A stretch of DNA of 64,000 nucleotides, taken from assembly GCA_017467085.1 (NCBI GenBank), contig JAFTSW010000072.1, forward strand, positions 26,753 to 90,752. Reading direction: 5' to 3'. The notes beneath the pieces were generated by a model, which worked only from the letters and a program-made list of their open reading frames with translations, had not been told where the DNA came from and did no database searches. Shown piece by piece: positions 1 to 64,000 of the stretch. Source of the DNA: Clostridia bacterium. Lineage in GTDB: Bacteria > Bacillota > Clostridia > Oscillospirales > CAG-272. Numbering within the stretch: position 1 is the first letter of the stretch; each line of letters opens with the position of its first letter. The position numbers and the translations under genes were made by a program.

Positions 1-2498
1 ACGGCGTCCTCGGATATCTTGGTGTTTAGACGCAGGGGCGGGTTGGCGGCGTGGAACAGCTCCGACAGACGCACCCGCATGGCTGCCTTCTGCTCGTCCT
101 CGGAGAGCAGCGCGCCGCCCTCGCTTCTGGTGGACAGCTCTAAGGCAGAGAGAACGTTGCCGGGCAACAGCTGGCTAACGGCGCTGCTGTTTTCCAGCAT
201 ACGGAAGTGGTCGTTCTCCATCTCTGTGAGCAGCTGGCGGAAGAAGGCGCCGGGCTTGCCGGGATGAGGCTGACCGAAATAGGTCGCCTCGGCATCCTCC
301 AAGGCGAAGGAAAGAATAGCCTCGCCTGCCTTCTGGTCACGCAGGGTCTTGGTGCGGAGATTTTCAAAGGCGGTGGTACGGGAAACCTCGGCGTAAAGCG
401 CCTCCTTTTCCTCGTAGGACGCCAGAATGGTGTGGGTATTGCGGTTACGGGCGGCGCTGTTACGGGCGGCGTCCTCGGTTGCCGTTCCATACCGATGGGC
501 GGCATCGCTCCACTCGGTGAAGAGGCGGCGGTAGGAGGACAGCAGGGCGTCAAGCTTTGCCTCGGTGGTGCGGTAAACGCACAGGCACAGCTTGTCAACC
601 GCCTTTCTCTGAACGGCGGCAAACGCCGCTTCAAAGTCTGCTATCAACAGCTCGGCGTCCGCCAATACGTCCGTTCTTGCCTTGATATAGGCTTCCGACA
701 GGGGAGCAAACGCCTCCATACGGCTCTTGCCCTTGGTCAGACGGGCGTAGGCGCTTCTTCTTTCCGTTTTGGAGGCGGAGGGGAGAGAATCGCCGTACAG
801 CTCCTCCAAGAAGGATTTTTCCTCCTCGGCGGCAGGCGCCTTTTCGGTAGCATCCTCCTTCAACGCGCGGCGAAGCGCATCCTGTAGGAAGGAAAGCCGC
901 AGGGGGGCTGCCAGGGGGTGCAACGCCTTGCCCTCCTCGTCACGGAAGAGAGCGGCGGAAAGCGCCGCGCCCCGTCCCTCGGTGGCGGCGTTAAAGCCAA
1001 ACGCCTGGGCAGAAAGGCTCTTTTGCACAAAGGGAATTTCATCGCGGCAGTCCTCCTCGTAGGCGGCAAGGGCTGCGCGCAGCTTCTTATATACGGAAAG
1101 GAAGGTATATCTGGCACGGCGCCGCATAGAGAAGGAGGGGGGCGTTTCGGGCAGCTTGTCGGTCAGCTCCTTGAAGGACTCACGGTAGCCGGGCAACGCC
1201 CTGGCGGCTGCCTCCCTGACGCTTTCCAAATACTTGTCGCTGACCGTTTTGCGGGCGCGGAAGGAGTCGCTCCTTTGGGGCGCGTTGGCAAGCCATTCCT
1301 CACGCAGGAAGGAGAGGGGGCCGTCCGCATTGTCGGCGGCGTCACGGAATGCCTGTATATACAAATGAGAGAAATCACTTCTTCCACCGTCTGCCTCAGC
1401 GGCGTCAGAGAGGAAGGAGAGCCATTCCTTTTGCAGGTCTGCCGTCTTCTTTTGCGCAACGGCGCGAAGCAGCTGGTCCCTGGGATAGGAAAGCTTGGCG
1501 GCGGACAGAGCCGCGTAAACGGCGCCTGCGCCGTGTGCCAGCGAGCGCTGGGTATCGGCGTTAGCGGTGATATGGTCAAACATATTCTCCGCCTTGGTGC
1601 AGGTCAGGGTATAGAGAGAGTCTGCCAGCGCCTCCTCGTGCTCGGCAACGGTGCGGACGCCCGCAATGCGGTCCAACAGATACACCGTGCGGAAGGGCAT
1701 AGAGGCGGCTTTCTGGAACTTCTCCTCCGAGGCGTCAAAGAGGACGCCCGAAATTTCCTCGGGGTTGGGCGATTCCAAGCGGAAAATAGCGGGGTCGTTC
1801 TTCTTCTCCTTGTCCTTGGCGCGACGGGAGGGGGTCTTGCCGTTGTAGCCGTGGGCAACCAGGTTGATGGCGTTCAGCTCACGCAAGGCGGCATAGGCAT
1901 TGGCAAAATAACGGGTGGCGTTATCCGCGTCCGCGCTGTCGGCATAAATGTCGGGACAGGAGAGCATCGCATAAAAGCGAGGGCCGCTGGAGAAGTGGAA
2001 CTTGGTCAGATACCGCTTGGTATAGAGGGCTAAGGGCAAAAGCATACCCGCGCCCGTACCGCCTGCCAGGGAGGCGATAAAATAAACCTCGTAGCCCTTG
2101 GCAAAGGGGAAGGCGGCAAAGCGCTCCAGCTCATTGTGGAAAAGCTCGGCACTGCGCCTGTCGTTCAGCATATTGTGTAAGCAAAGCAGCGCCTTTTTAC
2201 GCCAGGCGGCGGAGCCGCGGTGCAAATCCTCCTCCCGCAGGTCCTCGTTCTTTACGGGGAACCAGGTGGAAAGGCGGCTATGCCCCAGTCTGTCGCAAAC
2301 GGTACCGACGGTGGCGGAGTCCGTGGCGTCAAGCACCAGTCCGCCGCGTGCCGAGGAAATCTGCTCGGCGTCCGTGTCGAATATCAAGGCGGCAATGCGG
2401 TTGTCCGTCTGCTTGCCGTATTCTTTTATCTTACGTTGCAGAAGCTCAGCGGTATGGGCACCTGTGCCACCGATACCGATGAGAAGAATATTCTTCAT
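1..2498 (-). CDS. Tubulin/FtsZ-like GTPase domain protein, very large (>=832 aa in window; 3' end lies beyond window start)
   Basis: Not in the supplied ORF track because it is open at the window edge. My minus-strand translation from ATG 2498 (AAAGGA SD upstream) stays open to position 3. It reads MKNILLIGIGGTGAHTAELL..AALIFDTDAEQISS..YFIASLAGGTGAGMLLPLA. These are a G-rich T1-like loop, an FtsZ-like (N)TDAxQ motif and a tubulin/FtsZ signature-like GGTGAG. The remaining >500 aa are Ala/Glu/Arg/Leu-rich. The plus-strand ORFs here look like antisense shadows. Confidence 0.8.
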   Translation of the reverse strand, partial: MKNILLIGIGGTGAHTAELLQRKIKEYGKQTDNRIAALIFDTDAEQISSARGGLVLDATDSATVGTVCDRLGHSRLSTWFPVKNEDLREEDLHRGSAAWRKKALLCLHNMLNDRRSAELFHNELERFAAFPFAKGYEVYFIASLAGGTGAGMLLPLALYTKRYLTKFHFSSGPRFYAMLSCPDIYADSADADNATRYFANAYAALRELNAINLVAHGYNGKTPSRRAKDKEKKNDPAIFRLESPNPEEISGVLFDASEEKFQKAASMPFRTVYLLDRIAGVRTVAEHEEALADSLYTLTCTKAENMFDHITANADTQRSLAHGAGAVYAALSAAKLSYPRDQLLRAVAQKKTADLQKEWLSFLSDAAEADGGRSDFSHLYIQAFRDAADNADGPLSFLREEWLANAPQRSDSFRARKTVSDKYLESVREAAARALPGYRESFKELTDKLPETPPSFSMRRRARYTFLSVYKKLRAALAAYEEDCRDEIPFVQKSLSAQAFGFNAATEGRGAALSAALFRDEEGKALHPLAAPLRLSFLQDALRRALKEDATEKAPAAEEEKSFLEELYGDSLPSASKTERRSAYARLTKGKSRMEAFAPLSEAYIKARTDVLADAELLIADFEAAFAAVQRKAVDKLCLCVYRTTEAKLDALLSSYRRLFTEWSDAAHRYGTATEDAARNSAARNRNTHTILASYEEKEALYAEVSRTTAFENLRTKTLRDQKAGEAILSFALEDAEATYFGQPHPGKPGAFFRQLLTEMENDHFRMLENSSAVSQLLPGNVLSALELSTRSEGGALLSEDEQKAAMRVRLSELFHAANPPLRLNTKISEDA

Positions 2499-2616
2499 TG
2501 CCTGCGTCCTTTCATAAAATAGAATGAGAGAATAGTAGAGTCAAAGAGGGAAGGCCTCTTTTTGGGGGAGCGGGTCGGGCGCCACGCTTTGTTGACGCCC
2601 GACGGCAAGCGCTGCC

Positions 2617-5600
2617 TTAATCCAACAGGAATACCAGACGGCAAACGATGCTCGTGCCCTGTCTTTGCACCTGGCTGCCCGAGCAGACACAGATGGGGGC
2701 TGCCAAGGTACCCAAGGGCGCCTGGCGAATGGTGGTATCCGTGTGGTCGCCCGTCAGCTCGTGACGGAGCGAATAGGTGGTTTTCTGGGTTTTGGCGTTA
2801 AAGCTGGAGCTCTTCATCAGCATAGCGGGCAGCTCCGTCAGCGCCAAATCGTTGGCAGAGTCAGAGCAATCCCAGGTTTGCAGATGGTCCGTGCCCGCAA
2901 TCAGCGCCAGGGAGGCGGAGCCAAAGGTGCCCTCCGCAATCAGCATAGACTTGATGCCGAACACGGTTACCTGGCGCGTTTGCGCCTTGGTCAGCTTCCA
3001 GGGAAGCAGACGCTGGAGCATCACCTTTTCGGTGAACTTGGTTCCGATTTTGATGGGGTTGCCCTTGCGGGTCGCGGTGACAACGCGGTTAATGGCGTCA
3101 ATATTGAACTCAACCGCCAGAAGGGTTTTCTGGCCAAGGCGAGGCACGCTCTTGTAGGTGACAACCAGGGCAATCGCGTAAATAATCACGTAAAGCGTCA
3201 GAAGGATAATGAAAATACGCAAGAGGTACTGCAGCAGCAGAAGGAAGCTGAAGCCGAGAACGGGGAACACACCCGTCTGGGTCACGTCACCCACCGACAG
3301 CACAACGGGCTTGTCGGCAGAGGAGAAGAACATAGAGGCGAAGAAGGAGCCGAAGCTACCCATCGTTACCGCAGGCTTGCAGACCACCTGGGCAACGCCG
3401 TTTTTCTCCTCCACGGAGACGGAGAGGGCGGCAATGCCCGAAAGGGTAGGAGCGGAAACGGAAATCTCGCCGCTCTCTAAGGCCGCCTCCAGCGCCGCCT
3501 TGGTCATCGGGGCGCCGTCACGGACTACGGTAAACGAAACCGTAGCGCCGCTCTTGGTAATATGGAAGCGGTCAATGGGGCTTCCCGACTCCTTGGCGGT
3601 CACCTCGTACGCCGTCTTTAATAATATAAAGGAAGCGTTTGCCGCGGCACTGACGGAGGGCTTGTTCTTCAACGCCACGTTAGCCGTCAGCAAATAGGTA
3701 TCGGGGGTCTTTGCCATATCCGCCAGAATATCGGCGGTGGGCACGAAGAGAAGCTTGCCGTCCGCAACGGTTGTGTGCGCCGTTACGTCAAGGCTGCCCA
3801 GCTTCACGGTATAGGTTAAGTAGGAGGGGTCAAAGGGAAGCGCCTCGGCACCCTCAGCGAGAGAGAAGGCGAAGCCCTTTTGGTTGGTAAACAGCTCGTA
3901 TTGCTGCATAGAAAGGGAGGTGTTATCCACCGAGAGGGAAATGCTCTGGGGATAATGGGACAAAACCTCCTTGCCCTCGCGGACGTACCCGTCGGGGGAT
4001 ACGATGCGAAGGGAAACGGTATAATCGCCGTAATCCAGGCTGCCGCAGTTAAAGAGAACGTGAATTTTTCCGTTCTGGGTGGTTTTCTGGATGTACTGGC
4101 TGGCAACGGGGTTGCCCGCGCCGTCAATCAGGGTGACGGTATAGGAATAGGTGGCAAGACCCGATTCGGTCAGCGCCACGTTGTTGGCAAATACGGTAAA
4201 GACAGCCTCAATGCTCTTGGTGGAGCCGCTGCCGATAACCTTCTGGGCGGATTCCACACGGTAGAAGGAGGGGTTGGCTTCAATCAGACAGGGAATGGTC
4301 TGGCGCATGGTGTAGGCGCCGTCCATCATAGAAACCAGAACGCCTATCTCGTTTTTACCCACCTTCAGGGGGATTTGCTGCTTGTCGGTGTAGCTACCGC
4401 CCGCATAGGTCACACGGACGAAGTCAACGGCGAAGGCACCCGCAGGGTCAACCACACGGCCGCTGCCCTCCTCCACAATGCGATAATCCACGGCAATCTT
4501 GTTGCCTGCGGACAGGTGACTGTTGACGTACTGGGAGTCGGTTTCCACCAGCGCGCCCCCGTTGTCCACGTAATAGAGAATGGGCTCAATCCGAAGAGCG
4601 GGCTCCATCAGAAGCACCAACTCTTCCCCTACCTCCTCGGTAAATTCCAGCACCACCTCGCCGCCCGAGAGGAACGCCTCTGCCGCTAAGACGGCGGAGT
4701 AGCCGCTCTTCATACCCAACGCCCCGTCGGGGACGATACGGGTGACACGGGAGAGGGACATAGGAGAGCCGTTGTAGCTGGCGCTCTTTAAGGTGGCGTC
4801 GGTGTTCTGCAGCATCACCGACAGGTTACGCAGGGCGAAGCCGCAAACGGACAAATCCACGGTAACGGTCTTGCCCGAAACGGTATATTCAGCCGCCGTT
4901 GCGGAATAGCGGCCCGAAATGCGGTTGGCAATATCCTCTACGGCGGAAAGCATCTCAGAGGGTTGGGAAACGTTGTACGCCGAGAAGGAGGAGGAATTTT
5001 TCAAAACGGGGTTCTGGGTGTTGGTTAAGTCCACTACGTCGCCTGTACCCACGCTGAAATACACCACGTTGAGGTTGGCGTAGCCCTCGGCAACCGTGCC
5101 CTCTACCAGGGTTTCGGTAGGGGTGCCGTCAAAGGCACCGTCGGACAGGATAAAGAACCAATATTCGCGGTCAATGTCCTCGGAGGCGCCGTCCACCTTC
5201 TTCATTCCGTTGGCAAGCAGCACGTCAACACCCTTTTTGTAATTGGTGGAGCTGGTGCCGCCCGAGGGGTTGTCGGGCAGGGAATCCTGGACGATGTCCT
5301 GGATAACGCCGTTTCTGTCGGGGTTGGCAAGGTCTACGGAAATGGCGGATTTGTTCAAGGGGGTAATCCACAGCTTATCCTGCTCGTTCAAGAGCGCCAT
5401 TAACATCTGCATAGCGTAAACGGCGTACTCCCAACGGTTGTCGGTGGTCATAGAGCCCGAGTCGTCAAGCAAAACGGACACGTATTTTTCGGTATAGCTT
5501 TCCGAGGTCTGCGCCGCTTGCACGGAGGCACCGCCGCCGCCAAGGGGAACAAAAAGCGCAAAGCAGAAGACCAGAGCAAGCGCCAAAGCCAGAAGCCGCA

Positions 5601-5634
5601 AAGAGGTCTTATGCGAGGCAGTAGATTGATACAT
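2617..5634 (-). CDS. Membrane-anchored von Willebrand factor A (vWA/MIDAS) domain protein, 1005 aa
   Basis: N-terminal signal/anchor LRLLALALALVFCFALFVPLGG. MIDAS elements VSVLLDDSGSM, GGTSST and ILSDGAFDG. Long beta-rich middle region. Hydrophobic segment FSFLLLLQYLLRIFIILLTLYVIIYAIALVV, followed by a tail of about 190 aa. GAGAAAGGA SD precedes the ATG. Confidence 0.85.
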   Translation of the reverse strand: MYQSTASHKTSLRLLALALALVFCFALFVPLGGGGASVQAAQTSESYTEKYVSVLLDDSGSMTTDNRWEYAVYAMQMLMALLNEQDKLWITPLNKSAISVDLANPDRNGVIQDIVQDSLPDNPSGGTSSTNYKKGVDVLLANGMKKVDGASEDIDREYWFFILSDGAFDGTPTETLVEGTVAEGYANLNVVYFSVGTGDVVDLTNTQNPVLKNSSSFSAYNVSQPSEMLSAVEDIANRISGRYSATAAEYTVSGKTVTVDLSVCGFALRNLSVMLQNTDATLKSASYNGSPMSLSRVTRIVPDGALGMKSGYSAVLAAEAFLSGGEVVLEFTEEVGEELVLLMEPALRIEPILYYVDNGGALVETDSQYVNSHLSAGNKIAVDYRIVEEGSGRVVDPAGAFAVDFVRVTYAGGSYTDKQQIPLKVGKNEIGVLVSMMDGAYTMRQTIPCLIEANPSFYRVESAQKVIGSGSTKSIEAVFTVFANNVALTESGLATYSYTVTLIDGAGNPVASQYIQKTTQNGKIHVLFNCGSLDYGDYTVSLRIVSPDGYVREGKEVLSHYPQSISLSVDNTSLSMQQYELFTNQKGFAFSLAEGAEALPFDPSYLTYTVKLGSLDVTAHTTVADGKLLFVPTADILADMAKTPDTYLLTANVALKNKPSVSAAANASFILLKTAYEVTAKESGSPIDRFHITKSGATVSFTVVRDGAPMTKAALEAALESGEISVSAPTLSGIAALSVSVEEKNGVAQVVCKPAVTMGSFGSFFASMFFSSADKPVVLSVGDVTQTGVFPVLGFSFLLLLQYLLRIFIILLTLYVIIYAIALVVTYKSVPRLGQKTLLAVEFNIDAINRVVTATRKGNPIKIGTKFTEKVMLQRLLPWKLTKAQTRQVTVFGIKSMLIAEGTFGSASLALIAGTDHLQTWDCSDSANDLALTELPAMLMKSSSFNAKTQKTTYSLRHELTGDHTDTTIRQAPLGTLAAPICVCSGSQVQRQGTSIVCRLVFLLD

Positions 5635-5800
5635 AGCAGAAATCCTTTCTCGATGCAGGATGAAAGTCGTTTTTGCGATAGGGGCGCGCCACCTTGCCCT
5701 TGGTAGGAAGGGGCAGAGGCGCGGGAGCGCCTTCTTTTTCCTTGCGCCGCACCGCCCTTATACGGGTGCGCGCAGGCGCTGGGGATATTTATACAAGGCT

Positions 5801-5829
5801 ATTATACTATTAAACTTTAGGAATTGCAA
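5801..5829 (-). promoter_or_regulatory. Sigma70-like promoter for the vWA/tubulin-like operon
   Basis: Minus strand reads TTGCAA (5829-5824), 17-nt spacer, TATAAT (5806-5801). About 160 nt upstream of the vWA ATG. Confidence 0.55.
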
Positions 5830-6076
5830 CAGTTTTTTTGAATTTTCTTGTTGTTTTTTCTGAAAATATCTGCATAAATAGCCAAAAAAATCAAGAAAAA
5901 CCGTTTTTTTACAAATCCGCACCCGTAAAAGGAGAAAAGAGAGGGTGGGCAAAATGCAAAAAATTCACAAAAAATTAACACTTTTTCGGGGCGTTCGGGG
6001 AGCAAAGTGGGAAAGGAGGAAGGGAGAGTGGAGGGAAAGGGGCGGAAAAAGGCGAAAAGAAAATAGCCGAAGGCGG

Positions 6077-6106
6077 TTGACAGAGGAAAGAAAAATATGG
6101 TAATAT
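6077..6106 (+). promoter_or_regulatory. Sigma70-like promoter for the GH3 gene
   Basis: TTGACA (6077-6082), 18-nt spacer, TAATAT (6101-6106). Leaves a leader of about 150 nt before ATG 6262. Confidence 0.45.
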
Positions 6107-6261
6107 AGGAGTGACAACGGAAAAATCCGTTCCTTGGTTTTACGGTGCGAAAAACACGGTATGCTTCGCCAAAAAGCCTTGCCGTATGGCAGCAAGACGC
6201 GAGGGCGCGCCGAAGGACAGAATAACGAAACGGGGCGTGCCTCGGGAAAGGGAAAGCGAAT

Positions 6262-9018
6262 ATGACGGAAGCCGATAAGAGAAGCGAGATGGCGCTCTCT
6301 GCCGAGGACGCCCAAAAAATAGAGACGCTGCTTCTTGCCCTGACCCCTGCCGAGAAGGCGGCGCTGGTGACGGGAACCGAATTTATGTGCACCAACCCCG
6401 TGCCCCGTCTGGGCATTCCCGCCTTGCGTATGGCAGACGGACCCCACGGGCTTCGCAAGCAGGAGGGCAAGCAGAACAACGGAACGGGGGGCAGCATCCC
6501 TGCCACGGTGTTTCCCACCGCCGTGACGGTGGCGGCAGGCTTTCGCCCCGAGAACGCCCGCCGCCTGGGAGAAGCCCTTGCCGATGAGTGCCGCGCCTTG
6601 GGGGTGCATCTTTTGCTGGGCCCCGGTGCCAACATCAAGCGCAACCCCCGTTGCGGCCGCAATTTTGAATATTATTCCGAGGACCCCCTTCTTGCCGCCG
6701 AGATGGCGGCAGGGGAGATACGGGGTCTGCAATCCCACGGTGTGGGGGCGGTGGTGAAGCATTTTGCCGCCAACAACAGCGAGAATTTCCGTATTTTTGG
6801 GGATAGCGTGTTGAGTGAGCGGGCGCTTCACGAGATATATCTTGCCGTTTTCCGTGGGATTTTGGAAAAGGCGTCCCCCGTTTCGGTGATGTGCTCCTAC
6901 AACCGTGTACGGGGAGAGTACGTATCCGAGAGCGGTGCGCTTTTGGGTATTCTGAAGGATGCCTGGGGCTATGAGGGAATGGTGATGACCGACTGGGGCG
7001 CCACCCACAATAGACCCCAAGGTCTTGTCGCCGGGGTGGATTTGGAGATGCCGGGGGACAACCTGCATAGCCGACACGCCCTGCTTGCCGCCCTGGCGGC
7101 AGAGGCAGAAGCCAAGGCAAGCGAAGGAAAGGCGGCGAGCGCCCAAGAAAACGGGGTGACGCAAGCCGCTGAGAATGAAGAAAAGACGGCAGCCGAAGGT
7201 TCTGAAACGGACGCCCAAGAAAACGGGGTGGAGCAAGCTGCTGAGAATGAAGAAAAGACGGCAGCCGCAAGTCCTGAAACGGACGCCCAAGAAAACGGGG
7301 TGACGCAAGCCGCGAAGGACAAAGAAAGGACGGAGAGCGCCGACAGCGTAGGGGAAGCCTTAAACGAGGCTGTGCGGCGCGTGCTACGCACCGTATACCG
7401 TGTGCATCGCCACTATTCCCCCCTTGCCACCCTTGACGCCGAGGCGCATCACGCCCTTGCCGCCGATATTGCCGCGGACGCTGCGGTTCTCTTGAAAAAC
7501 GAGGGGATTTTCCCCTTGCGCGCGGGCAAGCGCCGCTTGGTGGTGGGCGAGCTGTTTACACGGCTTCGCTACCAGGGGGCAGGCAGCTCTATGGGAGCGC
7601 CCCTGCGGCTTTGTACCGTCAAGGAGGCGTATGACAAGAGAGAGGCCGACTACCGCTATGCTCTTGGCTATCGCTTAGACGAGGAAGAGGGGGACGGGGC
7701 GCTGGTGACAGAGGCGCTGGCGGCGGCAAAGGAGGTTGACGAAATTCTCTTTTTCGGGGGGCTTTCGGACAGCGCCGACAGCGAGAGCGCCGACAGACCC
7801 CATATTTCTCTGCGAGAAAATCAGCTGACCCTCCTTGACGCCCTGCTTGCCACGGGCAAGCCCGTGGGCGTGGTGCTGTACGGCGGCGGCGTGACGGAGC
7901 TGCCCTTCGCCCATAGGGCGGCAGGCATACTGCATATGCTTCTGCCCGGGCAAAACGGGGGCGAGGCAACCGCCCGACTGCTCTTTGGCGAGAGGAGCCC
8001 CGCAGGGCGACTGCCCGAAACCTTCGTCAGAAGGGAAGCGGATATTCCCTATAACGGGGATTTCGGTAAATACCCTGCCGAATGCTACCGTGAGGACGTG
8101 TACGTGGGCTATCGGTTTTACGCCCTGCACCCTGAGCGGGTGCTGTACCCCTTTGGTTACGGCCTTTCCTATACCGCCTTTGCGGCAGGGGACTTTTCCC
8201 TGTCGGTGGAGGGAGAGCGCGCCGTTGCCACCTATCGCCTGCGGAACGTGGGTGAGAGAAGGGGCGCGGAGGTGATGCAGCTTTACGTATTGCCCCCCAA
8301 GGACGGCGCCGTTCGGGCGCCCATTACGCTTGTGGCGTTTGAAAAGACCGACCTTGACCCCGGTGAGGAAGGGACGGTCACGCTATCCTTTCCCCTGTCC
8401 CGTCTTGCCGTATACGATAAGACCAAGGGGCGTTTGGTGATACCCCAAGGGGAATACACTCTGGTGTTTGGCAAAAACGCCCGTGACGCCTGGGCAAGCC
8501 TCCCCTTTTTCGTGGAGGGCGAGGTGTGTGCGGCAGAGGAGGAGCCCTTTGACGGCGTCTACCGAGAGGGACGCATAGAGGAGATTTCCCGCGAGGCGTT
8601 TTTAGAGGCATATCCGCATCACAGGGCAAAAACGGAAAAGGAATTTACCATTGATACCGCCCTGCCCGAGATGAAAAAGCGAGGGCTTGCGGGGCGACTG
8701 GTTTACGGTCTGATGTACCGCTTTATGACGGCGGACGGCAGGCGCGCCAAGCATATGAAAAGCTCCCCCGAAAAACGGAATATGGTCAAGGGAGCAGAGT
8801 TTGGCGCCAGGATTTTGGAAACGGCGACCTTGCGCTTTATTTCCACCTCCTCGGGTGGGCTTCTGCCCTACACCGCCGCCGTTGCCATAGCGCATCTGGT
8901 CAACGGGCGGGTGCTTGGCGCCCTTGGGGCGCTACTATGGCGCGAAAAGGCGCCGCCCCTGCCCGAAAGAAGCAGGAAGCGGCGGAAAAATCCGCCGCCC
9001 TCGGCGCCGTTACCCTGA
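6262..9018 (+). CDS. Glycoside hydrolase family 3 (beta-glucosidase/BglX-like), 918 aa, with internal acidic repeat insert and C-terminal extension
   Basis: Motifs LRMADGPHGLRKQ, GANIKRNPRCGRNFEYYSEDP, KHFAANNSE and MVMTDWGA. FnIII-like beta-sandwich region LYVLPPKDG..VTLSFPLSRLAVYD. No signal peptide. Confidence 0.9.
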   Translation: MTEADKRSEMALSAEDAQKIETLLLALTPAEKAALVTGTEFMCTNPVPRLGIPALRMADGPHGLRKQEGKQNNGTGGSIPATVFPTAVTVAAGFRPENARRLGEALADECRALGVHLLLGPGANIKRNPRCGRNFEYYSEDPLLAAEMAAGEIRGLQSHGVGAVVKHFAANNSENFRIFGDSVLSERALHEIYLAVFRGILEKASPVSVMCSYNRVRGEYVSESGALLGILKDAWGYEGMVMTDWGATHNRPQGLVAGVDLEMPGDNLHSRHALLAALAAEAEAKASEGKAASAQENGVTQAAENEEKTAAEGSETDAQENGVEQAAENEEKTAAASPETDAQENGVTQAAKDKERTESADSVGEALNEAVRRVLRTVYRVHRHYSPLATLDAEAHHALAADIAADAAVLLKNEGIFPLRAGKRRLVVGELFTRLRYQGAGSSMGAPLRLCTVKEAYDKREADYRYALGYRLDEEEGDGALVTEALAAAKEVDEILFFGGLSDSADSESADRPHISLRENQLTLLDALLATGKPVGVVLYGGGVTELPFAHRAAGILHMLLPGQNGGEATARLLFGERSPAGRLPETFVRREADIPYNGDFGKYPAECYREDVYVGYRFYALHPERVLYPFGYGLSYTAFAAGDFSLSVEGERAVATYRLRNVGERRGAEVMQLYVLPPKDGAVRAPITLVAFEKTDLDPGEEGTVTLSFPLSRLAVYDKTKGRLVIPQGEYTLVFGKNARDAWASLPFFVEGEVCAAEEEPFDGVYREGRIEEISREAFLEAYPHHRAKTEKEFTIDTALPEMKKRGLAGRLVYGLMYRFMTADGRRAKHMKSSPEKRNMVKGAEFGARILETATLRFISTSSGGLLPYTAAVAIAHLVNGRVLGALGALLWREKAPPLPERSRKRRKNPPPSAPLP
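7141..7320 (+). repeat. 72-bp in-frame tandem repeat, about 2.5 copies, inside the GH3 gene
   Basis: GCCCAAGAAAACGGGGTG recurs at 7141, 7213 and 7285. It encodes AQENGV(T/E)QAAENEEKTAA(E/A)(G/S)(S/P)ETD units. Confidence 0.9.
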
Positions 9019-9098
9019 TTTTGGTACTTAAAGAATTGTTTACATTTATCGATAAATGCTTAATTTTATGACGCAAATATGCGTGAAAGGAAAAGGCT

Positions 9099-9719
9099 AT
9101 GGAGTTTGTTGGCGTACAAGGAAAAATCTACAACTATATGCTTTGGGACAAGGGCGACAAAAGCAAAAAACGCCCCCTTATCCTGCTGCTGCACGGCGCG
9201 GGAGAGAGAGGGGAGAGTATGGAGGAGCTGCCCATTGTCACCATTCACGGGGTAAAGCCTCTGACTGCGGGGGAGGTAACGGAGGATATGGTGCTTGTGG
9301 CGCCGCAATGCCCCTCTGCGAGCTTCTGGATTGCGGAAATTCCCACCCTTGCCGCCTTTATTGAGGAAATGGTAGCGACCTACAACATTGACGAGAGCCG
9401 CATTGCCTTAACGGGGCTTTCTATGGGCGGCTACGGCACCTGGTGCATGGCGCTTCGCTATCCCGATAAATTTTACCGTATCGCCCCCGTTTGCGGCGGC
9501 GGTATGCCCTGGGCGGCAGGCGTTCTGAAAATGCCCATTCGCGCCTTCCACGGGGAAAGAGATAGCGTGGTATCGGTGCAGAACAGCATCGATATGATAG
9601 AGGCGGTCAAGAGAAGCGGCAACGCAAACGCCACCTTGACGGTCTACCCCGGGGTCGACCACGATTCCTGGACCCGTGCCTACACCAAGGAGCTGTACGA
9701 TTTCCTGTTGGGAAAATAA
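9099..9719 (+). CDS. Alpha/beta-hydrolase esterase (carboxylesterase/phospholipase-type)
   Basis: LILLLHGAGERGE, nucleophile elbow GLSMGGYG, FHGERDSVV and VDHDSW give a Ser-Asp-His arrangement. SD GAAAGGAAAAGG. Confidence 0.8.
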   Translation: MEFVGVQGKIYNYMLWDKGDKSKKRPLILLLHGAGERGESMEELPIVTIHGVKPLTAGEVTEDMVLVAPQCPSASFWIAEIPTLAAFIEEMVATYNIDESRIALTGLSMGGYGTWCMALRYPDKFYRIAPVCGGGMPWAAGVLKMPIRAFHGERDSVVSVQNSIDMIEAVKRSGNANATLTVYPGVDHDSWTRAYTKELYDFLLGK

Positions 9720-9850
9720 ATTTAGGTTGCGCTTGGCTAGAAATATGGGTAAAAAAACCATATTGACCAATAAATACACGAAAAACACCATTGTTTTTCC
9801 GCGTTTTTCCTGTTAAAATAGGATTTGGAATGAAAAACCGCAGGCGTTGC

Positions 9851-9883
9851 TAAGGAAAGGATTAACCTAAGGAAAGGATTAAC
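9851..9883 (+). repeat. Tandem duplication of the SD-containing 16-mer TAAGGAAAGGATTAAC (17-bp period)
   Basis: Exact copies at 9851-9866 and 9868-9883, immediately upstream of ATG 9885. Confidence 0.9.
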
Positions 9884-9884
9884 T

Positions 9885-11516
9885 ATGAACACGGAAAAGA
9901 TTGAAAAGCTACTTGACTCTATGACGGTGGAGGACCTTTGCGGACAGCTGTTGAACTACAACATTGCGCCCGCAACACCCTTGGAGGAGCTGGAAGGACT
10001 GTTTCGGCGCACCCGTCCCGGCGGCGTGTTCTTTGGCGGTAACACCGACCCTGCGCGTATTGCCGCCGTCACTGCCCTTGTCAACAGGTACACGAAGGCG
10101 CCTGTTATCGTGTCTGCCGATATTGAGAACGGCCCCGGCTGCTGTATCAAGGACGCTCCCTACATACCCTACCCTATGTCCTGGGGCGCGGCAGACGATG
10201 AGGCGCTGATTGAGCGCGCAGGCCGCATCACGGCAGAAATGTGCCGCAAGGCAGGCGTGCATTGGTCCTTTGCCCCCGTTGTGGATATCAACTACAACAA
10301 GGACAACCCCGTCACCAACGTCCGCGCCATCTCGGATAAGCCTGAGCAGGTGGCGAAAATGGCAGGTGCCTACGTGCGCGGTATGCAGAGGGACGGACTG
10401 ATGGTAGCAGGCTGCAAGCATTTTCCCGGGGACGGAATGGATGACCGTAACCAGCACTTCTGCACCACTATCAATTCCCTTTCCAAGGAAGAATGGATGG
10501 CAACCTACGGCTACGTATACAAGGAAATGTTCAAGGAAAACGTGGGCTCCGTGATGGTAGGGCATATTGCCCTTCCTGCCAACGAGGAGGAGATTGACCC
10601 CGTTCTCGGCCCCAAGCCGGGTACCCTCAGCTACAACACCATGACGCGGCTGTTAAAGGGCGAGCTTGGCTTTGAGGGGTGCTTGATTTCCGACGCGATG
10701 AGTATGGTGGGCACCAGCGTCATGTGTCCCCCCGACCGCCTTTCCATTGAGTTTATCAAGAACGGCGGCGATATGCTCTTGTTCCCCTTGGAGCGTGACT
10801 ACGGGTATCTGATGGGCGCTGTTGAGAGCGGCGAGATAACCCTTGCGCGTCTGAAGGACGCGGTGCGCCGTATTCTCCGTATGAAGGCGCAGGTGCGCCT
10901 CTTTGAGGACCAGGAGAAAATTGCCGACTCTGTTACGGTGTCGGGAGATATCGGTCTGGTTGCCCAGGAGATTGCCGACAAGGCGATTACCGTTATCCGC
11001 AACACCCAGAGCCTTATTCCTCTCTCCCTTCCCAAGGGCTCGAAATTCCTGCTTATCAACATCCAGCGCAACCGCAACGATATGGGCTTCCCGCAGTATA
11101 TGGAGCATATCAAGATTCTGGCGGAGGAGCTGGAGGCGCGGGGCTACGTTGCCGATATGATAAGCGCCTACGGTATCGACCACAAAAAGCTGGAGAAGGA
11201 TATGAAGGGCTACGATTGCATCCTCTTCAACTGCCGAATCAACCCCGCGGTGTACCTTGGCGGCACCAACCGCATCAACTGGGACAACATTATGTGCTTC
11301 TGGAGAGGCGTCGGTGTTGCCCATCCCCGTGTTATCTTTACCTCCTTCGGGGACCCCTACAAGCTGTATGACCTGCCCTTTTTGCGCACCTACGTCAACG
11401 CCTATTCCCACCATGAGGTGACCTTCCGCGCCTTTATCAAGGTGCTGCTGGGTGAAATTCCCGCCACGGGCAAGAGCCCTGTTGGCTTAAAGGGCTTTTT
11501 TGACTGCCAGGTGTAG
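9885..11516 (+). CDS. Glycoside hydrolase family 3 protein (NagZ/beta-hexosaminidase-like N-terminal domain), paralog A
   Basis: CKHFPGDGMDDRNQH and LISDAMSMVG motifs. 543 aa. No signal peptide. Confidence 0.85.
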   Translation: MNTEKIEKLLDSMTVEDLCGQLLNYNIAPATPLEELEGLFRRTRPGGVFFGGNTDPARIAAVTALVNRYTKAPVIVSADIENGPGCCIKDAPYIPYPMSWGAADDEALIERAGRITAEMCRKAGVHWSFAPVVDINYNKDNPVTNVRAISDKPEQVAKMAGAYVRGMQRDGLMVAGCKHFPGDGMDDRNQHFCTTINSLSKEEWMATYGYVYKEMFKENVGSVMVGHIALPANEEEIDPVLGPKPGTLSYNTMTRLLKGELGFEGCLISDAMSMVGTSVMCPPDRLSIEFIKNGGDMLLFPLERDYGYLMGAVESGEITLARLKDAVRRILRMKAQVRLFEDQEKIADSVTVSGDIGLVAQEIADKAITVIRNTQSLIPLSLPKGSKFLLINIQRNRNDMGFPQYMEHIKILAEELEARGYVADMISAYGIDHKKLEKDMKGYDCILFNCRINPAVYLGGTNRINWDNIMCFWRGVGVAHPRVIFTSFGDPYKLYDLPFLRTYVNAYSHHEVTFRAFIKVLLGEIPATGKSPVGLKGFFDCQV

Positions 11517-11593
11517 GGCTGACTGACGCGAGGCGTATATTCTTGGGCAAGGCTTCTTGCCCCGTTGCTACAAAACACAAGAAAGGACCTGTT

Positions 11594-13225
11594 ATGAATA
11601 CGGAAAAAATTGAAAAGCTACTTGACTCTATGACGGTCGAGGACCTTTGCGGACAGCTGTTGAACTACAACATTGCGCCCGCAACCCCCTTGGAGGAGCT
11701 GGATAAGCAGTTCCGAAACACCCGTCCCGGCGGCTTGTTCTTTGGCTGGAACAACACCCCTGAGCGCATTGCCGCTGTTACGGCGTTGGCAGAGAAGTAT
11801 ACCAAGGCGCCCGTTATCGTGTCCGCTGACATTGAGAACGGCCCCGGCTGCTGCTTGGCCGCTGAGCTGTTTTTGCCCCAGATGATGTCCTTGGGCGCGG
11901 CAGACGATGAGGCGCTGGTAGAAAGGCTGGGTCGCAGAACGGCAGAAATCTGCCGTGAAAGCGGTATTCATTGGTCCTTTGCTCCCGTTGTGGACATCAA
12001 CTACAACAGGGACAACCCCGTTACCAACATCCGCGCCATTTCGGACAGCCCCCGACAGGTTGCCAAGATTGCCCGTGCCTTCGTGCGCGGTATGCAGAGA
12101 GATGGGCTGATGGTAGCAGGCTGTAAGCATTTCCCCGGGGACGGACTTGACGACCGCAACCAGCACTTCTGCACCACTGTCAACTCCCTTTCCAAGGAAG
12201 AGTGGATGGAAACCTACGGCTACGTATACAAGGAAATGTTCAAGGAGAACGTGGGCTCCGTGATGGTAGGGCATATTGCCTTCCCTGCCAACGAGGAGGA
12301 GATTGACCCCATTCTCGGCCCCAAGCCGGGTACCCTCAGCTACAACACCATGACGCGGCTGTTAAAGGGCGAGCTTGGCTATGACGGCTGCTTGATTTCC
12401 GACGCGATGAGTATGGTGGGCACCAGCGTCATGTGTCCCCCCGACCGCCTTTCCATTGAGTTTATCAAAAACGGCGGCGATATGCTCTTGTTCCCCTTGG
12501 AGCGTGACTACGGGTATCTGATGGGCGCTATTGAGAGCGGCGAGATAACCCTTGCGCGTCTGAAGGACGCGGTGCGCCGCATTCTCGTTCTGAAGGACAA
12601 GGCGCGCCTCTTTGAGGACAAGGCGACGGTTCTTGCCGAAATTAAATCCGACCGCGCCGATTTGGAGGCGGCGGCAGAGGAGCTTGCCGAAAAGAGCATT
12701 ACCCTCATCCGCAACGCCCAGAATATCATCCCGATGGCGCCCGAAAAGGGAGCGAAATTTCTCATCATCAATATGCAACGCCCCGGCGAGTTCGCGATGA
12801 AGTATATGAACCAGGCGGACGTATTGAAGCAGGAGCTGGAGGCACGGGGCTACGTTGCCGATATGATGAGCGGCGTGCACGTCAACCACAAGAGCTTAGA
12901 GGAGAAAATGCCCTCGTATCATTGCATTATCTTCGCCTGCCGCATCAACCCTATGACCTACCTTGGCGGTACCAACCGCATTAACTGGGACAACATTATG
13001 TCCTTCTGGAGAGGTGTGGGCGTTGCCCATCCCCGTGTGGTTTTCGTGTCCTTGGGTGACCCCTACAAGCTGTACGAGCTGCCCTTTTTGCGCACCTACC
13101 TCAACGCCTATTCGGCAGACCCTGCCACCATGCGCGCCTTCGTGAAGGTGCTGCTGGGCGAAATCCCCGCTATGGGCAAGAGCCCCGTAGCGCTGAAGGG
13201 ATTCTTTGACAGAGAAACCGACTGA
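11594..13225 (+). CDS. Glycoside hydrolase family 3 protein, paralog B (tandem duplicate)
   Basis: Same motifs as paralog A. The track ORF begins at TTG 11543. ATG 11594 has a GAAAGGA SD and aligns with the paralog A start MNTEKIEKLL. Confidence 0.85.
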   Translation: MNTEKIEKLLDSMTVEDLCGQLLNYNIAPATPLEELDKQFRNTRPGGLFFGWNNTPERIAAVTALAEKYTKAPVIVSADIENGPGCCLAAELFLPQMMSLGAADDEALVERLGRRTAEICRESGIHWSFAPVVDINYNRDNPVTNIRAISDSPRQVAKIARAFVRGMQRDGLMVAGCKHFPGDGLDDRNQHFCTTVNSLSKEEWMETYGYVYKEMFKENVGSVMVGHIAFPANEEEIDPILGPKPGTLSYNTMTRLLKGELGYDGCLISDAMSMVGTSVMCPPDRLSIEFIKNGGDMLLFPLERDYGYLMGAIESGEITLARLKDAVRRILVLKDKARLFEDKATVLAEIKSDRADLEAAAEELAEKSITLIRNAQNIIPMAPEKGAKFLIINMQRPGEFAMKYMNQADVLKQELEARGYVADMMSGVHVNHKSLEEKMPSYHCIIFACRINPMTYLGGTNRINWDNIMSFWRGVGVAHPRVVFVSLGDPYKLYELPFLRTYLNAYSADPATMRAFVKVLLGEIPAMGKSPVALKGFFDRETD

Positions 13226-13332
13226 CGGTAACGAACGGCTCCCTGCGTTTGTAGCATAAAAGCTTGCAGCCTCCGGGATAGGTGCCGTCAGGCACAGGGC
13301 GTTGCTCGGCAAAATTCAGAGAGGTATATTAT

Positions 13333-14382
13333 ATGAGGATTAGAACTTGTCTTCGTCGCATAAAACAGATATCGTTTATGCGTAAAACCTTGAAAAGGTT
13401 TGCACCGTATATGAAGAACGGCGCCTATACGCTGTTTCCTTCCATGCGCGCTATCGCTTGGCGAGAAGAAAGCAATCTTGCCTGTGCGAAGCAGTATTTT
13501 GCTAACCGAACGAAAAGCGGAGAGAATTCCTTCGTTGCGTTTGCTAACAAGCACACGCTTTTTCGCAACAAAGAGGGGAACGGCTCGTACGAAGCCATTT
13601 ACGCTGCCAATAACTATGATAAGAAAAGAGAGGTCAAGCTTTTCTCCTTTAGCGAGAAGAAGATTTTAACCGTGTGTGTTTCGCAAGAGGAAAACGAGGC
13701 GCAGATAAGGGAATACGAGCACCTGCATCACGCATACGGAATGCCGACCACGGCGCCCTTCGCGCTCATTCCGTGCGCGCATCAGATTTCTATGATTTCT
13801 CTTTTGACGCGACCTGATGACGCGCAAGCACTTGCATCTGTTGCCGATTCATGTAAGGCGTTTAATGGCGATATAGAAAAGCTTTCCTCTTTGACAAAGG
13901 AGGAGGTTCTTTCCTTTGATTACTCTGACAAAGAAATGAATAAGGCGCTTGCGACCCTCAAGAAGCAGATACGCCTTGCAATGCTTCCAAACAGATTTCC
14001 GCTTTGCTTGCAGCACGGCGACCTTTCGCGGGACAATTTGCTATACGGCACCTCGGACGGAAAGCAGGGCTTTTTCTGGATTGATTGGGAGCATAAAACG
14101 GATCGCGTTTTCTTTTACGATTTCTTCTTTTACATTCTGAATTCCGCATTTTGTTCAAAAGTAATGGCACCGTTGGAGGCGTATATAAGCGGCGCTTATG
14201 ACGGGATTTTGACCGATTTTTTCCGTCATTTTGGCTTGGAATATGACCCAAAATGCAAAAAGGATTACTTTTTCCTCTTTTCCATTGCGTTCTTAAAAGA
14301 GCGTGTTTGTGATTTGGGGCATACCAACGCAGCTAAAAAATACGTAGAGTTTTTGTCTGCGCTTCCTTTTTCGGAGCCATAA
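13333..14382 (+). CDS. Phosphotransferase enzyme family protein (APH/choline-kinase-like kinase fold)
   Basis: Brenner-type motif LQHGDLSRDNLLY and FWIDWEH. Start chosen at ATG 13333 (GAGAGG SD); the track ORF starts at 13282. Visibly AT-richer than its neighbours. Confidence 0.7.
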   Translation: MRIRTCLRRIKQISFMRKTLKRFAPYMKNGAYTLFPSMRAIAWREESNLACAKQYFANRTKSGENSFVAFANKHTLFRNKEGNGSYEAIYAANNYDKKREVKLFSFSEKKILTVCVSQEENEAQIREYEHLHHAYGMPTTAPFALIPCAHQISMISLLTRPDDAQALASVADSCKAFNGDIEKLSSLTKEEVLSFDYSDKEMNKALATLKKQIRLAMLPNRFPLCLQHGDLSRDNLLYGTSDGKQGFFWIDWEHKTDRVFFYDFFFYILNSAFCSKVMAPLEAYISGAYDGILTDFFRHFGLEYDPKCKKDYFFLFSIAFLKERVCDLGHTNAAKKYVEFLSALPFSEP

Positions 14383-14472
14383 CGGCACAATTCTTGGGCA
14401 TAAGAAGACGGTGCATCTTTTTTCTGTGCCACAGAATTCGAAGCATCGAATGTCAAGCAAGTATGTCAAAGC

Positions 14473-14511
14473 AAAAGCCCCCAAACGGCGAAGTCCGTTT
14501 GGGGGCTTTTT
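14473..14511. terminator. Bidirectional rho-independent terminator
   Basis: AAAA-GCCCCCAAACGG-cgaagt-CCGTTTGGGGGC-TTTTT, lying between convergent genes. Confidence 0.8.
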
Positions 14512-14519
14512 GTCTTGGT

Positions 14520-15878
14520 TTATTGCAGAGAAATCCACACCGTGGGGCGCACGGCGTAGTCGGGGGCGTTCACCTTGTCGCCGCCGTAAAGGGCGGAGGT
14601 GAAGCAGAAAATCATCGCGTGGTCGGCAAAGCGCTCACTTTGGGTGCGGAGCCACCATTGGCAGGTGCCGCTTTTTTGCTCGATGGCGGCGCCTCGGGCT
14701 ACGGCGTAATCGGTGGGGGCGGCGTGTCCGCGCGTGTCCCCAATGTCACCGCCAAAATATTTTTGCATTTCGAGCTTGGAAAGGCAAAAGACCTTGTCGA
14801 CGGTGTTCGGCGTGCCCGCGTTCTTGATTACGCCCGACAAAATCCGCGCCGCCTCGCCCTCGGTAAAGGCGGTGGCGAAAAATTCGCCGTTGAGCCAGGC
14901 GCGAAGAGAGGAGGCTTCCCAGGTAATCGGGGTCAGGCTGTGATGGTAGGGCTGACAGTCAATGCCCTTCTCCGTAATGAGAAGCGCTCTGTCCCCCGCC
15001 ACATTCAAAACCTTCCAGGTGATAGGCGCCTTGCCGTTTCCTTGCTCGTAGCTGCCAAAGGAAACGAGGTCGCCAACGCGAAGGGTCTTGGGGTCAAAGG
15101 AAAGAGCGGCGGCTTTTGCGCCTGCTTGTGGCGCGGCATCCGCCTCCTGCCAGGAGAGCTCGGTCTTTTCTTCTGCCTCTGCCTCTGCCGCCATCTCTGC
15201 CCAAAGCTGCTCTTGCCAGGAGACAGTGGCGGTGAAGCGGGCGGCGGTGTCCTCGGGAAGCTCGGTGGGGTTGCCGCCCTTGGGGTCAAGCCAAAGGGCA
15301 GGGCGAATGCCGTAGGTCAGCCAGTCGGAGCCGTCCTTAATGCCCCACTCGGCGCTGACAAAGTAGGCGTCGCGGCCGCCTTTCGTGGAGCGAAGCCACC
15401 ATTCGGTGCTCCAATTCCAGAAATAGGGGGTGGCGCCGTTGTCCTTGGCAAGGTCGGTGAACTTGGCGGCGGCGGTCTTTTCGTAATCCACCGCCTCCTT
15501 GCAGCTTAAGCAAAATACGCGGTCGGGGTCGGTATTCTCGCCCTGTGCGTTTTGGGTGAGCGCAATTTTCTCTCTTTCCGCTTTGTTAAAGGCGCGAAAG
15601 AAAAAATCCGTATGGAGCCAGGCGCGCAGCTCGGAGCTTTCCCAGGTGATGCTTTCGCCAAAGAAAATGTCACTGGCGCGTCCGTCATAGGCGTGGGCGT
15701 CGATAGCCATCGTGGCAAGCAGGAAAAGCTTGCCGTCCCTGACGTCTAAAACCTCCCATTCAATGGGCTCGTTTTTGCCCCCCTTTTCCTTGGGGTAGGC
15801 GCCGAAGAAGAGAATATCTCCCTTTTGAATGCCCGTGTAGTCCGCAGGCGCCAGGGTGTCAGCCGTGTAAGTAGCCAA
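14520..15878 (-). CDS. Tandem two-domain protein, DUF6273-like (WWLR motif)
   Basis: Two modules of about 190 aa (..IEWEVLDV..TWESSELRAWL..VFCLS..EWWLRS and ..ITWKVLNV..TWEASSLRAWL..VFCLS..QWWLRT), joined by an acidic Ala/Glu linker. TTG start. No signal peptide. Confidence 0.6.
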   Translation of the reverse strand: MATYTADTLAPADYTGIQKGDILFFGAYPKEKGGKNEPIEWEVLDVRDGKLFLLATMAIDAHAYDGRASDIFFGESITWESSELRAWLHTDFFFRAFNKAEREKIALTQNAQGENTDPDRVFCLSCKEAVDYEKTAAAKFTDLAKDNGATPYFWNWSTEWWLRSTKGGRDAYFVSAEWGIKDGSDWLTYGIRPALWLDPKGGNPTELPEDTAARFTATVSWQEQLWAEMAAEAEAEEKTELSWQEADAAPQAGAKAAALSFDPKTLRVGDLVSFGSYEQGNGKAPITWKVLNVAGDRALLITEKGIDCQPYHHSLTPITWEASSLRAWLNGEFFATAFTEGEAARILSGVIKNAGTPNTVDKVFCLSKLEMQKYFGGDIGDTRGHAAPTDYAVARGAAIEQKSGTCQWWLRTQSERFADHAMIFCFTSALYGGDKVNAPDYAVRPTVWISLQ

Positions 15879-15937
15879 TATCTTTTACCTCAATTCTCTT
15901 TGATTTGTTCGATAGGAGCAAAACGGTACAGGGGCAA

Positions 15938-17182
15938 TCAGGGCAAATAGAAGGTGACGGTCAGCGCCTCCTCGTTGACGGCGTAGGTGAACGCCTTGCC
16001 GCCAAGCCGCAGGGCAAGGGCGGGGACGCTGCGCAGGTAGCCGTTGTCCACCAAATCCGTCTTGGCGGCGCGCAGGGCAGAGAGGGAGCCAAAGCGGGCG
16101 GTGACCGTTTCGTTATCCTTTTGCTTTTGCGCCACGCTCTGGAAGGCGGTACGGGAGTAGGATTCGCAGTAGTAGCCGAAATAGCGGTAGTATTCGTATT
16201 CGGTGGCGGTGCAGGTGGGAATAATCTCGTCCAAGGCGTTTTCGTCCTTGTTTTCACGGAAGGCGTGGGTCTTGGTCAGCTCCGCCTCGTTGATGAAATA
16301 GTAAAGATGGGAAAGGGTGTTTGAGCCGTCGGTGGTGACGGGGTCATTCCAGGTCACGTCCACGTAGTAGGACTCGCCGTCAAAGTTGAGGGCGTTCCAT
16401 TCGTGGGCCTCGCCGCCAATGCGGCTGCCCCGTACGCGGATGCAGGGAACGCCAAGCTCCTGCAAGAGAATGGAGAAGGCGGCGGCGTACCCCGCGCAAA
16501 CCGCCTTGCCCTTTACAAGGCACCCGTAGGCGGTGGAGCTGGGATGGACGGTGGAGCCCGAGGCGGACATAATATCGTCCACAGACTCGGAGTCGTATAC
16601 GCAGTTGTTTACCAGATAATCGTGGATATAGAGAATTTGCTCATAGAGGGTTGCCTCTTGGCGGGCGTTTGCCACAACCTCTGCCACGACTCCGTCAAGC
16701 GCCGCCTTCATTTCGGCAAGGGAGCCCTCGCCCTGGAGGATATAGGGGGTGATGGTGTACTTGGTGGTCAAGAGGGTTTCTCCCGAAAGAGAGGTGCCGC
16801 CGTTCATCCAGAAAAGGGTGGGATAGTCCCGCAAAACGGCGGAAAAGGCGCGGAAGATGGCATATTGGCTTGACGCCTCTCCTACCTCTACCGAGGTCGA
16901 GAGGGAAGAGAAGCCCTGATAAAGGGTCGTATAAATCAGCTTTTCCTCGTCGGTGAGGGTCTGGTAGTAGGCGCGGTTGTATAGGTCGCTTCCCTCTAAA
17001 ACGGGAGGCGTTAAGGGACCCTTGCTGCCGCCGTCCTCGCCACCGTCCTCACCGCCCTTGAAGGAGCTGTTGACGTTGTTGATAAACGCCAAAAGACCGT
17101 CTAAGGAGCAGGCGGTACAAAGGGAGAGGGTCAGCACCAGAACCAACAAAAGGGCAAGGGCGCGTAAAAGAATGGCTTTCAT
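15938..17182 (-). CDS. Transglutaminase-like cysteine-peptidase-fold lipoprotein
   Basis: Signal plus lipobox LSLCTAC. Core CAGYAAAFSILLQELG..GGEAHEWNAL..YYVDVTWND shows a Cys-His-Asp pattern. Confidence 0.75.
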   Translation of the reverse strand: MKAILLRALALLLVLVLTLSLCTACSLDGLLAFINNVNSSFKGGEDGGEDGGSKGPLTPPVLEGSDLYNRAYYQTLTDEEKLIYTTLYQGFSSLSTSVEVGEASSQYAIFRAFSAVLRDYPTLFWMNGGTSLSGETLLTTKYTITPYILQGEGSLAEMKAALDGVVAEVVANARQEATLYEQILYIHDYLVNNCVYDSESVDDIMSASGSTVHPSSTAYGCLVKGKAVCAGYAAAFSILLQELGVPCIRVRGSRIGGEAHEWNALNFDGESYYVDVTWNDPVTTDGSNTLSHLYYFINEAELTKTHAFRENKDENALDEIIPTCTATEYEYYRYFGYYCESYSRTAFQSVAQKQKDNETVTARFGSLSALRAAKTDLVDNGYLRSVPALALRLGGKAFTYAVNEEALTVTFYLP

Positions 17183-17277
17183 AGGATAGACTCCGTTTCC
17201 GTATCGTGCTTCAAGCTAAAAGGGTAAATAAAAGGGTAAGGGGCGCCCAAGAGAGGGCGCTTCCCTGCTTCGTGGGA

Positions 17278-17829
17278 TTACAGGGGATTGCCGTTTTTGT
17301 CAAAGAGGGGAAGGGGGGCAAGATAGGTGATATCCTGGCGCGCGATGGCGTCACCCTCCGCCAGAATGGCCATACGGCCCACGATTTCACCGCCCGCCTC
17401 CTTGACCAACTGCTCCAAGGCGTGCAGGGACTGTCCCGTGGAAATCACGTCATCGACAATCAGGACCCGCTTGCCCTTCATAGCCGCCACGTCATCTCCG
17501 TCTAAATACAGGCACTGAGATGCCTCGGTGGTGATGGACTGCACCTGGCATTTGAGAACGTCCTTCATATAGAGCTTGGGCGCCTTTCTTGCCAAGGCGT
17601 AGCGATTTTCGCCCAGCTGGCGCGCCATCTCGTGAATCAGGGGAATGCCCTTGGATTCTGCCGTAATCATAATATCGTGGGCAGGGGCAATCGCCGCCAG
17701 GGCGCCCGCGCACTTCACCGTCAGCTCCACGTCACCGAAAAGGACGAAGGCGCCGATATACAGCTCGTCGTTCAGAGGGCAAAGGGGCAAATCACGCTCA
17801 ATACCCGCTACGTTCAGATGATAAACCAT
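17278..17829 (-). CDS. Purine (adenine/xanthine-type) phosphoribosyltransferase family protein
   Basis: PRPP-binding loop RVLIVDDVISTGQS. 183 aa. AAAGGAGAA SD. Confidence 0.75.
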   Translation of the reverse strand: MVYHLNVAGIERDLPLCPLNDELYIGAFVLFGDVELTVKCAGALAAIAPAHDIMITAESKGIPLIHEMARQLGENRYALARKAPKLYMKDVLKCQVQSITTEASQCLYLDGDDVAAMKGKRVLIVDDVISTGQSLHALEQLVKEAGGEIVGRMAILAEGDAIARQDITYLAPLPLFDKNGNPL

Positions 17830-17933
17830 TTTTATATTCTCCTTTGTGTTATATACCGTAATGGGGAAGAAAAGGCTCCTCCAAGAACAGTATACACCAT
17901 TTTCTTCTTGAAATCAAGTGCTTTTTGAAATCG

Positions 17934-17972
17934 GAAAAAACAAAAAGGGGCTGTCCGCAAGCGGACAGCCCC
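17934..17972 (-). terminator. Rho-independent terminator after the SleB-like gene
   Basis: Minus strand reads GGGGCTGTCCGC-ttgc-GCGGACAGCCCC followed by TTTTTGTTTTTT. Confidence 0.8.
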
Positions 17973-17991
17973 AAGGGGGTCGGGAACAAAA

Positions 17992-18882
17992 TCAGTTATA
18001 AAACCTGTGGTTGGCAATGGTGAAGGCGTAGGGACGGGTCTTGGAAATCCAGGAGGAGGACACCACCTTGGGAGCGAAGAAGAATAAAATCCTATCCGAC
18101 ACGGTATAGCCCTCTAAGCATATCTTGGCGGCGGTGACGGCGGAGGCGGTGGGTGTCTTGTAGATGGAGCCGTCCAACACGGGAGAGAATTGCACCCCGT
18201 ATTTTCTGTCAAAGACAACGCCCTTGACGGTGGAGGGGTACTGCGAGGAGGCGACACGGTTCAGCACCACGTTGCCTACGGCAATCTGCCCCAGCAGGGG
18301 CTCACCGCGGCTCTCGGCGCTGATGATACGGGAAAGCCAATATAAGTCCTCCTCGTTATATACGGCAGAGGCGCTTTTCAAGGGCGTCGCCTTGCCCTTT
18401 AAGGACACGCTACGGGCGCTTTCGTTCCAGCTCACCTCTAACGAGAGCGTTTCGGCAAGAGAGCGCACGGGACCGTAGAGCCGTCCGTCGCTGAGAATAA
18501 CGATGGGGGAGGGAGAATAGAAGCATCTGCCGTTGGCGTACAGCACCGAGGAGCCCACCGAAGCGGAAACCGAAAGCCCGTCACCCTCCACCCGTGCCGT
18601 TTTGGTGGCGGCGTCGTATGTAACCTTGGCGCCGGGGTACAGAGCCTCGTAAAAGGCGCGCAGGGGTACGTATGTGGTGGAGGAAATCAGTCTTGCGTCA
18701 ACGGATAAGCGGGTGCCGCCGTGGTAGACGGGCACGGGTGCGTGCGCCGATACCGAAAGGCTTGTAACGGTGTTGGTCTTGATGGGAATGAGAGTGGCGG
18801 CACTGCTCGGCACAGCCAGAGCGGATGCTGAAATCAACAGCGCAGATAAGAGAATTCCCCCTCTTTTGAGTAGTTTTTTCAT
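17992..18882 (-). CDS. Secreted cell-wall hydrolase, SleB/CwlJ family, with copper-amine-oxidase-like N-terminal repeats
   Basis: Start moved to the internal ATG 18882 (AAAGGAG SD; MKKLLKRGGILLSALLISASALA signal). Motifs LYWLSRIISAESRGEPLLGQIAVGNVVLNRV and VVFDRKYGVQFSPV. Confidence 0.85.
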   Translation of the reverse strand: MKKLLKRGGILLSALLISASALAVPSSAATLIPIKTNTVTSLSVSAHAPVPVYHGGTRLSVDARLISSTTYVPLRAFYEALYPGAKVTYDAATKTARVEGDGLSVSASVGSSVLYANGRCFYSPSPIVILSDGRLYGPVRSLAETLSLEVSWNESARSVSLKGKATPLKSASAVYNEEDLYWLSRIISAESRGEPLLGQIAVGNVVLNRVASSQYPSTVKGVVFDRKYGVQFSPVLDGSIYKTPTASAVTAAKICLEGYTVSDRILFFFAPKVVSSSWISKTRPYAFTIANHRFYN

Positions 18883-19104
18883 AAAAACTCCTTTCTTGGG
18901 TATTTGCTCCTGCCCAGGGCAACGGGGGGCGTTGCCAAGGCTTAACAGAACGGGCTTATTATACCATGGGAAAAAAAGATAGGCAACCCACAATCTTTGC
19001 CGCTTCTGGAAATATCCGACAAAAGACGGCGACAGAAAAGGAAAATCTCCTAAATGACGGCAGGGGTGGAAAATATTGCAACGGACAGAAAAAATATTTT
19101 GCTC

Positions 19105-19133
19105 TTGCAAAAAAACGCAAAAGCGTGTATAAT
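19105..19133 (+). promoter_or_regulatory. Sigma70-like promoter
   Basis: TTGCAA, 17-nt spacer, TATAAT, upstream of ATG 19191. Confidence 0.5.
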
Positions 19134-19190
19134 AGAGGGGACTACAAGCGCAAGGGATACAATGACAAGCAATAAAAGGAAGGACGAAGC

Positions 19191-20213
19191 ATGAGAGCAG
19201 ACGGAAAACGGGTGCGCGGCGCAAGCCCCATGTATACGGTTGCCGCATACTTTATGGCAAAGCGGTACGATGCGCAGAATATGATAGAGGTGGACGTTCC
19301 CATTGACCCCATTGGCGCCTATATTCGGGAAAAGCGCAAGGAGGGCAAGACCCTGTCCCATCTGGGTATCGTGATTGCCGCCTATTTGCGTCTGGCGGCG
19401 GAGTTTCCGCTCTTGAACCGCTTTATCGTCAACAAGCGTTGCTACGAAAGAAAAGAATTTAACGTGGGTATGGTGGTGCTGAAGCCGGGTGAGGTGGACG
19501 GCACCATGAATAAAATTCACCTGGAATTGGAGGATGACGTGTTCACCGTCCAGGAGAAGCTCAACGCCTATATTGATGAAAATCGCGAGGCAGGGGACAC
19601 CAACGCCACCGACAAGGTGATTTCCGCCCTTCTGGGCATTCCCGGGATTTTGTCCGTGGGTGTGGGGGCGTTGAAGCTCCTTGACCACTTTGGGCTTCTG
19701 CCCCAGGCGGTTATTGACGCCTCTCCCTTCCATACCAGCTTCGTGGTATCCAATCTTGCCAGCATTAAAACCAACCACATTTATCACCATTGCTATCAGT
19801 TCGGCACCACCAGCGTGATTATTACCATGGGCGTGCCTAAGGAGGTACCCCAGCGCCACGGCTCCAACGTTACCTTTGAGCGCTGTCTGCCCTTAGGCAT
19901 CGTGATGGACGAGCGCATCTGCTCGGGCAGCTATTTTGCCCTGGCGAGCCTGCGCTTGAAGGAGTATCTGAAAAACCCCCATTTGCTGGAGGGTCCCCCT
20001 GCCTTCCCCGTGGTTCGCGCCTGGGCAAAGCCGGGTGAATATGAGAAAATCCGCGCCAAGCGCCGCTTCAAGGAGGCAAAGCGCCGTATCGGCAAATCCG
20101 ACAAGACCAAGGCGGAAAAGAAGGAAGCCCTCGCCCTTGCCAAGGCAGAGAAAAAAGCCGCCTTCCGAGAAGCAAAAGCCATCAAAAAAGCGGCTAAAAA
20201 AGCCAAAAAGTAA
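19191..20213 (+). CDS. 2-oxoacid-dehydrogenase-acyltransferase (CAT-like) catalytic-domain-like protein with Lys-rich C-terminal tail
   Basis: Overall resemblance to E2 catalytic domains. VMDERICSG sits at the position of the DHRxxDG motif, with Glu replacing His. Tail KRRFKEAKRRIGKSDKTKAEKKEALALAKAEKKAAFREAKAIKKAAKKAKK. The assignment is tentative. Confidence 0.45.
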   Translation: MRADGKRVRGASPMYTVAAYFMAKRYDAQNMIEVDVPIDPIGAYIREKRKEGKTLSHLGIVIAAYLRLAAEFPLLNRFIVNKRCYERKEFNVGMVVLKPGEVDGTMNKIHLELEDDVFTVQEKLNAYIDENREAGDTNATDKVISALLGIPGILSVGVGALKLLDHFGLLPQAVIDASPFHTSFVVSNLASIKTNHIYHHCYQFGTTSVIITMGVPKEVPQRHGSNVTFERCLPLGIVMDERICSGSYFALASLRLKEYLKNPHLLEGPPAFPVVRAWAKPGEYEKIRAKRRFKEAKRRIGKSDKTKAEKKEALALAKAEKKAAFREAKAIKKAAKKAKK

Positions 20214-20232
20214 AGATATATTTACACAAAAA

Positions 20233-20256
20233 AGACGGGTGCGCCCGTCTTTTTTA
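20233..20256. terminator. Bidirectional rho-independent terminator
   Basis: AAAA-AGACGGG-tgcg-CCCGTCT-TTTTT. Confidence 0.75.
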
Positions 20257-20264
20257 TAGAACGA

Positions 20265-20300
20265 AGAGCCCCGCCATTATGGCGGGGCTCTGTTTTTGGT
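20265..20300 (+). terminator. Second hairpin with T-tract
   Basis: AGAGCCCCGCC-attat-GGCGGGGCTCT followed by GTTTTTGGTTTT. Confidence 0.6.
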
Positions 20301-20345
20301 TTTATTTGGCTTGCGCGAAGGGCAAACGGTTTTGCGCCGCCGCTT

Positions 20346-20597
20346 TTATTCACCCTTCGCGTCGGCGCCGCAGCACGCCTTATATTTTTTGCCGCTGCCG
20401 CAGGGGCAGGGGTCGTTCCTGCCGACAAGGCGAGTGCCGTTTTGGAGCGACAGGGGGGTGGGCTTGGGCTTTGCGGTCTTGTACTTGAAAAAGGTAAGCA
20501 GCTTCCCTGCCAGCAGCGCCATATACGCCTTGCCCGAGCGCAGGGTCTTATATTCCTCGGGGGTGACCTCAAGATGCTTGGTAAAATGCCCGAACAC
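20346..20597 (-). CDS. SEC-C metal-binding motif small protein
   Basis: C-terminal [17 protein letters not shown]. Confidence 0.8.
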
Positions 20598-20727
20598 CGC
20601 CTTGATGCATCTTTTTTATAAAATACAAGCGAAACCTTTTCGCCGTCTTAAAAGGAAAGGGGACGGTGATTTTTCGGGAAAAAGGTGGAAAAAGCAGGAA
20701 AAAAAGCCTGTTTTTTGCGGCAAGGGG

Positions 20728-20756
20728 TTGACAAAACAAAGGATTTATGCTATATT
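20728..20756 (+). promoter_or_regulatory. Sigma70-like promoter
   Basis: TTGACA, 17-nt spacer, TATATT, upstream of ATG 20795. Confidence 0.55.
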
Positions 20757-20794
20757 GACAGTACCACAAAATTTATTTTCAGGAGGAAAATATC

Positions 20795-21238
20795 ATGAAA
20801 AAGTCTATTAAGCTGTTTGCCCTCGTGATGGCACTTGTGCTTTGCACGCTGGCTCTCGTTTCCTGCTCTACCTTCGGCTCCATCAAGAGCAACTTCGAGA
20901 AGAACGGGTATGAGCTGAAGGGCGAATCCGAGAAGGCCTCCTTTACCTATGAGGACTACGAAATCAACTACACCGTACATACCTTCCAGGTAAAGACCGA
21001 GGACAGCGATTCCGCTCTTGGCGACATCATCGGCGGCATCACCCAGGGCCTTTCCACCGCGGTTGTTTGGGAGTTCGGCTCCAACGAGGACCTGGCAAAG
21101 GCATTGGCGAACAACGAGGACGTGAAGGCAGCCCTGAAGGATGCTGACGAGTCCGAAATGGTCAACGGCAACTGCGTTCTGATGACCCTCAACCCCGACG
21201 CCGTCAAGATTTTCAACGGCGAGTCCATCGAGAAGTAA
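20795..21238 (+). CDS. Small lipoprotein, unknown function
   Basis: MKKSIKLFALVMALVLCTLALVSCST (lipobox LVSC). AGGAGGA SD. Confidence 0.7.
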   Translation: MKKSIKLFALVMALVLCTLALVSCSTFGSIKSNFEKNGYELKGESEKASFTYEDYEINYTVHTFQVKTEDSDSALGDIIGGITQGLSTAVVWEFGSNEDLAKALANNEDVKAALKDADESEMVNGNCVLMTLNPDAVKIFNGESIEK

Positions 21239-21256
21239 TTTTCAAGCAAATCAAAA

Positions 21257-21287
21257 AGGCACTGCGATGCAGTGCCTTTTTATTTTT
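21257..21287 (+). terminator. Rho-independent terminator
   Basis: AGGCACTGC-gat-GCAGTGCCT followed by TTTTATTTTTC. Confidence 0.8.
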
Positions 21288-21299
21288 CTTTGTGGCTTT

Positions 21300-21896
21300 T
21301 TACGAAAGGGGCGTGCCGTTCTTATCGCAAAGAACGATAGAGGAGATAACCACGTCAACGACGGGCATATTCTGCATCACGGCACCCTGCCAATACTTGG
21401 TATGGGTGTCAACGGCGGCGATGGCGTCCAGCACCTCGTAGCCCGAAAGCAGCTTGCCGAAGGCGGCGTAATTGCCGTCAAGACCCGTGCAATCCACGTG
21501 ACAGATAAAGAACTGGGAGGAGGCGCTGTTGAAGTAGTCGGTGCGCGCCATAGAGAGGACGCCGCGGGTGTGGGAAAGGTTGTTTTCAACGCCGTTGACG
21601 GCAAATTCGCCCTTGATGGTGGAGGCGTAGGTTTTGCCGATGCCCCCTTGAATCATAAAATTCTCAATCACGCGGTGGAAGATAACGTCGGTGTAATAGC
21701 CCTGCTTTACCAGCTTTACAAAGTTGTCAACCGTGATGGGGGCAACGTCGGGATACAGCTCGGCAACCATCACGCCGTAGTCCTTCACGTCAATGCGGAC
21801 GTATACGGGGTCGCTATTGCCGCAGGAGGCAAAAGAGGTGAGCGCCAGGGCGCAAAGCAAAAAGAGGGCAACGAGGGAACATATCCGTTTTTTCAT
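21300..21896 (-). CDS. Cyclophilin-type peptidyl-prolyl cis-trans isomerase, lipoprotein
   Basis: FHRVIENFMIQGG signature. MKKRICSLVALFLLCALALTSFASCGN signal/lipobox. Start moved to ATG 21896. Confidence 0.85.
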   Translation of the reverse strand: MKKRICSLVALFLLCALALTSFASCGNSDPVYVRIDVKDYGVMVAELYPDVAPITVDNFVKLVKQGYYTDVIFHRVIENFMIQGGIGKTYASTIKGEFAVNGVENNLSHTRGVLSMARTDYFNSASSQFFICHVDCTGLDGNYAAFGKLLSGYEVLDAIAAVDTHTKYWQGAVMQNMPVVDVVISSIVLCDKNGTPLS

Positions 21897-21992
21897 ATCA
21901 ATCTCCGTTCTGCCGCCAAGAGGCGGTTTTTTACTGCCGTAGTATACCATTTTTTCGGCGACTTGTCAATATGCTTGCAGAGGGGCGCCGTT

Positions 21993-22739
21993 TTACACCG
22001 TGATAAACGCCGTATCGGGATAGCTTGCCCGACATGCCAAGGAGAAGGGGTAGTCGCTGATGACCCCTGCCACGTCCCCCAGGGTGTGGGGCAGATAGGC
22101 GCCCTGTCTTCCCACCTTGTCGCTGTCCACTAAGTAAAACGCCTTGCCCGTGCGGGAGATAACCGCCTTTTCCAAGAGAATATATATGTCCGTGTCGGCT
22201 TGAATAACCCCGTCCTCCGAAATACCGTAGGTGGCAAAAAACGCCTTGTCCGTGCGGTAGCGAAGGGCTTGCTCCGCCGTTTCGGGCCCCGCAATCATAC
22301 TGGGCACCTCCACGATGGTGCCGCCCAACACCTTCACGGTCACGCCTGCCTCGGCGAGAAAGGAGGCAAGCATAATATTGTTGGTGATGACGGTGAGGTT
22401 TTTCTTTTCGGTGAGATACCTGCCGATATACTGGGCGGTGGTGCTGTTGTCGATAAAAACGGTGTCCCCGTCCTCAATCAGGGCGGCTGCCGCCTTACCG
22501 ATGCGCTTCTTCGCCGCCTTCATCTTCTCATAGCGGAAGGGAAGCGGCACGGCGGTGTCCTTCACGGGCTCCGCGCCCCCGTAGCTGCGCTTGATTTTCT
22601 TCATCTGCTCCAAGGCGTTCAAGTCCCGATTGACCGTGGCGGTGCTGTAATGCAAAAGCTCCGTCAGCTCCTTGACGGTGGCGTAGCCGTTGCGGTTCAA
22701 AAAGTCTAAAATGCGCTCTAAGCGCTCCTTCTGGTACAT
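21993..22739 (-). CDS. DeoR family transcriptional regulator
   Basis: N-terminal wHTH YATVKELTELLHYSTATVNRDLNALE plus a DeoR C-terminal sugar-binding-like domain. Start moved to ATG 22739 (GAAGGAGAGGG SD). Confidence 0.85.
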   Translation of the reverse strand: MYQKERLERILDFLNRNGYATVKELTELLHYSTATVNRDLNALEQMKKIKRSYGGAEPVKDTAVPLPFRYEKMKAAKKRIGKAAAALIEDGDTVFIDNSTTAQYIGRYLTEKKNLTVITNNIMLASFLAEAGVTVKVLGGTIVEVPSMIAGPETAEQALRYRTDKAFFATYGISEDGVIQADTDIYILLEKAVISRTGKAFYLVDSDKVGRQGAYLPHTLGDVAGVISDYPFSLACRASYPDTAFITV

Positions 22740-22899
22740 AAGCCCTCTCCTTCTCTTTTTGAGAAAAGTTGATAAATTGGAAAAAACTGTAACATACTTG
22801 CAATTTTTTGAGAAATCACTATAATAATACACAGAAAGAAAAGAATTGTCAAGAGGGGCGGACGGAAAGGCGTCTGCCGCCTCCAGGAAAGGCTATACG

Positions 22900-24267
22900 A
22901 TGAAGGATTTAACGAGGGGTAATATTTACAAGACCTTTTTCTCCTTTGCGCTGCCCTTGGTGTTTTCGGGAGTGCTTTCCCAGATGTACGCCATTGTGGA
23001 TACCGTTATCGCGGGGCAGTATCTGGGAGAGGCGGGGCTTGCCGCTATCGGCGCCACCTCCAGCTATATTACCTTTATTTCCTCCTTCGTGTGGGGGTAC
23101 GGCACGGGGGTCGGCATTTTCATCGGGCACCTGTTCGGCGCTAAGGAATACGGGCGCATTAAGAACAACGCCTGGACGCAGATTCTTCTGATTGTCCTTG
23201 CCGCTTTGCTTCTCGGGGGCGGCTCGGTTGCCCTCCACCGCCCCATTTTCACCCTGCTTCGGGTAGACGCCGCCGTCTGGGACGAGGCGTTCCGCTATTT
23301 CGCCATTTATATGGGTGGCTTCTTCTGCGTGGTGCTGAACAACTGCTGTATGCATATTGCCACCGCCCTTGGCTCCTCCACCGTCCCCTTCGTTTTGTCG
23401 GTGGTGTCGGGCGTTCTGAACGTGGCGGGCAATATCTTCTCGGTGGTTGTGCTGCATTGGGGGGCGTTTGGACTTGGACTTTCCACCGTCTTTGCCTCTG
23501 CCGTCACCTTTGTCATTTATCTGATTTATTTTGCCGTGTCCTTCCGCAAAATGCCCACAACCGAGAAAACGAGGCTTACCTTCGGGGAAACCAAGTGGAT
23601 TTTCACCTTCTCCCTGCCCACCTCCTTCCAGCAGGCAACCATGTACGCGGCAAGCCTTCTGCTTTCTCCTATGGTCAACGCCATCGGCCCTGCCGCCACG
23701 GCGTCCTATAGCGTGACTCACCGTATTTTTGAATTCAACTCGGCGATGTTCTATAACTCCTCCCGTACCGTTGGCAGCTATACGGCGCAGTGTATGGGCG
23801 CAGAGAAGTACGAAAAAATCAAGAAGGGCATTGGTGTGGGGCTTTTGCAGGCGCTGGCGTTCTTGCTCCCCGTGATGGCGCTTTGCCTTATCTTCCCCGA
23901 TACGCTGGTGGGAATTTTCTCCAAGGCAGGGGATGGCGAGAGCCTGGGCTACAGCCTCTTTTTCGTCAAGGTGTGTCTGCCCTTTGCTGTCTTCCACTGT
24001 GTGGATAACCTCTTCCACCATCTCTATCGCGGTGTGAAGAAAATGGGTCTGCTTCTGCTCTCCACGGGCTTTGCGTCCTTGGTGCGTATCGTAGTGGGCT
24101 TTATTCTCACCCCCTTCTTCGGAATGGAGGGCTTCTACGTTGCCTGGGCGGCGTCCTGGGTGTTAGAGGCGCTTTTGAATCTTCTTGTGTATCTCTTCGG
24201 GCTTTGGATTCCCAAGGAGGGAAGGAACGTTATCCGCGCCCCCCTTGGCAAGCGCCCCACAGCATAA
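22900..24267 (+). CDS. MATE family efflux transporter
   Basis: MKDLTRGNIYKTFFSFALPLVFSGVLSQMYAIVDTVIAGQYLG and polytopic hydrophobic sequence throughout. Start at ATG 22900. Confidence 0.85.
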   Translation: MKDLTRGNIYKTFFSFALPLVFSGVLSQMYAIVDTVIAGQYLGEAGLAAIGATSSYITFISSFVWGYGTGVGIFIGHLFGAKEYGRIKNNAWTQILLIVLAALLLGGGSVALHRPIFTLLRVDAAVWDEAFRYFAIYMGGFFCVVLNNCCMHIATALGSSTVPFVLSVVSGVLNVAGNIFSVVVLHWGAFGLGLSTVFASAVTFVIYLIYFAVSFRKMPTTEKTRLTFGETKWIFTFSLPTSFQQATMYAASLLLSPMVNAIGPAATASYSVTHRIFEFNSAMFYNSSRTVGSYTAQCMGAEKYEKIKKGIGVGLLQALAFLLPVMALCLIFPDTLVGIFSKAGDGESLGYSLFFVKVCLPFAVFHCVDNLFHHLYRGVKKMGLLLLSTGFASLVRIVVGFILTPFFGMEGFYVAWAASWVLEALLNLLVYLFGLWIPKEGRNVIRAPLGKRPTA

Positions 24268-24277
24268 ACAGTCAAAA

Positions 24278-24307
24278 GGCAGAGCAGCTCTCTGCCTTAT
24301 TGCTTTT
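24278..24307 (+). terminator. Rho-independent terminator after the MATE gene
   Basis: GGCAGAG-cagct-CTCTGCC followed by TTATTGCTTTT. Confidence 0.6.
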
Positions 24308-24330
24308 GGAAAAACAGAAAGGATTTTGCT

Positions 24331-25860
<1,530 letters not shown>

Positions 25861-25872
25861 TGAAAAAAATAC

Positions 25873-25901
25873 TTGCAACGGCGCTCTCTTCGTGGTATAC
25901 T
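25873..25901 (+). promoter_or_regulatory. Sigma70-like promoter for nadE
   Basis: TTGCAA, 17-nt spacer, TATACT. Confidence 0.45.
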
Positions 25902-25953
25902 GGATAAAAAGCCCAAAGGGGACCAAATCATCAACCGAAAAGAGGAAACGGAT

Positions 25954-26667
25954 ATGGATATGCAAAAGGAATTAGATAGAATTTTAGAGGCGCTGACGGC
26001 GTATAAAAACGATACCGCCTGTCAGGGCGTGGTGCTGGGCATCAGCGGCGGCAAGGACAGCACGGTGGTGGCGATGCTTGCCAAGGCGGTGTTCGGGGAC
26101 AAGGTGTTGGGCGTATTGATGCCCAACGGCGAGCAAAAGGATATTGCCGATTCCTTGGAAATCTGCAAGCAGCTGGGGCTTGCCCATTACGTGGTGAACA
26201 TCCGCGAGGCGTTTGAGGGCGTCCTTTCCGCCATTCCCTTGGAGGTGACCGCCCAGGCGAAAACCAATATTCCGCCCCGTCTGCGTATGACCACCCTCTA
26301 CGCCATCGCCCAGACCTTGGGCTACCGTGTTATCGGCACGGGCAACGCCAGCGAGAGCTACATCGGCTGGACCACCAAGTGGGGGGACGGCGCCTATGAC
26401 CTTAACCCCATCGGCTCCTTGACCTGCACCGAGGTGGTGGCGCTTGGAAGGCTGTTGGCGGAGAGAATGGGGCTTGACCTTTCCTTCGTCCTGAAGGCAC
26501 CCTCCGACGGCTTGACGGGCAAAACGGACGAGGACAACTTCGGCTTTACCTATCGGGAGTTGGATACCTATATCCGCACGGGTGAGGGAAGTGAGGAAAC
26601 GGTGGCGAAAATCGAGAGAATGCACCGCGCCTCTGCCCATAAGAGAACGATGCCCTTGAAATTTTAA
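25954..26667 (+). CDS. nadE: Ammonia-dependent NAD+ synthetase
   Basis: PP-loop VVLGISGGKDSTVVA. Start at ATG 25954 (AGAGGAAA SD). Confidence 0.85.
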   Translation: MDMQKELDRILEALTAYKNDTACQGVVLGISGGKDSTVVAMLAKAVFGDKVLGVLMPNGEQKDIADSLEICKQLGLAHYVVNIREAFEGVLSAIPLEVTAQAKTNIPPRLRMTTLYAIAQTLGYRVIGTGNASESYIGWTTKWGDGAYDLNPIGSLTCTEVVALGRLLAERMGLDLSFVLKAPSDGLTGKTDEDNFGFTYRELDTYIRTGEGSEETVAKIERMHRASAHKRTMPLKF

Positions 26668-26707
26668 GGGCGCCTTCGCTGTGCTTGGTTGAAATTTACC
26701 GCTTTAC

Positions 26708-26750
26708 AGGAGGAGTCGGCGGCTTTTGCCGCTTGCTCCTCCTTTCTCTT
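26708..26750 (+). terminator. Rho-independent terminator after nadE
   Basis: AGGAGGAG..GCGGC-tttt-GCCGC..CTCCTCCT followed by TTCTCTT. Confidence 0.6.
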
Positions 26751-26805
26751 GCCTAGGCAAGAGAGAGGGGGTACGGTGATTTTTCGGTGAAAATCGGCGG
26801 AAATA

Positions 26806-26833
26806 TTGACAGAAGCGAAAAAAATGCTATAAT
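26806..26833 (+). promoter_or_regulatory. Near-consensus sigma70-like promoter for murD
   Basis: TTGACA, 16-nt spacer, TATAAT. Confidence 0.6.
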
Positions 26834-26928
26834 AATATAATAGCGTACTGTGGGTATAAATACAGGCGCCCAAGGGACGGGGACGGCATATCATAGTAAA
26901 AGAATTCCCAAAAAGGAGGTCTTTTACG

Positions 26929-28233
26929 GTGTCCGTTCCGCAAAAAAGCGATTCCGTTGCCGTCTTTGGGCTTGGCCGCTCGGGGCTTGCCCTGCTTTCC
27001 CATTTCGAAAGAGAGGGGATAAGGGCGGTTGCCTACGATAGCAACCCCTCGGCAAAAGCCGCCCTGGCGGCGGCGGGGCTTTCCCATATCCCCTTCTATT
27101 CGGGGGAGGACTACCGCCTGATGCCAAAAGCGGATATTCTCTACCGCTCCCCCGCCCTGCGCCCCGACCACCCTGCCTTGGCAGACGGGCTTCGCCGCGG
27201 CGCCCTGCTGTCTGACGAAATTTCTCTCTTTTGCGCCCTTTGTCCTGCCACCCTGCTGGCGGTGACGGGCAGCGACGGCAAAAGCACCACCGCCTCCCTC
27301 GTTGCCGAGGCGCTGCGCCTGTCGGGCAAGCGCGTCTTTTTGGGGGGCAACATCGGGGTGAGTCTATTGCCCTATCTTCCCGATATGCGGGCAGGAGATT
27401 TTGCCGTTTTGGAGCTTTCCAGCTTCCAGCTGACAACGGCAACCCTTTCCGCCGAGGGAGGCGTTATCACCAACCTCTCCGAAAACCACTTGAATTGGCA
27501 CAAGGATATGGTAGAATACGCCGCCGCCAAGGAGCGGCTTTTCGGGCTTTGTCGCCATATGACGGTAAAGGCGGGCGTTTTTCCTCAAAGAGAGGCGCTG
27601 CGCTTTTCGCTGGACGGCGACACCCCCCTGCGCTTGGAGGGCAAGACCCTCTACGATGGGGACTCCCCCCTTTTCGAGGAGGGAGATATGCGCCTTCGGG
27701 GGCGCTTCCATATGGAAAATTTCTTGGCGGCGGCAGGCGTCACGCGGGCATTCGTGCCCCGACGTCTGTTCCTTCCCCTTGCCCGTGGCTTTTCGGGGCT
27801 TCCCCATCGGTTGGAGCCCGTAGCCACAAGACAGGGTGTCGCCTTTTATAACTCCTCTATTGATACCTCGCCAATGCGTACCTTAGCCACCCTCTCGGCG
27901 CTTTCGGAGCGGGGAGAACGGGCGGTGGTGCTGTTAGGAGGCGCGGATAAGGGGCTTTCTCTTGCCCCCCTTGCCGAGGGCTTGCCCTCCCTTGTGGAGG
28001 GGGCGGTTCTCTTCGGGCAAAGCCGCGAGGCGCTGGCGCGTGCCTTGCGTGGGCGGTTGCCCCTGGCGCTTGCCGAGAGCCTCAAGGATGCCATTCCCTT
28101 GGCGCTTTCTCTTGCCGAGGGGCGCGCCGAGGCAGTGGTGCTTTCTCCTGCCTTTACCGCCTTCGACGCCTTTCGGGACTACGCCGAGCGGGGCGAGGTC
28201 TTCAAAAGGGCGGTGCTTGCCCTACCCGAATAA
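26929..28233 (+). CDS. murD: UDP-N-acetylmuramoyl-L-alanine--D-glutamate ligase
   Basis: VAVFGLGRSGLA and the ATP-binding loop AVTGSDGKSTT. GTG start 9 nt after AAAAGGAGG. Confidence 0.9.
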   Translation: MSVPQKSDSVAVFGLGRSGLALLSHFEREGIRAVAYDSNPSAKAALAAAGLSHIPFYSGEDYRLMPKADILYRSPALRPDHPALADGLRRGALLSDEISLFCALCPATLLAVTGSDGKSTTASLVAEALRLSGKRVFLGGNIGVSLLPYLPDMRAGDFAVLELSSFQLTTATLSAEGGVITNLSENHLNWHKDMVEYAAAKERLFGLCRHMTVKAGVFPQREALRFSLDGDTPLRLEGKTLYDGDSPLFEEGDMRLRGRFHMENFLAAAGVTRAFVPRRLFLPLARGFSGLPHRLEPVATRQGVAFYNSSIDTSPMRTLATLSALSERGERAVVLLGGADKGLSLAPLAEGLPSLVEGAVLFGQSREALARALRGRLPLALAESLKDAIPLALSLAEGRAEAVVLSPAFTAFDAFRDYAERGEVFKRAVLALPE

Positions 28234-28301
28234 ATGCAAACAAAGGTTTACAAATTGGGGATATCCCCCACACATACAACAGAAAAAGAAACGGAGCGAC
28301 T

Positions 28302-29555
28302 ATGACAGACACAAAGGCGCTGCTGGAAAGGGCAGAGGAGGCGCTTGCCCCCCTTTTCAAGCAAATTGACAAAACGGCACAGGCATGCACGGAGCGCGTG
28401 CTTGCCGCCTTTAAGGAGGCAAGAGTATCCTCCACGATGTTCGGCTCTACCGACGGCTACGGCTATGACGATTACGGCAGAGATACCCTGGATAAGATTT
28501 ACGCCACCGTGTTTGGCGCCGAGGCGGCATTCGTGCGGCATAGCATTCTTTCGGGAACCCACGCCTTGACCATTGCCCTGTTTGGGCTTCTGCGCCCGGG
28601 CGACACCCTGCTTTCCATCACGGGCAAGCCCTACGATACCTTGGACGAGGTTATCGGCATTTGCGGCGAGGAGGGCGCGGGGTCACTCAAGGATTTCGGC
28701 GTCCGCTACGCCGAGGTACCCTTGACGGCAGAGGGACTGCCCGACAAGGAGGGAATTTTAGAGGCGCTGCGCCGTGAAAAGGGCGTGAAGGTTGCCTTTA
28801 TTCAGCGCTCCAAGGGGTATCTGGACAGAAAGACCCTGTCGGTTGCCGAGATTGGGGAGCTGGTGGCTCTGGTCAAATCCGTGTCGGACGCCTTTGTGGT
28901 GGTGGACAACTGCTACGGCGAGTTTGTGGACGGGAAGGAGCCCTGTGCCGTGGGCGCCGACCTTGCGGTTGGCTCTCTCATTAAAAATCCAGGCGGCGGT
29001 ATAGTGGAGTGCGGCGGGTATCTGGTTGGCACGCGCCGCGCCATTGAGCTTTGCGGCTACCGCTTTTCCGCTCCAGGGGTGGGTCTTGAAATCGGCGCCA
29101 GCCTTGGGCATAACAAATCCCTTTACAAGGGTCTGTTCTACGCCCCCCACACCGTGGCGCAGGCGCTGAAAACGGCGCATCTGTGCGCCTACCTCTTTGC
29201 CGAGGCAGGGTACAAGACCGAGCCTGCCTGGGATGAGGCGCGGCACGATATTATCCAGACCGTGACCTTCGGTACCCCCGAGGGCTTGATTGCCTTCTGC
29301 CGCGGCATTCAGGAGGGCTCTCCCATTGACGCCTTCGTGTCCTGCGAGCCCTGGGCAATGCCCGGCTACCAGGAGCCCGTTATTATGGCGGCAGGCACCT
29401 TTACCCAGGGCGCATCCTTAGAGCTGTCGGCGGACGGGCCCATCCGTCCCCCCTATATCGCCTTTATGCAGGGCGGTCTTACCTACGAGTCGGGTAAATA
29501 CGGCGTGCTGTGTGCCTTGGAAAAGGTAAAGGGCTTAGACGGGAAAGACAGCTGA
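28302..29555 (+). CDS. Methionine gamma-lyase family / aluminium-resistance-protein-like PLP enzyme (YnbB-like)
   Basis: N-terminus ..FKQIDKTAQACTERVLAAFKEARVSSTMFGSTDGYGYDDYGRDTLDKIYATVFGAEAA.. is characteristic of this family. Confidence 0.8.
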   Translation: MTDTKALLERAEEALAPLFKQIDKTAQACTERVLAAFKEARVSSTMFGSTDGYGYDDYGRDTLDKIYATVFGAEAAFVRHSILSGTHALTIALFGLLRPGDTLLSITGKPYDTLDEVIGICGEEGAGSLKDFGVRYAEVPLTAEGLPDKEGILEALRREKGVKVAFIQRSKGYLDRKTLSVAEIGELVALVKSVSDAFVVVDNCYGEFVDGKEPCAVGADLAVGSLIKNPGGGIVECGGYLVGTRRAIELCGYRFSAPGVGLEIGASLGHNKSLYKGLFYAPHTVAQALKTAHLCAYLFAEAGYKTEPAWDEARHDIIQTVTFGTPEGLIAFCRGIQEGSPIDAFVSCEPWAMPGYQEPVIMAAGTFTQGASLELSADGPIRPPYIAFMQGGLTYESGKYGVLCALEKVKGLDGKDS

Positions 29556-29649
29556 CGCGCGTTGGGAAATTTGCCTCGTTAAAACGAGCTTGTTCTCTCT
29601 TGACTGAAAAAAGAAAAGCGCCCACGGGCGCAAAAGGAAGGAAAACGAT

Positions 29650-30219
29650 ATGAAAAAATTTCTGGCTCTTTGCTTGCTTGCCGCGCTGCTGGTTCTGGCG
29701 CTTGCCTCCTGCGGCGGCACCGAGGACGGCACCCCCGCAGGCTTCAAGAAGGCGTCGGATGACGACGCCTGCTCCTATACCCTCTACGTTCCCGATACCT
29801 GGACGGTAGCCTCGGGAAGCACCACCGATTACACCATGGCAACCATTTCCACCACCGACCCCTGCTCGGTCAGCGTGGCGGTGGTCAGCGCCGTGTCCGC
29901 TTCCACCGTTGCGGAATATTGGGAGGACTGCCAAGAGGAGTACGGGCGGCTCTTTGACGAGTTCACCCCCGACGCCCAGGGACAGGGCGAGGTGGTTTCC
30001 ATTGGCGGCGGCTACGGCTCCCGTTATTTCTTCAACGCCAAGTACGGCGGCGCCGAGTACCGCTATATGCAGATTTTCTTCACCCATATGGATTCTCCCT
30101 TTGCGGGGCGCCTGTATATTTTGACCTATACCGCCTCGGCAGAGCATTTCGATGCCCACTACGATAACGAGCAAGAACAGGATGTTTTGGCGATTATTTC
30201 GCACTTCAAGTTTGATTGA
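29650..30219 (+). CDS. Lipoprotein, unknown function
   Basis: MKKFLALCLLAALLVLALASCGG lipobox. AAGGAAGGAAAA SD. Confidence 0.7.
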   Translation: MKKFLALCLLAALLVLALASCGGTEDGTPAGFKKASDDDACSYTLYVPDTWTVASGSTTDYTMATISTTDPCSVSVAVVSAVSASTVAEYWEDCQEEYGRLFDEFTPDAQGQGEVVSIGGGYGSRYFFNAKYGGAEYRYMQIFFTHMDSPFAGRLYILTYTASAEHFDAHYDNEQEQDVLAIISHFKFD

Positions 30220-30227
30220 GGGAAAGA

Positions 30228-30690
30228 CGCCGCGGGGATTCCGCCTGCGGCGGAGTGATATGCCGCCTTTGGCGGCGTGATATTGCCGCCTTGCGGCAGT
30301 GATATGCGGCAAAGCCGCGTGATATTCCACCTACGGCGGAGTGATATTGCCGCTTTGCGGCAGTGATATGCGGCAAAGCCGCGTGATATGCCCAAAAGCT
30401 CGCAAGCGAGCTTTGCGGCGGCGTGATATTGCCGCTTTGCGGCAGTGAGAAGCATACCGCCAATAAGCCTTCCCCGGTGGGGGAAGGTGTCAGCGAAGGC
30501 TGACGGATGAGGCGCCTTCAAGGAGAAAAACTCCTCATCCACACAGATGGCTTTGCCATCTGCCGTCCCCACTTCTCCCACAGGAGAAGGCTTATAGTGT
30601 GATATTCCGCCTGCGGCAGTGATATGCGGCAAAGCCGCGTGATATGCCCAAAAGCTCGCAAGCGAGCTTTGCGGCAGTGTGAAATGAAGG
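30228..30690 (+). repeat. Intergenic hairpin array A (GTGATAT-headed stem-loops plus larger hairpins)
   Basis: GTGATAT occurs at 30255, 30277, 30299, 30319, 30341, 30363, 30383, 30423, 30599, 30619 and 30639. Each copy is followed by a 5-6-bp GC stem with a 3-nt loop. A 64-nt exact duplication lies at 30356-30419 and 30612-30675. Central hairpins include CCTTCCCC-ggtg-GGGGAAGG, GTCAGC-gaag-GCTGAC, CAGATGGC-ttt-GCCATCTG and CTTCTCC-caca-GGAGAAG. Confidence 0.9.
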
Positions 30691-30700
30691 AAAAGACGAG

Positions 30701-31870
30701 ATGAAACGAATTTATTTGGACAACAGTGCCACGACCCCTCTTTGCGCGGAGGCGTTAGCGGCGTATACCGCCGTTGCCACCGAGTCCTACGGCAACCCCT
30801 CCTCACGTCACCGTATGGGGCAGGAGGCGCTTCGTATTCTGCAAGAGGCAGAAAAGGAGGTGCTTTTGGCGTTGGGCGCCAAGGACGGACGGGTGATTTT
30901 CACCTCGGGTGGCACCGAGGGCAACAACCTTGCCCTGTTTGGCCGTGCCTTTGCCAAGGAGCGGTTTGCCCGTGGCGGCAAAATCCTCACTACCCGTGGG
31001 GAGCACGCCTCGGTAAATGCCCCCTTAGCAAGCCTTGCCGCCCGTGGCTTCCAAACCGTTGATATTGGAACGGCAGGGGGCGTGTTGGATTTGGAAGGGC
31101 TTGCCGCGGCGGCTGATGAGAAGGTTTTCCTTGCCAGCCTGATGGCTGCCAACAACGAAACGGGGGCGCTCTACGATATTGCCGCCGCTTCGGATATTTT
31201 GCGGGCGGGCTGTCCCGATGCCGCCCTGCACGTGGACGCCACCCAGAGCTTTATGAAGCACCCCTTTACCGTCAAGAGCCTTGGCGCCGATATGGTGACC
31301 GTCAGCTCCCACAAGGTGGAGGGACCCAAGGGGGTTGGCGCTCTTTGGGTGTCGGGCGCGCTTTTGAAAAAACGGGGACTCTCCCCCATACTCTTGGGAG
31401 GCGGTCAGCAGGACGGCTTGCGTAGCGGCACGGAAAACGTGCCGGGAATTGCGGGCTTTGCCGCCGCCTTGCGCGTGTGGCGCGAGAAGGGCGAGGAGCG
31501 CAGATGCCGAGTGGCCTCCCTGCGTGCCGCTCTCTTGGAGGGCTTGCAGAGGGAGGAGCTGAGGGATAGCGTTCTGCCCCTTTTGCCCCCCGTCTTTTTG
31601 GATAACATCCTCAATATCGAGGTGAAGGGCATACGGAGCGAAACGGTGCTGAACGATTTGTCGGGCAGAGGCATCTTCGTGTCCGCAGGCTCTGCCTGCT
31701 CCTCTCACGATGCCCACCTTTCCCCCGCTCTTTTAGCCTACGGCAAAACCAAGGACGGCGCCGATTCCTCGGTGCGTGTCAGTCTCTCCTACCGCAACAC
31801 GGAGGAGGATATCGAGGCGCTACTCTGCGCCCTTGCCGATATCGTGAAAAGCCGACAGAAGAAAAGATAA
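30701..31870 (+). CDS. nifS: Cysteine desulfurase (class V aminotransferase, NifS/IscS-like)
   Basis: IYLDNSATTPL, PLP-lysine region VSSHKVEGPKGVGALWV, GTENVPGI, and SAGSACSS containing the active-site Cys. Confidence 0.85.
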   Translation: MKRIYLDNSATTPLCAEALAAYTAVATESYGNPSSRHRMGQEALRILQEAEKEVLLALGAKDGRVIFTSGGTEGNNLALFGRAFAKERFARGGKILTTRGEHASVNAPLASLAARGFQTVDIGTAGGVLDLEGLAAAADEKVFLASLMAANNETGALYDIAAASDILRAGCPDAALHVDATQSFMKHPFTVKSLGADMVTVSSHKVEGPKGVGALWVSGALLKKRGLSPILLGGGQQDGLRSGTENVPGIAGFAAALRVWREKGEERRCRVASLRAALLEGLQREELRDSVLPLLPPVFLDNILNIEVKGIRSETVLNDLSGRGIFVSAGSACSSHDAHLSPALLAYGKTKDGADSSVRVSLSYRNTEEDIEALLCALADIVKSRQKKR

Positions 31871-31915
31871 GGCGCTCCGCCTTGCAAGATAAAACAAACC
31901 GCGAAAGGATAGACT

Positions 31916-33172
31916 ATGAAACCGCTTTTTACCGCCGCTGATATTTTGCTCCCCGATTTTACCGCCGTGGATGCGGAAAAATACGCCTGCATCGCCTGCG
32001 ACCAGTTCACCTCCGAGCCCCGTTATTGGGAAGAGGTGAAAACGCTCGTGGGGGACGCCCCCTCCTTGTTCCATATCATTCTTCCCGAATGCTATCTGGA
32101 AAGCGAGGACGAGGCGGCGCTCACTTCCCGTATCGCCCGTATTCACGCCAATATGAAGCAGTATGAAAAGGGTGTATTCTCCACCCATAAGGACAGTATG
32201 ATTTATCTGGAAAGAAGGGACACGGCAGGGAAGGTTCGCCGAGGACTTGTGGGCAAGATTGACTTAGAGGGCTATTGCTACGAGAAGGGCTCGACAAGCC
32301 CCGTCCGCGCCACCGAGGGAACGGTGCTTTCCCGTATTCCTCCCCGTCTTCGCGTGCGCCGTGGCGCTCCCTTGGAGGCGCCCCACGTGATGCTGCTTAT
32401 CGATGACCCCGAAAACACCCTCTTTTCCCGGGTGGAAAAGGGAGAAAAGACCCTCGCCTACGATTTCACCCTGATGCAGGGCGGCGGCGCTGTCAAGGGC
32501 TATTTTCTCTCTCCCGCTCTGATAGAGTGGGTGGAGGGCTTCCTCTTGGCAATGGAAAAGAAGGCGCCCCTGCCCTACGCCGTAGGGGACGGCAACCATT
32601 CCTTGGCAACCGCCAAGGCGTATTACGAGGAAATTAAGGCGACCCTCGGCGAGGAAAAGGCAAGGCTTCACCCTGCCAGATACGCCTTGGTGGAGCTTGT
32701 CAATATTCACGATTCCTCCCTGGAATTTGAGCCGATTTATCGCCTGCTTTTGGGCGTGGAGAAGGATACGCTTCTTGCCGAGCTTGATGCGTTTTGTAAA
32801 GAAAATACCGAGAAAGGCAACCAACAGTTTACACTCCTTTCCGCCCAAAACGGAGAGGTGTCCGAGGCGTCCTATACCCTTTCTGCCGTTGCCCATTCTC
32901 TGACCGTCGGCACCCTGCAGATTTTCTTGGATAAGCTCCTGCAGAGGCACCCCGAGGCGTCCTTGGACTATATCCACGGGGAGGATTCGCTTCGCGCCCT
33001 CTGCCTGGAGAAGAACGGGCTTGGCTTCCTTTTTGAGGGTATGGAAAAGAAGGAGCTTTTCCCCTCGGTTGCCAAGGACGGCTCCCTGCCTCGCAAGACC
33101 TTCTCCATGGGTACCTCCAGGGACAAGCGGTATTATCTGGAATGCCGCCGCATTGAGGATAGCGCATGCTGA
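31916..33172 (+). CDS. DUF1015-family protein (unknown function)
   Basis: Pattern resembles DUF1015 (..ACDQFTSE.., ..VRATEGTVLSRIPPRLRVRRGAPLEAPHVMLLIDDP.., ..AVGDGNHSLATAKAYY..). Overlaps dus by 7 nt (ATGCTGA). Confidence 0.6.
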   Translation: MKPLFTAADILLPDFTAVDAEKYACIACDQFTSEPRYWEEVKTLVGDAPSLFHIILPECYLESEDEAALTSRIARIHANMKQYEKGVFSTHKDSMIYLERRDTAGKVRRGLVGKIDLEGYCYEKGSTSPVRATEGTVLSRIPPRLRVRRGAPLEAPHVMLLIDDPENTLFSRVEKGEKTLAYDFTLMQGGGAVKGYFLSPALIEWVEGFLLAMEKKAPLPYAVGDGNHSLATAKAYYEEIKATLGEEKARLHPARYALVELVNIHDSSLEFEPIYRLLLGVEKDTLLAELDAFCKENTEKGNQQFTLLSAQNGEVSEASYTLSAVAHSLTVGTLQIFLDKLLQRHPEASLDYIHGEDSLRALCLEKNGLGFLFEGMEKKELFPSVAKDGSLPRKTFSMGTSRDKRYYLECRRIEDSAC

Positions 33173-34170
33173 GCTTCGGGGGTATCTCCCTGCGGCACGG
33201 CTTGCTTTTAGCCCCCCTGGCAGGGTATACGGACGTTGCCTTTCGCGCCATCTGCCGCCTTCACGGCGCGGAGTACCAGGTCACCGAGATGGTGTCCTCC
33301 CGCGCCCTTTGCTATCACGATAAAAAAACGCCCCGTCTTGCCCGTGTAGGGGAGGAGGAGCTACCCTGTGCCGTGCAAATCTTTGGAAGCGAGCCCGCCT
33401 ATATGGCGGAGGCCGCCGCTATGGTGGAGAAGGGAATGGCAGGCGGGGCTGCTCCCTCGGCAATCGACATCAATATGGGCTGTCCCGTGAAAAAGATTGT
33501 GTCGGCAGGAGACGGAAGCGCCCTTTTGAAGAATCCGAGCCTGGCGTACGATATCGTCAAGGCGGTAAAGGGCGCCGTTTCCTTGCCCGTTACCGTCAAA
33601 ATACGGGTGGGCTATACCGAAAAGGAAAAAGGGAAGGGCATTCCCGAATTTGCCAAAGCCTTAGAGGAGGCAGGCGCCTCCCTTATCACCGTTCATGGGC
33701 GCACCCGTGAGGCGATGTACAGCGGACAGGTTGACCTTGCCTCTATCGCCGCCGTCAAGGCGGCGGTGTCTGTGCCCGTGGTGGGCAACGGGGATATTGC
33801 CTCGGCAGAGGACGCCCTTCGTATGCTGCGGGAAACGGGCTGTGACGGGCTGATGATAGGCAGAGGCGCTGTCGGCAACCCCTTTGTTTTTGAAGAAATT
33901 GCCGCCGCCTTGGAGGGGAGGGACTATACGCCCCCCACGGTAGAGGAGCGGTTATCTTTGGCGCTTTTGCACCTTTCGCTTTTGGAAAAGGAAGCGGAGC
34001 GGGCGTTGGCAACGGGGGAAAGCGCCCCGCCCTTTGCCGCCGAGGCGCGCAAGCAGATTGCCGCCTACACCAAGGGTATGCGAGAGGGCGCCGCCCTGCG
34101 CGCCGCCCTCTGCCGCGCCGCCTCCCTGGCGGAAATGACCGCCATCGTGACCCGCGCTTTGGAAAAGTAA
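33166..34170 (+). CDS. dusB: tRNA-dihydrouridine synthase; its last codons are supplied by the inserted cassette
   Basis: LAPLAGYTDVAFR, IDINMGCPVKKIV (catalytic Cys region) and VHGRTR. Confidence 0.9.
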   Translation: MLSFGGISLRHGLLLAPLAGYTDVAFRAICRLHGAEYQVTEMVSSRALCYHDKKTPRLARVGEEELPCAVQIFGSEPAYMAEAAAMVEKGMAGGAAPSAIDINMGCPVKKIVSAGDGSALLKNPSLAYDIVKAVKGAVSLPVTVKIRVGYTEKEKGKGIPEFAKALEEAGASLITVHGRTREAMYSGQVDLASIAAVKAAVSVPVVGNGDIASAEDALRMLRETGCDGLMIGRGAVGNPFVFEEIAAALEGRDYTPPTVEERLSLALLHLSLLEKEAERALATGESAPPFAAEARKQIAAYTKGMREGAALRAALCRAASLAEMTAIVTRALEK

Positions 34171-34285
34171 ACGCGCTCCTTGAAGCTCAATCCCTATATA
34201 CAAAATACACAAAACCTACAAGAAGGGGCTGTCTGCCAAGACCGCCCCATTCTCTTTGGAAAAACGATTGACTTTGGGGGGAATG

Positions 34286-34363
34286 GCTCATAAAATGTGG
34301 AAAAAGCAAAAATATTCGCTCATAAAATGTGCAAAAGCAAAAAATATTCGCTCATAAAATGTG
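34286..34363 (+). repeat. Three iterons GCTCATAAAATGTG at 32-bp spacing
   Basis: Copies start at 34286, 34318 and 34350. They lie immediately upstream of the -35 box of the cassette promoter. Confidence 0.9.
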
Positions 34364-34370
34364 TTTTGTG

Positions 34371-34399
34371 TTGACAAATCATTAAAAAAAGCGTATAAT
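34371..34399 (+). promoter_or_regulatory. Consensus sigma70 promoter of the cassette gene
   Basis: TTGACA (34371-34376), 17-nt spacer, TATAAT (34394-34399). Confidence 0.7.
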
Positions 34400-34428
34400 A
34401 AGAGCAACATTGTATGACGGAGGCCGTT

Positions 34429-35787
34429 ATGTATTTAAGACGAAAAATTGACGCATATCTTGCAGAGTGGAAAAACAACGCCCAGCGAAAGCCTCTCGTT
34501 GTAAAAGGGTGCAGGCAGGTTGGCAAGACAGAGTCTATTCTTCATTTTGCAAGAGAAAATTATGAAAGCGTTGTGGAAATCAATTTCGTAAGAGATGAGA
34601 AATACAAAAAAATTATCGTTGACGGGTACGACGTTGACAGTATTATAAAAAACATTTCCAGAATTGACCCGACCAAGCGATTTGTACCGCAAAAGACCTT
34701 GCTGTTTTTTGACGAAATAACTGAGTTTCCGGAAATTGCGACTGCGCTCAAGTTTTTCAGAATTGACGGGCGCTATGACGTCATATGCTCGGGCTCTATG
34801 CTGGGCGTGAACTACAAAAGGATAGAAAGCAACAGTGTTGGAAACAAAACGGACTACACGATGTTTTCGATGGATTTTGAAGAATTCCTGTGGGCCAAGG
34901 GCTATGGCGAGGACACGGTTGCGGATATGCTGGCGCATATGCGTGAAATGCGACCGTTTAATGAATTGGAAATGGATATTTATCACACGCTTTTTCTTGA
35001 TTACGTTATTCTTGGCGGTATGCCCGCGGTGGTGAAGGGCTACGTTGAAAAAGGAACGTTTGAAGGCTCCCTGGAGGCGCAAAGGCAGTTGATTGCCGAC
35101 TATAAGGAGGACATCCGCAAATACGCCGAGGGGCTGGACCAGGCACGCGTTATAAACGTGTTCAACAGTATCGCACCGCAGCTTGCGAAGGAAAATAAAA
35201 AATTTCAAATTGCAAAAGTGGCTCCCGGAGCCCGTTTCAGAGATTACAGAGGGTGCGCGGAATGGTTGGCGGATGCGGGTATCGTGAATGCTTGCTATTG
35301 TCTTGGCTATCCTGAGCTCCCCCTGGGCGGCAACTGCGACACCGACAAATTCAAGCTTTATTTTGCTGATACGGGTCTGCTTGTAGCCCTGCTTGACGAG
35401 GAGGCGGGCGAGGACCTTCGCGCAAATAGAAACCTGGGCGTCTATAAGGGCGCGTTATACGAAAATATAGTGGCAGAAGCATTGGCTAAGTCGGGATACA
35501 GCCTGTATTACTATACGCGTGAGGATTCCACACTTGAGGAGGATTTCTTTATCAGAAGCGCGGAAACGCTCATTCCCGTTGAAGTTAAGGCAACGGGTGG
35601 CAAAGCAAAATCTCTTCGCACGTTGATTGATTCGAACAAATATGCCGACGTCCAATACGGCTTCAAGCTTTCTCACGGCAACGTTGGCTATAGCGACGGG
35701 ATTTTTACGTTTCCCTATTTTTGCGCGTTTTTGCTAAAGCGCTTCGTGAAGAGCTTTTCTTTTGAGAAACGAAAGGAAAATGCGTAA
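34429..35787 (+). CDS. AAA+ ATPase (AAA_14-type) with C-terminal DUF4143 / PD-(D/E)xK-like domain
   Basis: Walker A VKGCRQVGKTES, Walker B LLFFDEITEF, C-terminal EEDFFI..LIPVEVK. Start at ATG 34429 (GGAGG SD; MYLRRKIDAYLAEW); the track ORF starts at 34414. Confidence 0.85.
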   Translation: MYLRRKIDAYLAEWKNNAQRKPLVVKGCRQVGKTESILHFARENYESVVEINFVRDEKYKKIIVDGYDVDSIIKNISRIDPTKRFVPQKTLLFFDEITEFPEIATALKFFRIDGRYDVICSGSMLGVNYKRIESNSVGNKTDYTMFSMDFEEFLWAKGYGEDTVADMLAHMREMRPFNELEMDIYHTLFLDYVILGGMPAVVKGYVEKGTFEGSLEAQRQLIADYKEDIRKYAEGLDQARVINVFNSIAPQLAKENKKFQIAKVAPGARFRDYRGCAEWLADAGIVNACYCLGYPELPLGGNCDTDKFKLYFADTGLLVALLDEEAGEDLRANRNLGVYKGALYENIVAEALAKSGYSLYYYTREDSTLEEDFFIRSAETLIPVEVKATGGKAKSLRTLIDSNKYADVQYGFKLSHGNVGYSDGIFTFPYFCAFLLKRFVKSFSFEKRKENA

Positions 35788-35929
35788 AGGCGCCGCCTCC
35801 CTGGCGGAAATGACCGCCATTATCCGTCAGGCGTCGGAAAGCTGAATTGCCCCGCCAAGCCTTCTCTCGCCTTCACAAAAAGCAAATTGCCCCGCAATTT
35901 CGCTTTTTCTCATTTTTGTGTTTTCTAAA

Positions 35930-35959
35930 GGAACCGTTTGCAAAAACGGTTCCTTTTTT
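35930..35959 (+). terminator. Rho-independent terminator (likely the original dus terminator)
   Basis: GGAACCGTTT-gcaa-AAACGGTTCC followed by TTTTTT. Confidence 0.8.
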
Positions 35960-36029
35960 GTTTGTTCGTCAGTTTGACGAAAAATGTCAAAAAAATGCTA
36001 AAAACATATATAATATATAGGAAAAAGAC

Positions 36030-36058
36030 TTGACAACGCAGTATAAATGTGGTAAACT
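36030..36058 (+). promoter_or_regulatory. Sigma70-like promoter for the giant gene
   Basis: TTGACA, 17-nt spacer, TAAACT, with TG two nt upstream of the -10 box. A GC-rich hairpin-containing leader of about 160 nt follows. Confidence 0.5.
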
Positions 36059-36221
36059 GTACATAGTATGGAAATGTGTTTCCTTTTCTCGCGCGGTGCG
36101 CGCTTGGGGGCTTCTCTTTGCGGCGGCTTTTGGTCAGGGCCGCGGCGAAAAGAGCGCCTCGGCGGCTTGGCGTGAAAGAAGGAAGGATTCCACATGAGAA
36201 AAAACAAGAGAGGAAACAGTT

Positions 36222-39200
36222 ATGAAAAAGCGTTTACTCAGTCTTCTGCTGGTAGCCTGCATGCTGCTTTCTATGGTGCCCGTGTTCAGCACCGTGGCGG
36301 TAGCGGCAGAAAACTCTGCGGAAGAAGAAACTCCTTATGACTACAGTAAGCTGTACGTGCAAAACGGCTTGAAGCTGCTTTACACGGCTTACGCAGGTCA
36401 TAGCACCGTCGACCTCGCCAACAATAAGTGGGTCGACGCCTCCGGAAACGGAAACGATGCTACCTTCGTGAATGCGGCAGCGTCCTCCACGGGCCCCGCA
36501 ATCAATTGGGAAGCTAACCGTAACGGAAAGAACGGCGTTGGCTACGATATGCTGGGCGGTACCTGGGACGGTGTGACCAACTCTACCCCGGATAAAAGTG
36601 CCAACTACAACCTTGGCTCCAGTGTGTATCTTAACCTTCCCGTAGCCGTTATGAAGGCTATGAATGATGGCAACTACACCTTGGAATATACGGTTGAATA
36701 CCCCAGCATCCATTGGTACAACAGCGAGGGTGTTCTGCAGACCGAGGCGCCCTACGCAACGGGTGCTTTGGCTACCACGCTTTCCGATATTCTCGGTACG
36801 ATGCGTGCCATTTATCAGCGCGGCGATACAACGCAGACATTGACTTACGTCCGTTGCGCGCGTTGGTTCCAGGCAGGCGGCACGACGGGATGGGGAAGCG
36901 CTCCCAGTACTTATCTGGTAAGCTCGATGCATAGCGAGCAGGGCCGTGCCAATGACGGGATTTACACCCAGACCGTTTCGCGTATCTGGAATACCGAAAT
37001 CATCACCTTCCCCACCTACATTCTGACCAAAGAGGACGGGACGGAGATTACGGAGTACGCTCTCAACTATCTGCAGGGCTACAATGCCGACGCGACGCTG
37101 GACACTACGGGTGCTACTAAGTATTACGTTGTGAACAACGGCGGCAAGTATGAGATTTATGCCGAAGGCGGCTCCACCGCTATTTATAACAATCTCTATA
37201 CGGACGTTGACTTCTTCGCGCCTCTTGCTTCTATTGTCAGCACCGCGGAAAGCCCCGTGTACTTCACGGTTTCTGCGGGCGAGCAGACCACCAGAAGCGT
37301 GGTGTACGCCGTTGGAAACAGTGGCGGCAAGAAGGAAAACTCGCAAGTCTATTACGAGAACAACCTCTATGCAAGACCGACCAACGTAAACAATAGTTCT
37401 ATCTATGCCAAGTGCCAAAGACCTTACTACATCAAGGACGCCTCGGCAACCGTCTTCCAGATGTTTATCAAGACGCCTGTGACGGCATACTCCATCCGTT
37501 TGTATGACAGAGCGCTTGAGGACTACGAGGCTAAGCAGAACCACTTTGCTGACGTTTGCGCCTTCTACAAGCTGGACGTGGCTGCGTTCCTTACCTATTC
37601 CGAGGACGTGCAGAGAATGGCACACGAGGCGTTCCTGCAATATGATATGAACGAAGCCGATTACGATGCAACGAAGGCTTCCCTGCAAATCTATCTGGAT
37701 TTGGTAGGCGCAAGCAGCCTCTACGATTATTCGGAGCTCTATCATAAGGAAGGCTTGGTTGCTCTCTATACCTCCTTTATGGCGGACAATAACGTAGATT
37801 TCACCACGGGCGCATGGACCAACGGTGTCTCCGACGGTGCCGCCGCGCGCATCTCCAACCCCTCCAAGTGGGTTAGAAACGCCTTTGGCGCAACGGGCTT
37901 CCATCTGGAGGCCGTGACGGGCGGTCTGGGCGCTAACACCATCTTTATGGAGCTGCCCTACGAATATATCACGGGTGATAATTACACCATTGATACCTTC
38001 GTCAATCTGCGCCGGCACGTTAAGGCTGACGGCACGTTCCTGGGCAACACCTCTACCTATAACGTGACGTTCAATACCTACTCCTACGTATTCCGTCTGG
38101 ACTCCTTCAACCTGATGGGTCCTGTTGCGGTAGACGCGCAGTGGCGTGTGATGTACTCCAATTACACCATTGACGGCGGCTTGAACGGCGGTATGACGGA
38201 CCCCTTGGGTAACAGCCTGAATATTTATTCCGGCACCTCCCCTGCGGAAGTCCGCACCTATTACTTCGCTCCCACGTCGGCGGGCAGCAAGTACGCGAGC
38301 GACGCAAAGTTCGAGCTCGTTCATAACTCCCTGACGGGCCCGCAGTTCGTGGGCGGCTTTGCTATCACCAAGACAACGGCAGACGGCAAGTCCACCTTTG
38401 CTATGTACAACCAGGCAGCCTCGAAAACGTTTGCTACCTATAACGTTGCCGATATGGAAAAGGCAAAGGGCGCGACCGTGACCTATACCGATGCAGAGGG
38501 TAACGAGCAAACGGTAAACAAGGCTACGGGCATCACCCTGTCCAACTCCTATATCTTCGCAGATAATCCCGCATTTATTTACGCGGTGCGTATCTATAAC
38601 GACCAGCTGAGCGAAAACGAGAAGACGCAGAACTATTTTGCGGACGTTGCCGCCTTCTACGGCTTGGATATGAGCAAGTTTGCCAAGCTGAGCGAGAACG
38701 CGCAGAAGAACGTTATAAAGACGGTTGGCGCGGAGTTTATGGCGCTGACCCTGCAGAACGATGACCTGACGGCTTACACCGAAGAGAGAAAAGCGGCGCA
38801 GGCAATTCTGGATAAGGCTTTGACTGCCTTTGTTTTGAATGAATACGACCTTCTCTACGTTGGCGCTGACGGAAGCAAAACCGTTAACGGCGGTAAGCTG
38901 ACGATGTTCCTTTCCGCTATGGCGGGCAATAATAATGCTGACCTGGCAAGCGGCAATTGGTACGATAGAGTGGGCGGCTACAACGCTACCTTCAAGAACG
39001 CAACGAACGTTACCTGGGTTTCCAGAGGCGAAAGCGGCGTTGGCTACGACCTCTACGGCGGTACCTGGAACGGCTCCGCCTGGGATACCACGGGCACCAA
39101 CCTGCAGAACGGCGCGCAGCTGACTCTCGACGTTAACGCGATGAAGGACCTGAACGATAGCGCCTACACCTTCGAGAGCATCGTTGCCTTCCCCAGCGTG

Positions 39201-42200
39201 CAGTGGACGGACGAAAACGGACAACTGCAAACCACCAATTATACCAATAGCGTTTACGGCTGGGTTGTTTCGGACTCCGATGCTATCGGTAACCTGTACA
39301 CCATTTACCAGCGCTCTGACTCCACGGGCACTCTCGGCGTTGTTCGCCGCACCCGCTGGTACCTCGGTAACGGTAAGGGTAACTGGAATAATTCCGGTGG
39401 TATAGGCGACAACCGTTACGGCTGCTTCTGTGACAGCGCTGCCCGTAACAATGGCGGTGCGATTTACAACCAGAACATTGAGCGCCGCTGGCTGAGCGAC
39501 CTCACCTTTGATACCTACGTATTTAAGGATGCCGAGGGCAACGAGCTTGCCTCCGCAGGTAAGACCCAGCTTGACCAGCGCCACGTTTCGGGCGCCGCAG
39601 TCCTGGACACCACGGGCGCAACCAAGTATATGGCGCTGAAGGTCTCCGGCAGCTACGAGATTTACGCAGTGGCTGAGGACTCGACAAAGACGCTGCTGTA
39701 TAACAACCTGTTTGATACGGTATACACCTGGCTGGCTCCTCTGTTGACCACGGACGAAGCAAACCCCCTGTACTTCACCGTTTCCGCAGGCACGGACGTA
39801 ACCAAGCAGGCAACCTATTACATCAACGGCGCCGGCTACGGCAGAAACTTCTACACCAATGAGAGGTATGCCTATACCTCGTCTGCGCAAAGCACGGCGT
39901 TCGCCACCTATTCCAATATGCCTGTTTATCCCAGCGACAGCGTCGCGAAAGAGTTCTTTATGTTCAAGAACGCGCCCTGCTCCGTTTACAGCATTCGTCT
40001 GTATGATGCTGTTCTGGTAGCAATCGAGAAGGCACAGAACCACTTTGCGGACGTTGCTTCCTACTTTGCGCTGGAGTTAGACGGCTTCCATACCCTGAGT
40101 GCGGAGGAAAAGAGCCGCGTATATACCGCGTTTGCCGCAATCGAGCTTGACAAGGCAACGGCTGCTGAGGCACAGACGCTTCTCGACGCCTTCACCCTTA
40201 ACGCCTACGATATGCTTTACGTTGGTATGGACGGAAACGAAACCGCTAACGGCGGTAAGCTGACCATGTTCCTGTCCGCTCTGGCAGGGAACAGCTCCGC
40301 TGACCTTATTAACGGCAAGTGGTACGACAAGACGGGTAACTATGACGCTACCTTCACCAGCACCGCAAACGTTGCCTGGGTTTCCCGCGGCGAGAACGGC
40401 GTTGGCTACGATATGCTGGGCGGTACCATCAAGGAAGACGGCTCCTTCGATACCTCTGCCAACTACACCATTCTGGAGAATGCAAGACTGACCCTGGACG
40501 TTGCAGCCCTCAAGGCGTTGAACGACGGCGCTTACACCTTGGATTACATCGCCGACTTCCGCAGCGTACAGTGGTATGACTTGGACGGTGTTCTGCAAAC
40601 CACCAATCACGCCAACGCGAATATGGCGGGCTACACCACCTATTCCGAGTGGATTGGTACCTTGAAGAACATTTACCAGCGCTCCGACATTAAGAGCGAC
40701 CTGCATCCCCGTCAGGTTCGTTGGTTCTTAGCACCCGGCGACACTCTGTGGGGCAGCGGTCAGTACTACTTCAACGCCCAGCTGCACGGCGAGACCAGCC
40801 GTCAAGGCGGCGGTATCCAGGCGCACGAGATTATCCGTGTGAAGGAAACCGTAACCATGGAGACCTGGATTTTCACCTATGAGGACGGCTCCACCGTTGA
40901 AATCGGCCAGAATAAGCTGAAGGTCTTCGGCGGTGCGTACACCTTCTTGACCGACGGCACCAAGTACGTTGTAACCGCAGGCACCAAGAAGATTAACGAC
41001 ACGCTGAATCACGATGTGTACAACATCGCTCTCGAGGACGGCACGGTTGTTTCTACCAACCTCTACTCCGGCTATACAGATCTCTTCGGCACCTTGAAGG
41101 AGGGAACCGTTACCGTAACGGAGGGTGAAACGGAAACTGACAAGTACACGCTCACCATGACCAAGGACGGTAGCCAGTACAAGGAAGGTATTTATTACAC
41201 CAACGAAAAGGTTATGACCACCACCCAGCTCTCCAGAGCCGATTATGCACATAACGGCTTGGACGGCTACGTGTCTGACTCTACCTCCACCAACTTCATT
41301 ATGTTCAACAGAACGCCTTGCGCTGTTTACAGCGTTCGTCTGTATGACGCAGACCTGACGGCAAGCGAGAAGGCACAGAACCATTTTGCAGACCTCTGCG
41401 CTTACTACCTGGTAGACATTGCAGGCTTTGCGGATGCTTCCGCTGATGCCAAGGCTGCAGCCTATGCGGCAGTAGCAGGACTTTCCATGCTGGCTGAGGA
41501 TGACGCAGATTACGTTGCCACCAAGGCAAAGGTACAGGCAGCTGTTGACAATGCAACCACCGTTGCCTTCGAGGCAGGTGCAACCCTTCCCGCTGTGGTT
41601 GAGGGTGTTGCTGACAGAGTGGTAGCTGTTTGGGTAACGGCTGACGGCGAGACCAAGTATCTCCCCGGCACCGTGCTGGCTGATGCCGCTACTCTGACCC
41701 CTGTGCTTGTTGCTAAGGGCGAGACGGTTGATGGCGCAAGCGTAAGCGTGGCAAACGGCGGTTTGCGCTTCAAGACCACCTTCTCCGCCTCCGATTACTA
41801 CACCTTGGGTAAGGTAATGGGCAACGAGAACGCTGTGCTTTCGATGATTATCGCTCCCGAGCTTCTCATCGAGAACGTCGCAAACGGCGTCTTCACCAAG
41901 GAGGCGCTGGGCGCAGACAACTACGTTGAGGTAGCTATTAACGGTTACTTCGATTTGGAAGGCGACACCTACACCTTCGCGGCAGGTCTTTCCGAGCTTT
42001 CCGCCGTCACCAAGGCAAATGACCTTTCCTTCGCGGCAGTTCTTTGCTTGACGGTGAAGGTAGGCGAGGAAACCTACGAGATTTACGGCGACTACAACGC
42101 CGACTGCAACAGAAGCGGTCTTGACGTTCTGACGCCCTATATCGAGGACGTTATCGCAGGCGAAGAGACTGTGGCAGACGACCTGAAGGATGACCTTTAT

Positions 42201-42275
42201 AACCTCTACACCGGCTTCGCAGCCCACGATACCGCCCTTGCCGCTTCCTTGAAGACGGCTCTGGGCATTCAATAA
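36222..42275 (+). CDS. Giant secreted protein (2017 aa) with four LamG/ConA-like modules and a unique C-terminal domain
   Basis: Signal peptide MKKRLLSLLLVACMLLSMVPVFSTVAVAAE. Module starts at about aa 38, 500, 874 and 1328. Module-start motifs: D-A-SGNGNDATF (module 1), GGYNATF (module 3) and GNYDATF (module 4); module 2 is a shorter variant without this motif. Module-end motifs: YSIRLYDRALEDYEAKQNHFAD, YAVRIYNDQLSENEKTQNYFAD, YSIRLYDAVLVAIEKAQNHFAD and YSVRLYDADLTASEKAQNHFAD. No LPXTG, SLH or choline-binding anchor seen. Confidence 0.85.
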   Translation: MKKRLLSLLLVACMLLSMVPVFSTVAVAAENSAEEETPYDYSKLYVQNGLKLLYTAYAGHSTVDLANNKWVDASGNGNDATFVNAAASSTGPAINWEANRNGKNGVGYDMLGGTWDGVTNSTPDKSANYNLGSSVYLNLPVAVMKAMNDGNYTLEYTVEYPSIHWYNSEGVLQTEAPYATGALATTLSDILGTMRAIYQRGDTTQTLTYVRCARWFQAGGTTGWGSAPSTYLVSSMHSEQGRANDGIYTQTVSRIWNTEIITFPTYILTKEDGTEITEYALNYLQGYNADATLDTTGATKYYVVNNGGKYEIYAEGGSTAIYNNLYTDVDFFAPLASIVSTAESPVYFTVSAGEQTTRSVVYAVGNSGGKKENSQVYYENNLYARPTNVNNSSIYAKCQRPYYIKDASATVFQMFIKTPVTAYSIRLYDRALEDYEAKQNHFADVCAFYKLDVAAFLTYSEDVQRMAHEAFLQYDMNEADYDATKASLQIYLDLVGASSLYDYSELYHKEGLVALYTSFMADNNVDFTTGAWTNGVSDGAAARISNPSKWVRNAFGATGFHLEAVTGGLGANTIFMELPYEYITGDNYTIDTFVNLRRHVKADGTFLGNTSTYNVTFNTYSYVFRLDSFNLMGPVAVDAQWRVMYSNYTIDGGLNGGMTDPLGNSLNIYSGTSPAEVRTYYFAPTSAGSKYASDAKFELVHNSLTGPQFVGGFAITKTTADGKSTFAMYNQAASKTFATYNVADMEKAKGATVTYTDAEGNEQTVNKATGITLSNSYIFADNPAFIYAVRIYNDQLSENEKTQNYFADVAAFYGLDMSKFAKLSENAQKNVIKTVGAEFMALTLQNDDLTAYTEERKAAQAILDKALTAFVLNEYDLLYVGADGSKTVNGGKLTMFLSAMAGNNNADLASGNWYDRVGGYNATFKNATNVTWVSRGESGVGYDLYGGTWNGSAWDTTGTNLQNGAQLTLDVNAMKDLNDSAYTFESIVAFPSVQWTDENGQLQTTNYTNSVYGWVVSDSDAIGNLYTIYQRSDSTGTLGVVRRTRWYLGNGKGNWNNSGGIGDNRYGCFCDSAARNNGGAIYNQNIERRWLSDLTFDTYVFKDAEGNELASAGKTQLDQRHVSGAAVLDTTGATKYMALKVSGSYEIYAVAEDSTKTLLYNNLFDTVYTWLAPLLTTDEANPLYFTVSAGTDVTKQATYYINGAGYGRNFYTNERYAYTSSAQSTAFATYSNMPVYPSDSVAKEFFMFKNAPCSVYSIRLYDAVLVAIEKAQNHFADVASYFALELDGFHTLSAEEKSRVYTAFAAIELDKATAAEAQTLLDAFTLNAYDMLYVGMDGNETANGGKLTMFLSALAGNSSADLINGKWYDKTGNYDATFTSTANVAWVSRGENGVGYDMLGGTIKEDGSFDTSANYTILENARLTLDVAALKALNDGAYTLDYIADFRSVQWYDLDGVLQTTNHANANMAGYTTYSEWIGTLKNIYQRSDIKSDLHPRQVRWFLAPGDTLWGSGQYYFNAQLHGETSRQGGGIQAHEIIRVKETVTMETWIFTYEDGSTVEIGQNKLKVFGGAYTFLTDGTKYVVTAGTKKINDTLNHDVYNIALEDGTVVSTNLYSGYTDLFGTLKEGTVTVTEGETETDKYTLTMTKDGSQYKEGIYYTNEKVMTTTQLSRADYAHNGLDGYVSDSTSTNFIMFNRTPCAVYSVRLYDADLTASEKAQNHFADLCAYYLVDIAGFADASADAKAAAYAAVAGLSMLAEDDADYVATKAKVQAAVDNATTVAFEAGATLPAVVEGVADRVVAVWVTADGETKYLPGTVLADAATLTPVLVAKGETVDGASVSVANGGLRFKTTFSASDYYTLGKVMGNENAVLSMIIAPELLIENVANGVFTKEALGADNYVEVAINGYFDLEGDTYTFAAGLSELSAVTKANDLSFAAVLCLTVKVGEETYEIYGDYNADCNRSGLDVLTPYIEDVIAGEETVADDLKDDLYNLYTGFAAHDTALAASLKTALGIQ

Positions 42276-42298
42276 CCTGAAAGGAAGGACTAAAAACG

Positions 42299-42439
42299 AT
42301 GAAAAACGTTTATGAAAAGCCTGCTTTGGAAGAAATCCGCATCCAAACGGAAGACATCCTTTTGGTTTCGGGTGAGCTTGAAAAGGCAGACGAGGTTTAC
42401 GAAAAAGACAAGGACTGGAATGTAACCGGTTTGGTCTAA
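42299..42439 (+). CDS. 46-aa acidic small protein (below the ORF-track cutoff), co-transcribed with the giant gene
   Basis: ATG 42299 lies 23 nt after the giant-gene stop, about 10 nt after GAAAGGAAGGA. Sequence MKNVYEKPALEEIRIQTEDILLVSGELEKADEVYEKDKDWNVTGLV*. Two hairpins follow directly. Confidence 0.55.
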   Translation: MKNVYEKPALEEIRIQTEDILLVSGELEKADEVYEKDKDWNVTGLV

Positions 42440-42446
42440 AAGAGCT

Positions 42447-42498
42447 GCCTCACCTCTTTTGAGGTGAGGCACCGAAAAAGCCGCTTCGGCGGCTTTTT
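42447..42498 (+). terminator. Tandem hairpins terminating the giant-gene/small-ORF transcript
   Basis: GCCTCACCTC-tttt-GAGGTGAGGC, then AAAAAGCCGC-ttcg-GCGGCTTTTT. Confidence 0.75.
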
Positions 42499-42499
42499 C

Positions 42500-42930
42500 T
42501 GCTCTCAGTTCTTTGTGCGTTCTCTGAACGCCCAAAGAACGCCGAAAAAACGCCCAAAGAACGCCGCTTCAACCCGGCTCTCACCTCCCCTTGCCTGCTA
42601 AGCAGGCAAGGGGAATACCACTGAAGCCGTAAGGCTTCAATATCACTGCCGCGAAGCGGCAATATCACTCTTTGCGTTAGCAAAGAACATCACTTAAAAA
42701 GAGCCTATCGAAAATCGGTAGGCTCTTTTGACGCCTCATCCACCGCAAGCGGTCCCCCTTCTCCCGCGGGAGAAGGCTAAAAAGAGCGAAGAAAAGTAAA
42801 ATTGCTTTGCAATTTAGCTTTTGTGAAGAATGAAGAGCGAAGAGTGAAGAAAAGTAAAATCGCTTCGCAATTTAACTTTCGTGCAGAGGTAAAAAACAAA
42901 ATCGCTTTGCAATTTTACTTTTTTTAGGCT
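42500..42930 (+). repeat. Intergenic hairpin array B (ATATCAC-tailed stem-loops plus three ~58-nt AT-rich hairpin repeats)
   Basis: ATACCAC/ATATCAC/ATATCAC/ACATCAC at 42615, 42640, 42662 and 42687, which is the reverse complement of GTGATAT. They flank the hairpins GAAGCC-gtaa-GGCTTC, GCCGC-gaa-GCGGC and CTTTGC-gtta-GCAAAG. Modules shared with array A: CCTCATCCAC (42734) and CTTCTCCC-gc-GGGAGAAGGCT (42758-42778). Three copies of GAAGAAAAGTAAAATYGCTTYGCAATTT start at 42788, 42846 and about 42896. Confidence 0.9.
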
Positions 42931-42958
42931 TGCTTCTTTTTTTGTTTTATGCTACAAT
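42930..42958 (+). promoter_or_regulatory. Sigma70-like promoter with extended -10 for the AraC-family gene
   Basis: TTGCTT, 17-nt spacer, TGcTACAAT. Confidence 0.45.
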
Positions 42959-43086
42959 GGGGTGAAGAAGCTTCACGGCAGGGCCACGGGGAAGCACCAA
43001 CGCAAGGCGGTCTACGTACCTACGGCGCCATACGGGTATGGCATAAGAGGGTTTTTGGCACGCGGCGAAGGGGAGAGGAGAGCTTT

Positions 43087-43986
43087 ATGCAGACGCTGGG
43101 AAACGAGATACCCTTTTTTAACGGGGAATCCTTTTTTGAGGGAGAGGACAAGGTGTATATTCACCTGTCTACCGATTTTCCCGATTACGTGGGCGTTTCG
43201 CACCGACACGCCTTTATTGAGATTGCTTACGTGCTGTCGGGGGAGGCGGTGCATACCGTGGGCGACCGAGAATACAAGGTCAAGCCCGGGGACGTGACGC
43301 TGATTAACGGCGGCACGCCGCACAAGTTTACGCCCGTTATGGATGCCCCGGAGCATTTTGTGGCGTATGACCTGATGTTTATGCCCGACTTTTTTGACAA
43401 TCTGGCGATTAACACCAACCAATTTGCCTCCCTGCAAAACAGCTTTCTGTTCTACTCTCTTTTTCAGAATGACGCCCTGTCCCAGCCCGACCTTTACGTG
43501 ACAGGCAAGCGCTATTCGGACTACGGCGAGCTTTTCACTCGCATTTATCACGAATTTACCCACAAGGAGCGCGGCTACATTCAGCTCATTCGCGCCTACG
43601 TGGTGGAGCTGATTATCAAGCTGTTCCGTGACATTGAACGGGGCGGACGGGCGGTGCTGTCCGCTGAGCAGGAGGAAACGGTCAGACGGGCGGTTGCTTT
43701 TATTCAAGAGAATTACAACGCCTCGCTTTCCGTAGACGAGATTGCCAGCGGCGTGTTCCTCGGTCCCGACCATTTCCGCAAGCTGTTCAAGCGCGCCACG
43801 GGCTCCTCGGTTGCCGCCTTTCAGCAAAAGCTTCGCATTGACGAGGCGTGTCGCTTGCTTCGCACCTCGGCGATGCCCATCAAGGACATTTGCGCCGCTG
43901 TGGGGTATGGTGATATGAAGGCGTTTTACCAGGCATTCAAGAAGCTGACGGGCAAAACCCCCAACGAATACCGAAACAACCAATAA
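43087..43986 (+). CDS. AraC family transcriptional regulator (cupin sensor plus HTH)
   Basis: Cupin-like HRHAFIEIAYVLSGEAVHTVGD. C-terminal AraC HTH ..DHFRKLFKRATGSSVAAFQQKLRIDEACRLL..DICAAVGYGDMKAFYQAFKKLTGKTPNEYR. Start at ATG 43087 (GGAGAGGAGAG SD). Confidence 0.85.
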   Translation: MQTLGNEIPFFNGESFFEGEDKVYIHLSTDFPDYVGVSHRHAFIEIAYVLSGEAVHTVGDREYKVKPGDVTLINGGTPHKFTPVMDAPEHFVAYDLMFMPDFFDNLAINTNQFASLQNSFLFYSLFQNDALSQPDLYVTGKRYSDYGELFTRIYHEFTHKERGYIQLIRAYVVELIIKLFRDIERGGRAVLSAEQEETVRRAVAFIQENYNASLSVDEIASGVFLGPDHFRKLFKRATGSSVAAFQQKLRIDEACRLLRTSAMPIKDICAAVGYGDMKAFYQAFKKLTGKTPNEYRNNQ

Positions 43987-44170
43987 AAAACCCGTTTTAA
44001 CCAATGACAAAGAAAAAAATATTTGGTATCATAAAGGTAAGATAAGACTATTGCCGCTTTGACGCGGATTGGCTCTGTGTCTTACAAGGCGTGAAGGCAC
44101 GGCAATAGCCCTGTTCTTGCGCCTTTTTTGTTGCTTGAAAAGGGCAGAAAAAAGAGAGGAGAAGCAACCT

Positions 44171-45208
44171 ATGGCAATTCAGACTGTTTGCGGAAAAATT
44201 GACGGCAAGGAAGCAGGCATCGTCACCCCTCACGAGCATATTTTCATTGAATTGACTGCTTTTTTTGAGGAAAGACCCCTTCTTGACTGCGAAAGCCCTG
44301 CCACCGCCCCTGTGACGATGGACAAGTTAGGGATTCTCAACCGCGACCCCTACGCATTGAAGGACAACCTGCGGATGAACGACTACGAAACCCAAAAGAA
44401 GGAAATTTTGCGCTTCAAGGCGGCAGGCGGCTCTACTATCGTAGACGCTACTATGCCCGGCATTGGCAGGGACCCTGCTATGTTAAAGAAGATTTCCGAG
44501 GCAACGGGCATTCACGTGGTAATGGGAACGGGCTATTACGTTTGCTCCACCCACCCCGAAACGCTCGCCGCTATGACCGAGGCGGATATTGCCGAGGAAA
44601 TGGTGAAGGAGCTGACCGAGGGTGTTGGCGATACGGGCATTCTGGCCGGTGTTATCGGTGAGATTGGCATCAGCGAGGTGTTTAACGAGGACGAGCGCCG
44701 TGTGCTGCGCGCTGCCGCGATTGCTCATAAAAAGACGGGGGCAGGCGTTTTGGTACATATCAACCCCTGGACCCAGAACGGCTTGGAGGCTGCCGACATT
44801 TTGTTGGAGGGCGGTGTTCCTGCCAACCGCATTGCCGTGTCCCACGTAGACGTGGAGGACAATATGGACTATATTCACACCCTGCTTTCCAAGGGCGTGT
44901 ATATTGAGTTTGACAACTTCGGCAAGGAATATTACGTGGAAAGAGAGGCGCGCCGCGACGGCTACGGGCTCTTTGTTCACGACACCGACCGTGTGGCTTG
45001 CCTGAAGCAGCTGATTGAGGAGGGCTATGCCTCCCAGCTGTTGATGAGCTGCGACGTTTGTCTGAAGAGCTGCCTGCGTACCTATGGTGGCTGGGGCTAT
45101 GACCACGTATTGCGCAACATTCTTCCTATGATGGAGGAGGCAGGCATTCCTGCTGACAAAATCGAAGAGATTATTCGCCACAATCCCGTTCGCTTCTTAG
45201 AGGGCTGA
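44171..45208 (+). CDS. Phosphotriesterase-family (PHP/aryldialkylphosphatase-like) amidohydrolase-fold protein
   Basis: N-terminal metal motif TPHEHIF, later AVSHVD. TIM-barrel-like length of 345 aa. Start at ATG 44171. Confidence 0.75.
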   Translation: MAIQTVCGKIDGKEAGIVTPHEHIFIELTAFFEERPLLDCESPATAPVTMDKLGILNRDPYALKDNLRMNDYETQKKEILRFKAAGGSTIVDATMPGIGRDPAMLKKISEATGIHVVMGTGYYVCSTHPETLAAMTEADIAEEMVKELTEGVGDTGILAGVIGEIGISEVFNEDERRVLRAAAIAHKKTGAGVLVHINPWTQNGLEAADILLEGGVPANRIAVSHVDVEDNMDYIHTLLSKGVYIEFDNFGKEYYVEREARRDGYGLFVHDTDRVACLKQLIEEGYASQLLMSCDVCLKSCLRTYGGWGYDHVLRNILPMMEEAGIPADKIEEIIRHNPVRFLEG

Positions 45209-45236
45209 CGGAGCAACAAGGAAAGGAAATAAGAGA

Positions 45237-46433
45237 ATGGAACAGCAAAGACTTCGCATTTCCGATGCGGAATTTAAGGAACGCGCCGCCAAGGCGCAAA
45301 GGCTGATGGCAGAGGAAGGGTATGACGCCATTCTTTGCTACGGCAACGAGGCAGAGCCTCAATTCGTGCGCTATTTCAGCGATTATTGGCCCTCCTTTGA
45401 AACGGCAGGGGTGCTGATTCCCCGTGAGGGCGAGGCAAAGCTGCTTATCGGACCCGAGAGCTTCACCTATGCCTATGACCGCTCCCGTTTGCGTGATATT
45501 CGCTTGCTCAAGGCGTTCCGTGAGTCCTCCGAGCCCGAATATCCCGGCAAGAAGCTGGACACCTTCACCTCGGTGCTTGACGAGTGCCTGCCCGGTGTGA
45601 AGATTAAGAAGATTGGTGTGGCAGGACTTCCCTTGATGACGGTTGGCGTGTATTTCGCCCTGCAGGAGGCGTTTGCTGCTTATGGCGAGGTGAAGTTGGA
45701 AAAGGCTGACCACGTGATTGCTAAGCTCCGTATGCGCAAGAGCGAGGCAGAGCTTGCCTGTATGCGCCGCGCCGCTGACATCACCCACAAGACTATGGAC
45801 TTCGTGATTGAAAACGTGGCGGCAGGCATGACCGAAACCCAGGTGGTTGGTCTTGCCCTTGGCAAGATGCACGAGTTAGGCGCGGAGAGAGAAAGCTATC
45901 CGCTGTGGGTTTTGACGGGCGCCGGGTCTGACCAGGCTATCAGCCGCCCCCGTCAGAAGGTAATTGAGAAGGGGGACATGACCTTCTTCCAGTTTGGCGC
46001 GCGCTACGAGGGATACGCCTCCACCATTGGCCGCCCCGTTGTGTTCGGCAAGGCGAATGACGAGCAGCGCCGTCTGATTGAAACGGGCTACGCCCTGCAG
46101 GAGAAAATTCTTGCCATTACCAAGGCAGGCGTTCCTGCCAAGGAGATTGCCGAGTACCATTTGAAGCTGGTGAAGGAATACGGCTACGAGGACCACTACC
46201 TCTACGGCCCCTTCCACGGCAACGGCTTGATGGAGGGCGAGGCTCCCTGGGTAGAGCTGAACTCCGACTACCTCTTGGCCGAGAATATGACCTTCTGCTC
46301 CGACCTGTTCTTAGGCTCTCACGAAACCAAGCGCGGCATTCGCATTGAGGACGTGGTGCGCGTGACCAAGGACGGCTGCGAAAATCTGACCGCATACCCG
46401 AGAACCCTGTTTGAAATCGAAAAATCTCTGTAA
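45237..46433 (+). CDS. M24 family metallopeptidase (Xaa-Pro dipeptidase/creatinase-like)
   Basis: Creatinase-type N-domain (..EGYDAILCYGNEAEPQFVRYFSDY..) and pita-bread C-domain (..GPFHGNGLMEGEAPWV..IRIEDVV..). Confidence 0.8.
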   Translation: MEQQRLRISDAEFKERAAKAQRLMAEEGYDAILCYGNEAEPQFVRYFSDYWPSFETAGVLIPREGEAKLLIGPESFTYAYDRSRLRDIRLLKAFRESSEPEYPGKKLDTFTSVLDECLPGVKIKKIGVAGLPLMTVGVYFALQEAFAAYGEVKLEKADHVIAKLRMRKSEAELACMRRAADITHKTMDFVIENVAAGMTETQVVGLALGKMHELGAERESYPLWVLTGAGSDQAISRPRQKVIEKGDMTFFQFGARYEGYASTIGRPVVFGKANDEQRRLIETGYALQEKILAITKAGVPAKEIAEYHLKLVKEYGYEDHYLYGPFHGNGLMEGEAPWVELNSDYLLAENMTFCSDLFLGSHETKRGIRIEDVVRVTKDGCENLTAYPRTLFEIEKSL

Positions 46434-46466
46434 ACTATAAAAAATACAAGAAAAGAGGAAAAAGTG

Positions 46467-47264
46467 ATGAAATTACGTGATAAGTTCTGGCTTTGGGGCC
46501 ATCCGGAAGGACGCTACAACCACGAGTACGGCAACGAGAAGGAATCCCGTATGACGCCTATGGAGGGCTGTTTGTACCTGGGTGTTCGCAACACCTTTAT
46601 GGTGCCCGTTGGCGTTGACGTCAACAGACGCCAGTACAACAAATCCTTCACCACCCTGAGAAACGTTGGCTGGGAGTGCTTCGGTATGCACCAGCGCCCC
46701 GAAATCATTGACGAGGCAATTGCCGAGGCAAAGGATTTCCCCAACATCTCCTGCGTTGTGTTTGACGATTTCAAGAGCGTTGCCAAGGACGGTCAGCCTC
46801 GCTATAAGAGCGTTCCCATTGAAATGCTCCGTGACGCCAACAAGAAGCTGCACAACAATGACGTGCGCCGTATGGATTCCTGGATGGTGCTTTACACCTT
46901 CCAGTTCGGTCTGGATGAGAAGGAGGACGCTGACTTCCAGCCCTATATGGACGAGTTTGACGGCGTTATTATGTGGACCTGGAAGGAATGCGACGTTCCG
47001 CTGATTCCCGAAAAGTTCGAAATCTTTAAGAAGAACACCCCCAACACCCGCCGTATGGTGGGCTGCTACCTCTGGAACTTCGGTGAATCCAAGGAAGCTA
47101 CGGGCGAGGCAGTAAAATGGCAGCTTGACTTCTACCGTGAGCTGATGCTGAAGTGCGAAATCGAGGGCGTGGTGCTGCACACCAACACCATGGCAGACCT
47201 GGATTACGAGGCATATGACGTTGCCGTTGCCTGGATGAACGAGCACGGCGACGAGGAAATTTAA
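46467..47264 (+). CDS. Hypothetical protein (no family recognised)
   Basis: 265-aa ORF with normal composition and an AAGAGGAAAAA SD. Start is ATG 46467 or GTG 46464. Co-oriented with the php and M24 genes. Confidence 0.6.
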   Translation: MKLRDKFWLWGHPEGRYNHEYGNEKESRMTPMEGCLYLGVRNTFMVPVGVDVNRRQYNKSFTTLRNVGWECFGMHQRPEIIDEAIAEAKDFPNISCVVFDDFKSVAKDGQPRYKSVPIEMLRDANKKLHNNDVRRMDSWMVLYTFQFGLDEKEDADFQPYMDEFDGVIMWTWKECDVPLIPEKFEIFKKNTPNTRRMVGCYLWNFGESKEATGEAVKWQLDFYRELMLKCEIEGVVLHTNTMADLDYEAYDVAVAWMNEHGDEEI

Positions 47265-47285
47265 TTTACCGTAGAAAGCGAATAA

Positions 47286-47358
47286 AAAAGAGCAAGAATA
47301 GAATGATTTGTTTCCTTTTACTCTTGCTCTTTTAGCTTGTAAAGAGTTCTTTACAAGC
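47286..47358. terminator. Two hairpins between convergent genes
   Basis: AAAAGAGCAAGA..(24-nt loop)..TCTTGCTCTTTT and GCTTGTAAAG-agtt-CTTTACAAGC, with flanking A/T tracts. Confidence 0.55.
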
Positions 47359-47359
47359 C

Positions 47360-48019
47360 TTATTTTTTGGAGGCGGTCATTTTTTCCTGCTTGACCTTCA
47401 CGTCTACTACGTGACGGGAGGCAAGCTCCTTTGTCACGTCCTCCACGGAAATACCCATTTCCACCATCATTACCATCACGTGATAGGCAAGGTCGGCGAT
47501 TTCGTAGATAGCCTCGCCCTTCTCGCCGCCCTTGGCGGCAATAATAACCTCGGTGGATTCCTAGCCCACCTTTTTGAGGATTTTATCCATTCCCTTCTGG
47601 AAGAGGTAGGTGGTGTAGGAGCCCTCGGGAAGCTCCTTTTTGCGTCCCTCTAAGAGGGCGTACAGCCCCTCTGCCGAGAAGGCGGCGCGGGTGGCGCTTT
47701 GGAACAGAGGCGCTTCAAAGCAGGAGTCGGTGCCCAAGTGGCAGGCGGGCCCCTCCTTATCCACCAGAATCACGAGGGCGTCCTTATCGCAGTCGGCGGT
47801 GATGGAAACCACGTGCTGGTAGTTGCCGCTGGTTTCGCCCTTCAGCCAAAGCTCCTCACGGCTACGGCTGTAAAAGCAGGTCAGCTCCTTTTCTAAGGTC
47901 ACGGCAAGGCTTTCTCTGTTCATATAGGCAAGGGTGAGAACCTTTTTCGTGGTGGCGTCCTGCACGATGGCGGGAATCAAGCCCTTTTCGTCAAATTTCA
48001 GCTCGTCGATGTTCAGCAT
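47360..48019 (-). pseudogene. hisI: hisIE (phosphoribosyl-AMP cyclohydrolase / phosphoribosyl-ATP pyrophosphatase) interrupted by one in-frame TAG
   Basis: The track ORF ends at TAG (47563-47561) after ..[13 protein letters not shown]. The same frame continues ESTEVIIAAKGGEKGEAIYEIADLAYHVMVMMVEMGISVEDVTKELASRH.. to TAA at 47362-47360. That continuation is the rest of a HisE domain. The stop occupies the position of the conserved Glu in the KVGEE motif. Confidence 0.85.
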
Positions 48020-48034
48020 AGTAAATTCCTTTCT

Positions 48035-48793
48035 TTATACACGCATCAGAATGCCGTTTTGGGCAAGCATCTGCTTTAATTCCTTGATATTGACCTCGCC
48101 AAAGTGGAACACCGAGGCGGCAAGCCCCGCGTCAATGGTGGGCACCTCCCGGAAGAGGGTTAAAAAGTCCCCCGCGCACCCGGCACCACCCGAGGCGATA
48201 ACGGGAACGCGGACAAGGTCGCAAACCGCCGAAAGCAAAGGGAGGTCGAAGCCGCCCTTGACGCCGTCGGTGTCGATGGAGTTTACCACCACCTCGCCTG
48301 CGCCCATATCCACGCAGCGCTTTATCCAGGCAAGCGCCTCCATACCCGTATCCTCTCTGCCGCCCTTGGCAAAGACGTGATACTCGCCGCCCACGCGCTT
48401 GATGTCTGCCGACAGCACCACGCATTGGCTGCCGTACTTCTTGGCGGCGTCCTCAATCAGGGAGGGGTTGCGAATGGCGCCCGAATTGACGCTGACCTTG
48501 TCGGCACCGCAATGCAAAACACGGTCAAAGTCGGCAACGGTGTTGATGCCGCCCCCCACCGTCAGAGGGATAAAGACACGCCGCGCCACCTCCTTGAGAA
48601 TATCCGTAAAGAGGGCGCGCTCCTCGTAGGAGGCAGTGATGTCGTAAAAGACAAGCTCGTCTGCCCCCTCGGCGCTGTAATATTCGCCAAGCTCCACGGG
48701 GGAGCTGACGTCATTGAGGTTTTGAAAGTTGGTTCCCTTAACTACCCGTCCGTTCTTGACGTCCAGGCAGGGAATAATGCGTTTGGTAATCAT
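48035..48793 (-). CDS. hisF: Imidazole glycerol phosphate synthase, cyclase subunit
   Basis: MITKRIIPCLDVKNGRVVKG, ..TVGGGI.., ..IASGGAG.. Confidence 0.95.
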   Translation of the reverse strand: MITKRIIPCLDVKNGRVVKGTNFQNLNDVSSPVELGEYYSAEGADELVFYDITASYEERALFTDILKEVARRVFIPLTVGGGINTVADFDRVLHCGADKVSVNSGAIRNPSLIEDAAKKYGSQCVVLSADIKRVGGEYHVFAKGGREDTGMEALAWIKRCVDMGAGEVVVNSIDTDGVKGGFDLPLLSAVCDLVRVPVIASGGAGCAGDFLTLFREVPTIDAGLAASVFHFGEVNIKELKQMLAQNGILMRV

Positions 48794-48822
48794 AGCGTTT
48801 TCCTTTTCTGTTGTAGCGGCGT

Positions 48823-49539
48823 TTATTCCCCAAGGGCGGCCAATGCCGCAGGAATGGATACCGCGCCCGTATAGTACGCCTTGCCCAAAATGGCGGCGTA
48901 AAGCCCTAACGCCTTCAAGGCAAGAAGGTCATCGATAGAGCTGACGCCTCCCGATGCGGTAAAGGAAAGGGGAAGGGCGGCGGAAAGCTCACGGTACAGC
49001 TGGCGGTTGGTGCCCTGCATAGCGCCATCCTTGGAAATGTCGGTACAGATGACGTACTTGGCGCCAAGGGAAACCAGGCTTTCCATAAAATCAAAGGCAG
49101 AGATGGCGGCGGTTTCCTGCCAGCCATGAATGGCGACAAGCCCGTCCTTGATGTCAACGCCCACTGCCACCTTGTCCCCGAAGGAGGCAAGCGCTTCCTT
49201 GAGAAAGACGGGGTCCTTCACCGCGGCGGTGCCGAGAATGATGCGGTCAACTCCGGCGTTGATATACGCCTCGGCGGTTTTCATATCCCGAATGCCGCCG
49301 CCTATTTCCACGAACAGAGAGGTTTTCTCCGCAATGGATTTGACGAGGGCTAAATGGGGGGTGGTGCCGTCCTTGGCGCCCTCCAAATCCACCGTATGCA
49401 GATACTTGGCGCCCTCCTGCTCCATTTGCGTAGCAAGGGCGAGGGGGTCACGGTGGTAGACGGTTAATTGGTTGTAGTCGCCCTTAAAGAGGCGCACGGC
49501 GTTGCCGCCGTGTAAATCAATAGCGGGGAAAAGCTTCAT
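48823..49539 (-). CDS. hisA: ProFAR isomerase (1-(5-phosphoribosyl)-5-[(5-phosphoribosylamino)methylideneamino]imidazole-4-carboxamide isomerase)
   Basis: MKLFPAIDLHGGNAVRLFKGDY, ..EIGGGIR... ATG 49539 overlaps the hisH stop (ATGA). Confidence 0.9.
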   Translation of the reverse strand: MKLFPAIDLHGGNAVRLFKGDYNQLTVYHRDPLALATQMEQEGAKYLHTVDLEGAKDGTTPHLALVKSIAEKTSLFVEIGGGIRDMKTAEAYINAGVDRIILGTAAVKDPVFLKEALASFGDKVAVGVDIKDGLVAIHGWQETAAISAFDFMESLVSLGAKYVICTDISKDGAMQGTNRQLYRELSAALPLSFTASGGVSSIDDLLALKALGLYAAILGKAYYTGAVSIPAALAALGE

Positions 49540-50144
49540 AGCGCGGCAAATCCTTTCAGAATGTTCAGTCCCACCTCGCCGCTTTTTTCGGGATGGAATT
49601 GGCATCCGTACACGTTGCCCGAGGCAACGGCGGCGGTCAGCTCCGCACCGTATTCGGCGGTGGCGAGAAGGTCCTCCCTTTGGCACTCGGCGTAGAAGGA
49701 ATGGACGAAATAGACGGCGTCCCCGTCCTTGATATTGGCAAAGAGGGGGCTTTCCTTTTTGATGGAAAGGGGATTCCAGCCAATGTGGGGGATTTTATAG
49801 CTTGGGGGAATTTTGGGGGCAATGGGAAGAATCTGTCCCTTCAGAAGCCCAAGTCCACGGTGAATGCCAAACTCGTGGCTTTCCTCGAAGAGCATCTGCA
49901 TACCAAGGCAAATGCCCAATAAGGGCTTGCCCTCAGCGGCAGAGTCCTTGATAAAGGCGTCAAGCCCGTTTTCACGAAGCAGGGCGGCGGCGTCCCCAAA
50001 GGCGCCAACACCGGGAAGGATAATATGAGAGGCGCGGGAGAGAACCGCCTTTTCCGCCGTTACCTCCACCTCGATGCCAAGCGCGGCAAAGGAGGAGAGG
50101 AGGGAAAAGAGGTTTCCAACGCCGTATTCTACAATAGCAATCAT
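49536..50144 (-). CDS. hisH: Imidazole glycerol phosphate synthase, glutaminase subunit
   Basis: IAIVEYGVGNLFS, nucleophile LGICLGMQ, VHSF. ATG 50144 overlaps the hisB stop (TGATG). Confidence 0.9.
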   Translation of the reverse strand: MIAIVEYGVGNLFSLLSSFAALGIEVEVTAEKAVLSRASHIILPGVGAFGDAAALLRENGLDAFIKDSAAEGKPLLGICLGMQMLFEESHEFGIHRGLGLLKGQILPIAPKIPPSYKIPHIGWNPLSIKKESPLFANIKDGDAVYFVHSFYAECQREDLLATAEYGAELTAAVASGNVYGCQFHPEKSGEVGLNILKGFAAL

Positions 50145-50722
50145 CAAAGAACTCCTTTGGTGGAGGGAATTTTGTCGCCCTCCTGCTTGACGGCGGCGCG
50201 CAGCGCACGGGCGGTTGCCTTAAAGGCGCCCTCAATGATGTGGTGAGAGTTGAGCCCTGCCAACTGTCTGATATGTAAAGTTAAGTTTGCACGGCGGGCA
50301 AGGGCGAAGAAAAACTCGTTTACCAATTCGGTGTCAAAGTCCCCGACCTTCTCGGTGGGAATATCCAAGGCAAGCACCGCCATACCCCGTCCCGAAACGT
50401 CCACGGCGGCAAGCAGAAGCGCCTCGTCCATCGGCAGGGTGATATCCCCGTAGCGGACGATGCCGCGGCAGTCGCCCAGCGCTGCGCGGAGAGCGTCACC
50501 CAAGGCGATGCCAACGTCCTCGGTGGTGTGGTGGTAGTCTACCTCGGTGTCGCCCTGGCAGGAAAGGGTTACATCAAAGCTGCCGTGGTGGGCAAAGAGG
50601 GTGAGTATATGGTCTAAAAAGCCACAGCCCGTTTGAATATCTGCCTTTCCCTCCCCGTCTATATTCAGGGTGAGGGAAATATCCGTTTCAGCGGTTTTGC
50701 GGTTAATGGTTGCGGTTCTCAT
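50144..50722 (-). CDS. hisB: Imidazoleglycerol-phosphate dehydratase
   Basis: MRTATINRKTAETDISLTLNIDG, HHTTEDVGIALG, SHHIIEGAFKA. Start at ATG 50722 (GAAAGGAAGG SD). Confidence 0.9.
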   Translation of the reverse strand: MRTATINRKTAETDISLTLNIDGEGKADIQTGCGFLDHILTLFAHHGSFDVTLSCQGDTEVDYHHTTEDVGIALGDALRAALGDCRGIVRYGDITLPMDEALLLAAVDVSGRGMAVLALDIPTEKVGDFDTELVNEFFFALARRANLTLHIRQLAGLNSHHIIEGAFKATARALRAAVKQEGDKIPSTKGVL

Positions 50723-50744
50723 AGGCGAACCTTCCTTTCTTGGT

Positions 50745-51800
50745 TTATTGGGAGAGAATATCCTTGACGGCGGCAACGAGCGCCTGCATATCTGCCAGCG
50801 TGCCAACGGTGATGCGGTTGTAGTCGGCAATACGGGGCTTCTCGAAATGGCGCACCAACACCCCTCTTGCCTTTAAGGCAAGGTAGAGCGCCTCGCCGCC
50901 GATGCGGTCACTCTTGGCGAAAATGAAGTTGGCAGAGGAGGGAAGGACAGAAAAGCCCAGCGCCTCTAATGCCTTGGTGGCATAGGCGCGCGCCTCGATA
51001 ATCCTCTGACAGTTTTCGGTGTAGTAGGCTTGGTTTTCCAGGGTTAAGACGCCCAGAAGCTGGGTCAAGGAATTGACGTTGTAGGGGTTGGTGGAATATT
51101 TGACCCTTTCAAGGTCGGCAATCAGCGCCTCGTCCGCTACGGCGAAGCCAAGCCTTGCCCCTGCCATACTGCGGGACTTGGAGAAGGTGCCAACGCAGAG
51201 AAGATTTTTGTATTTCTTGGTCAGCGCGGCGCAGGATTCGCCGCCAAAGTCCACGTATGCCTCGTCAATCAGCACTACGCTGTCAGGGTTGCTCTTGACG
51301 ATTGCCTCAACCTCTTCGAGGGAAAGCGCCATACCCGTGGGGGCGTTGGGGTTGGCGATGCACACCATTTTGCCCTTGGCAAAATAGTCCTTGGGGGTAA
51401 TGGAGAAATCCTCTGCCAAGGGGATTTTCTCGGCGGAAATGCCGTGAAGCCTGGCAAAGACCTCATAAAAGCCGTAGGAGATGTCGGGGAAGGCAACGCC
51501 ACCCTCGCCAAACGCCAGAAAGGCGAAGTTGAGAATATCGTCCGAGCCGTTGGACACGAAAATACGGGAGGCGTCCGTTGCGAAGCTGTCGGCTAACGCC
51601 GCCTTCAGGCGGCTTGCCTCGGGGTCGCAATATAAGCGAAGCTTTGCCACCGTGTCCTCGGTCAGCGCCCTTTGCACCGCAGGGGCAGGAGGGAAGGGGG
51701 ATTCATTGGTATTCAGCTTGATATACGCCATATCCTTGGGCTGCTCCCCCGGCACGTATGCCTCCAGGGAGGAAAGGCGGCTACTAAAGAATTTACTCAT
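50745..51800 (-). CDS. hisC: Histidinol-phosphate aminotransferase
   Basis: LNTNESPFPP and PLP-Lys region TFSKSRSMAGARLG. Start at ATG 51800, overlapping the end of hisD. Confidence 0.9.
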   Translation of the reverse strand: MSKFFSSRLSSLEAYVPGEQPKDMAYIKLNTNESPFPPAPAVQRALTEDTVAKLRLYCDPEASRLKAALADSFATDASRIFVSNGSDDILNFAFLAFGEGGVAFPDISYGFYEVFARLHGISAEKIPLAEDFSITPKDYFAKGKMVCIANPNAPTGMALSLEEVEAIVKSNPDSVVLIDEAYVDFGGESCAALTKKYKNLLCVGTFSKSRSMAGARLGFAVADEALIADLERVKYSTNPYNVNSLTQLLGVLTLENQAYYTENCQRIIEARAYATKALEALGFSVLPSSANFIFAKSDRIGGEALYLALKARGVLVRHFEKPRIADYNRITVGTLADMQALVAAVKDILSQ

Positions 51801-53079
51801 CCCGGTTCTCCTCAAAGCGCACCGTTGCGCTCTTGGCGTGGGCAGAAAGACCCTCGCGCTCGGCAAAGAGGGCTACCTTGCCGTAGACACGGCGCAGGGC
51901 GTCCTCGGTGTAGTAGGTGTATTGGGACTTCTTCACGAAATCGTCTACCGAGAGGGGGCTGGAGAAGCGGGCGGTGCCGGAGGTAGGCAGGGTGTGGTTG
52001 GGGCCCGCAAAGTAGTCGCCCAGCGCCTCGGGGCAGTAGCGACCCATAAAGATGCTGCCCGCGTTTTCGATTTTATCCAAATAATCAAAGGGATTGTCAA
52101 GACAAAGCTCCAAATGCTCGGGGGCAATCTCGTTGGCAACCGCCAAAACCTCGGTAAAGCTGTCGGCAAGAATGATTTTGCCGTTGTTGTCGATGGAGGT
52201 ACGGGCAATTTCCTCTCTGGGCACTAGGGCGAGCTGGCGCTCTATCTCTGCCTGCACCGCCAGCGCCAGCGCCTCGCTGTCGGTGACCAGCACCGCGCTT
52301 GCCATTTTATCGTGCTCCGCCTGGGAAAGCAGGTCTGCCGCCACGAAGGCAGGATTGCTCTTGCCGTCGGCAATCACCAAAATTTCGCTGGGGCCCGCAA
52401 TCATATCAATGGCAACCCGTCCGAACACCTGGCGCTTTGCCTCAGCCACGTAGGCGTTGCCGGGACCCACGATTTTGTCCACCTTGGGAACGGTTTGGGT
52501 GCCGTATGCCAAAGCGGCAATTGCCTGGGCGCCGCCCAGCTTGAAGATGCGGTCAACCCCCGCAATCTTAGCGGCGGCAAGAATATAGGGGTTCACCTTA
52601 CCGTCGGGACGGGGCGGGGTGGTGATGCAGAGGGTCTTGCAGCCTGCGATTTTAGCAGGAATGCTATCCATCAAGACGGTGGAGGGGTATGCCGCCGTGC
52701 CACCCGGCACGTAAAGACCCACGCGCTCGATGGGGGTAATCTTCTGCCCCACGATGACGCCGTCCTTATCGTTGATAATAAAGCTGGTCCGCTTTTGTCT
52801 TTCGTGAAAGGCGCGGATGTTTTCTGCCGCCTCCCGCAGGGTGTCGAGGAAAGCCCCGTCCACCAAGGAAAACGCCTCCTCTATCTCCTCGGGGGAAACC
52901 TCTAAAGAAGAAAGGCTTGCCTTGTCAAAGCGCAGGCAGTATTCAAAAAGCGCCTCGTCCTTGCGTTCTCTTACGTTTTCGATAATGGCGGACACCGCCT
53001 CGGAAACGTCAAGCTCCTTATCGTTTCTCGCGAAAATTTCGGCAGGGTCTAACTGCCCGTATCTATATATTTTAATCAT
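51793..53079 (-). CDS. hisD: Histidinol dehydrogenase
   Basis: ..GPGNAYVAEAKR.., ..LLSQAEHD... 428 aa. Confidence 0.95.
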   Translation of the reverse strand: MIKIYRYGQLDPAEIFARNDKELDVSEAVSAIIENVRERKDEALFEYCLRFDKASLSSLEVSPEEIEEAFSLVDGAFLDTLREAAENIRAFHERQKRTSFIINDKDGVIVGQKITPIERVGLYVPGGTAAYPSTVLMDSIPAKIAGCKTLCITTPPRPDGKVNPYILAAAKIAGVDRIFKLGGAQAIAALAYGTQTVPKVDKIVGPGNAYVAEAKRQVFGRVAIDMIAGPSEILVIADGKSNPAFVAADLLSQAEHDKMASAVLVTDSEALALAVQAEIERQLALVPREEIARTSIDNNGKIILADSFTEVLAVANEIAPEHLELCLDNPFDYLDKIENAGSIFMGRYCPEALGDYFAGPNHTLPTSGTARFSSPLSVDDFVKKSQYTYYTEDALRRVYGKVALFAEREGLSAHAKSATVRFEENRDE

Positions 53080-54625
53080 TGTTTTCTACCACCAATTTTT
53101 GAAGCATTTGTCTGATTTCTTCGATTTTCTCGCCCTTGAAGCTGTAAGATGCCTTGTTGGCAATCAGCCGCGCGCTGATGGGGAGAATGGTTTCAAAGGG
53201 GACAAGCCCGTTTTCCAAAAGGGTCTTGCCCGTTTCCACAATATCCACAATGACGTCCGAAAGTCCCAGCAGGGGCGCAAGCTCAATGGAGCCGTTGAGA
53301 TGGATAATATCAATATCCCGTCCCTTTTCGCTGTAATAGTCCTTGGCAATCTTGGAAAACTTGGTTGCCACCCGCAGGGTCTTGCTTTCGTCGTCGACAA
53401 AATCCTTCCTGCCTGCTACCGCCATACGGCATTTGCCTGCCTGCAGGTCCAGAAGCTCATACACGTCGGGGGTGTATTCCGCCAAAATGTCCTTGCCTGC
53501 CACGCCAATGTCCGCCGCCCCACGCTCTACGTATATAGAAACGTCAGAGGGCTTGACCCAGAAGAAGCGGATTTTCTTTTCCGTGTTCTCGTAAATCAAG
53601 CGACGGGTATTTTCGTGAATTTCGGGGCAGGGATAGCCCGCCCTTTCAAACAGCCCGTAGATTTTCTCGCCTAAGCGTCCCTTGGGAAGGGCAACGTGAA
53701 TATAGCCGTCCTCTGCCTTTGCCTTTTCGGGAGAGTAGAGGGAAATGGCGTCCATATATACGGCAAAGCCGATAGCCGCGCTGCTTCTGCCCATCTTCTT
53801 CATCAGTCGGTCATACTGACCGCCCGAAAGCACCGAGGTGGCAACGCCGCCCGCAAAGCCCTTGAACACAATGCCGTTGTAATAGCCGTCAAAGGAGGTG
53901 ATGGAAAAGTCAAGCGCCACGCATAAGGGCGAGAAGCCCTCTAAAATGGCAGAGAGGGCGGCAAGGGCAGCCTTGCTTTCCTCGCTGTTCGCAACGGCGC
54001 AAAGCTGCGAAAGGGCGTCCCGATAATCCTTTTCCACACGGAACAGCAGAGAGAGCGCCGCCTGACCCTCGCCCTCGGCAACGGTGGAGAGAAGGGCAAG
54101 GTTTCTTTCCTTCAGCGCCTCGTAAAAGACGGGGTAGTCCTCTCTCTTGACGCCGTACTCGGCAAGCAAAGCCTCCACCAGGGTCACCGAGGAAAGAGAA
54201 AGCTTGTAGTCCGCAAAAATCAAGCCAAGGCTCTTTTGCGCAAGAGATAGCACCTCCCGAATGGCGGCGGTATCTACCTTGCCGATGCATTCAAGACCCG
54301 TTTGGCGGATTTCCTTATAGGAATGAGAGTCCTTGGAAATGCGGTAGACGTTCTCATCGTAAAAATATTTGCCCAAGGCGTCCCCATCCTTGGAGCTTTT
54401 GATAATGGACAGGGTCACGTCGGGCTTTAATGCCAAAAGCCGCCCGTCCGTATCGGTAAAGGTGATAACCCCCTCCGACACCAAAAAATCCTTGTTCTTG
54501 GAATACAAATCGTATTCCTCAAACTTGCTCATCTTAAATTGCTTGTAGCCCGCCTTCACGTACAGCTCCCGCAAAGCGAAGGTCGCCAATTCCTCGGGCT
54601 TGAGTATAGAGGTATCGAAATTCAT
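53072..54625 (-). CDS. hisG: Fused HisZ (regulatory, HisRS-like) - HisG (short-form ATP phosphoribosyltransferase) protein, 517 aa
   Basis: N-terminal ~305 aa carry HisZ motifs LKPDVT, RQTGLECIG, YYNGIVFKGF and GGQYDRL. From about aa 311 the sequence is HisG: IHVALPKGRLGEKIYGLFERAGY..FWVKPSDVSIYVERGAADIGVAGKD. It is a single uninterrupted ORF in the track. Confidence 0.85.
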   Translation of the reverse strand: MNFDTSILKPEELATFALRELYVKAGYKQFKMSKFEEYDLYSKNKDFLVSEGVITFTDTDGRLLALKPDVTLSIIKSSKDGDALGKYFYDENVYRISKDSHSYKEIRQTGLECIGKVDTAAIREVLSLAQKSLGLIFADYKLSLSSVTLVEALLAEYGVKREDYPVFYEALKERNLALLSTVAEGEGQAALSLLFRVEKDYRDALSQLCAVANSEESKAALAALSAILEGFSPLCVALDFSITSFDGYYNGIVFKGFAGGVATSVLSGGQYDRLMKKMGRSSAAIGFAVYMDAISLYSPEKAKAEDGYIHVALPKGRLGEKIYGLFERAGYPCPEIHENTRRLIYENTEKKIRFFWVKPSDVSIYVERGAADIGVAGKDILAEYTPDVYELLDLQAGKCRMAVAGRKDFVDDESKTLRVATKFSKIAKDYYSEKGRDIDIIHLNGSIELAPLLGLSDVIVDIVETGKTLLENGLVPFETILPISARLIANKASYSFKGEKIEEIRQMLQKLVVENND

Positions 54626-54641
54626 AGCGCTATCCTTTCCG

Positions 54642-54926
54642 TCAGTCCTTCAGCTTGGCAAGCACCTTCTTGTAGCCGCCCGTTCCGTATTGCAGGCAAC
54701 GGCTGACACGGCCGATGGTCGCCGTGCTGACCCCCGTTTCCTTATTGACCTCCAGATAGCTTTTGCCCTCGTCCAGCATCTGCGCCACCTGTAAGCGCTG
54801 TGCCAAGGACTCGACCTCCTGCATCGTGCAAATATCCGCTAAGAAGCTCTCGCAATCCTTTTCATTTTCCAAGGATAAAAGGGCTTTATACAGAGCCTTT
54901 AAGCTCTCCTTGCTCGTTTTCAGCAT
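54642..54926 (-). CDS. TrpR-like YerC/YecD family DNA-binding protein; candidate his-operon regulator (HisR-like)
   Basis: ..MQEVESLAQRLQVAQML..GKSYLEVNKETGVSTATIGRVSRCLQYG... It is the first gene of the his operon, 16 nt upstream of hisZG. Confidence 0.8.
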   Translation of the reverse strand: MLKTSKESLKALYKALLSLENEKDCESFLADICTMQEVESLAQRLQVAQMLDEGKSYLEVNKETGVSTATIGRVSRCLQYGTGGYKKVLAKLKD

Positions 54927-54946
54927 AACTGCCTCCTAAATTTAGT

Positions 54947-54983
54947 ACTTTAACAGTTTAACACATCACTTTGTTAAAGTCAA
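54947..54983 (-). promoter_or_regulatory. his-operon promoter overlapped by a perfect 9-bp inverted repeat (candidate operator)
   Basis: Minus strand: TTGACT (54983-54978), 17-nt spacer, TAAACT (54960-54955). Inverted repeat ACTTTAACA (54947-54955) / TGTTAAAGT (54972-54980) with 16-nt spacing. The right arm overlaps the -35 box; the left arm overlaps the last base of the -10 box and extends downstream of it. Confidence 0.5.
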
Positions 54984-55042
54984 TAGGAAAATGAAAAAAA
55001 GTATAAATATTTTTTGATAGGAAAAGAAAGGGCAAAGAGGAC

Positions 55043-55071
55043 TTGACAAAAGGACGAAAATGCGGTATAAT
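55043..55071 (+). promoter_or_regulatory. Consensus sigma70 promoter for the transporter gene
   Basis: TTGACA, 17-nt spacer, TATAAT. Confidence 0.65.
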
Positions 55072-55113
55072 ACCCCTGTCCTTTTTATAAAAAATAACAA
55101 TTTGGAGGCTATT

Positions 55114-56874
55114 ATGACGAAAACGAGAAAAATCGTTTTGCTGGTGGTCGCCTTGGTCTTTATCGCCCTTCTGGCGGTAGAGGGCATTACGGGCGGCTCG
55201 GGCAATATGGTTGACTGTCCCGACTGTGAGAACGGTCATTGCCCTACCTGTGACGGTACGATGGAGGTTCTTGACAAGGAAAGCGGCGAGCTGGTCGCCT
55301 GCCCTGACTGTGAGGACGGCACCTGCGGCACCTGCGGCGGCGAGGCTGTGGTCCGCGGCTCTCTTTGGGCGCTTCTTCCTCCCGTGATTGCTATCGGTCT
55401 TGCTTTGATTACCAAGGAGGTATATTCCTCTTTGTTCTTCGGTATTCTGGCAGGCGGCTTGATGGCGGCGCGCTATTCTCCCTTTGCGTCCTTGGACGCC
55501 ATTATGAACGACGGCTTGATTGCCGCTGCCGCTGATACGGCAGGCATCTTCATCTTCTTGGTGATTTTAGGCATTATCGTGTCCTTGGTCAACAAGACGG
55601 GCGCCTCTGCCGCCTTCGGCAAGTGGGCAGAAACCCACATCAAGACCAAGGCAGGCGCTATGCTGGCTACCTTCGTTCTGGGCGTTTTGATTTTCATTGA
55701 CGACTATTTCAACTGTCTGACCGTTGGCTCGGTTATGAGCCCTGTCACCGACAAGCATCATATCTCCCGCGTGAAGCTGGCGTACCTCATTGACGCCACC
55801 GCCGCGCCCGTCTGTATGATTGCTCCCATCTCCTCTTGGGCAGCTGCCGTTTCGGGCTGCGTGGATATTGAGGGTATGTCGGATATTCAGCTGTTTGTCA
55901 GCGCCATTCCCTTTAACTTCTATTCGCTCTTAACCTTCGTCTTTATCATCACGCTTGCCATTATGGGCTATGACTACGGCAAGATGGCAGACTTTGAAAT
56001 CAAGGCGCGTGCCGGGGAAAGCGACAAGCTGCCCGGGGACGACAGCGATGCGGCAGTTGTTGGCAACGGCGTTATCTGGGATTTGATTATTCCCATTGCC
56101 GTTCTGATTGTGGCTTGCGTCTTTGCCTTGATTTATAATGGCGGCTTCTTTGACGCGGAAAGCAAGTATTTCCACAACTTCGTTGGTGCCTTCGGTAACA
56201 CCGACGCTTACGGTGCTTTGCCTTGGGGCGGCTTGATTGCCCTGGTTATCTCGGCTATCTATTTCCTGTTGCGCCGTGTTATCAACTTCAACGAGATGAT
56301 GAAGAGCGTTCCCTCCGGCTTTATCGCCATGGTGCCCGCTATCCTCATTCTCACCTTCGCAACCGCTCTGAAGAACATTACGGGCCTGCTTGGCGCCAAG
56401 TACTTCGTTGGTAATATGATGCAGAGCTTCCCTACGGCACTGCTTGCGCTGCTTCCTGCTGTTATCTTCTTGGTGGCTTGCGTGCTTGCCTTCGCGACGG
56501 GAACCTCTTGGGGCACCTTCGGTATTCTCATTCCCATTGTCAGCGTGATGTTCGAGGTGGGCAACCCTCTGCTCTTCGTTGGCATTTCCGCTTGCCTGGC
56601 AGGCGCCGTATGCGGCGACCATTGCTCCCCTATTTCCGACACCACCATTATGGCGTCCGCAGGCGCGCGCTGCAATCACGTGGCGCACGTGGAAACCCAG
56701 CTGCCCTATGCCATTACGGTAGCGGCGATTTCCTTCGTGATGTTCGTTCTGGCAGGCTTTGTGCCCAATGCCTTTATCTGCTTGCCCGTTGGCATCGCCC
56801 TGACGGTTGGGGTGCTCTTCGGCATTCGCTATCTTGACAAAAAGAGAAAGGCAAAGACCTCTGTCGAGGAATAA
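55114..56874 (+). CDS. NhaC-family Na+/H+ (or organic-anion) antiporter with N-terminal TM helix and double CxxC-x4-CxxC module
   Basis: LWALLPPVIAIGLALITKEVYSSLFFGILAGG and a polytopic body typical of the NhaC family. N-terminal extension ..VDCPDCENGHCPTCDGTM..ACPDCEDGTCGTCGGEA... Start at ATG 55114 (GGAGG SD). Confidence 0.8.
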   Translation: MTKTRKIVLLVVALVFIALLAVEGITGGSGNMVDCPDCENGHCPTCDGTMEVLDKESGELVACPDCEDGTCGTCGGEAVVRGSLWALLPPVIAIGLALITKEVYSSLFFGILAGGLMAARYSPFASLDAIMNDGLIAAAADTAGIFIFLVILGIIVSLVNKTGASAAFGKWAETHIKTKAGAMLATFVLGVLIFIDDYFNCLTVGSVMSPVTDKHHISRVKLAYLIDATAAPVCMIAPISSWAAAVSGCVDIEGMSDIQLFVSAIPFNFYSLLTFVFIITLAIMGYDYGKMADFEIKARAGESDKLPGDDSDAAVVGNGVIWDLIIPIAVLIVACVFALIYNGGFFDAESKYFHNFVGAFGNTDAYGALPWGGLIALVISAIYFLLRRVINFNEMMKSVPSGFIAMVPAILILTFATALKNITGLLGAKYFVGNMMQSFPTALLALLPAVIFLVACVLAFATGTSWGTFGILIPIVSVMFEVGNPLLFVGISACLAGAVCGDHCSPISDTTIMASAGARCNHVAHVETQLPYAITVAAISFVMFVLAGFVPNAFICLPVGIALTVGVLFGIRYLDKKRKAKTSVEE

Positions 56875-56896
56875 GCCTATCTGACCCGTTTTACAA

Positions 56897-56933
56897 GGGA
56901 CAGAGCCCATTCGGCTCTGTCCCTTCCTTTTTT
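56897..56933 (+). terminator. Rho-independent terminator
   Basis: GGGACAGAGCC-cattc-GGCTCTGTCCC followed by TTCCTTTTTT. Confidence 0.8.
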
Positions 56934-56980
56934 GGAATTGTGAAATAAAATGAAATCGGCGCGAAAGAGCCCCTTTCAAA

Positions 56981-57009
56981 TTGACAGAAGGGCAAAAAAG
57001 TAGTATAAT
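56981..57009 (+). promoter_or_regulatory. Consensus sigma70 promoter
   Basis: TTGACA, 17-nt spacer, TATAAT. Confidence 0.65.
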
Positions 57010-57061
57010 AAGAGCGACTTTCAGAAGGGTATTTGCCCAACAGCACAGAGGAGGGATACGC

Positions 57062-58267
57062 ATGCAAAAGAAGCCACGGGTTCTTTTTCCGTTTACCGAA
57101 GCGGGCTTAGGGCATATTATGCCTATGCGCAGCATTGCGGACGCCTTCGAGAAGAAATACGGGCATCTGACTGAGATTGTTCGCTCTAACTTTTTCACCG
57201 AGGGCGGCAACAAATATATGATGAAATTCGAGCAGAAGATGGCAAATTTCGTGCGCCATCAGAATCGCTCCCGTGCATATAGCCGCTTCTCCTGCTTCAA
57301 TATGGATTTCTGGGGCGTGTACATTTCCAGCTGGGCAACCATGACCTGCTACGTGCCCGGGGTGCGCCCCGCGGCTGTTTCGCATATGGAGGCGTTAGCG
57401 CCCGACCTTGTGGTTTCTACCCACTGGGCAACCAACTACTACGCCTCTAAAATGAAAAACAAGCCTCTTCTGGCTATGTACTGTCCCGACGCCTATATTT
57501 GCACCCTTTTCCGCTACCCTGCTGACCTTTGTATGGTGTCTATGGCAACGGGGTATCGGCACGCCTTGAAGCGGCACCCCTTGCGCTTTAATGAGGACAA
57601 CCTGAAGCTGGTGCCCTTCTCCATTCGCAAGGAGGCGTTTGAGGTACCCACGGACAAGGCGGAAAACCGCCGCGCCCTTGGCTGGGACGAAAATAAGTTT
57701 ACCGTCATTTTAGCAGAGGGCGGCTACGGCATCGGGCAGATGAAGCGCATCTGCGAGCTTCTGATAGAGCGGGACCTGCCTATTAATCTGGTTCCCGTTT
57801 GCGGCAAGAACGAGGAGCTATTTGCCTATTTCAAGAGCCTGAGGACGGGGAAGCGCATTTCCTTCCATCCCCAGGGCTTTGCCCAGGATATTCTCCGTAT
57901 GATTGCCGCCTCGGATTTGTTCTGCGGCAAGAGCGGCAACATTATCGCGGAGCCCACCTTCTTTGGCGTTCCTGCCATTATCACCAATTGCGCCACCGTG
58001 ATTGAGCGCCGTATCGCCGAATACTACGTGGACTACGTGGGCAGTGCCGAGAGAATTTTCGACCCTGTGCAGGTAGCGGACAGGATTGAGGCGTACATAC
58101 AGGACCCCTCCCTTCTTGACGGCTATCGGGAACGGGCGCTTGCCCATCGGGAGGACCATTACGGCTCCGAGAAGGCGGCAGACTATATCTTCGCGCTTTT
58201 GAAAACCAGGAACCCTTACCTTGCCGAGGCAGAGAATGCCGCGGCGATAGAGGAACCCGTATCATAA
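57062..58267 (+). CDS. Glycosyltransferase, MGDG-synthase/UgtP-like (GT28-type diacylglycerol glycosyltransferase)
   Basis: N-terminal RVLFPFTEAGLGHIMPMRSIA and C-terminal CGKSGNIIAEPTFFGVPAIIT. Start at ATG 57062 (GAGGAGGGA SD). Confidence 0.7.
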   Translation: MQKKPRVLFPFTEAGLGHIMPMRSIADAFEKKYGHLTEIVRSNFFTEGGNKYMMKFEQKMANFVRHQNRSRAYSRFSCFNMDFWGVYISSWATMTCYVPGVRPAAVSHMEALAPDLVVSTHWATNYYASKMKNKPLLAMYCPDAYICTLFRYPADLCMVSMATGYRHALKRHPLRFNEDNLKLVPFSIRKEAFEVPTDKAENRRALGWDENKFTVILAEGGYGIGQMKRICELLIERDLPINLVPVCGKNEELFAYFKSLRTGKRISFHPQGFAQDILRMIAASDLFCGKSGNIIAEPTFFGVPAIITNCATVIERRIAEYYVDYVGSAERIFDPVQVADRIEAYIQDPSLLDGYRERALAHREDHYGSEKAADYIFALLKTRNPYLAEAENAAAIEEPVS

Positions 58268-58269
58268 AA

Positions 58270-58304
58270 AAACGCTTTTGACAGACTGTCAAAAGCGTTT
58301 TTTT
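58270..58304. terminator. Bidirectional rho-independent terminator
   Basis: AAACGCTTTTGACAG-a-CTGTCAAAAGCGTTT, flanked by A and T tracts, between convergent genes. Confidence 0.8.
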
Positions 58305-58818
58305 ATTTCTCCACCAAAAGATGCAGGCGAAGCAAGCGGATAGGCTTGTTTTTTTTCTTGGCGTAGCAAAGGGTAGACCAGGTGCCACCCTCTAATTTCC
58401 CGTTCCAAATACCGAAAACCAAATCCGCCTTGTCCACCATATACTCGTTTCGCTGATGCATACAGCCAGGGGTATAATAGGGAGAAAGCACCCGACTTTC
58501 ATCGCAGGCGGCAAGGATTTTCTGATAACGGGCAACGTCCTCGCTCTTCCATTTCTTGCATTGGTCGGGGCAGGGAATGGCGGCCTCTAAGGTAACGGTA
58601 AAGAGCCCCTCGTATTGCCGCTTCAGCGCCAGCACCGCCTCGGCAAAATCCAAATCCGCTCCCAGCGCCATACCCGTGATAAAATGGGTATAGCCCGTTC
58701 TTATCAGCTCGTCCACCGTATCCATCAAGGCGGCGCGGTAGCGGGAGAGGGGAAGAGAGGGTCGGGAATAGGGGAAGGGAAAGCCCTTTGGTCTATGCCC
58801 CGTCACACAGCAGACCAT
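58303..58818 (-). CDS. SLOG-fold DUF1273 (YpsA/YoqJ-like) protein
   Basis: MVCCVTGHRPKGFPF.. (the TGHRP motif) and ..HFITGMALGADLDFAEA... Its ATG overlaps the upstream gene's stop (TGATG). Confidence 0.7.
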   Translation of the reverse strand: MVCCVTGHRPKGFPFPYSRPSLPLSRYRAALMDTVDELIRTGYTHFITGMALGADLDFAEAVLALKRQYEGLFTVTLEAAIPCPDQCKKWKSEDVARYQKILAACDESRVLSPYYTPGCMHQRNEYMVDKADLVFGIWNGKLEGGTWSTLCYAKKKNKPIRLLRLHLLVEK

Positions 58819-59771
58819 CAGCCCTTTTGACGGCGCACGTCCACGCCCTTGAATACGTAGGGAATAAAGCTACCCAGAAGGCGGCTGGTGATACGCGCCT
58901 CGTAGCGCTCGGCAAGATTTTTCTGCCCGAGGTTGGTGCTGATGATGGTGCTTTGCCCGTTGTTCAGACGGGTGTTAAGCAGGCGATAGATAGCGGAAAG
59001 GGCAAAGGGGGAGTCCGCCTCGGTGCCCAGGTCGTCGATAATCAGAAGGTCGGTGCGGAAATAGCGCTCGGTGTGGTCCTCCTCATCGTCAAAGCGCTTG
59101 TAGCGCTCCTTCTCAAAGTCGGCAATCACGTTGGGGGCGATATCGTATACCACGTCAAAGCCCCGTTCAATGACACGGCGGGCAATGGCGGTGGAAAGAT
59201 GGGTCTTGCCAAGACCCGTGCCGCCAACGAACAGCAGGTTGGCGTGAGACTCCTCAAAATCCTCGGCAAAGGCAAGGGCGTCACGGAGCGCCTTTTCGGC
59301 ATAGGGACGGTTGTCGGCGTAATAGTCCAAGGAAAAGCTCTCAAAGCTCTGGGTGGAGGCAAGGGTGCCAAGACCCGACGCCCGTAGGGACGCCTCTGCC
59401 AACAGCCGCCGCATACAGCCGCACATACCCTTCTCGGTATAGCCCGTGTCCTTGCAAAGGGGACAGGTGTACTCTACGGCGGTGTAGTCCTTGGCATAGC
59501 CCAAGGCGGTTAAAAGGGAGGCGCGCTTTTCCTGCAGGGCAAGGTTTTCCTTCCGCAGACGGGCAATCTCCTCCTTGGCGTTTTCGCTTCTTCCAAAGGC
59601 AACGGCGCATAGCTTGGCGGAGGTGCCTGCCAAGGCGGCGTCAATCTCGGCAATCTCGGGAGAGCGGGCATAGACGCTTTTATGGCGCTCGTCCGACAGA
59701 CGCACCGCCCGGCTTCTTCTTTCCTCTAATTGCTTGGCAACGGTCATATAGACCTCTCTACTGTATCCCAT
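58818..59771 (-). CDS. DnaC/DnaI-like helicase loader ATPase (IstB-like AAA+)
   Basis: Walker A LLFVGGTGLGKTHL, Walker B LLIIDDLG, and an N-terminal Cys cluster CPLCKDTGYTEKGMCGC. Confidence 0.8.
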   Translation of the reverse strand: MGYSREVYMTVAKQLEERRSRAVRLSDERHKSVYARSPEIAEIDAALAGTSAKLCAVAFGRSENAKEEIARLRKENLALQEKRASLLTALGYAKDYTAVEYTCPLCKDTGYTEKGMCGCMRRLLAEASLRASGLGTLASTQSFESFSLDYYADNRPYAEKALRDALAFAEDFEESHANLLFVGGTGLGKTHLSTAIARRVIERGFDVVYDIAPNVIADFEKERYKRFDDEEDHTERYFRTDLLIIDDLGTEADSPFALSAIYRLLNTRLNNGQSTIISTNLGQKNLAERYEARITSRLLGSFIPYVFKGVDVRRQKG

Positions 59772-59780
59772 GGGATATCC

Positions 59781-60800
59781 TCACTTTTTCGTGTCTTGTT
59801 TTTCTTTGTCGCCAACGGGGGTATAGCTTCGTTCCAAGGCGTGGGCAAAGAAATCGTCCACGTCAAAGCTCTGCATAGCAAGGCTTTCCTCCTTGGCGGC
59901 GGCAGAGGGGGTCTTGCCCTTGCCCTTGGCGCCCCGCGCCTGCCGCTTTTCCTCCACCAGACGCTCCGCATCCGCAATAGTCTTACAGCCTGCGGCGTTC
60001 CAGTCGGAAATAATCTTGTCGGCGTAGGCAACGGCAGCCTTGCCCGTGGCGTTAACGGTGATATCGTAGGCGTAGCCGATAATATCGTCCCCGTAGTTGT
60101 ATTCGCTGCACCAGCGTAAGAAGCAGTCCTCCTCCTTGGCGGTCAGCTTGCGCTCGCCGATGCCGAACATAGCGCGCAGGGACGCCTCGCGGCTGCGCAT
60201 CTTGTTCTTTCTTTCAATATAGGCGGTCAAATCCCTGACGGTGACAATGTCTTTATCAAAGAGAGAATGTGCCACCTTTTGGGTATAGCGCAGGGGCTTT
60301 CTGCCGTTTGCCTCGCAATAGGCGAGAAGAATGAGTATGTACTCGCATTCCAGCGCCAGCTCCTCGTGCATCCAAAGCAGGATGCTGATATCCGTTTCAT
60401 TCAGCTCCTTGCCGTGAATTTGCTCACAGGCGGAAAAGAAGGAGGCAAGCGCCTCTTCCTTCGTAACGTCCGCTATATGCCCGATGGAATAGGAGGGGAC
60501 GCGCTCATCCTGCAAAACGGGCTTTTTCTTTTGGGAGGCGGGCTCGTCCTTAGGCGCATCGGCGCTCCTCTTGGCGGCGCCTGCGATTTTCACCAGCCCT
60601 GCGCCTCGCCAGAAGGAAATCGCCTCCGTTGCCTCCTCAGGAGAGAGGGCGGCGGCTGTCGCCAAGGCGGAGAGGGGAAGCCCGTCCTCCGCCTCGGTTA
60701 AAACCAGAAGCAGACGCAGCTCCTCGGCGCTTGCCTCGACAAACGCCTTTGCCTCGCTGGGGCGAACCCCCTTTTTCAGTTGATAGCTTTTTTCACTCAT
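59781..60800 (-). CDS. DnaD-domain replication initiation/helicase-loading protein (DnaB_2/DnaD-like)
   Basis: Two DnaD-like segments: ..ILLWMHEELALECEYILILLAYCEANGRKPLRYTQKVAHSL.. and ..DDIIGYAYDITVNATGKAAVAYADKIISDWNAAG... Confidence 0.7.
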   Translation of the reverse strand: MSEKSYQLKKGVRPSEAKAFVEASAEELRLLLVLTEAEDGLPLSALATAAALSPEEATEAISFWRGAGLVKIAGAAKRSADAPKDEPASQKKKPVLQDERVPSYSIGHIADVTKEEALASFFSACEQIHGKELNETDISILLWMHEELALECEYILILLAYCEANGRKPLRYTQKVAHSLFDKDIVTVRDLTAYIERKNKMRSREASLRAMFGIGERKLTAKEEDCFLRWCSEYNYGDDIIGYAYDITVNATGKAAVAYADKIISDWNAAGCKTIADAERLVEEKRQARGAKGKGKTPSAAAKEESLAMQSFDVDDFFAHALERSYTPVGDKEKQDTKK

Positions 60801-60816
60801 ATCGTCACCCCGAGGG

Positions 60817-61509
60817 TTATTTCTTTTCTTTTTGTAATAGCTTTTTGGTTTTCAAGCCGTAGCAGAGCGCCATCAGGGAGTCGCCCATATGCATATTCTC
60901 AATGGCAATATCGTATTCGGGCAGGGTAATTTCCATATTGGAAAAGTTCCAGATGCCCGACACGCCTGCCTTCGCCAGCGTTTCGGCAACCAGGGGTGCC
61001 TCGTCCTTGGGGGTGGTCAAAACCCCGATGTCTACCCCGTTTTCCCGACAGAAGGTGCCAAGCGTCCTGGCGTCATACACGGGAATACCGTTGATTTCGG
61101 TGCCGATAAGGCGAGGGTCCACGTCGAACATAGCCAGACGGGTAATGCCCCGATGCTCAAACATATGGCTATGTACCAGGGCGCGTCCCAGATTGCCTGC
61201 CCCGATAACCACCACGGAGAAGCCCTCCTCCATACCGAGAAGGTCCGCAATGGAATCGTGCAAAAATTTGACGTTATAGCCGTAGCCCTGCTGACCGAAG
61301 CCTCCAAAGTAGTTCAAATCCTGGCGGATTTGGGAGGAGGTGACCCCCATGCACTGGGAAAGCTCGGAGGAGCTGGTACGCAGCTTGCCGCGGCGAAGCA
61401 TTTCCCCCAGATAGCGGTGATACCGAGGCAGGCGCCTGATAACGGCAGGGGGAACGGTTTCCCGCTTGGAGGCAGAAATGGGTGCGGCTTCTTGAGTGGG
61501 TTGTTTCAC
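60817..61509 (-). CDS. rex: Redox-sensing transcriptional repressor Rex
   Basis: VIRRLPRYHRYLGEM (wHTH) and Rossmann VVIGAGNLGRAL. GTG start after a GAAAGGA SD. Confidence 0.9.
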   Translation of the reverse strand: MKQPTQEAAPISASKRETVPPAVIRRLPRYHRYLGEMLRRGKLRTSSSELSQCMGVTSSQIRQDLNYFGGFGQQGYGYNVKFLHDSIADLLGMEEGFSVVVIGAGNLGRALVHSHMFEHRGITRLAMFDVDPRLIGTEINGIPVYDARTLGTFCRENGVDIGVLTTPKDEAPLVAETLAKAGVSGIWNFSNMEITLPEYDIAIENMHMGDSLMALCYGLKTKKLLQKEKK

Positions 61510-61564
61510 GGTTGTATCCTTTCTATGCCAAAAGCGCGTTTTGGCAACGGCGAAAATTCAAAGA

Positions 61565-62644
61565 TTAGTCGGCGGCGGAGGCGTTCAGCTCGCTTCCGAC
61601 GGGTGCGGCGTAGGCATAGGCAAAGCAGCCCTCGGCTGCCACCATAGCGGCGTTATCACCGCAAAGGGACAGGGGCGGCACGTACAGCCTTGCCTTTTTC
61701 CTCTTGCAAAGCGCCGAAAGGGCGGCTCGCAGGTGGGAGTTGGCGGCAACGCCGCCGCAAAGCACCACCGCAGGGAGTGCATAGGTATCAAGAGCGGCGG
61801 CCGCCTTTTTGGCAATGGCAGACACTGCCTCGTAGGTATAACGGGCGGCAAAGGCAGCCTTATCGGGCTCCTCCCCCTTTTGGGAAAGATGATGCAACAG
61901 GTTTACTGCCGCCGTCTTTAAGCCCGAGAAGGAAAAATCCAGGCTCTCGCCCTGCAAGGCGGGGGAGGGCAGTCGGTAAAGAGGGTCACGGTACAGGTCG
62001 CATTTGGGGAAGGCGGCAAGCGCCTCGGCGGCGTCCGTCTTGCCCGTTGCCGTGATGAGTCCCTCCTTCGCAAGGGCGTCAAAGGCGGCGCCTGCGGGAT
62101 AGGAAAGCCCCAAAAGCCTTCCCACCTTGTCAAATGCCTCGCCAATGGCGTCGTCCCTGGTAGCGCCGATAAGGCGGCTCTCGGTGGGGGACTGAACGGC
62201 GTAAAGGGAGGTGTGTCCCCCCGAAACGGTAATGGCGAGAAAGGGAAAGGCAGGGGCATCCTCCGTCAGAAAGGCGGAGGCAATATGGGCGCGCATATGG
62301 TCAATGCTGTATAGGGGGAGCTTGTGGGCAAGGGCGAAGGACTTGGCGAAATTCACCGCCACCAGCAAAGCACCTATCAGCCCGGGGTGGGAGGTCACCG
62401 CTACGGCGGTGATGTCCTTGGGGGAGAGCTGCGCCGCCTCCAACGCCTCGTAGGTCAAGGCGGAGATAGCCTCGGTATGGGCGCGGCTGGCAATCTCGGG
62501 AACCACGCCGCCGTAAAGCCTGTGGGTGTCCACTTGGGACGCCACAATGCTGGAGAGAATACGAAGCTTGCCATCCTCTCCTTGCTCCACCACCGCCACA
62601 GCGGTTTCGTCACAGGAGCTTTCAAAGCCTAATATGCGTATCAT
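61565..62644 (-). CDS. tsaD: tRNA N6-adenosine threonylcarbamoyltransferase
   Basis: MIRILGFESSCDETAVAVV, ..VPEIASRAH.., ..HMRAHI... Start at ATG 62644, which lies inside the 3' end of rimI. Confidence 0.9.
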   Translation of the reverse strand: MIRILGFESSCDETAVAVVEQGEDGKLRILSSIVASQVDTHRLYGGVVPEIASRAHTEAISALTYEALEAAQLSPKDITAVAVTSHPGLIGALLVAVNFAKSFALAHKLPLYSIDHMRAHIASAFLTEDAPAFPFLAITVSGGHTSLYAVQSPTESRLIGATRDDAIGEAFDKVGRLLGLSYPAGAAFDALAKEGLITATGKTDAAEALAAFPKCDLYRDPLYRLPSPALQGESLDFSFSGLKTAAVNLLHHLSQKGEEPDKAAFAARYTYEAVSAIAKKAAAALDTYALPAVVLCGGVAANSHLRAALSALCKRKKARLYVPPLSLCGDNAAMVAAEGCFAYAYAAPVGSELNASAAD

Positions 62645-63071
62645 CGTTCTTCTTGTATAAACAAGCATCCTCCGTTGGATTTTGGTAGTAGTCGGGTCGC
62701 ACGCCCGTTTGAATAAAGCCAAGGGACTCGTATAGCCGTCTTGCCGCCAGGTTAGACGCCCGTACCTCCAAATAGCAAAGAGGCAGGTCGGCAAGAAAGG
62801 CGGAAAGCAGCCGCCTTGCATATCCCTTCTGACGGTAGAGGGGCAGGGTGGCGATGCGGAACACCTCGCCCTCAGGGGGGATAACCGAGGCAAGAAGATA
62901 GGCGCAAAGGGCGCCCTCTGCCTCTATTATCCACGCCCTGCCCACGGCAGAGTCCATATGGGAGGCAAGCTGCGCCAAGGACCAGGGGTCACGGGGAAAG
63001 CAAAGCGCCTCCGCCTCTTGAAGCAGGGGGATATCTGCCTTGGTTGCGGGGCGGCAAACGGGAGCGGTCAT
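62622..63071 (-). CDS. rimI: Ribosomal-protein-alanine N-acetyltransferase (GNAT)
   Basis: GNAT motif ..LPLYRQKGYARRLL... Sits in the usual rimI-tsaD arrangement. The start is uncertain: ATG 63071 or TTG 63080. Confidence 0.75.
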   Translation of the reverse strand: MTAPVCRPATKADIPLLQEAEALCFPRDPWSLAQLASHMDSAVGRAWIIEAEGALCAYLLASVIPPEGEVFRIATLPLYRQKGYARRLLSAFLADLPLCYLEVRASNLAARRLYESLGFIQTGVRPDYYQNPTEDACLYKKNDDTHIRL

Positions 63072-63076
63072 ATGCC

Positions 63077-63955
63077 TCAAAGCCCCTTTGCAAATTCACG
63101 CAGGAAGGCGATAAAGTCATCCTTGATTTCGGGGTGCGTCACGGCCTTGGCAACGTTTGCCATCATAAAGCCCAGCTTTGAGCCCATATCGTAACGGGTT
63201 CCCTCAAACTCCAAGGCGGTAACGCCCTTGGCTCTGGCGTACTCCGCCATCGCGTCGGTCAGCTGGATTTCGCCGCCTGCCCCGGGAGGCAAAGCGTCGA
63301 TAATGTCGAAGAATTCGGGGGTCAACAGCACACGCCCCAGAATAGACAGGTTGGTAAATTCCTTGCCGGGAGCGGGCTTTTCAATCATATCGTCGCAGAA
63401 ATACAGGTTCTCGGTGCCCTCGATTTTCTCCGCCTTCAAGGAGCAATACTTGCGCACCTGCTCCATAGGAACGGGCTTCACGCCCACCACGGGGCGCCCG
63501 TATGCCTCGTATGCGTCAATCAGCTGACGGCAAACGGGGGTTTGGGAGAAAATAATATCGTCACCGTACAGCACCGCAAAGGGCTCGTCCCCCACAAAGC
63601 TGCGGGCTCTGCCCACGGCGTGTCCAAGGCCCTTTGCCTCCTTCTGGCGAAGGAAGTAAATGTTTGCCTTATCGGCAATGGCGCGCATTCTTTCAATTTC
63701 CTTGGTTTTGCCCGAAAGAGCCAGGCGGGATTCGTATTCGGGAGAATAGTCGAAGAAGGACTCCATTGCGTCCTTGTCACGGTTGGTGATAACCAGAATA
63801 TCCTCGATGCCCGAGGCAACCGCCTCCTCCACCAGATACGAAATGGCGGGCATATCCACAATGGGAAGCATCTCCTTGGGAACGGCGTGAGAAATGGGCA
63901 GCATACGGGTGCCAAGACCTGCGGCGGGAATGATGGCTTTCTTTACGGTTTTCAT
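63077..63955 (-). CDS. galU: UTP--glucose-1-phosphate uridylyltransferase
   Basis: KAIIPAAGLGTRMLPISHAVPKEMLPIVD and ..LRQKEAKGLGHAV... GAAAGGAAAAA SD. Confidence 0.9.
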   Translation of the reverse strand: MKTVKKAIIPAAGLGTRMLPISHAVPKEMLPIVDMPAISYLVEEAVASGIEDILVITNRDKDAMESFFDYSPEYESRLALSGKTKEIERMRAIADKANIYFLRQKEAKGLGHAVGRARSFVGDEPFAVLYGDDIIFSQTPVCRQLIDAYEAYGRPVVGVKPVPMEQVRKYCSLKAEKIEGTENLYFCDDMIEKPAPGKEFTNLSILGRVLLTPEFFDIIDALPPGAGGEIQLTDAMAEYARAKGVTALEFEGTRYDMGSKLGFMMANVAKAVTHPEIKDDFIAFLREFAKGL

Positions 63956-64000
63956 AGGATTTTTCCTTTCTTCGTTTGAAGGCTTCTGCCTTTTCAGATT

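What the first reader, a model, noticed from the sequence alone, without database searches (positions are those of the whole stretch)
34115..35820. Single-gene AAA-ATPase/PD-(D/E)xK cassette inserted into the 3' end of dus, flanked by exact 31-bp direct repeats, with no recombinase
Seen in sequence:
- GCGCCGCCTCCCTGGCGGAAATGACCGCCAT occurs at 34115-34145 (inside dus) and again at 35790-35820.
- Between the repeats lie 1.64 kb of visibly AT-richer DNA. It contains only four things: a replacement dus C-terminus (..AIVTRALEK*); three iterons GCTCATAAAATGTG at 32-bp spacing; a consensus TTGACA-17-TATAAT promoter; and one gene whose TAA stop is 2 nt from the right repeat.
- After the right repeat the dus frame continues ..AIIRQASES*, followed by a strong terminator. 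This looks like the displaced original 3' end.
- The gene has Walker A GCRQVGKT, Walker B LLFFDE and a C-terminal EEDFFI..IPVEVK.

Established knowledge: this is the AAA_14 + DUF4143 architecture, and the EVK-type motif fits PD-(D/E)xK nucleases. Integration into the 3' end of a gene, with an att duplication that restores the ORF, is typical of recombinase-mobilised islands.

Inference: a minimal ATPase-nuclease module that is mobilised in trans. It is a candidate stand-alone defence gene or selfish element. The iterons may be arm-type recombinase sites or regulator sites.
Basis: partly seen in the sequence, partly recalled or inferred. Interest (0 to 1): 0.65.

Follow-up and report, generated by a model that had tools for sequence, protein, structure and literature searches.

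The report
Strain-variable ATPase-nuclease gene cassette in dus
A single horizontally acquired gene for an ATPase-nuclease (PDC-S01, a very common but unproven "phage-defence candidate") sits with its own conserved operator repeats in the end of a tRNA-modification gene, flanked by a duplication of host sequence; relatives are inserted the same way at other sites with no recombinase, so the gene may move by an unknown route.

Summary
**Observation: confirmed.** The exact 31-mer occurs only at 34115-34145 and 35790-35820. It brackets a low-GC insert (0.45 against 0.59 in the upstream flank) that holds one gene.

- **Insertion.** Seven contigs from the same species carry the predicted empty site, with Dus ending ..AIIRQASES. 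Sister strains show the duplication was originally 46 bp.
- **Gene.** AAA_14 + DUF4143, matching PADLOC candidate PDC-S01 (E=7e-156). A confident model (pLDDT 95) shows an Orc1/Cdc6-like AAA+ domain, a lid, a winged helix and a PD-(D/E)xK-type C-terminal domain. The gene is under purifying selection.
- **Iterons.** They are not att arm sites. 55 of 79 relatives have the same 32-33-bp phased repeats at their promoter, so they are operators that belong to the gene.
- **Mobility.** No recombinase lies in the insert or in the 64-kb window. In six other species the cassette is again bracketed by direct repeats (32-71 bp), each made of local sequence and each ending just past the ATPase stop (0.28 loci expected by chance). 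A second filled/empty pair confirms that host target is duplicated. The repeats share no sequence, vary in length, and the inserts have no terminal repeats. This argues against one integrase or a classical transposase.
- **Open.** The insertion mechanism and the defence role are unproven; the one published phage test of a PDC-S01 was negative.

partly supported.

The parts
33166..34170 (+). dusB (tRNA dihydrouridine synthase), hybrid allele. The native gene runs to 34145; the last 8 codons plus stop (34146-34170, ..IVTRALEK*) are read from the inserted DNA.
   Evidence: Pfam Dus E=1e-82. The empty-site allele P0001 ends ..AIIRQASES. Filled/empty alignment.
34100..34145 (+). Left copy of the duplicated host target. 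It is 46 bp in the ancestral insertion; the 31-mer 34115-34145 is the part still duplicated in this window. It contains the hairpin TGGCGG-AAATGA-CCGCCA, which ends 1 nt before the insertion point.
   Evidence: Fold z=-2.9.
34146..34285 (+). Left, non-conserved part of the insert (140 bp). It holds the 8-codon replacement tail for dus and a GC-rich hairpin (34225-34248) followed by ATTCTCTTT. Its origin is unknown, and it is not shared with other cassettes.
   Evidence: No homology to 80 related loci. No significant similarity to the native dus 3' region. Absent from JGI metagenomes.
34286..34363 (+). Iteron/operator array: three copies of (ATATTC)GCTCATAAAATGTG at 32-bp spacing. This is the left edge of the conserved cassette.
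   Evidence: Homology with relatives starts at 34281-34292. 32-33-bp periodic repeats occur in 55 of 79 scored related loci.
34371..34399 (+). Sigma-70-type promoter TTGACA-17-TATAAT. In relatives its spacer often holds a further iteron copy.
   Evidence: 12/12 match. Spacer iterons in L012, L013, L029, L036.
34429..35787 (+). PDC-S01 gene (452 aa): AAA+ ATPase (Walker A G27-T34, Walker B D95-E96), helical lid, winged helix (~270-312) and a C-terminal PD-(D/E)xK-type domain (E345, D372, E385-V-K387). The last ~8 codons are not conserved in relatives.
   Evidence: Pfam AAA_14 2e-23 and DUF4143 1e-34. PADLOC PDLC04786 7e-156. AF2 pLDDT 95.1. Foldseek hits 2qen and Orc1/Cdc6. pN/pS 0.10-0.18.
35790..35820 (+). 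Right copy of the duplicated target. It is 31 bp here and 46 bp in strains L095-L098; the window lineage lost 15 bp between GCGCCGCC repeats.
35821..35845 (+). Displaced native dus 3' end (..IRQASES*). In empty-site strains it is contiguous with the target sequence.
35856..35895 (+). Extra 40-bp segment flanked by AATTGCCCCGC repeats (35845 and 35885). It is present in 3 of 3 filled contigs and absent from 7 of 7 empty ones. Source unknown.
35927..35962 (+). Native dus intrinsic terminator (13-bp stem plus T-run). It now also serves the ATPase gene, which has no terminator of its own.

Best explanation
**What it is (shown).** A horizontally acquired, self-contained, single-gene cassette: a phased operator (iteron) array, a consensus promoter, and a PDC-S01 gene (AAA+ ATPase, winged helix, PD-(D/E)xK-type nuclease domain). 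It was inserted 8 codons before the end of dusB in one lineage of a gut or rumen Clostridia species. The insertion duplicated 46 bp of host sequence, of which 31 bp survive in this window. dus stays open because it reads 8 codons into the insert. The ATPase gene uses the displaced dus terminator. The insertion is old, vertically inherited and under purifying selection.

**How it arrived (inferred).** Not through a dedicated att site and integrase. The more likely route is a sequence-independent event that duplicates the host target, such as repair of a widely staggered break or a replication template switch next to a hairpin-forming sequence. The same kind of event has happened repeatedly to this cassette at unrelated, mostly terminator-proximal sites. 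Which enzyme makes the breaks is unknown. Spread within a species afterwards needs only ordinary homologous recombination.

**How the gene works (inferred by analogy).** The protein binds its own iterons through the winged helix as a phased oligomer and represses its promoter. On some DNA or nucleotide signal, ATP-dependent assembly activates the nuclease. This would serve defence, or the element's own maintenance or spread.
For: **Insertion and empty site**
- Filled and empty alleles align cleanly.
- A related species (79% nucleotide identity) has no insert.
- The duplication is 46 bp in strains L095-L098.

**Foreign origin**
- GC is 0.453 in the insert against 0.586 in the left flank.
- The ATPase is 68-88% identical across Clostridia, Bacilli and Mollicutes bins, while host Dus falls from 98% to 82% to 68%.
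- COG1373 is among the most often co-shared HGT genes in gut bacteria (PMC10782964).

**Age and function**
- Cassette divergence among filled strains reaches 1.85%, similar to the flanks.
- pN/pS is 0.10-0.18.

**Cassette limits**
- Homology to relatives starts at the first iteron and ends near the stop codon.
- Iterons are conserved in 55 of 79 scored loci and extend into promoter spacers.

**Insertion not att-based**
- The right repeat begins 6-50 bp after the ATPase stop in 6 other loci (5 distinct sites), against 0.28 loci expected and a maximum of 3 in 2,000 randomisations.
- Repeat lengths are 32-71 bp, and each repeat is local intergenic or coding sequence.
- In a second filled/empty pair (L027 and L101 filled, L102 empty) the empty allele has one copy of the 68-bp sequence, and differences between copies are scattered single bases.
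- The three best-defined inserts share no terminal sequences.
- No recombinase was seen in the units whose ORFs were read, in 40 window ORFs scanned here, or in 5 flanking genes with precomputed annotation.

**Protein**
- The model has pLDDT 95.1.
- The best structural matches are 2qen and DNA-bound Orc1/Cdc6.
- E345, E385 and K387 are invariant or nearly so across the family at 31-42% identity, and D372 is invariant among close relatives.
Against: - No direct evidence exists for any insertion mechanism. No circular or junction reads were found, and no donor sequence for the 140-bp left segment.
- Long target duplications of 32-71 bp are not a documented outcome of a known bacterial pathway, so the proposed mechanism is an inference from anatomy.
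- Most related loci (about 70 of 80) show no flanking repeats. The pattern applies to a minority, or to the more recent events.
- Some bracketed loci look more like recombination through shared flanks or tandem accretion. L065 frames unrelated paralogues with the same 186-bp and 65-bp sequences. L076/L078 have three repeat copies next to a truncated tyrosine integrase.
- The replacement tail has the same length as the native one and matches it at 12 of 25 bases. This is what an att-borne gene end would look like.
- Iteron binding by the ATPase itself is untested.
- The only published phage test of a PDC-S01 was negative.
Confidence: 0.5

Rival explanations
1. The cassette is a non-autonomous integrative element, comparable to the integrase-less, att-flanked CIMEs of streptococcal ICEs or to pseudo-SCC elements (comparison from my own knowledge). 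The repeats are attL and attR, the insert carries a replacement 3' end for dus, and a tyrosine or serine recombinase encoded elsewhere moves it in trans.
For: - The insertion is in the 3' end of a housekeeping gene, the reading frame is preserved, and the replacement tail has exactly the native length.
- The presence/absence polymorphism is precise.
- In L076/L078 the repeat covers the last codons plus terminator of the upstream gene. It occurs three times in an array next to a truncated tyrosine-integrase ORF, HipBA and ParA.
Against: - The repeats at 5 other sites share no sequence with this one or with each other. They are simply local host DNA of 32-71 bp.
- Each cassette would need a different host-matching attP.
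- There are no conserved element ends or arm-type sites; homology starts at the iterons, which are promoter operators.
- No recombinase was found among the 45 annotated genes of the 64-kb window.
- No larger element was seen at this dus site in the contigs recovered.
- The left segment is not detectably dus-derived beyond 12 of 25 bases.
Confidence: 0.2
2. The cassette is an autonomous, selfish, single-gene mobile element. Its own oligomeric ATPase-nuclease binds the iterons, cuts target DNA at or around hairpin-forming sequences with a wide, variable stagger, and the cassette is joined in. Fill-in then yields the long target duplications.
For: - The cassette is the only thing common to all bracketed insertions. 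The right boundary always lies within 2-50 bp of the ATPase stop.
- It encodes a DNA-binding AAA+ protein with a nuclease domain, and carries conserved phased binding sites.
- Four of six duplicated targets fold into hairpins more stable than nearly all shuffles, and the window's insertion point is 1 nt after one.
- One PDC-S01 gave no phage protection.
Against: - No PD-(D/E)xK protein is known to carry out complete transposition alone (my own knowledge).
- There are no terminal repeats or a conserved right-end site. A variable 35-140 bp of unrelated DNA lies left of the iterons.
- Only one copy is present in the 64-kb window, and most related loci have no flanking repeats.
- The insertion here is old and stable.
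- Hairpins are expected in terminator-rich intergenic DNA anyway.
Confidence: 0.15
3. Campbell-type integration. A circular copy of the cassette that already carried a short piece of the target region (for example after repeat-by-repeat excision in another strain, or carried on a plasmid or ICE) integrated by RecA-dependent single crossover. This duplicated the shared segment.
For: - Repeat length is arbitrary (32-135 bp), as expected if it equals the length of the carried homology.
- L065 shows two unrelated paralogues framed by the same 186-bp and 65-bp sequences, which indicates exchange through shared flanks.
- A close homologue sits on the R. albus 7 megaplasmid.
- Contigs of 1,672-1,704 bp match the insert size.
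Against: - It does not explain how the cassette first reached each new site.
- 31-68 bp is at or below the homology usually needed for efficient RecA crossover (my own knowledge).
- The short contigs begin and end at the repeat or within the insert, as expected from assembly-graph breaks. None contains a circle junction.
- Differences between the repeat copies show no donor/host hybrid pattern.
Confidence: 0.1
4. The filled state is ancestral, and the empty alleles arose by deletion between the direct repeats, so nothing was ever inserted.
For: A 46-bp direct repeat can support precise deletion. The empty alleles form one tight sub-lineage.
Against: - A related species has dus directly followed by the large downstream gene.
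- Insert GC is 13 points below the flank.
- The cassette is far more conserved across taxa than the host's Dus.
- The repeat itself needs an insertion event to explain it.
Confidence: 0.03

Closest known systems
PADLOC phage-defence candidate PDC-S01 (AAA_14 + DUF4143, COG1373)
   Same: Full-length match to the PDC-S01 model (E=7e-156). Same two Pfam domains. Same description in the literature: an ATPase fused to a PD-(D/E)xK-superfamily domain, very abundant and often transferred horizontally (PMC12988326, PMC13356809, PMC10782964).
   Different: Nothing differs in the protein. New here are the conserved iteron operator array, the clean filled/empty polymorphism, and the recurrent repeat-bracketed insertions without a recombinase. 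None of the papers found in these searches describes them. Defence activity is unproven, and the one published test was negative.
Integrase-less, att-flanked integrative elements (CIMEs of streptococcal ICEs; pseudo-SCC elements). Comparison from my own knowledge.
   Same: Insertion in the 3' end of a housekeeping gene, direct repeats at both ends, the reading frame kept open, no recombinase inside, strain-variable.
   Different: Those elements share one att core per family and derive from larger elements. Here the repeats differ at every site and are plain host sequence. No remnants of a larger element are present, and the only conserved non-coding feature is a promoter operator array.
Orc1/Cdc6-type and STAND-type NTPases (NBD, helical domain, winged helix), including nuclease-armed Avs defence proteins and the archaeal Walker ATPase PAB2304 (PDB 2qen)
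   Same: Best structural matches are 2qen (E=2e-8) and DNA-bound Orc1/Cdc6 (2qby, 2v1u). Same order of AAA+ core, lid and winged helix. Direct repeats next to the protein's own gene recall Orc1/Cdc6 and origin-recognition boxes. Avs proteins likewise pair such a core with a nuclease effector.
   Different: Only 452 aa. No sensor repeat domain. The nuclease is C-terminal. No sequence-level relationship to any solved structure. There is no evidence that the iterons act as an origin.
Transposons that make target-site duplications
   Same: The host target is duplicated on both sides of the insert, and the empty allele has one copy.
   Different: The duplications are very long and variable (32-71 bp) rather than short and fixed. 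There are no terminal inverted repeats and no transposase.
Integron gene cassettes and attC-only clusters
   Same: Single-gene units; in L076/L078 an array of modules is separated by copies of one hairpin-containing repeat near a tyrosine-recombinase fragment.
   Different: The cassette has its own promoter. The repeats are host terminators rather than attC sites. No IntI is present, and the window's repeat is dus coding sequence.

Membership tests
PDC-S01 / AAA_14-DUF4143 (COG1373) family | N-terminal AAA_14 P-loop domain with Walker A and Walker B | tested here: met
   PF13173 E=2.3e-23, residues 20-154. G27, G32, K33 are invariant and T34, D95, E96 nearly invariant in an 83-sequence alignment reaching 31% identity.
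PDC-S01 / AAA_14-DUF4143 (COG1373) family | C-terminal DUF4143 domain | tested here: met
   PF13635 E=1.3e-34, residues 227-388, full profile length.
PDC-S01 / AAA_14-DUF4143 (COG1373) family | Full-length match to a PADLOC PDC-S01 model | tested here: met
   PDLC04786 E=7.4e-156, residues 1-439 of 452.
PDC-S01 / AAA_14-DUF4143 (COG1373) family | Confers protection against phage | not testable with these tools
In the literature, one representative tested against T4, T5 and T7 in E. coli B was not among the four protective candidates (bioRxiv 10.1101/2024.09.26.614923). Validation is described as pending (PMC12988326).
PD-(D/E)xK nuclease superfamily | Core alpha-beta-beta-beta-alpha-beta fold | tested here: inconclusive
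PD-(D/E)xK nuclease superfamily | Catalytic motif: E on helix 1, D on strand 2, (D/E)xK on strand 3 | tested here: met
   E345 is invariant, and E385 and K387 are at least 90% conserved across the family. D372 is invariant among close relatives. All four sit on the expected elements of the model.
PD-(D/E)xK nuclease superfamily | Nuclease activity | not testable with these tools
   Requires biochemistry.
Recombinase-mobilised integrative island (att-flanked, including non-autonomous forms) | Direct repeats at both ends, and an empty site with one copy in relatives | tested here: met
   31/46-bp repeats and 7 empty-site contigs.
Recombinase-mobilised integrative island (att-flanked, including non-autonomous forms) | Integrase or recombinase in the element or nearby | tested here: not met
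   The insert holds a single ORF. Pfam scans of 40 window ORFs, plus precomputed annotation for 5 flanking genes, found none. The rest of the genome could not be searched.
Recombinase-mobilised integrative island (att-flanked, including non-autonomous forms) | Related elements share an att core and conserved ends or arm sites | tested here: not met
   The repeats at 5 other sites are unrelated local sequences of 32-71 bp, and the insert ends share no consensus. The iterons are promoter operators conserved with the gene.
Recombinase-mobilised integrative island (att-flanked, including non-autonomous forms) | Excised circular form with an attP junction | not tested
   No read data were available. 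Contigs of insert size end at the repeat or inside the insert and contain no junction.
Classical transposon or insertion sequence | Terminal inverted repeats, a transposase, and a short target duplication of fixed length | tested here: not met
   No inverted repeats at the ends. No transposase. Duplications of 32-71 bp, variable in length.
Iteron-controlled replicon (initiator plus origin) | Phased direct repeats next to the gene of a DNA-binding initiator-like protein | tested here: met
   Iterons with 32-33-bp phasing. The protein resembles Orc1/Cdc6 with a winged helix. This is a resemblance only.
Iteron-controlled replicon (initiator plus origin) | Existence as an extrachromosomal replicating molecule | tested here: not met
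   All close copies recovered are chromosomal or on a megaplasmid within ordinary gene context. None was found in viral contigs. The short contigs are linear fragments of the chromosomal locus.

The most novel reading that the evidence does not exclude
PDC-S01, one of the most abundant "defence candidates" in prokaryotes, is in this subfamily an autonomous, single-gene selfish element of a new kind. An Orc1/Cdc6-like ATPase-nuclease recognises its own phased iterons. It inserts its gene next to hairpin-forming (terminator) sequences without a conventional recombinase, leaving long, variable duplications of the target. Its abundance would then reflect mobility rather than, or as well as, immunity.
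Probability: 0.12. Interest if true: 0.85.

Novelty: new variant of a known kind. Interest (0 to 1): 0.5.

Why it matters
PDC-S01 is reported as the fourth most common "defence system" across prokaryotes and the most frequent single locus in rumen genomes. Yet it has no demonstrated function, and the one phage test found was negative.

This locus gives a clean natural experiment: filled and empty alleles of the same species. It also shows two features that the papers found in these searches do not mention:
- a conserved, phased operator array that travels with the gene;
- recurrent single-gene insertions bracketed by long duplications of host sequence, with no recombinase.

If the cassette promotes its own insertion, a large share of predicted "defence" loci would need re-labelling as mobile elements, and a new insertion mechanism would be open to study. 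If it does not, the locus still gives a defined promoter and operator and a natural pair of strain lineages with and without the gene for testing what PDC-S01 does.

Tried and rejected
- **Foreign dus 3' end.** I tested whether the 140-bp left segment is a dus end plus terminator from another lineage. Global and local alignment against the native dus 3' region scored no better than shuffles. The hairpin pattern was absent from JGI metagenomes. A Dus-tail protein query returned nothing, probably because it was too short for the word index. The idea is left open but weak.
- **Repeat extending back to dus 34078** (ATGCGAGAGG against ATGCGTAAAG). Not supported by alignment; the robust extent is 46 bp.
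- **Synonymous differences in the L076/L078 repeats as evidence of a donor gene tail.** Rejected: the left copy is inside a functional gene, so silent changes are expected there anyway.
- **Contigs of 1,672-1,704 bp as circular forms.** They are linear pieces that start and stop at the repeat or inside the insert, as expected from assembly-graph breaks.
- **Phage carriage.** No relative in IMG/VR, and only distant homologues (42% or less) in GenBank phage records.
- **A templated source for the 40-bp extra segment.** None in the window or in any fetched locus.
- **Homing-endonuclease logic.** Rejected: the intact target is regenerated at the right repeat, so insertion would not protect the site from cleavage.
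- **NCBIfam** has no model for this protein.
It was then found through a DNA pattern instead.

Full report

Yes. The 31-mer occurs exactly twice in the 64-kb window, at 34115-34145 and 35790-35820, with none expected by chance. GC falls from about 0.6 in dus to 0.37-0.52 between the copies. The insert is 0.453 against 0.586 for the 3 kb upstream.

The other features are as described:
- Three exact GCTCATAAAATGTG copies 32 bp apart.
- A 12/12 consensus promoter at 34371-34399.
- A single ORF, 34429-35787, behind a GGAGG ribosome-binding site, with its stop 2 nt from the right repeat.
- A dus ORF ending ..AIVTRALEK* at 34170.
- An in-frame ..AIIRQASES* after the right repeat, followed by a 13-bp-stem terminator at 35927-35956.

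**2. It is an insertion, and the empty site exists.**

The closest Dus homologue in public data (P0001, 98% identical) ends ..AIIRQASES. It is encoded on seven metagenome contigs, and three of these (L002, L003, L007) extend into the large downstream gene with nothing in between.

Filled and empty alleles align at 97.4-98.8% on both sides. They differ by a clean 1,675-bp segment, and the empty allele has one copy of the 31-mer. A related species (79% nucleotide identity, Dus 82%) also lacks the insert. SNPs are evenly spread in both flanks, so no foreign recombination tract came with the insert.

Other strains with the same insertion show that the duplication was originally longer. L097 and L098 have a 46-bp right copy (dus 34100-34145). 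L095 and L096 have the same 46 bp with three mismatches. The window's copy has lost 15 bp between two GCGCCGCC repeats.

A further 40-bp segment (35856-35895), flanked by 11-bp AATTGCCCCGC repeats, is present in all three filled contigs that cover it and in none of the seven empty ones. Its source could not be found.

**3. The insertion is old and the gene is maintained.**

The empty alleles form one tight lineage (0-0.64% apart), 1.3-2.0% from the window. The cassette differs by up to 1.85% among filled strains, about the same as the flanks. Within-species pN/pS is 0.10-0.18. This is a stably inherited, functional gene, not a recent hop or a decaying remnant.

**4. What the gene is.**

- **Domains.** Pfam gives AAA_14 (2e-23) plus DUF4143 (1e-34). 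PADLOC gives a full-length match to the candidate single-gene system PDC-S01 (7e-156). NCBIfam has no model, and no solved structure is similar in sequence.
- **Family size.** 9,315 clusters at 50% identity. All relatives at 68-88% identity fall in one cluster, and the next are about 42% identical.
- **Structure.** With an 83-sequence alignment, AlphaFold2 gives pLDDT 95.1 and pTM 0.93. Foldseek's best matches are the P. abyssi Walker ATPase PAB2304 (2qen, E=2e-8) and then DNA-bound Orc1/Cdc6 and ORC subunits.
- **Layout.** AAA+ core (about 1-160), helical lid, winged helix (about 270-312), then a C-terminal domain in the order helix-strand-strand-strand-helix-strand. E345, D372 and E385-V-K387 sit on the expected elements. 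E345 is invariant, and E385 and K387 are at least 90% conserved, down to 31% identity.
- **Literature on the system.** PDC-S01 is described as the fourth most common defence across prokaryotes and the most frequent single locus in rumen genomes, with validation pending (PMC12988326, PMC13356809). One representative tested in E. coli B against T4, T5 and T7 was not among the protective candidates (bioRxiv 10.1101/2024.09.26.614923).

**5. The iterons belong to the gene, not to an att site.**

Nucleotide homology between this insert and 80 related loci begins at 34281-34292, exactly at the first iteron, and ends at about 35750-35773.

In 55 of 79 scored loci, the 230 bp upstream of the ATPase contains repeats with a 32- or 33-bp period. 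The consensus is (A)ATTCGCTCwwAAAATGTG, in two to four copies, followed by TTGACA-17-TATAAT. Often one more copy lies in the promoter spacer.

Three-helical-turn phasing and overlap with the promoter indicate an operator array bound cooperatively on one face of the DNA. The array travels across bacterial classes with a single gene whose product has an Orc1/Cdc6-like winged helix. Self-binding and autorepression is therefore the simplest reading. This is inference and was not tested.

**6. Horizontal spread.**

A scan of one genome per species found 482 stretches encoding a relative. The best 80 are 68-86% identical and come from Clostridia, Bacilli and Mollicutes, with a few Bacteroidota-labelled bins. 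Over the same range, the host's Dus is only 53-68% identical to its homologues.

Cassette GC follows host GC with a slope of only 0.51, and is more than 5 points lower than the host in 33 of 76 loci. COG1373 is among the most often co-shared HGT genes in gut bacteria (PMC10782964). A 69.6% homologue lies on the R. albus 7 megaplasmid. No close relative was found in viral collections.

**7. How does it get in?**

*No recombinase.* There is none in the insert. None was found among 40 ORFs scanned across the window or the 5 flanking genes with precomputed annotation, which are all housekeeping: GH3 enzymes, NAD synthesis, Mur ligase, the his operon, TsaD, and a DnaI/DnaB-like loader pair.

*The pattern recurs.* In six of the 80 loci, representing five distinct sites, the ATPase is again bracketed by direct repeats whose right copy begins 6-50 bp after the stop codon:

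| Locus | Repeat length |
|---|---|
| L017 | 32 bp |
| L027 | 68 bp |
| L032 | 47 bp |
| L065 | 65 bp |
| L076 | 70 bp |
| L078 | 71 bp |

L076 and L078 share one site. Randomising all 28 repeat pairs found in these loci gives 0.28 such loci on average, with a maximum of 3 in 2,000 trials. L024 (106 bp) and L092 (135 bp) have repeats that bracket the ATPase plus one downstream gene.

The left copy lies either about 175 bp upstream of the start (cassette alone) or 1.8-4.1 kb upstream, with extra genes inside. None of those genes looked like a recombinase on reading; they were not scanned against Pfam.

*The repeats are local host sequence.* They are terminator hairpins in L017, L024, L027 and L076/78, and a promoter-like hairpin in L065. 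They share nothing with one another.

*A second filled/empty pair.* L027 and L101 are filled. L102 is empty, with a single copy of the 68-bp sequence. The insert there is 1,536 bp and intergenic, ending 22 bp past a terminator T-run. The few differences between copies are scattered single bases, as expected from an exact duplication followed by drift, not from a donor/host hybrid.

*The inserts have no defined ends.* The three best-defined inserts share no terminal sequences. They carry 35, 60 or 140 bp of unrelated DNA to the left of the iterons. None has a terminator of its own; each uses the duplicated host terminator.

*Hairpins.* Four of six duplicated targets fold into hairpins more stable than nearly all shuffles. 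In the window, the insertion point is 1 nt after TGGCGG-AAATGA-CCGCCA, which lies inside dus.

**8. Weighing the mechanisms.**

- **One integrase acting in trans (0.20).** It fits the 3'-end location and the preserved reading frame. It fits poorly with unrelated, host-identical repeats at every site and with the absence of conserved ends.
- **A classical transposase.** Excluded: no terminal repeats, no transposase, and long variable duplications.
- **Homing-endonuclease logic.** Fails, because the right repeat regenerates an intact target.
- **Campbell-type crossover of a circle carrying host homology (0.10).** It explains the arbitrary repeat lengths and the slot-like L065 locus, where the same 186-bp and 65-bp sequences frame paralogues only 19% identical. 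It does not explain first arrival at a site.
- **Sequence-independent, target-duplicating insertion (0.50, favoured).** This means repair of a widely staggered break or a replication template switch near a hairpin, followed by ordinary homologous recombination within the species. The linked 40-bp insertion with its own 11-bp duplication would fit a complex template-switch event, but that is speculation.
- **The cassette's own nuclease makes the breaks (0.15).** This remains open.

On the favoured reading, the "replacement C-terminus" is most simply read-through into inserted DNA. The Dus C-terminus is poorly conserved among homologues. Against that, the tail has the same length as the native one and matches it at 12 of 25 bases, so a borrowed gene end cannot be excluded.

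**9. Verdict.**

It is partly wrong or unsupported: the iterons are operators, and there is no evidence for an att/integrase system.

The gene belongs to a known but uncharacterised family. The conserved operator array and the recurrent, repeat-bracketed insertions without a recombinase were not mentioned in the papers I found. They make the question "defence gene or selfish element?" directly testable.

Noticed in passing
window 35845-35895: A 40-bp extra segment (35856-35895), flanked by 11-bp AATTGCCCCGC repeats, lies immediately after the native dus stop. It is present in 3 of 3 filled contigs and absent from 7 of 7 empty ones. No source sequence was found in the window or in any fetched locus.
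   Followed up: yes
L065 1506-6431: Three different AAA_14/DUF4143 paralogues lie in tandem (398, 402 and 456 aa; 19-39% identical). The first and third are framed by the same 186-bp upstream sequence (98% identical) and the same 65-bp downstream sequence (91%). This looks like a slot in which different paralogues are exchanged or stacked.
   Followed up: partly
L076 4031-8430 and L078 (same site): The cassette lies in a mobile-element-like region: a truncated tyrosine-integrase N-terminus, an AbrB/SpoVT-like fragment, then the ATPase. Next come an HTH + HipA toxin-antitoxin module bracketed by a third copy of the same terminator-containing repeat, then ParA. These annotations come from reading the ORF translations, not from Pfam scans.
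   Followed up: partly
L017 3428-7584 and L016 6458-10613: A separate 156-bp direct-repeat pair (96-97% identical) brackets a 3.85-kb segment immediately downstream of the ATPase unit. This suggests a local hotspot for repeat-bracketed insertions. Its contents were not examined.
   Followed up: no
L092-L094: In an 84%-identical relative, the ATPase is followed 17 bp later by a DUF6933 gene. In L092 the pair is bracketed by 135-bp direct repeats (86% identical), a possible two-gene variant of the cassette.
   Followed up: partly
window 34268-34296: A second promoter-like site (TTGACT-17-TAAAAT, 10/12) has its -10 element inside the first iteron, so each iteron carries a TAAAAT that could act as a weak -10.
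   Followed up: no
GenBank AY583235.1 (Mycoplasma phage phiMFV1), hit H26: A homologue of the ATPase's N-terminal part (50% identity over residues 3-164) is annotated there as an ORF disrupted by phiMFV1 prophage integration. In that case a family member is the target of a mobile element.
   Followed up: no
window 36222-42275: The gene downstream of the insertion encodes a 2,017-aa protein with a signal-peptide-like N-terminus and large internal repeats. It was not scanned here, and precomputed records list no Pfam hit for its homologue in L003. It is conserved next to dus in the related species L009.
   Followed up: no
window 58818-60800: An ORF that hits IstB_IS21/Bac_DnaA lies next to a DnaB_2-domain ORF. 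This is the housekeeping DnaI/DnaB-type helicase-loader pair, not an IS21 element.
   Followed up: yes
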